A stretch of 55,466 nt of DNA from Reclinomonas americana ATCC 50394 (GCA_048213135.1 PS015331.1:1-55466), one strand, 5' to 3'; shown: positions 1-55,466, counted from the first letter of the stretch. The notes: a model not told the origin generated them from the sequence alone. Program-made: numbers and translations.

Positions 1-27
1 GTAGTAGTAGTAGTAGTAGTAGTACGT

Positions 28-84
<57 letters not shown>

Positions 85-332
85 CAGAAAGAGAGACAGA
101 GAACAATGACAGAGAGTGGAAGCATTTTGGAGGGTGCCTGTGCCTTGGACGCGGGTTGTGCTGAACACCTGAGAATGTGAGATAGAGGAGAGTGTGGGGA
201 ACGACGTGGTGACAAGGAGTTGAAGAAGATGAGCGAGAAAGGTGCACTGAGGAATTTGGTGAAGATGAGGGGGAAGTCTCCATCTTCTGTTCTCTCTTCT
301 CTCTGTCTCTTGCTCACTGCCTCGCTCTGTAG

Positions 333-2321
333 GGATCGTGCAATCGGAGATCGCGCAAGAGTTTGTTGACGAGCGCCCGTACGAGATCACGGGCGTGTCG
401 GTGGCGCCCATGGCGGGCGTGACGAGGGCCGGGAGACGTGCGGCCGTCACCGGTAAGACGACGTTGCGCCACCCGCGGCACAATGGGCGGCATTCGAAGA
501 CGAGGAATGCGGTGCGTCGAGTGGGGGAAAGAGGAGGGGGGGAGGGGAGAAGGAGAGGGGGAAGGGAATCAAAGAGAGTTTGAAGTTGAGAGACAGAAGG
601 ACTTCAGGTCGAGTGTCAAGGGTCATGGAGAGGCAGGAGAGACACGGTTTGTTGGAGAGATGACAGCGGCGCGAGTCAGTGGAGGAGAAGGCGATTGGAG
701 TGATTCGAGGTGAAGAAAGAGGTCGAGCAATGCGCTGAAGGGCAGAGATGGCAGCGCCCGAGTCAGCGGAGGAGAAGAAGGCGAAAGCAATGATTCGAGG
801 AGAAGAACGAGGTCGAGCGATTCGTTGAAGGAAGAGATAACAGCGCCACGAGTCAGTGGAGGAGAAGAAGGCGAAAGACGTGACTCGAGGCGAAAATAGA
901 TGCATTGAAGGACAGAGAGAAGATAACATCAGGAGACAGTGAATGAGAAGGACGGGTTCGTGTCGCGTGCAAGCACGAACAGATATGATTCTCGTTAAGA
1001 CGGAAAGGTGATGAGCGAGTGGTGTAGGGTGAGAACGAGGCGTCATTTGTGAAAGAGAATGAGTGGGAGAGACGACTCGACTTTAGGTTGATGAAGAAGG
1101 GAAGGGAACAGCTGATGAATGCCTTCCGATGCGAGAGTGGTTCTTTTTGCATTGTGCCTTGTCGGCATGCTTCTTGTTCTTCCTTGACGCACGTGCTTCG
1201 CCGCTGTTTCTTGTGAGCAATACTTTGTAACTCTGTTGTTCACTCTGATCCTCAGCACCGTGCTGGAGTGTGAGTTATGCAGCTTGTTCTTTCATGACGC
1301 ACGCGCTGGTGTTTTTGTCGTCCGCTGTCACCGCTATTTCTTGTGCACAATGCTTTATCTCTGTTGTTCTCTCCGACCGTCAGCACCGTGCTTGAGTTGT
1401 GTTTCTCGTTCCTCCATGGCGCACGCGCTTTGTGTTTTGTCGCCCTCTGTCACCGCTATTTCTTGTGCGCAATGCTTATCTCACCACCGTGCTGGAGTGT
1501 GAGTTATGTTTCTCGTTCCTTGTGTTTTGTCGTCCGCTGTCGCCGCTGTTTCTTGTGCGCAATGCTTATCTCACCACCGTGCTGGAGTGTGAGTTATGTT
1601 TCTCGTTCCTTGTGTTTTTGTCGTCCGCTGTCTCCGCTGTTTCTTGTGCGCAATGCCGTGCTGGAGTGTGAGTTATGTTTCTCGTTCCTTGTGTTTTTGT
1701 CGTCCGCTGTCGCCGCTGTTTCTTGTGCGCAATGCTGCTGTTCTCTCCGACAAGCAGTGGACTTGCTCCCTCTCTCCCCCTTCTCCTTCCCTCTCTCCCC
1801 CTTCTCCTTCCCCTCTTCCCCCCTCTTCCCCCCTCTTCTCCCTCCTTCTCCCTCACCCTTCTCCCCCACCCTTCCCCCTTCGCAGCTCCCCGGCGCACTG
1901 CTCTTCACCAACTGGGTCATCCACCTGAAGGCCTCGAAGCGCCACGACCAGCTGAAATCGCTGATCGAGATGGGTGGCGGACGCGTGCTCAACGTCGACC
2001 CCACCAATCCGGCCTTTTCCGGCGACGCCGAAGACCGCGACCAGGCGGCCTCCCTGTGCAAGGAGGGCGAACTGTGTGTCGTACTGGTCGCCGACACGGA
2101 AGACGGCGTTGCGTGCTTTCTTTACTTTGTACCTTTTCCAGCAGTTGCTGGAAAAACCGGTCTTATTTGTCCAAATATAGGCAACGCATGGACTGAGCCC
2201 GGCATGGGCTCGTGAGGTCGAGCGCATTACCGGTCACCCGCCGCTGTCCTCCTCCTGGCTGCGCGACTGCATCTGCACGCAGGAGCTGCGCCTGTTCGAT
2301 CCCTACGTGTTTAAATTGTAG
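333..2321 (+). CDS. 3' part of a tandem-BRCT protein (BRCA1/BARD1-like C-terminus); exons 333-511, 1886-2107, 2181-2321; 5' end outside the window
   Basis: Spliced translation (W)IVQSEIAQEFVDERPYEITG...LLFTNWVIHL...QLKSLIEMGGGRVL...PPLSSSWLRDCICTQELRLFDPYVFKL*. It has two BRCT W-x3-[SC] helices and the LIE-x-GGG-x-V turn. GT/AG sites join in phase (donors at 512 and 2108). Confidence 0.8.
655..900. repeat. Intronic minisatellite, ~88-bp unit, ~3 copies
   Basis: gagtcag(t/c)ggaggagaag recurs at ~673, 760 and 850. Confidence 0.75.
1190..1745. repeat. Intronic minisatellite, ~90-bp unit
   Basis: ccgtgctggagtgtgagttatgtttctcgttcc...ccgctgtttcttgtgcgcaatgc repeated (e.g. units at 1481 and 1571). 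Confidence 0.85.
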
Positions 2322-2516
2322 GCAAGGCAAGCCGTTGACTTTGTTCGAATTCCTAGGCAAATTTCCGTTTTTTTCAGTGTGTTTGACGAGAGAGGAAAGT
2401 CAAACTCCCATTCACCTCCCCCCCGCACTGGAGGGAGACACTCGAGTGGGAGAAGGCATAGAGGGAGAGAGAGAGAGAGTGAGTGTGTGTGTGTGAGTGG
2501 AGTGGAGTGCGCACAC

Positions 2517-5500
2517 ATGGGGTGTGTCAACTGTCGGGAGCCGCATTACAAGTTTGCGCGCAATGCCGTTGCGCCGAGCTCGGTGAGTGGTTGTGATGAA
2601 TGAGGAGAGGAGGGAGGAGAGGAGAGGAGAGGGAGAAGAGGGGTATAAGGGTATAAGAGATGTTTGTCAAGTAACACACTGGCACGCGCCTGTCCGGCAC
2701 GACAAGTGTGTATTCGGCGTGTGGTGGTTTGTTTGTACGTGCATGAGGAGGGGGGAGAGGGAGTGAGAGGGAGACGAGGGAGAGGGAAGAGTGAGAGAGA
2801 GAGTGAGAGGAAAGAGCAGTTGTCTGGTCAGTTCTGCAGCAATTTCTCTCCTGTCTCTGTCGTTGGCTGCTGGGTGGTGTGTCACGCGCAAAAGCACACA
2901 GTCTATGTACCTGTCTGTCAGTGTTATCCTCTCTCTGTGTGAGTGCGCGTCTCCAGCTTGTTCGCTCCCTATCACTTGTTCGCCTCTTGTCTCCTCTCTC
3001 TACGCATGCGTCGTTGCATTATGCTCGACGTGGTCGCCGTTGTCTGCTTGCCAGTCATGCAAGGGTGTCTGCAGCGAGTCTTGTGCCACGGAGCTTCTTT
3101 TCGTTGTCAACGTCCGAGAGTTACTGGTCTGTGCAATATCAGTCGCTCTCCCGCTGTGTCGTAGCCAATTTTCTCTATTTTGTCTCTGTGGCGAGTCTCC
3201 CATGTGACGGAGACGCTTAGCTGCGCTCTCATTCCTTTGTCGTTGTCATTGCTGTAGTAGAGTCGCAGGATTCTCTGTTCATTGCAATTTATTGATGGTG
3301 GAACGAGGGGCAAAGAGAGGAAGAGGGACAGAGATGGAAGAAATGCAAAACTCATAGGCAGCGAAAGGCAGCGAAAGGCAGAGACAGCGAGAGAAAAAAC
3401 AAGGAGGGAAAGACAGGAAGAGAAGATAGGCGAGAAAATGCAGTCAGGCCACCAAAGAAAAACAGACTGGCAGAGAAGCAGTCCAGGTTGAGAGAAAAGA
3501 ACCAGGCTTCCGTTCTTGCTGTCTTCGTCTGCAGTCCTCCGTCCCCTATCTTTATTTCTTCACATATTGCTATGCTCTCTCTCTCTCTCTCTCTCTTCAG
3601 TCGATTCCCCACTTCCTTACATCACTGCTGTTGTGCTCTTTGCCCTCCCCCCTTATCTCTCATGTCACGGAAGAGGCAAAGGAAAAAGGACAGACGAGAG
3701 AGAGAGAGAGAGAGGAAGGATTGCAACGGGGACGTAGACTTAGTAAGGTTGGAGACAATAACAGAAGAGAGACGAGGAGTGGATGCGAGAGCCAGGTCAA
3801 ACCTCATTCTCCGTGCCGTTCCTTGATTGCAATCTTCCCGGTGCATCTCCTCTCTTTCTTTCTTCCCCCTTCGATCATCCCTCTTCTCATCTTCGCAAGC
3901 TGAGCATGAGAGTCACAGAATAGACAGACAGACAGACAATGTGAGGGAGAAAGTCAGCGACTGAAAGAGAGACAAGGATTCGAGCATCTGTCACTCTCCA
4001 TCACTTATGCTGCACTCCTCTCATCGCTCCTCCTTCTATCATCGCTTTCCCTTTCGTTCATGACCAACAAAGAGACAAGATGAGTGGAGTTGACACTCAC
4101 GGAGAGGAATCCTGGTTTCGAAAGAAACAGAAGGAGAACTGAATCAGTCCTTACTTCTCCCTGCGTTGTGCTGTCCTCGCAAGCAATCCTCTCGTCGCGT
4201 CTTTGCCCCTTGTCTTTCCCCTTTTATATTATTGCTTGCCCCCTCGCATGCCAAGTACGAGAAACAAGATGAATCGAACCTCAATCTCTTCGCGTCTTTG
4301 TGCTGTCCTTCTCCCTTGCCTCCCCTCACCTTTGCCTTCCCCTTCCCCTTCCATATATAGGCCGCCGCCCTCTGCGCCTCCCGGGTGGCCTACGAAGTAC
4401 CTGCGGGAGAGGCCGCCTCCTGCGCCCAACAACAACTGCACCTCCCCCCCGACCAAGCCCCCCTGCACCTCGTCAGCATGGACGTGGACGACATGCGGCG
4501 GTTAGCCGGTGCCCTGCTCGACAAGATCAACAACAACAGCAACAACAGCAACACGTGTGCCGCCGCTAGGGTGCCGCTACCCGTGCCCGTCAGTGTGCCG
4601 GATACACCCGTTGCCGCCGCCACCTCCACCCTCGGCGGCGGAGGAGGCACACCGGCCAGTGGCAAGTCGACGCCGCTCGGCAAGGCGCTCCCGATGTCGC
4701 CGGCATCGAGCGGCGGCCGGCATCGCGTCTCCAAGCAACACGCCTCGGCGCCGACGCACATTCCGCACCACAGACCACTGCTGCTGCAAAGGAATGGCGG
4801 CGGTGGCGGTGGCGGTGGCGGCGGCGGCCACGACACGCTGAATGCAACCGAGTGCTTCAGTCACGCCGGCAGCAGCTGCTCGTCGGCGTCGAATCGCGAC
4901 ACGGACGACGACGATGAGAGCGACATGCACAGTTTGTTTTCGGAGACGTCGTCGATTGCGTCGCGTAGCCGCGGTCGGCCGAGCACGCCGCTCTCGCAGC
5001 GCATTCCCGTGCGTCCACTGCACCTGCCGCCGCTGCAATTACCGAAGGGCGGCGGCGGCGGCGGCAATGGCGCGCACCCACCCGGCCTCTCACCCGTCAG
5101 CTCGCACGCCTCGACGGCGGGGCGGGCCGGTGCGCGCCAGTCGTCGTCGTCGGGGTGGGGCGAGTCGTCGGCGTACGTGCTACCGACGCGCGGTGCGATG
5201 GTGAATGCGCTTGGTGGGGGTGGGTCGCGGCGTGCGTCACTGGCGCCCATGCCGCCGAACGTGTTGGCGGCGGCGGCGCTGCAGGCGAGGAGGAATAGTT
5301 TGGCGATTTCGGTGGGAGAGGAGGCGGGGGCGGGGAGGAGGAAGAGCGTGGATTTTTCGCCGAGTTTTGGGCCGGTGGAGGGGGTGGGGAAGGTGGAGGT
5401 GAGTGTGAAGGGGAGAAGGGGAAGAAAGGGAAAGGGGAGTGATAGAAGGGGAAGAAAGGGGAAGAAGGCAAGGGGGAGTGAGGGGAAAGGAGAGAAGAGT

Positions 5501-7580
5501 GATTAGGAGTGATGCGAGAGATGGTGAGCGAGAGATGGTGAGGTGGGTGACGGTGAAGCGAGAGATGGTGAAGCCAGAGATGGTGAAGTAAGAGATGGTG
5601 AAACGAGAGATGGTGAAGTAAGGGGTGGTGAAGCGAGAGATGGTGAAGTGAGGGATGGTGAGGAAAGAGATGGAGAGGTGAGAGATGGTAAAGTGAGAGA
5701 TGGTGAGGTGAGAGCTTGTGAAGCGAGAGATGGTGAAGTGAGAGATGGTGAAGTGAGTGGTGGTGAAGTGAGGGGTGGTGAAGCGAGAGATGGTGAAGTG
5801 AGAGATGCTGGTGCGAGGATAAAGAAGCGAGAGATGGTGAAGCGAGAGATGGCGAAGCGAGAGATGGAGAGGTGAGAGATGGTGAAGCGAGAGATGGTGA
5901 GCGAGAGAAGGAGAAGTGAGGGGTCGTGAGGTGAGAGATTGTGAAGTGAGAGATGGTGAAGTGAGAGATGGTGCGGTGAGAAATGGTGAAGTGAGAGATG
6001 GTGTAGTAAGAGATGCTGATGCGAGGATGAATAAGCGAGAGATGCTGAAGCGAGAGATGGGATTTGCGAGAAAGACGAGCAATTGAATCAGGAGTAAGTG
6101 AGTGAGATGAGAGATGCTGCACTTTGTTTGAGATCAGTGCTGTATTCATTCGGTTTGGTTCTCACCTCTTGTAAAACAGGGTGTAAGTCCACGCGCAACG
6201 TTTGGCGACATTGAGGATCACTACGCATTACGCGACACGTCGTCACGAAGTGAGCTGTTTTCTTGCTGTGATTTGTGTTGCAGTGTGCTCAACACCTTGT
6301 CGATTGCAGTGCGTGCGCATCGCGTCGAGTTGAATCCCGCACATCGCCAGCGCACTGGCTCAATTAGTGCCTCCAATGGGGGGTCGCCGGGGCCTGGTGA
6401 TATTAGTTCGAGGACTCCGACGTCGTATGCGACGAGGAATCGGTCGCAGTCGGTGTCAACGCCGCCGTCTGAGGGGTGCGTGAGATAGGGGAAGAGAGGG
6501 AGAAGAGAGGGAGAAGGGAGGGAGAAGGGAGGGAGAAGGGAGGGAGAAGGGAGGGAGAAGGGAGGGAGAAGGGAGGGAGAAGGGAGGAGGAAGAGAGGGA
6601 AAGGAGAGGGAGAAGGGAGGGCGAATTCGAGTCTTGTTTTCGTTGGATAAGGGCGTGCATCACATTGATCGCGTGCACTGTCGACGGTTCTGAATCTTGT
6701 CTCTCTCTGTGTTGTATCATTTCGATTCTTGTCCCTCTCTCTTGCGTTGCTGCTTCTCTGTGTTGTACTGTCGCGATTGCCTTCAGCTTGTGAGTACTCA
6801 ACGATTGGTAGCATTCATAGTGCACAATTACACTCTCTCATTTTTCGGCTGCGCTTTTGTTCCTCTGCTGTGCGCTCGTTTCTCTGCTGCACTCTCGTTC
6901 CTCTGCTGCACTCTCGTTCCTCTGCTGCGTTCTCGTTGTTCAGCTGTGCTCTCGTTCCTCAGCTGTGCTCTCGTTCCTCAGCTGTGCTCTCGTTCCTCAG
7001 CTGTGCTCTCGTTACTCTGCTGTGCTCTCGTTCCTCAGCTGTGCTCTCGTTACTCTGCTGTGCTCTCGTTACTCAGCTGTGCTCTCGTTCCTCAGCTGTG
7101 CTCTCGTTCCTCAGCTGTGCTCTCGTTCCTCAGCTGTGCTCTCGTTCCTCAGCTGTGTTCTCGGTGTTCAGCCGTGTTCCCGTTCTTCTGTTGTGCTCTC
7201 CTTCCTCTCCTGCTCTCCCGATCATTCACCACATGTTTGTTGTTGCCAGACTTCTCCATTTCCTTCTCCTTCTTGCTCATCCTCTCCTCCCACAGACGAC
7301 CTGGCCGCCAGCCACATCGCAACAGTGTGGTCAAGTTTGCGAGCGCACACGCAGTGAGCCCGCAACCTCCGCCAGCACCTCAGCAAGCTCGCAGCCACGA
7401 TGGAGGTGCCGCGAAGGAGCATCAGCAGGAGTGTCGCGTGACAAGTTGCGTTATCTCACTGCTTCTCACTCTTATTGAGCTCTGGTGACTCATCATCCCT
7501 ACGTCGTACAGTTGCCGACACGGCGGGATCACCGTGGGCGCCCGACGAGCGCTCCGACAGGAATCTCAGTTAAAATGTAA
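2517..7580 (+). CDS. Hypothetical Ser/Gly/Pro-rich disordered protein with N-terminal MGC motif; exons ~2517-2582, 4361-5398, 6180-6238, 6284-6475, 7296-7437, 7512-7580
   Basis: Coding-like GC-rich exons with in-phase GT/AG junctions: MGCVNCREPHYKFARNAVAPSS|AAALCASRVAYEV...GVGKVE|GVSPRATFGDIEDHYALRDT|VLNTLSIAVRAH...|...GISVKM*. Confidence 0.65.
5515..6060. repeat. Intronic 15-bp minisatellite (gagagatggtgaag[ct])
   Basis: Direct tandem repetition; produces the spurious RDGE[AV] ORF. Confidence 0.9.
6860..7165. repeat. Intronic 19-bp minisatellite (ctcagctgtgctctcgttc)
   Basis: Direct tandem repetition. Confidence 0.9.
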
Positions 7581-7624
7581 TCCGGATAATTGTTCTTTTC
7601 TTGTGCGTGTATTGCGGCGATTTA

Positions 7625-8982
7625 TCAGCTGGAGGCCAGCAGTCCCAGTTCCTTGATGGCCTTGAATCTACGCGTGGAAGAGTGAGATGGGCGATATGGG
7701 GGGGAAGGGAGAGGGGAGGGAGGGGAAGGGGTTGAGTTGGGTGGTGATGACGCAACTGTTGAGGGACTTCCATGAGGGCGCGGAGGGCGAAGGATGTCTG
7801 CGGAGAAGGGGATAAGGGGAGAAAGGAGTGAGGGTCAACAATGAGGCAAGAAAGAGCAGCAGCTGCCATGGATGACAAGCGACCAAAGCGATGCGGGAAT
7901 CGAGAGCGACATCGTGAGAAACAGAGAAAATTGTTCGAGTTTGATGAAAAAGAAGGGAGGGAGAGAGAGAGAGAGAGAGAGAGAAGCAGAGGGAGAAGCA
8001 GAGGGAGAAGCAGAGGGGGAAGCAGAGGGAGAGGAAGATGATATGGAGAAATGCAAGCATTCTCTCTCTCCCTGTGCGTGAAGAGAGTGCCGAGTGCAGA
8101 GTGTGATAGGGAGGGAAAGAGAGACCACGGCCTGGAGGAGAACATGAAGACGAGGAGCAAGAGGGAGAATGAAGAAGATAGACAAGGTAGGAAGGGGAGA
8201 AAGTAATAGAAAGACCGAAAAACAACGCGAGATTATTTTGGAACTTTTGTCCCCCCCCATTGACGGTCACAACAAGAACGGCCCCTGGTGACCGTGACGG
8301 GTTTCTCGACGGAGCAAGGGTAAAGGAGTAGAGAACAACTATAGAGTCACACTACAAGGGCAAGGTATAGAAAAGCCGGGTAGGGAACAAGTGATCTAAC
8401 AATAATCCACTTGCAAACTTGAGCAAGTGATGAAGCGCGAAGGTGACAATTCAGATCTCATTTCTGACAGAGGGTGGACTGCCGCTTTCAAAGCAGAGCG
8501 CTGCCAAAGACCCAAAGGAGTGTGAGACCAAGTGACGACAAACCTCTGGATCCATGTCTTCCACACGGACAGTGTCCTCGAACTCCACGAATTGAAACTG
8601 TTGAACAAGGAAACTGGTTGGTGACAACTTGCGGAGCAGAACTTCAAAGAGGAGCGCGCAACATTGTCAAACAACCGGGATGGGATGTTGTCGTCGAAGT
8701 CCTGTGACAACAGCAGGTCAGCGGTGTGGTGTACAGCAGGCGCCAAGAGGTGCACGCACCTTCATCGTATCCCACGGGCCGTCGCCAACACCCACCTGCA
8801 TGCAGCGGCACGAGTCAGTGCGGTGACAAGAAGAGAATGGGGTCGTTTCACTCACCATGACAATCGACAGTGGCTGGTCAGGGGCGAGGCGAGCCAGTAA
8901 TTTGGGGAAGTTGAAGTAAGAGAGGACCAATGTCGGTATTGGGACAGGGAGTGCAATATTAAACGGCAAAAATGGGAGAGAG

Positions 8983-9026
<44 letters not shown>

Positions 9027-12000
9027 CGACGGAAGAAAAGACCACTCACATATCTGCTGGCGTCGACAATCGCCTGAATGGTGTCCTCCATGTTGGTGAC
9101 TTGACCCTGCGAGACAGATACTTCAGTGCGGGTCGATCACAACGGAAACAGGGCCCCGCCACCCAGAGTGAAAGGAGTATACACGTTGCTGACAATCATA
9201 GGAGCATACGTAGAGCCCGCATGCGATAGAGAGAGACTCGAGGTGGGTGAGACACGGAATGTCCATCCAGTACGAAAAGTGTATGTTCGATGATGAGCAG
9301 TTCGATACCATACACGCATAGGTAGAGCCCAAATGGAATAGAAAGAGACTCGAGGTGGGTGAGACATGGAATGTCCACCCGGAGTGAAAGAGCATGCACG
9401 CTGCTGTGCTGTTTCGAGACCGTAGACGGATAGGTAGATCCCACATGAGATAGAAAGAGATTCGAGGTGGGTGAGACATGGAATGTCCACCCAGAGTGAA
9501 GAGAGCATGCACGCTGCTGTGCTGACCGACAACCACAAACGCATAAGTAGGTCCCACATGAGATAGAGAGAGACTCGAAGTGGGTGAGACATGGAATGTC
9601 CACCCAGATTGAAAGGAGTATGCACGACCATGGGCGCATAGGTAGAGCCACATGGAATAGAGGTGGGTGAGACATGGCATGTCGAGGCGCAGCACACCAC
9701 ACGAATCAACGACAAGCACTGACAATCCTTACTCATAAGAGGGAGAAGAGAGGAAGGTGAAGAGAGAAAAGAAGATGCAAGTGCCGATGCTTTCCTGACA
9801 AACACTCCCCAGCACCCACACTCACATCGGCGACAATGATCAGCACGTGGTACTGCCGTGTGTGGCGCACAATTGCAATCGCTGCGCGCAGCGAGTTAGC
9901 CATGCACTTCCAGCCTCCCTCCCCCCAAACCACTCACCCTCGCGAATCAGGGGCGCGAAATTGGTGGGCCCGCTGAGCGACAGTCGCGGGACGATCTCAT
10001 TGTAGCGGCAGAGCACTTCGGCCAGGCCGTGGCACGGGCGTTCCTCGAAGAACGGGAATACGCTGCGGTCGCGCGTCCGCATATCACCTGCATGCCGCAA
10101 GTGAGAGTGCGGTGGAGTGGCGGCGAGTGGAGGGCGAGAAGGGACGCACCGAAACCAAAGGCGGGAATCAGCTGATCGTCGTCGAATTCGGAGAGGGTGC
10201 GGCCGATAATGTCAATGGCGCGCTGGTAGGGGTTCCAGGCGGCCAGTGGTGGGGTGGAGGCCTGGGCGGCTTTGTGGGAGGTGTTGTCGTCGCTGTCGAG
10301 GGAGGGGGTGCTCTTGGGGGCGGGGGCGGAGGGGCTGCAAAAAGGGGAATGGGTGGGTGAAGGGAAAGGGAAAAGGGAAAGGGGAAGGGAAAGGAAAAGG
10401 GGAAGGGAAAGGGAAAAGAGGGGGAAGGGCGAGGAGGGGAAGGGGAGGAGGGGAAGGAGAGAAGGAGAAGGAGAGAAGGAGAGAAGGAGAAGGAGAGAAG
10501 GAGAGAAGGAGAGAAGGAGAAGGAGATAAGGGAAGGGTGCCAGGGAAAGGGAAAAGAGGGGGAATGGCGAGAAGGGAACGGGCGAGGAGGGGAAGGAGAG
10601 AAGGAGAAAGGAGAGAAAGAGAAGGAGATAAGGAGATATGAGAAGCGAGCCCTGGAGCGGGAGACGAGTTGAGAAGAGGTGCAGCATCGAAGAGTTAGAG
10701 TGCACAGATAAGAGAAGGGAATGACGAGCACAAGAGAGAGAGAGAGGAGGGGCAGGAGGGCAGGATTGACAAGGATGAAGATTGAGGTGAACTGTAAGAA
10801 AAGGGTCGCGGAATAGCAAGACGGCTGAGAGCGCAATAATCGCAAACGAGAAGGCAAGCTTGCTTCTGCGGACTTGGTTGCATCTCTCCTGCAACGCAAC
10901 GACGCCGCTGGCCGGTAGCGGGCCCACTGAGAATCGATGTGATGCAGGCACTTGCCGCCGAATGAGCGCTGCCCGGTCCACTCGTTGGACTTGGTGAAGT
11001 CTGTGGAGAGAGGATGAGAATTGACTGGAATCGAGGCGAAGTGAGCTGCGACGCACCGACGCCAATGATCAGGTTGCACGACTCGAGGCCCTCGCGACGC
11101 AGCGCTGTCTGGACGTCTTCGAGGGAGCGGAAGATGTCGCCTGGCAAACAAGCGATCAGACAAGGGAGAAGAGAGCTTTCAGGAGCAGCCAAATCGATTC
11201 AAGAATGGGGAAGGCGATGAGCAAAGAAGAGATCAGAGACTCGTCACCACGTGAGTGGAAAAAAGGAAGGCCACGCGAGGAGCGATGGACACGGGGGAGG
11301 CGGAGTGAGAAAGAGATGCGACGAACGACACGGGGAAGGAAAGAGGGCGATGAGGAGGAAGACGGATGTCAGGAAGAGGCCAGAAGCGTGCAGGATGATC
11401 GAGTGGGTGTGGAGGGCGGAGCACTCTCGAGAATGGTGAAGACAAGGACGAGAGCGATCAGGAGGGGAGAAAGGAAGACTTATCAGGTGGGCGCGGAGGA
11501 TGGAGAAGACAACAACGGGAGCGATCGCGACAGGAGATGGACGCCTGGCAAAGGACAGAATCGTGCTGGATGATCGAGTGGGTGTGGAGGAAGAGTGTGC
11601 ATTGTGAAGGTTAGTGCACGACTGGCAAAGACCAGACGACCAGGTGGGCGTGGAGGAAGAGTGCGCACTCTCCAGCGTGGTGAAGAGAGCAACGGGAGGT
11701 GATGGATATCTGGCAGAGGCCAGGTATGTGTGACGATCAGGTGGGCGTGGAGGATGGAGAAGACAACAACGGGAGCGATTGCGACAGGAGATGGACGCCT
11801 GGCAAAAGACAGATGGTGATCGAGTGAGTGTGGAGGAAGCAGCGTGGTGAGCGTGAGTGACGAGGGGATGCCTGGTAATGGACAGATGTGTGCCAGACGA
11901 TCAGAAGAAGAAGCACTCTTCAGAGTGGAGAAGACAACGACAGATGCGATTACAGCGAGTGAGTGACGAGGTGATGAGATGAATGACTGCGAAGGGCGAC

Positions 12001-12357
12001 GACCGAGTGGGCGTGGAAGAAGAAGAAGCACTCTCGCGAGTGTTGAAGTCAACAATGCGAGCGATCGGGAGAGGAGAAGGGCAAAGTGACCGCTCGCAAG
12101 TGACGGAGACAACTCACTCCAACCAAGTTCTCCCTCATCATCCCCCACCACTCTCCTCACCAAAGCATGCAAACTTGTTGCCACTGCCAGCGGCCGACGC
12201 CCCAGAAGACGACGAATCGCGACGCTTCTGAATGGCGCGAAGGATCTACAATCACAGACAGATCGTTGAGGCCCAACATTGCCTCCACAGCAACGAAGAC
12301 GCAGCAGCGCACCAGGAAGAACACAAGGCCGAGGAGACCCCACGCGATTGGGCCCAT
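7625..12357 (-). CDS. Copine/RGLG-type vWA-domain protein with N-terminal hydrophobic anchor; multi-exon
   Basis: Motifs in order: LEDVQTALRREGLESCNLIIGV|DFTKSNEWTG, NPYQRAIDIIGRTLSEFDDDQLIPAFGFG, SGPTNFAPLI, QYHVLIIVAD|GQVT, PLSIVMV|GVGDGPWDTM, FDDNIPSRLFDN|FQFV, ALMEVPQ|QFKAIKELGLLASS*. First exons give MGPIAWGLLGLVFFL|ILRAIQKRR. Confidence 0.9.
9150..9690. repeat. Intronic minisatellite, ~112-bp unit
   Basis: gaggtgggtgagacatggaatgtccaccc recurs about 5 times. Confidence 0.85.
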
Positions 12358-12405
12358 GTTTGTTCACTGACACGTGGTGTTTTGTGAGACGGCCACGCGT
12401 CACAA

Positions 12406-14420
12406 TTAAATCGGCAGGACAACTCCGTTGGAGCGATCGAATTCCAACACTGTGGTCGCGAGGAGAAGAGGTGCAAGTTGTCGAGGTCGTAGATAGAGTG
12501 CTCCGGCTGCAAGGTGGTGAGCAAGCTGATATTCACCCGACGTTGATTGAATTGACCGTGGATTTCGCGACGTCGAAGATGCCAGTTGCAAATTTGGACC
12601 TGCGCGCGCGCAGTACGCGGGCACTGAAGCAAGAAGGTTCCAAACCTGGCTTTGCTTTGTTTGCCTGGCTATGGTCTATTCCCGAATTCGATGGATCGAA
12701 TGACAATTCGAATTCATTCGTGGTCTCTGCCAGGAAAAAACCGCAGATCTCGGCTTGTTCGAAAGCTCAGTCTGCCGCGGCCTCAAGGCTGGTGTTTACG
12801 TTTATGGTTTGTATGTGGTTGGATCAGTTGCAGACATGTGGGCGCCACGTACGCAGGNNNNNNNNNNNNNNNNNNNNNNNNNNNNNNNNNNNNNNNNNNN
12901 NNNNNNNNNNNNNNNNNNNNNNNNNNNNNNNNNNNNNNNNNNNNNNNNNNNNNNNNNNNNNNNNNNNNNNNNNNNNNNNNNNNNNNNNNNNNNNNNNNNN
13001 NNNNNNNNNNNNNNNNNNNNNNNNNNNNNNNNNNNNNNNNNNNNNNNNNNNNNNNNNNNNNNNNNNNNNNNNNNNNNNNNNNNNNNNNNNNNNNNNNNNN
13101 NNNNNNNNNNNNNNNNNNNNNNNNNNNNNNNNNNNNNNNNNNNNNNNNNNNNNNNNNNNNNNNNNNNNNNNNNNNNNNNNNNNNNNNNNNNNNNNNNNNN
13201 NNNNNNNNNNNNNNNNNNNNNNNNNNNNNNNNNNNNNNNNNNNNNNNNNNNNNNNNNNNNNNNNNNNNNNNNNNNNNNNNNNNNNNNNNNNNNNNNNNNN
13301 NNNNNNNNNNNNNNNNNNNNNNNNNNNNNNNNNNNNNNNNNNNNNNNNNNNNNNNNNNNNNNNNNNNNNNNNNNNNNNNNNNNNNNNNNNNNNNNNNNNN
13401 NNNNNNNNNNNNNNNNNNNNNNNNNNNNNNNNNNNNNNNNNNNNNNNNNNNNNNNNNNNNNNNNNNNNNNNNNNNNNNNNNNNNNNNNNNNNNNNNNNNN
13501 NNNNNNNNNNNNNNNNNNNNNNNNNNNNNNNNNNNNNNNNNNNNNNNNNNNNNNNNNNNNNNNNNNNNNNNNNNNNNNNNNNNNNNNNNNNNNNNNNNNN
13601 NNNNNNNNNNNNNNNNNNNNNNNNNNNNNNNNNNNNCACTGCAGCAAGCACATTCTGGAAGTGTTGATGTTTTGGATACGGTTGAACTTGGTCATCAAGA
13701 CAGCTGTTGCTTGTTTGTTGGTGAATGAATTGTTGTTGTTGTTAGTGACTGCCTTGGGCGGAGAAACAATTCCCCGGACCGCGTAGCAGCGAGAAACCTG
13801 ATTTAATTAGTTACTTATGGTATACTATGGTTTCTGAAAGTGAAGAACGAGCAGTCGACATAAGTATTGTCTCTTACTCGTTCTTCTTTCATTTTGCTTA
13901 TTTGATTGCACGACTTTGAAATCGATTGCAATTGGGTTTGCAACATCAAAGACACCAGTCACAGACTTGTGCGCAAAGTACACGGGCACTGCAGCTAGCA
14001 GGTTCCGGAATGGAAATGCCTGGAGGAAGGAAACAGTTCCCATGGCGCCATGGCCAGTATTGCTCGCTGCGACGTCCGCAGCGTGACATGAAGTGCAATC
14101 GATTGCGAGGATTCTCAAAGGCTGCACCATTGGCAGACGCAACTGGGCGAGCACCTAAGGACACCTCGCACTGCGCAAGCTCCGGAAAATGAAGAACGCA
14201 ATGTCCTGCTCTGCATCTGTCTCTTGATTGATTGACATTGACGAAGATGGGTGGCGGTGTGTCGACACTGGAGGCCGCCCGACAGCGGCTTGCTGCGTAT
14301 GCGCCGTGCACGGGCTTCTTCAATCGATCGGCGATGCCTGTGCGGAGTCGGCGGCGGCGTGCGCGAGGGTTGCGAAAGGCGGTGTTGGTGGGCGCGTTGG
14401 CGGTGGCGTCGCCGCGGCTG
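12406..14420 (-). CDS. Hypothetical protein(s) with two related copies of an unknown short domain, interrupted by a gap
   Basis: KSVTGVFDVANPIAID...SGELFLRPRQ (~13760-13980) versus KFATGIFDVA(N)PRSIQ...AGALYLRPRQ (~12475-12600; one frameshift at an aaa run). Confidence 0.4.
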
Positions 14421-14904
14421 ACGCACACGAATGTGTTGTTGGTGGGAGTTGAGTGGTGGTGGGAAGGGGAGAGGGAGGTAAAAGGGGAAGGGTGAAGAGA
14501 GAGCAAGAGAAGTGTGTGCGAGAGAGAAAGAGAGACAAGAAGAGAGAGGGAGAGAGAGAGAGAGAGAAAGGGTGGGGCGTGGCGTGTGTGTGTGTGTGTG
14601 TGTACAGAGAGAGAGAGAAGAAAGAGCGAGAGGGCACTGAGCGAAACAATGATTGTGGAGAGTACGAACCGGGCATGCAATGATTGTCAACAATCAGAAT
14701 GCGCTGAGTGTGTGTGAGTGAGAAAGAGTGTGTGTGCGCGAAGAGTGGATGCATGACAGTGGAGAGGAAGACGGGCTCTGGTTGAGACGGTGATTGCGGA
14801 GAGAAGAACATGGCATGCATTGGGGATTGTCATGTTGTGAGCGAGCGAGCGAGCGAGAGAGAGAGAGAGAGCAAGAGAGAGAGTCCCTCGTTTCCACTTC
14901 TCCT

Positions 14905-16010
14905 CACTTCCTCCTCGCGTCGCTGCTCCTCCTTGCGTCGCTGCTNNNNNNNNNNNNNNNNNNNNNNNNNNNNNNNNNNNNNNNNNNNNNNNNNNNNNNN
15001 NNNNNNNNNNNNNNNNNNNNNNNNNNNNNNNNNNNNNNNNNNNNNNNNNNNNNNNNNNNNNNNNNNNNNNNNNNNNNNNNNNNNNNNNNNNNNNNNNNNN
15101 NNNNNNNNNNNNNNNNNNNNNNNNNNNNNNNNNNNNNNNNNNNNNNNNNNNNNNNNNNNNNNNNNNNNNNNNNNNNNNNNNNNNNNNNNNNNNNNNNNNN
15201 NNNNNNNNNNNNNNNNNNNNNNNNNNNNNNNNNNNNNNNNNNNNNNNNNNNNNNNNNNNNNNNNNNNNNNNNNNNNNNNNNNNNNNNNNNNNNNNNNNNN
15301 NNNNNNNNNNNNNNNNNNNNNNNNNNNNNNNNNNNNNNNNNNNNNNNNNNNNNNNNNNNNNNNNNNNNNNNNNNNNNNNNNNNNNNNNNNNNNNNNNNNN
15401 NNNNNNNNNNNNNNNNNNNNNNNNNNNNNNNNNNNNNNNNNNNNNNNNNNNNNNNNNNNNNNNNNNNNNNNNNNNNNNNNNNNNNNNNNNNNNNNNNNNN
15501 NNNNNNNNNNNNNNNNNNNNNNNNNNNNNNNNNNNNNNNNNNNNNNNNNNNNNNNNNNNNNNNNNNNNNNNNNNNNNNNNNNNNNNNNNNNNNNNNNNNN
15601 NNNNNNNNNNNNNNNNNNNNNNNNNNNNNNNNNNNNNNNNNNNNNNNNNNNNNNNNNNNNNNNNNNNNNNNNNNNNNNNNNNNNNNNNNNNNNNNNNNNN
15701 NNNNNNNNNNNNNNNNNNNNNNNNNNNNNNNNNNNNNNNNNNNNNNNNNNNNNNNNNNNNNNNNNNNNNNNNNNNNNNNNNNNNNNNNNNNNNNNNNNNN
15801 NNNNNNNNNNNNNNNNNNNNNNNNNNNNNNNNNNNNNNNNNNNNNNNNNNNNNNNNNNCCTCCTTGCGTCGCTGCTCCTCCTTGCGTCGCTGCTCCTCCT
15901 TGCGTCGCTGCTCCTCCTTGCGTCGCTGCTCCTCCTTGCGTCGCTGCTCCTCCTTGCGTCGCTGCTCCTCCTTGCGTCTCTGCTCCTCCTTGCGTCCTTG
16001 CGTCGCTCTG
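14905..16010. repeat. 18-bp minisatellite (ctcctccttgcgtcgctg) on both sides of the gap
   Basis: The same unit flanks the N-run on both sides. Confidence 0.8.
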
Positions 16011-16065
16011 CCTCCTCTTTCTTCCTCCTCCTGTCCACGCCTGACGCCCCTTCTCTCCAACGCAG

Positions 16066-17127
16066 CCCTCCGGCGGCGGCAAGTCCTGCCTGATCAACAA
16101 CCTAGTGCGCGCTCTGCTTGGTGACGCGAGCGGCGTATGCGACGAGTTCCAGTTTGGCAACGACGGTGCGCGACTCTTTTCCTTGCCTCCATTACTTCAT
16201 CGCCGCTCACCCGCCTCTGTGCAGGCACATTGGAGTTCATCTCCTTCCTCGGCTCGCAATATCGCTTCAAGCTGTGGGACTCGAGGTGCGCTGGCTCGTG
16301 TCTGACACATATTCCTATCAGATTCTCATTCGTGTTGCTCGCTGCAGAGGGTATTGTGAAACCGCGTCTTTATCGTCACGACTTTGCCTCATCGCACATA
16401 TTCCTCCTTCCCTCCCCTTCCCCTCCCCCCTTCCCCTCCCCCCTTCCCCTCCCCCTTCCCCTCCCCTTCCCCCAGAGCCGTCGCACCGGAAATGTTCGTC
16501 AGCCTGGTGGAGCGGCGCGTGGCCGACGGTCACGTGGTGCCGCAGTACCCGCAGGAGCTGATTGACGCGAGCGGACTGGCCGCGCCACCCAGTGTGCCCG
16601 AGGAGCAGATGCACGCTTGCATCTTTGTGCACAGTGCCCGTGATCCGCGCGATTTGCTGCCGTACGCCGACTCGATGCGATGCATTCGCCGCTTTGGTGA
16701 GCGCGCGAGCGAAGAGACATCTTCTCTTCTCTTTCTCACCTCTCTCTCCCTGTATTCCCCAAACCGAAGGCGTGCCAATCTTCACCGTCTGCACGCACGC
16801 GCGCTCGCTCAACCAGGCGCAGCGCGTCGCCTTGCAGACGCGCATGGCCCCGATCTCCTTCTCCGCCGATGAGGCCACGTACTTTTATGACCTGCTGCCG
16901 CGCGAGAAACTGGAGGAGCAGTCGGAGGAGGCGTCGGTTGCGCTGCTGCACATGTTGCTGGCCGTGCTGCAGCAGTCGGAGAAGTTTCGTGTGGTGGAGA
17001 GGAAAGTGAGGACTGGGTCTGTCACAGCTGACTGGTTTCAACATGCCGCAGGTACATGAAGTACTTGGTGCAGCGCGGACTGCTGGAGGGGCAGCTGAGA
17101 CCGATCGGGGAGTCAAGCGAACAGTAA
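16066..17127 (+). CDS. IFI44/IFI44L-like P-loop GTPase (5' exon(s) probably in the gap; last exon frame uncertain)
   Basis: Spliced: (G)PSGGGKSCLINNL (Walker A), FKLWDSRG (G3), FVSLVERRVADGH, PSVPEEQMHACIFVHSA, GVPIFTVCTHA (G4-like), VALLHMLLAVLQQSEKF. These follow the motif order I recall for IFI44 (GKSSFFNS, LCDSLG, RIHCVAFVFDA, VALLTHVD, LILSALRRML). Confidence 0.7.
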
Positions 17128-17209
17128 ACTCGCAGTGTTGATCAGGCACCGTCGAACAGCACGCAGTGGTGGTGACTGATGCTTGAAGATCAGTAGCACT
17201 CGCAGTGCA

Positions 17210-17585
17210 CTGAGGTGGCATCTGCTATTGGCACGATGGTCCGGAAGAGCACAAATGTATTGACCAGCATCACGTATCTGTTCTTCTCCGTGAGAAGCAA
17301 GTCCACCAAATCAAGCCCACCGATGGTAAAACATCCTCACTCGCAGCACAATGAGGTGGCATCTGCTGTTGGCACGATGGACAGGAAGAGCTCTTGTTTC
17401 TGCACTCATCTGTTCTTCTCAGTGGGAAGCAAGCCCACCACCGATGGTAAATCATCCTCACTCGCAGCACAATGAGGTGGCATCTGCTGTTGGCACGATG
17501 GACAGGAAGAGCTCTTGTTTCTGCACTCATCTGTTCTTCTCAGTGAGAAGCAAGCCCACCACCGATGGTAATCCATCCTCACTCT
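17210..17585. repeat. Tandem repeat, ~121-141-bp unit, 3 copies
   Basis: tgaggtggcatctgct recurs at ~17211, 17352 and 17473. Confidence 0.85.
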
Positions 17586-17601
17586 CACGCTCTGTCTCAT
17601 G

Positions 17602-26691
<9,090 letters not shown>

Positions 26692-26760
26692 GCGCACAAC
26701 GAAGAAACGCGTGTGTAGTGACAGACTGACTGTCTATCGATCGGTTCCAGCAATATCGTT

Positions 26761-29721
26761 TTACTTAGTTCTGCGAGTGCGTGACGCAGATGTGATACTT
26801 TTGCCACGGGTAACAGCTCTAACAGGTACTCTCCACGATCTCAGCGACAAGCCCACAAAGATTGCCACAAACGGAACCACCTCGTACTCGGGATGCAACT
26901 TCCGCAGGTTCGTCGCATATCGCTGCACCTGCTTATCGGCGGCAGCTACCGTGGCTGCAAGTGTCGTTGTGACCATAGCTTGCGCTTTCTGGTCGAAGTA
27001 GCTGTACGACAGAGAAGGCAATTGTTTCCTGCCGTTGTCGGTCGCCAAGTGCTCGTTCGCCTGCACCCACAATTCGTTAGCGAACATCCAACTCTCACCG
27101 CGAAGCAACAGGAGATGCGCACCGGAAGCACAGCCTCGAGAGCAGACTGAGCCTCATCAGTACGATGTGCCTTGGCCTCCATGTATGTCGACTGGCTGGT
27201 TGGAGGACTGCGAAGATTCAAGTGGATCCTGTTTAGTGGAATGCACTTGAACTCGAGCACCAGGATGCGCTTCGGACACTCCATGAAAAGCGCCATGTCG
27301 CAGATTGCTGACACTGGCTCATGCTGCACTCAAAGAGTAAGTGTAATCACAAGTCTCACAGTTCGCAGCATCGTTGCTCACCTCTATGCTGATATTTAGC
27401 TCACACTCAATCTTGGCCGGAACTTTGGCGGCCATGAGCTGCACGTCAAAGGCGTCCCTGACGTTTTTACCTCGCGCACTTGCTCTGGATTACACAACAT
27501 GCGTCGGCGCAAATAGCGCTCACAGACGTCGCTCAAGGGAACAATGTTGAGATCACTGCTTTGTGTTGAGCATACACCGAGTGAAAGGAGGACGTAGAGC
27601 GGCAATTGAAGAAGAACCTGAGGAGCGAATTGCAGGCAGTTGGATCGGTACGCTGCACGAGGCGCTGGAGAATGCGGTCGCGCGTGTTTTCATTCGGCAC
27701 CATCAGCGCTATGCGAGGAGCTTCGAGTAAGCGCAGGGGTGTGCATAGCAAGACGAAACACGACAAACACAACAATTTCCATCCGGCGCGATCGTATAGC
27801 CGCCAAGGTACTGGCAGAACTGCGCAAATGCGGGCGCATCGGCACTGGCAATGTCTTCGTGAAAGAATGGCATGTCACGCGGCAGTGGGATCTTGGAACC
27901 ACGCAGCATGCCAAGCAACGACGGCAGTGAGGCGACTCCACCATCATCTGCAGTGCCGGGCTGCTCAGCTCAGCCTGCTGGAATACAGTGGTCGGCGTTG
28001 CTTGACCCAGCTCTATCAACTGTGGGACCTGATGAGAGGTGTCCGACAAGTGCGAGGAATGAGAACAAAAAAAACACACCCGCAGGTACGACATGACTTG
28101 GTCGGTGCAGTACATGGGAATGGCATCCGCGGACGGGAAGAACCGAAAGCCATTGTAATGCTGACGGATGACGGTACGGTGGAATGTCTTCTCGTCGACA
28201 GACAACGAGCGAGTGCCGTTGAACTGCAGTTGGTCCAACACCAAATCAACCTCGGCGCCCGTCAGACCGCACACGGATTGCGTTTGCTGGAAGAATGTCC
28301 AATCCTGACCGATGTTGAAGCCGCTCGTCATGTCGTTGACGGCCAGGGGGAGTACACTGCGCACGGGGGAAATCAGTGCCTGCAGTGTACGTGATGGGGA
28401 CAGGACAGGAGCTAACCCAGTGATGAGCATGAAGCCAACGGCGTCAGCCTGTACAGCACTCTTGATGGTGGCGAACAGACCCTTCACGCCACTGTCGCTC
28501 AGCAGAATATGGTACTTGCGCTCGTCGACGTCGTCCAGTGCTGGTACGAAGGGGCGATCGGATTCGTCGACGAGGATGACGAGCTGCGAGGTGGCGTGTG
28601 TGCGTGTGTGCAAGTGAGAAAGTGAGTGAGTGAGTGAGTGAGTGAGTGTGAGTGTGTGTGTGCGTTTGTGTGTGTGCATGTGTTGGCGATTGAAAATGAA
28701 AGAGCAAGCTGGTCACACCTTCCTGCCGAGACCCCGCACGGTTCTCACAATGGCCTGAAGCGCAGCAGAAGGCTTGCCGAATCTGGCAATGCCAGACGCC
28801 TTGAACTCGGGATAGCTGTCCAAGAAAGGCGTGACGCAGAACTGCGAAAAGAATTCCTCAAAGGTGGCGCGTGATGACTGTGGTTCCGAGAGCGAGAATT
28901 CCAGCGCCGTCATGTCCATCCTCAACACGTAGTGCTGGCACGGTAGCTGGTTGCGGTGTACCTCGTGGATGCGATCCACAATATGTAACCCCTGCGGCAA
29001 GAAACAGACAACCACAAGCAACGACAAACGCAAACACAAAAGTGGATAGAGAGAGGGAGAGCGTGAGGGAGAGCGACGCTTCTTGAAGAAGGGCGACCAA
29101 GTGAAACATACCAGGAAAAGGCGCTCGAACTTACTCTCTCCCTGTGAGGCCTGTCTGCTGAGCAGCCGCGTGTGCAGTGCCGACACGGCGTGCTCGCGGA
29201 TGGCCCGCACTTCCGCGTGTGAGCGATCAGCCATGGCCTCACGTTCAGCGGAAGACAGCGCATTGTTGATGTCGTGATAGTTGGCGAGAGTGTCGACCAG
29301 CATGCTCTTGCCGAAGCGGCGAGGGCGCACAAAAAGAATAGGCGACACTCTCTCAGGAGCAAGCCAGGGGAGAAGTTGCGCGGTCTTGTCGACATAACAG
29401 AACGACTCGCTCGTGCGGATGCCGACGAAACTGTCACCAGTGGGTGGTGGAATCAAGTGCCCTGCGAGAGAAGAGGAAGGATGACGTGCGTGAGAGATAG
29501 ATAAAGGGTCAGTCGCTCTCGCTTTCTCTTAATCATAGCACAAGAGCAAGAGAGTGCGAAGAGAGAGAGAGAAAATTGCGTGTCAGGTCTGGATCCGGAT
29601 ACTCTGACCACACAGTAATACACTGCACATTAGCTGTTCACGCACCTCCAACGACGGAAGCAGTGGCGGTGGCGTAAGTACGGGGAGATGCGTGGGTGGT
29701 GAATACCCACAAGCGCATCAT
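26761..29721 (-). CDS. AAA-ATPase-like (PF09820-type) + PD-(D/E)xK nuclease (PDDEXK_9/DUF1703-type) protein; intron-containing; apparent frameshift near 27930
   Basis: PTGDSFVGIR...YVDKT...ILFVRPRRFGKSMLVDTL (Walker A), VILVDESDRP (Walker B), HYNGFRF, YLGGYTI, LMVPNE, ICDMALF...ILVLEFKCI (nuclease D...ExK), ADKQVQRY. First exon is 29721-29646. Confidence 0.85.
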
Positions 29722-29796
29722 CTTCGGAGATCAATCTACAAAACAGAAGGTGAGATGTCCTGCGGAAACAGCACACGAATTCTTTGAGCGGACACC

Positions 29797-30095
29797 ATGT
29801 CAAGGGTTGAGGGTGGAGAAGAAACACTGATCTCACGCCAATCAAGGGTTGAGAATGCAGGAGAGACACTGATAACACGCGCACTCCGATCAAGGGTTGA
29901 GGGTGGAGAGAGATACTGATTAATATAGCACGCGCCGATCAAGGGCTGGGGGTGGAAGACACTGATTGCACGCGCACACCGATCAAGAGTTGAGAGTGGA
30001 GAGAGATACTCATCACACGCACACGCCGATCAAGAGTTGACAGTGGAGAGAGATATTGATTGCACACACACACACTCCGATCAAGGGTTCCTGGT
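29797..30095. repeat. ~47-bp minisatellite (ccgatcaagggttgagggtggagagagatactgattgcacgcacaca), copy 1
   Basis: About 6-7 tandem units. Confidence 0.85.
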
Positions 30096-30254
30096 GGAGG
30101 GCGAGAGAAGACGGAGAATACTCTAAGCAGGACGGTTACGATGAGACGAGCGAGGGTAGACACAGATGAGCAGAATTGCGAAGTTTCGCGTTGGTTGTTC
30201 AACTTAAAAGATAACTCCTTCCCACAGCGCCACACCGCCACAAAGACTAATTAG

Positions 30255-33200
30255 CTAATGTTGCAATCCAGTCCGCCACGCGCTCTCGAGATAGGCTCGC
30301 ATCTCAGCATCGGCAAACAGAGCCGCATGTCCGCCACTAGCTAGGAGTCGGAACAATTCGTCCAACGAGCACACACCAATCTCCGTCTGCTGCACTACGC
30401 CGTGTACCGCAGCGGCAAGATCCTCCGACTTGTCCTGTAGAAGAGGCATTCGTCCGTAGAAATGACGAAGGGACGAAACCAGCATTGGAACAGTGGCACA
30501 GTTGACATTCAAGGTCACTGCACCAAACAAACACACAATCATCACCACGATCAGAATCAGTGACTGCAAGCACGCGGGCGCAACAGTATGACATGGCAAT
30601 CAAATGGAATACTGGTCCATGATAGATTCCAAAACCGTGTCCGTCCACAATCCAAACAGGGAGCGCTGGATCCTGCTTGACGTCTTTCAAGCGGTACAAA
30701 CTAACTCCCAGGCATATCGGCAGCACCTTTTGTTTGCGGAACAGATTTGCGATGTGCTGCGAGCGCCACGTCTCAGCATCGCAGCGACGAGACCAATCGT
30801 AGCACAACACATCTCAGCGTACCAATTGACTGCGCCTCACTTCTTTTGCTTCGATTCTTGAGTAGCTCTTGCGTTGATCCAGGAGCACAACATACTCGTA
30901 CTCCTTTCCTTCGTACTTGGTCGGCTGGCTCAGCGGGAGACACACCACAACATCAATTCCGTGCTGACCGTCCTTGCACAGCCAGACGTTGATAGGCTAC
31001 ATACCGAAAAATGAGAAAAGACGTCGCACACACACGAACAATAGAATGAGACATCCTCACCGTCGCTGACTTGCAGCGCTTCACAATCTCCTCCACGACT
31101 CCCTCGTCCTTCAGCAACCCCGGAAGCTTGTTGATCTGAAGACGAATGTGAGGCTGCAACTCTCTCGTCAAGTGACGCGGGACAGCCAGCACACCTCGTA
31201 GGTAACAGTTTCTTTCTTGGTTTCCTCCCTGGAGAAGGCGGCCAAACTGAACATTGGAATCGTGACCTCCAACTTCCACAGGTCGGCAAACTTGTCGCTC
31301 ATATCGAACTGCAACCGAAGATCCTTCTCCGGGTCAGGCGACAGCGAAGTCACGCCAAATCCACGCAAGAGTTTCTCGATTGTACACCGGCGCTGACTCG
31401 CGCGACCATGGTGGGCCAAGAGGAGAAGGTGGAAATAGTATCCAAACGTCTCAAACCACAAGCCCGTGGACTACAGAGAAACCATGAAAGCGAGACATTA
31501 GAGAAAATGAGTGCGAGATGGCAATAAGCTCAACTGACAGACCTGATTTCCCATTGTGTATGCTGCGCACACAGCAGCAAAGCAACGCTGATACAGTGTT
31601 TGTGGAACATGACTGCCATCAGCAAACGGTACTCGAATAGTAGCCACTGTGCGGTTGTGCGGTGCATACTGCAGATATACGAGACCGGTCTGCTCGTACT
31701 CCGCTAGCAGGCCGTCTGGCTCGACTGCCGCGGGTTTACCAGTGAGCGCGCATTGCAAGATGTCGTCGTCACCGGCGGAGAGCAGGAGCCCAGTAGCAGA
31801 ATAATAGAGCGCAACCTTGTTCAACGACTCTGCCGTCACAGCTGCGCAAATCCCACGTAAACGCAAACAAGAACTCGCAGGGTGGATACACTTACATTGT
31901 GCTCACCTTTTTTGTCAAGCACAACAGTTCCCTCTTGCAACCACTGCTTCAGTACACCAGACGGCTCCAGATCGAAAGACTGGAAGACCTTCTGTGTCAA
32001 TACGTGTTCTGCAAATGCGTTGAATAAGAAAGAATTCCCTCAGCGTAACCAGCCATATTAACGCACGAGCAATGCTCTTGATATACTGTTCCCAGCCACG
32101 CGGGTGACCACTGAGCGACTGCATTGTCGCGACGACTCGCCAGGAGCGTCTCCAAGGCAACTTGGCTGCATACATGTAACCACTCCATTCTCAACGAAGT
32201 GGCACACAAAGTGAAGCACGAGCAGCCAGCCAGCCAACCTCACCGTGAAATACATGGTCAATGATGCTCTCCACATCGTGCGGCGGCAGCAACGGCATCG
32301 GCACTGGCTTCACTGCAACTCCGGACGCCTCGAGAATCAAACTGCGCACTGGGCCAGAACCGATCCCGGCAAACACTGGCAAGAGCTGCAGCTGCTGAAA
32401 GGTGGTCATGTATACAGCCTGGCAATGTAGAGCGACCACGCGTAGATACTCTCGACGATCGCTGACGGAAAGGTCATGATTAATCGATACGAGGCGGCCA
32501 ATTTCGTCGACGGACAACAGAATCCAGATCCTGTAACAAGCGGTACGCGGAGGGGTCATAAGCAAAATTCCTACAGTTGTGACACTCGGACAGGCGACAC
32601 GCACCGCTTATTTCCGATATGTGAAGCATAAATCCGTCTCACATCAAAAGCAACAGCCTGAAGGACAGCCGACAGGGAGAGCGCCCGACCCTCGACCCCA
32701 AGGTCCCTGACGAATTCCGGAAGAGCGTAATCCGGCGGGCAAGTATAGTTCCACAAAACGCGAGCCGCGAGTCCAGACAGGCGCAAATTCCGATTCCTCT
32801 CCTCCACCTCCGAAACACCACTTCCATTGCCGTAGGTGACAAACAGTGGTAGCAGCACGGCACCCGCAGGTAAATCTACCATCAAAGCACAATACTAAGG
32901 TATTGGTGCACACGCAGTGCGATTGTAGACAAACGATCACTCACGTTTGACAAATTCCTCTGGCAGTTCCTTGACAAACCTCGACTTGCCTGTACCTGGA
33001 GCGGCAACAACGAACGGCAGCTTCGCATTCATCTTGTCGATCAGATACCCAGCGCCCGACTCGACCGGCTGTCGAAGAGTATTTGCAAATGCACTCAGTA
33101 CCGCTTCCAGTGACAGCTGGCGATCGTCCCACAGATAAGGGAAATCAACCCCAAACGAGTTGATGACGTGCGCCGACGCGCGACGGATTGCCGCTTTCGA

Positions 33201-34303
33201 CTCGTCTGGCACCACAGCAGTCGGTCCGCCGAAAAGCACACGACGTCGCCGATCTTCATCAGAGAGCAAGTACTGAGCCGGGATGCGATCGTGCACCAGC
33301 TGCCAAATGCTCTCTGTGGGTGAAAATGCAGGTCAGGCAGGGAGGTCGATTGATACGCATGCGTAAGGCGACATACCAGCAGTTAGAATCTCGTCCTTCT
33401 TGCGCTTCTCATCGCGCAACGACTTCAACTCGTCGCGTAAGGACTTAATCTCGTCGCCCAGCTTGCCTTCCTTGTCGCGCAAGGACTTAATCACGTCCAG
33501 CAGCTTGTTCTTCTCGTCGCGCAGCTTGTTTTCCTTGTCGCGCAACAGAAGCTTCTCGGCACGCAAATAGTCTAGCTCCTTGCCGGGCCCGGCATTCGCC
33601 GCCTTCATCTCCGCCTCCGTGATCTCGCTTGCAACACCGCGAATGACCGCCTCCAAGTCCTCAATCTTCTGCGCCGTCTCGCTGATCTCTTGCTTAATGT
33701 CAGCTGGACACACATACATGAGATTGTAATGAGATACGAGAGATGGGATAAGAGGGAGAAGGAGGGGGAGGGGGAGGGGAGGGGGGGGGAGGNNNNNNNN
33801 NNNNNNNNNNNNNNNNNNNNNNNNNNNNNNNNNNNNNNNNNNNNNNNNNNNNNNNNNNNNNNNNNNNNNNNNNNNNNNNNNNNNNNNNNNNNNNNNNNNN
33901 NNNNNNNNNNNNNNNNNNNNNNNNNNNNNNNNNNNNNNNNNNNNNNNNNNNNNNNNNNNNNNNNNNNNNNNNNNNNNNNNNNNNNNNNNNNNNNNNNNNN
34001 NNNNNNNNNNNNNNNNNNNNNNNNNNNNNNNNNNNNNNNNNNNNNNNNNNNNNNNNNNNGAAGAGGGAAGAGGGAGAGGGAAGAGGGAAGAGGGAAGAGG
34101 GAAGAGGGAAGAGAGATGAGGGAAGAGGGAAGAGGGAGGAGGGAAGAGGGAAGAGGGAAGAGGGAGGAGGGAAGAGGGAGGAGGGAAGAAGGAAGAGGGA
34201 GGAGGGAAGAGGGAGGAGGGAGGAGGGAAGAGGGAAGAGGGTGAGTGAAAGGGAGAGAGTGAGGGAGAGGGAGGGGGAGAAAAAACAGGAGCACACCAGC
34301 CAT
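30255..34303 (-). CDS. Crinkler/RHS-like (CR) effector: coiled-coil header + STAND-like P-loop NTPase + REase-fold nuclease + C-terminal HhH-like module; start codon tentative
   Basis: Header ELDYLRAEKLLLRDKENKLRDEKNKL; Walker A VVAAPGTGKSR; LFVTYGNGS; Walker B ILLSVDEIG; LSGHPRGWEQY; WFETFG; nuclease GIDVVV...VVLLDQRKS; C-terminal LNVNCATVPML...SLDEL. Short GT-AG introns join the pieces. Confidence 0.75.

Positions 34304-55466: not shown

What the first reader, a model, noticed from the sequence alone, without database searches (positions are those of the whole stretch)
26761..29721. Bacterial-type ATPase-nuclease with a mitochondrial-presequence-like N-terminus
The first exon (29721-29646) has an in-frame TGA just upstream and is phase-compatible with the next exon. 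It encodes MMRLWVFTTHASPRTYATATASVVG, which lacks acidic residues, is Arg/Ser/Thr-rich and contains an R-x-Y|A (R-3) cleavage-like motif. This suggests a horizontally acquired PF09820/PDDEXK_9 nuclease retargeted to mitochondria, perhaps for mtDNA elimination or action against organellar parasites. A frameshift near 27930 may be a sequencing error or decay.
Basis: partly seen in the sequence, partly recalled or inferred. Interest (0 to 1): 0.7.

Follow-up and report, generated by a model that had tools for sequence, protein, structure and literature searches.

The report
Mitochondria-addressed ATPase-nuclease gene family
A free-living protist carries a family of genes for an ATP-driven DNA-cutting enzyme of bacterial ancestry, most with what looks like a mitochondrial address tag and one pair with a nuclear-type tag; this copy is broken by two frameshifts, and neither delivery nor function has been shown.

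Summary
The gene is real: 10 exons encoding a DUF1703-type protein (PF09820 ATPase plus PD-(D/E)XK nuclease) with its catalytic motifs present. The 25-residue first exon is confirmed and no rival 5' exon was found. On its own that leader is a weak presequence. The family makes the case: about 16 copies in 9 lineages, and 9 of the 11 copies with a visible 5' end carry basic, acid-poor ML-R-type leaders like this genome's own mitochondrial proteins. One nested pair has an acidic leader with nuclear-signal-like clusters instead. Best reading: a Crinkler/RHS-type conflict nuclease whose header was replaced by a mitochondrial presequence. Import, expression and substrate are untested. The scan noted the same kind of gene before on another piece of this genome (e1-7450732, probably the sister copy). 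I found no paper on mitochondrial DUF1703 proteins, but could not read the key paper on this effector class.

The parts
29646..29721 (-). Exon 1: 25-residue presequence-like leader, phase-1 splice
   Evidence: in register with the first exons of paralogues; differs from the sister copy by a frame-keeping 6-nt indel
29731..29733 (-). In-frame TGA closing the frame upstream of the start codon
   Evidence: also in the sister copy
29112..29461 (-). Exon 2: start of the ATPase; variant Walker A RPRRFGKS at 29327-29304
   Evidence: PF09820 E 8.6e-12; alignment
28719..28991 (-). Exon 3: ATPase
   Evidence: spliced alignment, same intron positions in paralogues
28417..28583 (-). Exon 4: Walker B DESD (family consensus DEYD) at 28568-28557, and the ITG sensor-1 region
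28080..28356 (-). Exon 5: SGFN and YNGFRF motifs (end of ATPase, helical lid)
27774..28028 (-). Exon 6: helical region, holding frameshift 1
27926..27929 (-). Frameshift 1: one base fewer than the sister copy and paralogues; as assembled the frame stops after residue 467, before the nuclease
   Evidence: the run contig that has the extra base matches the sister copy, not this one
27618..27708 (-). Exon 7
27382..27555 (-). Exon 8: start of the nuclease domain, motif I Glu at 27473-27471, holding frameshift 2
27464..27468 (-).
27123..27323 (-). Exon 9: nuclease motif II Asp (27299-27297) and motif III E-x-K (27254-27246)
26761..27060 (-). Exon 10: motif IV Gln (26931-26929), basic C-terminal tail, stop codon
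29834..30089 (.). 47-bp tandem repeat array upstream of the gene; likeness to the sister contig ends inside it
30255..33703 (-). Upstream neighbour: multi-exon coiled coil + P-loop NTPase + nuclease-like tail, probably a second, unrelated CR-type gene
   Evidence: sequence motifs; no Pfam hit over cut-off; nearest Atlas clusters Mucoromycota and Oomycota, a lead only

Best explanation
A nuclear gene of an aerobic protist (a jakobid by earlier scan notes) for a roughly 720-residue DUF1703-type protein, one of about 16 copies in 9 lineages. Shown: the exon structure, ATPase and PD-(D/E)XK motifs, a 25-28 residue extension absent from bacterial homologues, purifying selection between lineages, and two leader types in the family. 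Inferred: the basic leader takes the protein through the mitochondrial import route and is cleaved after the R-x-Y/L motif; in the matrix the ATPase gates the nuclease, which cuts DNA. Most likely role: a conflict weapon inside the organelle (removing foreign or selfish DNA, or destroying mtDNA as a suicide or selfish-killing switch), with one lineage re-addressed to the nucleus. This is the header-swapping design of Crinkler/RHS-type NTPase-REase proteins, with a presequence as header. The window's copy is a probably defective allele; its sister is intact.
For: Leaders: 9 of 11 visible 5' ends, 5 of 6 lineages, begin M-L/M-(x)-R with 2-5 R/K and 0-1 D/E in 25 residues; helical moments 0.53-0.77 in the four other lineages, against 0.45, 0.60 and 0.70 for this genome's mtHsp70, GcvH and cytochrome c1 leaders. 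Such a start occurs in 45 of 3783 null peptides, and only 5.4% of 647 internal coding windows are acid-free with two R/K. Leaders can be better conserved than the enzyme (C68 vs C152: 58% vs 34%). In 158 fetched homologues of 540-640 residues Walker A lies at a median position of 42, here at 70. The acidic pair C3744/C84 keeps the old leader's end and nests among ML-R lineages (87/89 with C68, inside a 99/100 group). dN/dS between lineages 0.25-0.43. Conflict signs: many diverged copies, degenerate active sites in two lineages, frameshifted copies, a CR-like neighbour, synteny break at the repeat, Crinkler headers on fungal relatives, and bacterial relatives that stand alone with no methyltransferase or fixed partner among 100 neighbouring ORFs of 20 loci, 10 of which lie by other nuclease, toxin-antitoxin, transposase or DUF1703 genes.
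Against: No targeting predictor, RNA read or localisation was available. The window's leader is the weakest of the family (two Arg, moment 0.28, below 84% of null peptides). The leaders share ancestry, so 9 of 11 is not nine independent tests; the leaders of C152/C47 and C83/C11254 rest on splice sites I chose by hand. In Andalucia godoyi, 10-15% of TargetP hits were false positives, mostly nucleic-acid-binding proteins (PMC7050145, passage). No DUF1703 or PF09820 term occurs in that paper's text or its 7 readable supplements. No DUF1703 protein has a shown activity in what I read, there is no solved relative and no PADLOC match. An unguarded DNase beside mtDNA needs tight control, for which no partner is known.
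Confidence: 0.45

Rival explanations
1. The leader is not a mitochondrial signal but a shrunken or novel CR-type header; the proteins work in the cytosol or nucleus, or are delivered to prey, viruses or intracellular bacteria.
For: Weak amphipathicity of this copy; a basic C-terminal tail in this lineage; Crinkler proteins localise to nuclei (PMC5289972, passages); a conserved sequence motif (M-L-R-x-C ... S-T-x-A-S-V-x-G-G) is tighter than presequences need.
Against: Composition and start match three in-genome mitochondrial controls; the unalignable C83 leader (19-21% identity to three of the four others compared) keeps the same properties; the lineage with nuclear-type signals has dropped the ML-R start.
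Confidence: 0.3
2. Mitochondrial, but domesticated for mtDNA turnover, recombination or uniparental elimination.
For: Presequence-like leaders are ancestral in the family; purifying selection; intron positions appear shared with an unnamed environmental relative, P0002 (by eye), so the family is not recent.
Against: Nine diverged lineages, broken and degenerate copies and a nuclear-type offshoot fit birth-and-death evolution, not a single housekeeping enzyme; no such term in the Andalucia mitochondrial proteome paper.
Confidence: 0.15
3. A selfish NTPase-REase element that spreads its own copies (transposon-like or Medea-like), the leaders being secondary.
For: Bacterial relatives stand alone in changing contexts; the Tribolium Medea1 element carries a DUF1703 homologue (PMC6387759 section 14; PMC11342252 passage); synteny breaks at the 47-bp array just upstream.
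Against: Nine introns at shared positions, copies mostly in haplotype-like pairs, and no shared flanks among lineages in the comparisons made; a mitochondrial address would not serve nuclear transposition.
Confidence: 0.1
4. Separate question, the frameshifts: both are assembly errors and the window's copy is an intact second allele.
For: Both lie at runs of one base; flow-type TACG scraps beside gaps suggest pyrosequencing (my inference); substitutions on this copy's branch are 11 synonymous and 11 non-synonymous, i.e. no sign of long decay (distant outgroup).
Against: 0 frameshifts in 3513 aligned Hsp70 codons against 4 in 7671 codons of 14 family copies; about 1.8 would be expected at the family rate, so this is suggestive only. 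Two hits in one copy, one in a 2-base run and one of two bases, are atypical of such errors.
Confidence: 0.45

Closest known systems
Bacterial DUF1703 proteins (PF09820 AAA-ATPase_like + PF08011 PDDEXK_9; Knizewski et al. 2007, PMC1913061), ~595-residue subgroup of Competibacter, Thiotrichales, Desulfobacterales and Chloroflexota
   Same: Domain order, RPRRFGKS Walker A, ITG sensor-1 region, nuclease motifs I-IV; lineage-specific expansion as in Cardinium (PMC6387759)
   Different: Nine introns, an added leader exon, Walker B DESD for DEYD, about 30-40% identity over exon 5; not its nearest group in the tree
Crinkler/RHS-type (CR) NTPase-REase proteins of Mortierellales and other fungi (PF20147 + PF09820, e.g. 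P0120, P0126); class defined by Zhang et al. 2016, known to me only through PMC5289972 and PMC11342252
   Same: Same enzyme module and the best scores; grouped together at SH-aLRT 96-99; exchangeable N-terminal header; basic clusters before the ATPase as in C3744/C84
   Different: No ubiquitin-like Crinkler header: the header is a 25-residue presequence-like peptide; described CRNs act in nuclei
Tribolium castaneum Medea1 element (DUF1703 homologue; CR-NTPase8 + CR-REase7 in PMC11342252)
   Same: A DUF1703-type gene of bacterial origin in a eukaryote nucleus, tied to genetic conflict
   Different: Not compared by sequence here; a single insertion in a beetle, with no organelle leader in the passages read
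Entosiphon sulcatum EukProt protein P0031
   Same: Nearest named protein in two of three trees (85; 91/90); also has an N-terminal extension with an acid-poor start
   Different: Extension of about 135 residues; long branches meet here, so the pairing may be false

Membership tests
DUF1703 (PF09820 + PF08011) | N-terminal PF09820 ATPase with variant Walker A RPRRFGKS | tested here: met
   E 8.6e-12, over cut-off; motif exact; definition from PMC1913061
DUF1703 (PF09820 + PF08011) | Walker B DEYD and sensor-1 (F/L)ITG | tested here: met
   DESD keeps both acidic residues and the last Asp, Tyr to Ser; ITG present
DUF1703 (PF09820 + PF08011) | C-terminal PD-(D/E)XK domain with motif I Glu, motif II Asp, motif III E-x-K and motif IV Gln | tested here: met
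   All four align with bacterial PF08011 proteins
DUF1703 (PF09820 + PF08011) | Match to the PF08011 profile itself | tested here: inconclusive
   No hit exon by exon; the domain is split over three exons, and close bacterial relatives also miss the cut-off
Crinkler (CRN) effectors in the strict sense | Ubiquitin-like LxLFLAK header (PF20147) | tested here: not met
   The N-terminus is 25 residues closed upstream by a stop, too short for the 106-position domain found on fungal relatives
CR (Crinkler/RHS-type) NTPase-REase proteins | NTPase + REase module homologous to those of header-bearing CR proteins | tested here: met
   Scores and trees
CR (Crinkler/RHS-type) NTPase-REase proteins | Assignment to a numbered clade (CR-NTPase8 / CR-REase7) | not testable with these tools
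   Zhang et al. 2016 not held; link only through Medea1 in two other papers
Cleavable mitochondrial presequence | N-terminal, net positive, acid-free, Ser/Thr/Ala-rich, with an Arg-based cleavage motif | tested here: met
   +2, no D/E to residue 35, 11 S/T/A, R-T-Y-A; feature list from general knowledge
Cleavable mitochondrial presequence | Amphipathic helix | tested here: inconclusive
   Moment 0.28 in this copy (below 84% of null); 0.53-0.77 in the other four lineages; controls 0.45-0.70
Cleavable mitochondrial presequence | Import and processing in mitochondria | not testable with these tools
   No TargetP or MitoFates, no RNA run listed, no experiment
Catalogued anti-phage defence systems | Match to a PADLOC model | tested here: not met
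   0 families for 7 proteins

The most novel reading that the evidence does not exclude
A protist with a bacteria-like mitochondrion keeps an expanding family of ATP-gated restriction-like nucleases addressed to the mitochondrial matrix, an organelle-level immune or suicide system built from the Crinkler/RHS module, and re-addresses members between mitochondrion and nucleus by exchanging the first exon.
Probability: 0.35. Interest if true: 0.75.

Novelty: new variant of a known kind. Interest (0 to 1): 0.45.

Why it matters
Crinkler/RHS-type nucleases are described as nuclear or exported weapons. A family aimed at the cell's own mitochondrion would point to DNA-level conflict inside the organelle (plasmids, viruses, rival mtDNAs, or cell suicide) and give a testable handle on it. 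The family also offers a natural paired test: near-identical enzymes behind a mitochondrial-type and a nuclear-type leader. If import fails, this is an ordinary new member of a known eukaryotic DUF1703 group, and the window's copy a broken allele.

Tried and rejected
RNA evidence: no RNA holder listed; no evidence either way. DNA run X1: three short contigs; the one covering frameshift 1 carries the sister copy's differences and the one matching this copy ends at 27467, so neither indel is resolved. Reading either frameshift as a small intron: rejected, since paralogues are in frame and colinear there. The alternative reading frame over exon 1 (acidic, E-D-D-A-L): rejected, wrong phase for exon 2 and stopped in the sister copy. 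Direct transfer from the bacteria co-assembled in this genome: no PF09820 match on contigs C1 or C2 among the 18 matches. First homologue search with one 217-residue piece: nothing. Search for full-length eukaryotic relatives with an exon-5 profile: 120 hits; those with a name are bacterial and none is over 41% identical. No solved relative, no PADLOC or NCBIfam match. No structure model could be made, so the fold of the nuclease is inferred from motifs. The careful 47-row mixture tree did not finish; its quick version has SH-aLRT only, and no AU test was run. T7-type RNA polymerase search blank, with a control that rang nowhere. Viral contigs hold relatives (200 of 337 stretches), not followed up. 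Malate dehydrogenase as a fourth presequence control: 5' end in a gap.

Full report
Observation. The gene lies on the minus strand in ten exons: 29721-29646, 29461-29112, 28991-28719, 28583-28417, 28356-28080, 28028-27774, 27708-27618, 27555-27382, 27323-27123 and 27060-26761, with nine GT-AG introns of 51-184 nt (spliced alignment). It is the only such candidate within 1 kb; three others fall inside the upstream gene. Exon 2 matches PF09820 at E 8.6e-12. Alignment with bacterial relatives shows the features that Knizewski et al. give for DUF1703 (PMC1913061, passages): Walker A RPRRFGKS, Walker B (here DESD), the ITG region and nuclease motifs I-IV. PF08011 is not hit by the nine single pieces scanned.

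Frameshifts. There are two: one base missing at about 27927 and two extra A at 27468-27464, both against a sister copy on contig C5451 that is an intact 722-residue frame with the same nine introns. As assembled, the window's frame stops after residue 467, before the nuclease. The assembly appears to hold two haplotypes, since IscU, chaperonin and Hsp70 genes come in pairs, so the two are probably alleles; they share the downstream flank, and likeness ends inside a 47-bp repeat array upstream. For error: both indels lie at base runs, the assembly shows flow-type scraps beside gaps (my inference), and this copy's branch has 11 synonymous and 11 non-synonymous changes. For decay: 0 frameshifts in 3513 aligned Hsp70 codons, and 12 flags in chaperonin genes that I judged by eye to lie in introns or at joins of the reference, against 4 in 7671 codons of 14 family copies (C221, C83 and C3752 left out for gaps or poor alignment). 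About 1.8 would be expected in the control, so this is suggestive only. The one public run does not cover either site on this allele. I put real decay at about 55%.

The family. Two searches of the own genome found 18 contigs, about 16 copies in 9 lineages if two split pairs are single genes; the counts are lower bounds. Intron positions are shared and dN/dS between lineages is 0.25-0.43. The 5' end is visible in 11 copies of 6 lineages. Nine start M-L/M-(x)-R, with 2-5 basic and 0-1 acidic residues in the first 25; for four of them the leader spans small exons whose splice sites I chose by hand. Two (C3744, C84) start with an acidic stretch and two basic clusters of nuclear-signal type (my reading, from general knowledge), yet end in the same A-S-V-V-G-G as the others. 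In a bootstrap tree of 14 own copies and 6 outside rows, this pair sits with C68 (87/89) inside a 99/100 group, and the earliest branch has an ML-x-R leader, so the presequence type is probably ancestral.

How good is the presequence? Alone, modest: 20% of 3783 null peptides are acid-free with two basic residues, 1.6% also have an R-3-like motif, and 84% are at least as amphipathic (the null set includes the family loci themselves). The other four lineages score 0.53-0.77 in helical moment, like three mitochondrial proteins read from the same genome (mtHsp70 0.45, GcvH 0.60, cytochrome c1 0.70), all of which start M-L. The window's P-R-T-Y-A parallels P-R-F-A in GcvH. Bacterial relatives have no such extension: Walker A lies at a median of 42 in 158 homologues, 5 of them at 60 or later, and at 70 here. 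Leaders are sometimes more conserved than the enzyme. I estimate about 65% that the ML-R leaders address mitochondria. Gray et al. report that standard predictors work for Andalucia godoyi but give 10-15% false positives, mostly nucleic-acid-binding proteins (PMC7050145, passages). The host has an aerobic mitochondrion (nuclear cytochrome c1). Earlier scan notes call it a jakobid; I did not test that, beyond a weak blank for T7-type RNA polymerase, which jakobids lack by the same paper.

Origin. A search of 1.84 billion representatives gave 59 hits, the best two unnamed at about 50% identity. Named eukaryotic relatives are Mortierellales, Jimgerdemannia, Rickenella and the euglenid Entosiphon; several fungal ones carry a Crinkler header. 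The intact sister scores best against three Mortierellales proteins. In two trees (66 rows, LG+G4; 47 rows, C20 mixture, 19 long, gappy or redundant rows dropped) the family, the fungi, Entosiphon and unnamed proteins form one group apart from bacteria at SH-aLRT 99; Rickenella fell outside on a long branch. These are quick trees without bootstrap or AU test, long branches meet, and five unnamed rows were labelled eukaryotic or fungal by my judgement. So the module is of bacterial stock but belongs to a wider eukaryotic group; no donor can be named. Twenty close bacterial loci show no fixed partner or methyltransferase among 100 neighbouring ORFs, and 10 have other nuclease, toxin-antitoxin, transposase or DUF1703 genes near by (no control set).

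Mechanism. Most likely the protein is imported, the leader cleaved, and the ATPase gates a PD-(D/E)XK DNase. That the NTPase regulates the REase is the view reported for CR proteins (PMC5289972, passages). The family behaves like conflict genes: many diverged copies, broken and degenerate members, header exchange, and a second CR-like NTPase-nuclease gene directly upstream. I therefore favour a defensive, suicide or selfish-killing role in the organelle (0.45 overall) over no mitochondrial targeting (0.3), domesticated mtDNA handling (0.15) or a self-spreading element (0.1). Structure, motifs, selection and leader types are shown; import, activity and target are inferred.

What is known. DUF1703 is described in bacteria, expanded in Cardinium with signal peptides predicted on 10 of 25 copies and function unknown, and present in the beetle Medea element (PMC6387759, section 14 read whole); Medea1 is classed as CR-NTPase8 + CR-REase7 (PMC11342252, passage). 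Zhang et al. 2016, which defines the class, was not held and it or its supplements may list protist or organelle-targeted members. Searches for PF09820, DUF1703, PDDEXK_9 and CR-NTPase (3, 6, 4 and 3 papers, listings), for Crinkler with mitochondrial targeting (0 papers) and a wider set (1 unrelated paper) showed no mitochondrial member in titles or abstracts. The Andalucia paper's text and 7 supplements hold none of these terms; one scanned file was not searchable. PMC10952713 (passage) lists PF09820 among domains seen in defence systems; PMC12957317 and PMC8134430 (passages) added nothing. The scan's note e1-7450732 reached the same cautious reading on a 2996-letter piece, the length of the C5451 gene; it is not independent support.

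Verdict. A member of the DUF1703 family and of the eukaryotic CR-type NTPase-REase group, not a Crinkler in the strict sense. The new element is a presequence-like header across a family, with one lineage switched to a nuclear-type header. New variant of a known kind; interest 0.45, rising to about 0.75 if import and an organellar conflict role are shown.

Noticed in passing
window 30255-33703, minus strand: Multi-exon gene with a 21-nt-repeat coiled coil, P-loop (APGTGKS), Walker B-like LSVDEIG and a nuclease-like tail; probably an unrelated CR-type NTPase-REase, its 5' end lost in a gap. Atlas neighbours are Mucoromycota and Oomycota hypothetical proteins (lead only).
   Followed up: partly
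window 29834-30089 and 50010-50323; L022 3578-3848: A 46-47-bp tandem repeat family; likeness between this contig and the sister contig C5451 ends inside it, and the upstream genes differ (a multi-membrane-span gene in C5451).
   Followed up: partly
G000 C3744 and C84 (L023, L020): Intact paralogue pair whose first exon is acidic with two basic clusters (KKYKRVRV, PKMKRRKT) spliced onto the remnant end of the presequence-like leader; a WD40-type gene lies just upstream.
   Followed up: partly
G000 C5251/C6131 and C152/C47: Paralogue pairs with altered catalytic motifs: Walker B Glu lost in both pairs, E-x-K changed to E-x-N in C5251/C6131, Walker A changed in C152/C47; possible decoys or regulators.
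   Followed up: no
G000, whole assembly: IscU, chaperonin and Hsp70 genes occur in pairs and the pairs compared are 93-98% alike, as if two haplotypes were assembled apart.
   Followed up: partly
G000 C1, C2, C14726, C3231: Non-host DNA in the assembly: two large bacterial contigs (the C1 16S looks Chitinophagaceae-like, recognised from memory) and a plant-type cox1 scrap with a frameshift in a T run (also from memory); no host cox1 among 3 matches.
   Followed up: no
   Followed up: no
P0002 (unnamed assembly protein): Relative at about 50% identity whose called protein seems to read through introns at the positions of introns 5 and 6 here, so a related eukaryote carries the family.
   Followed up: partly
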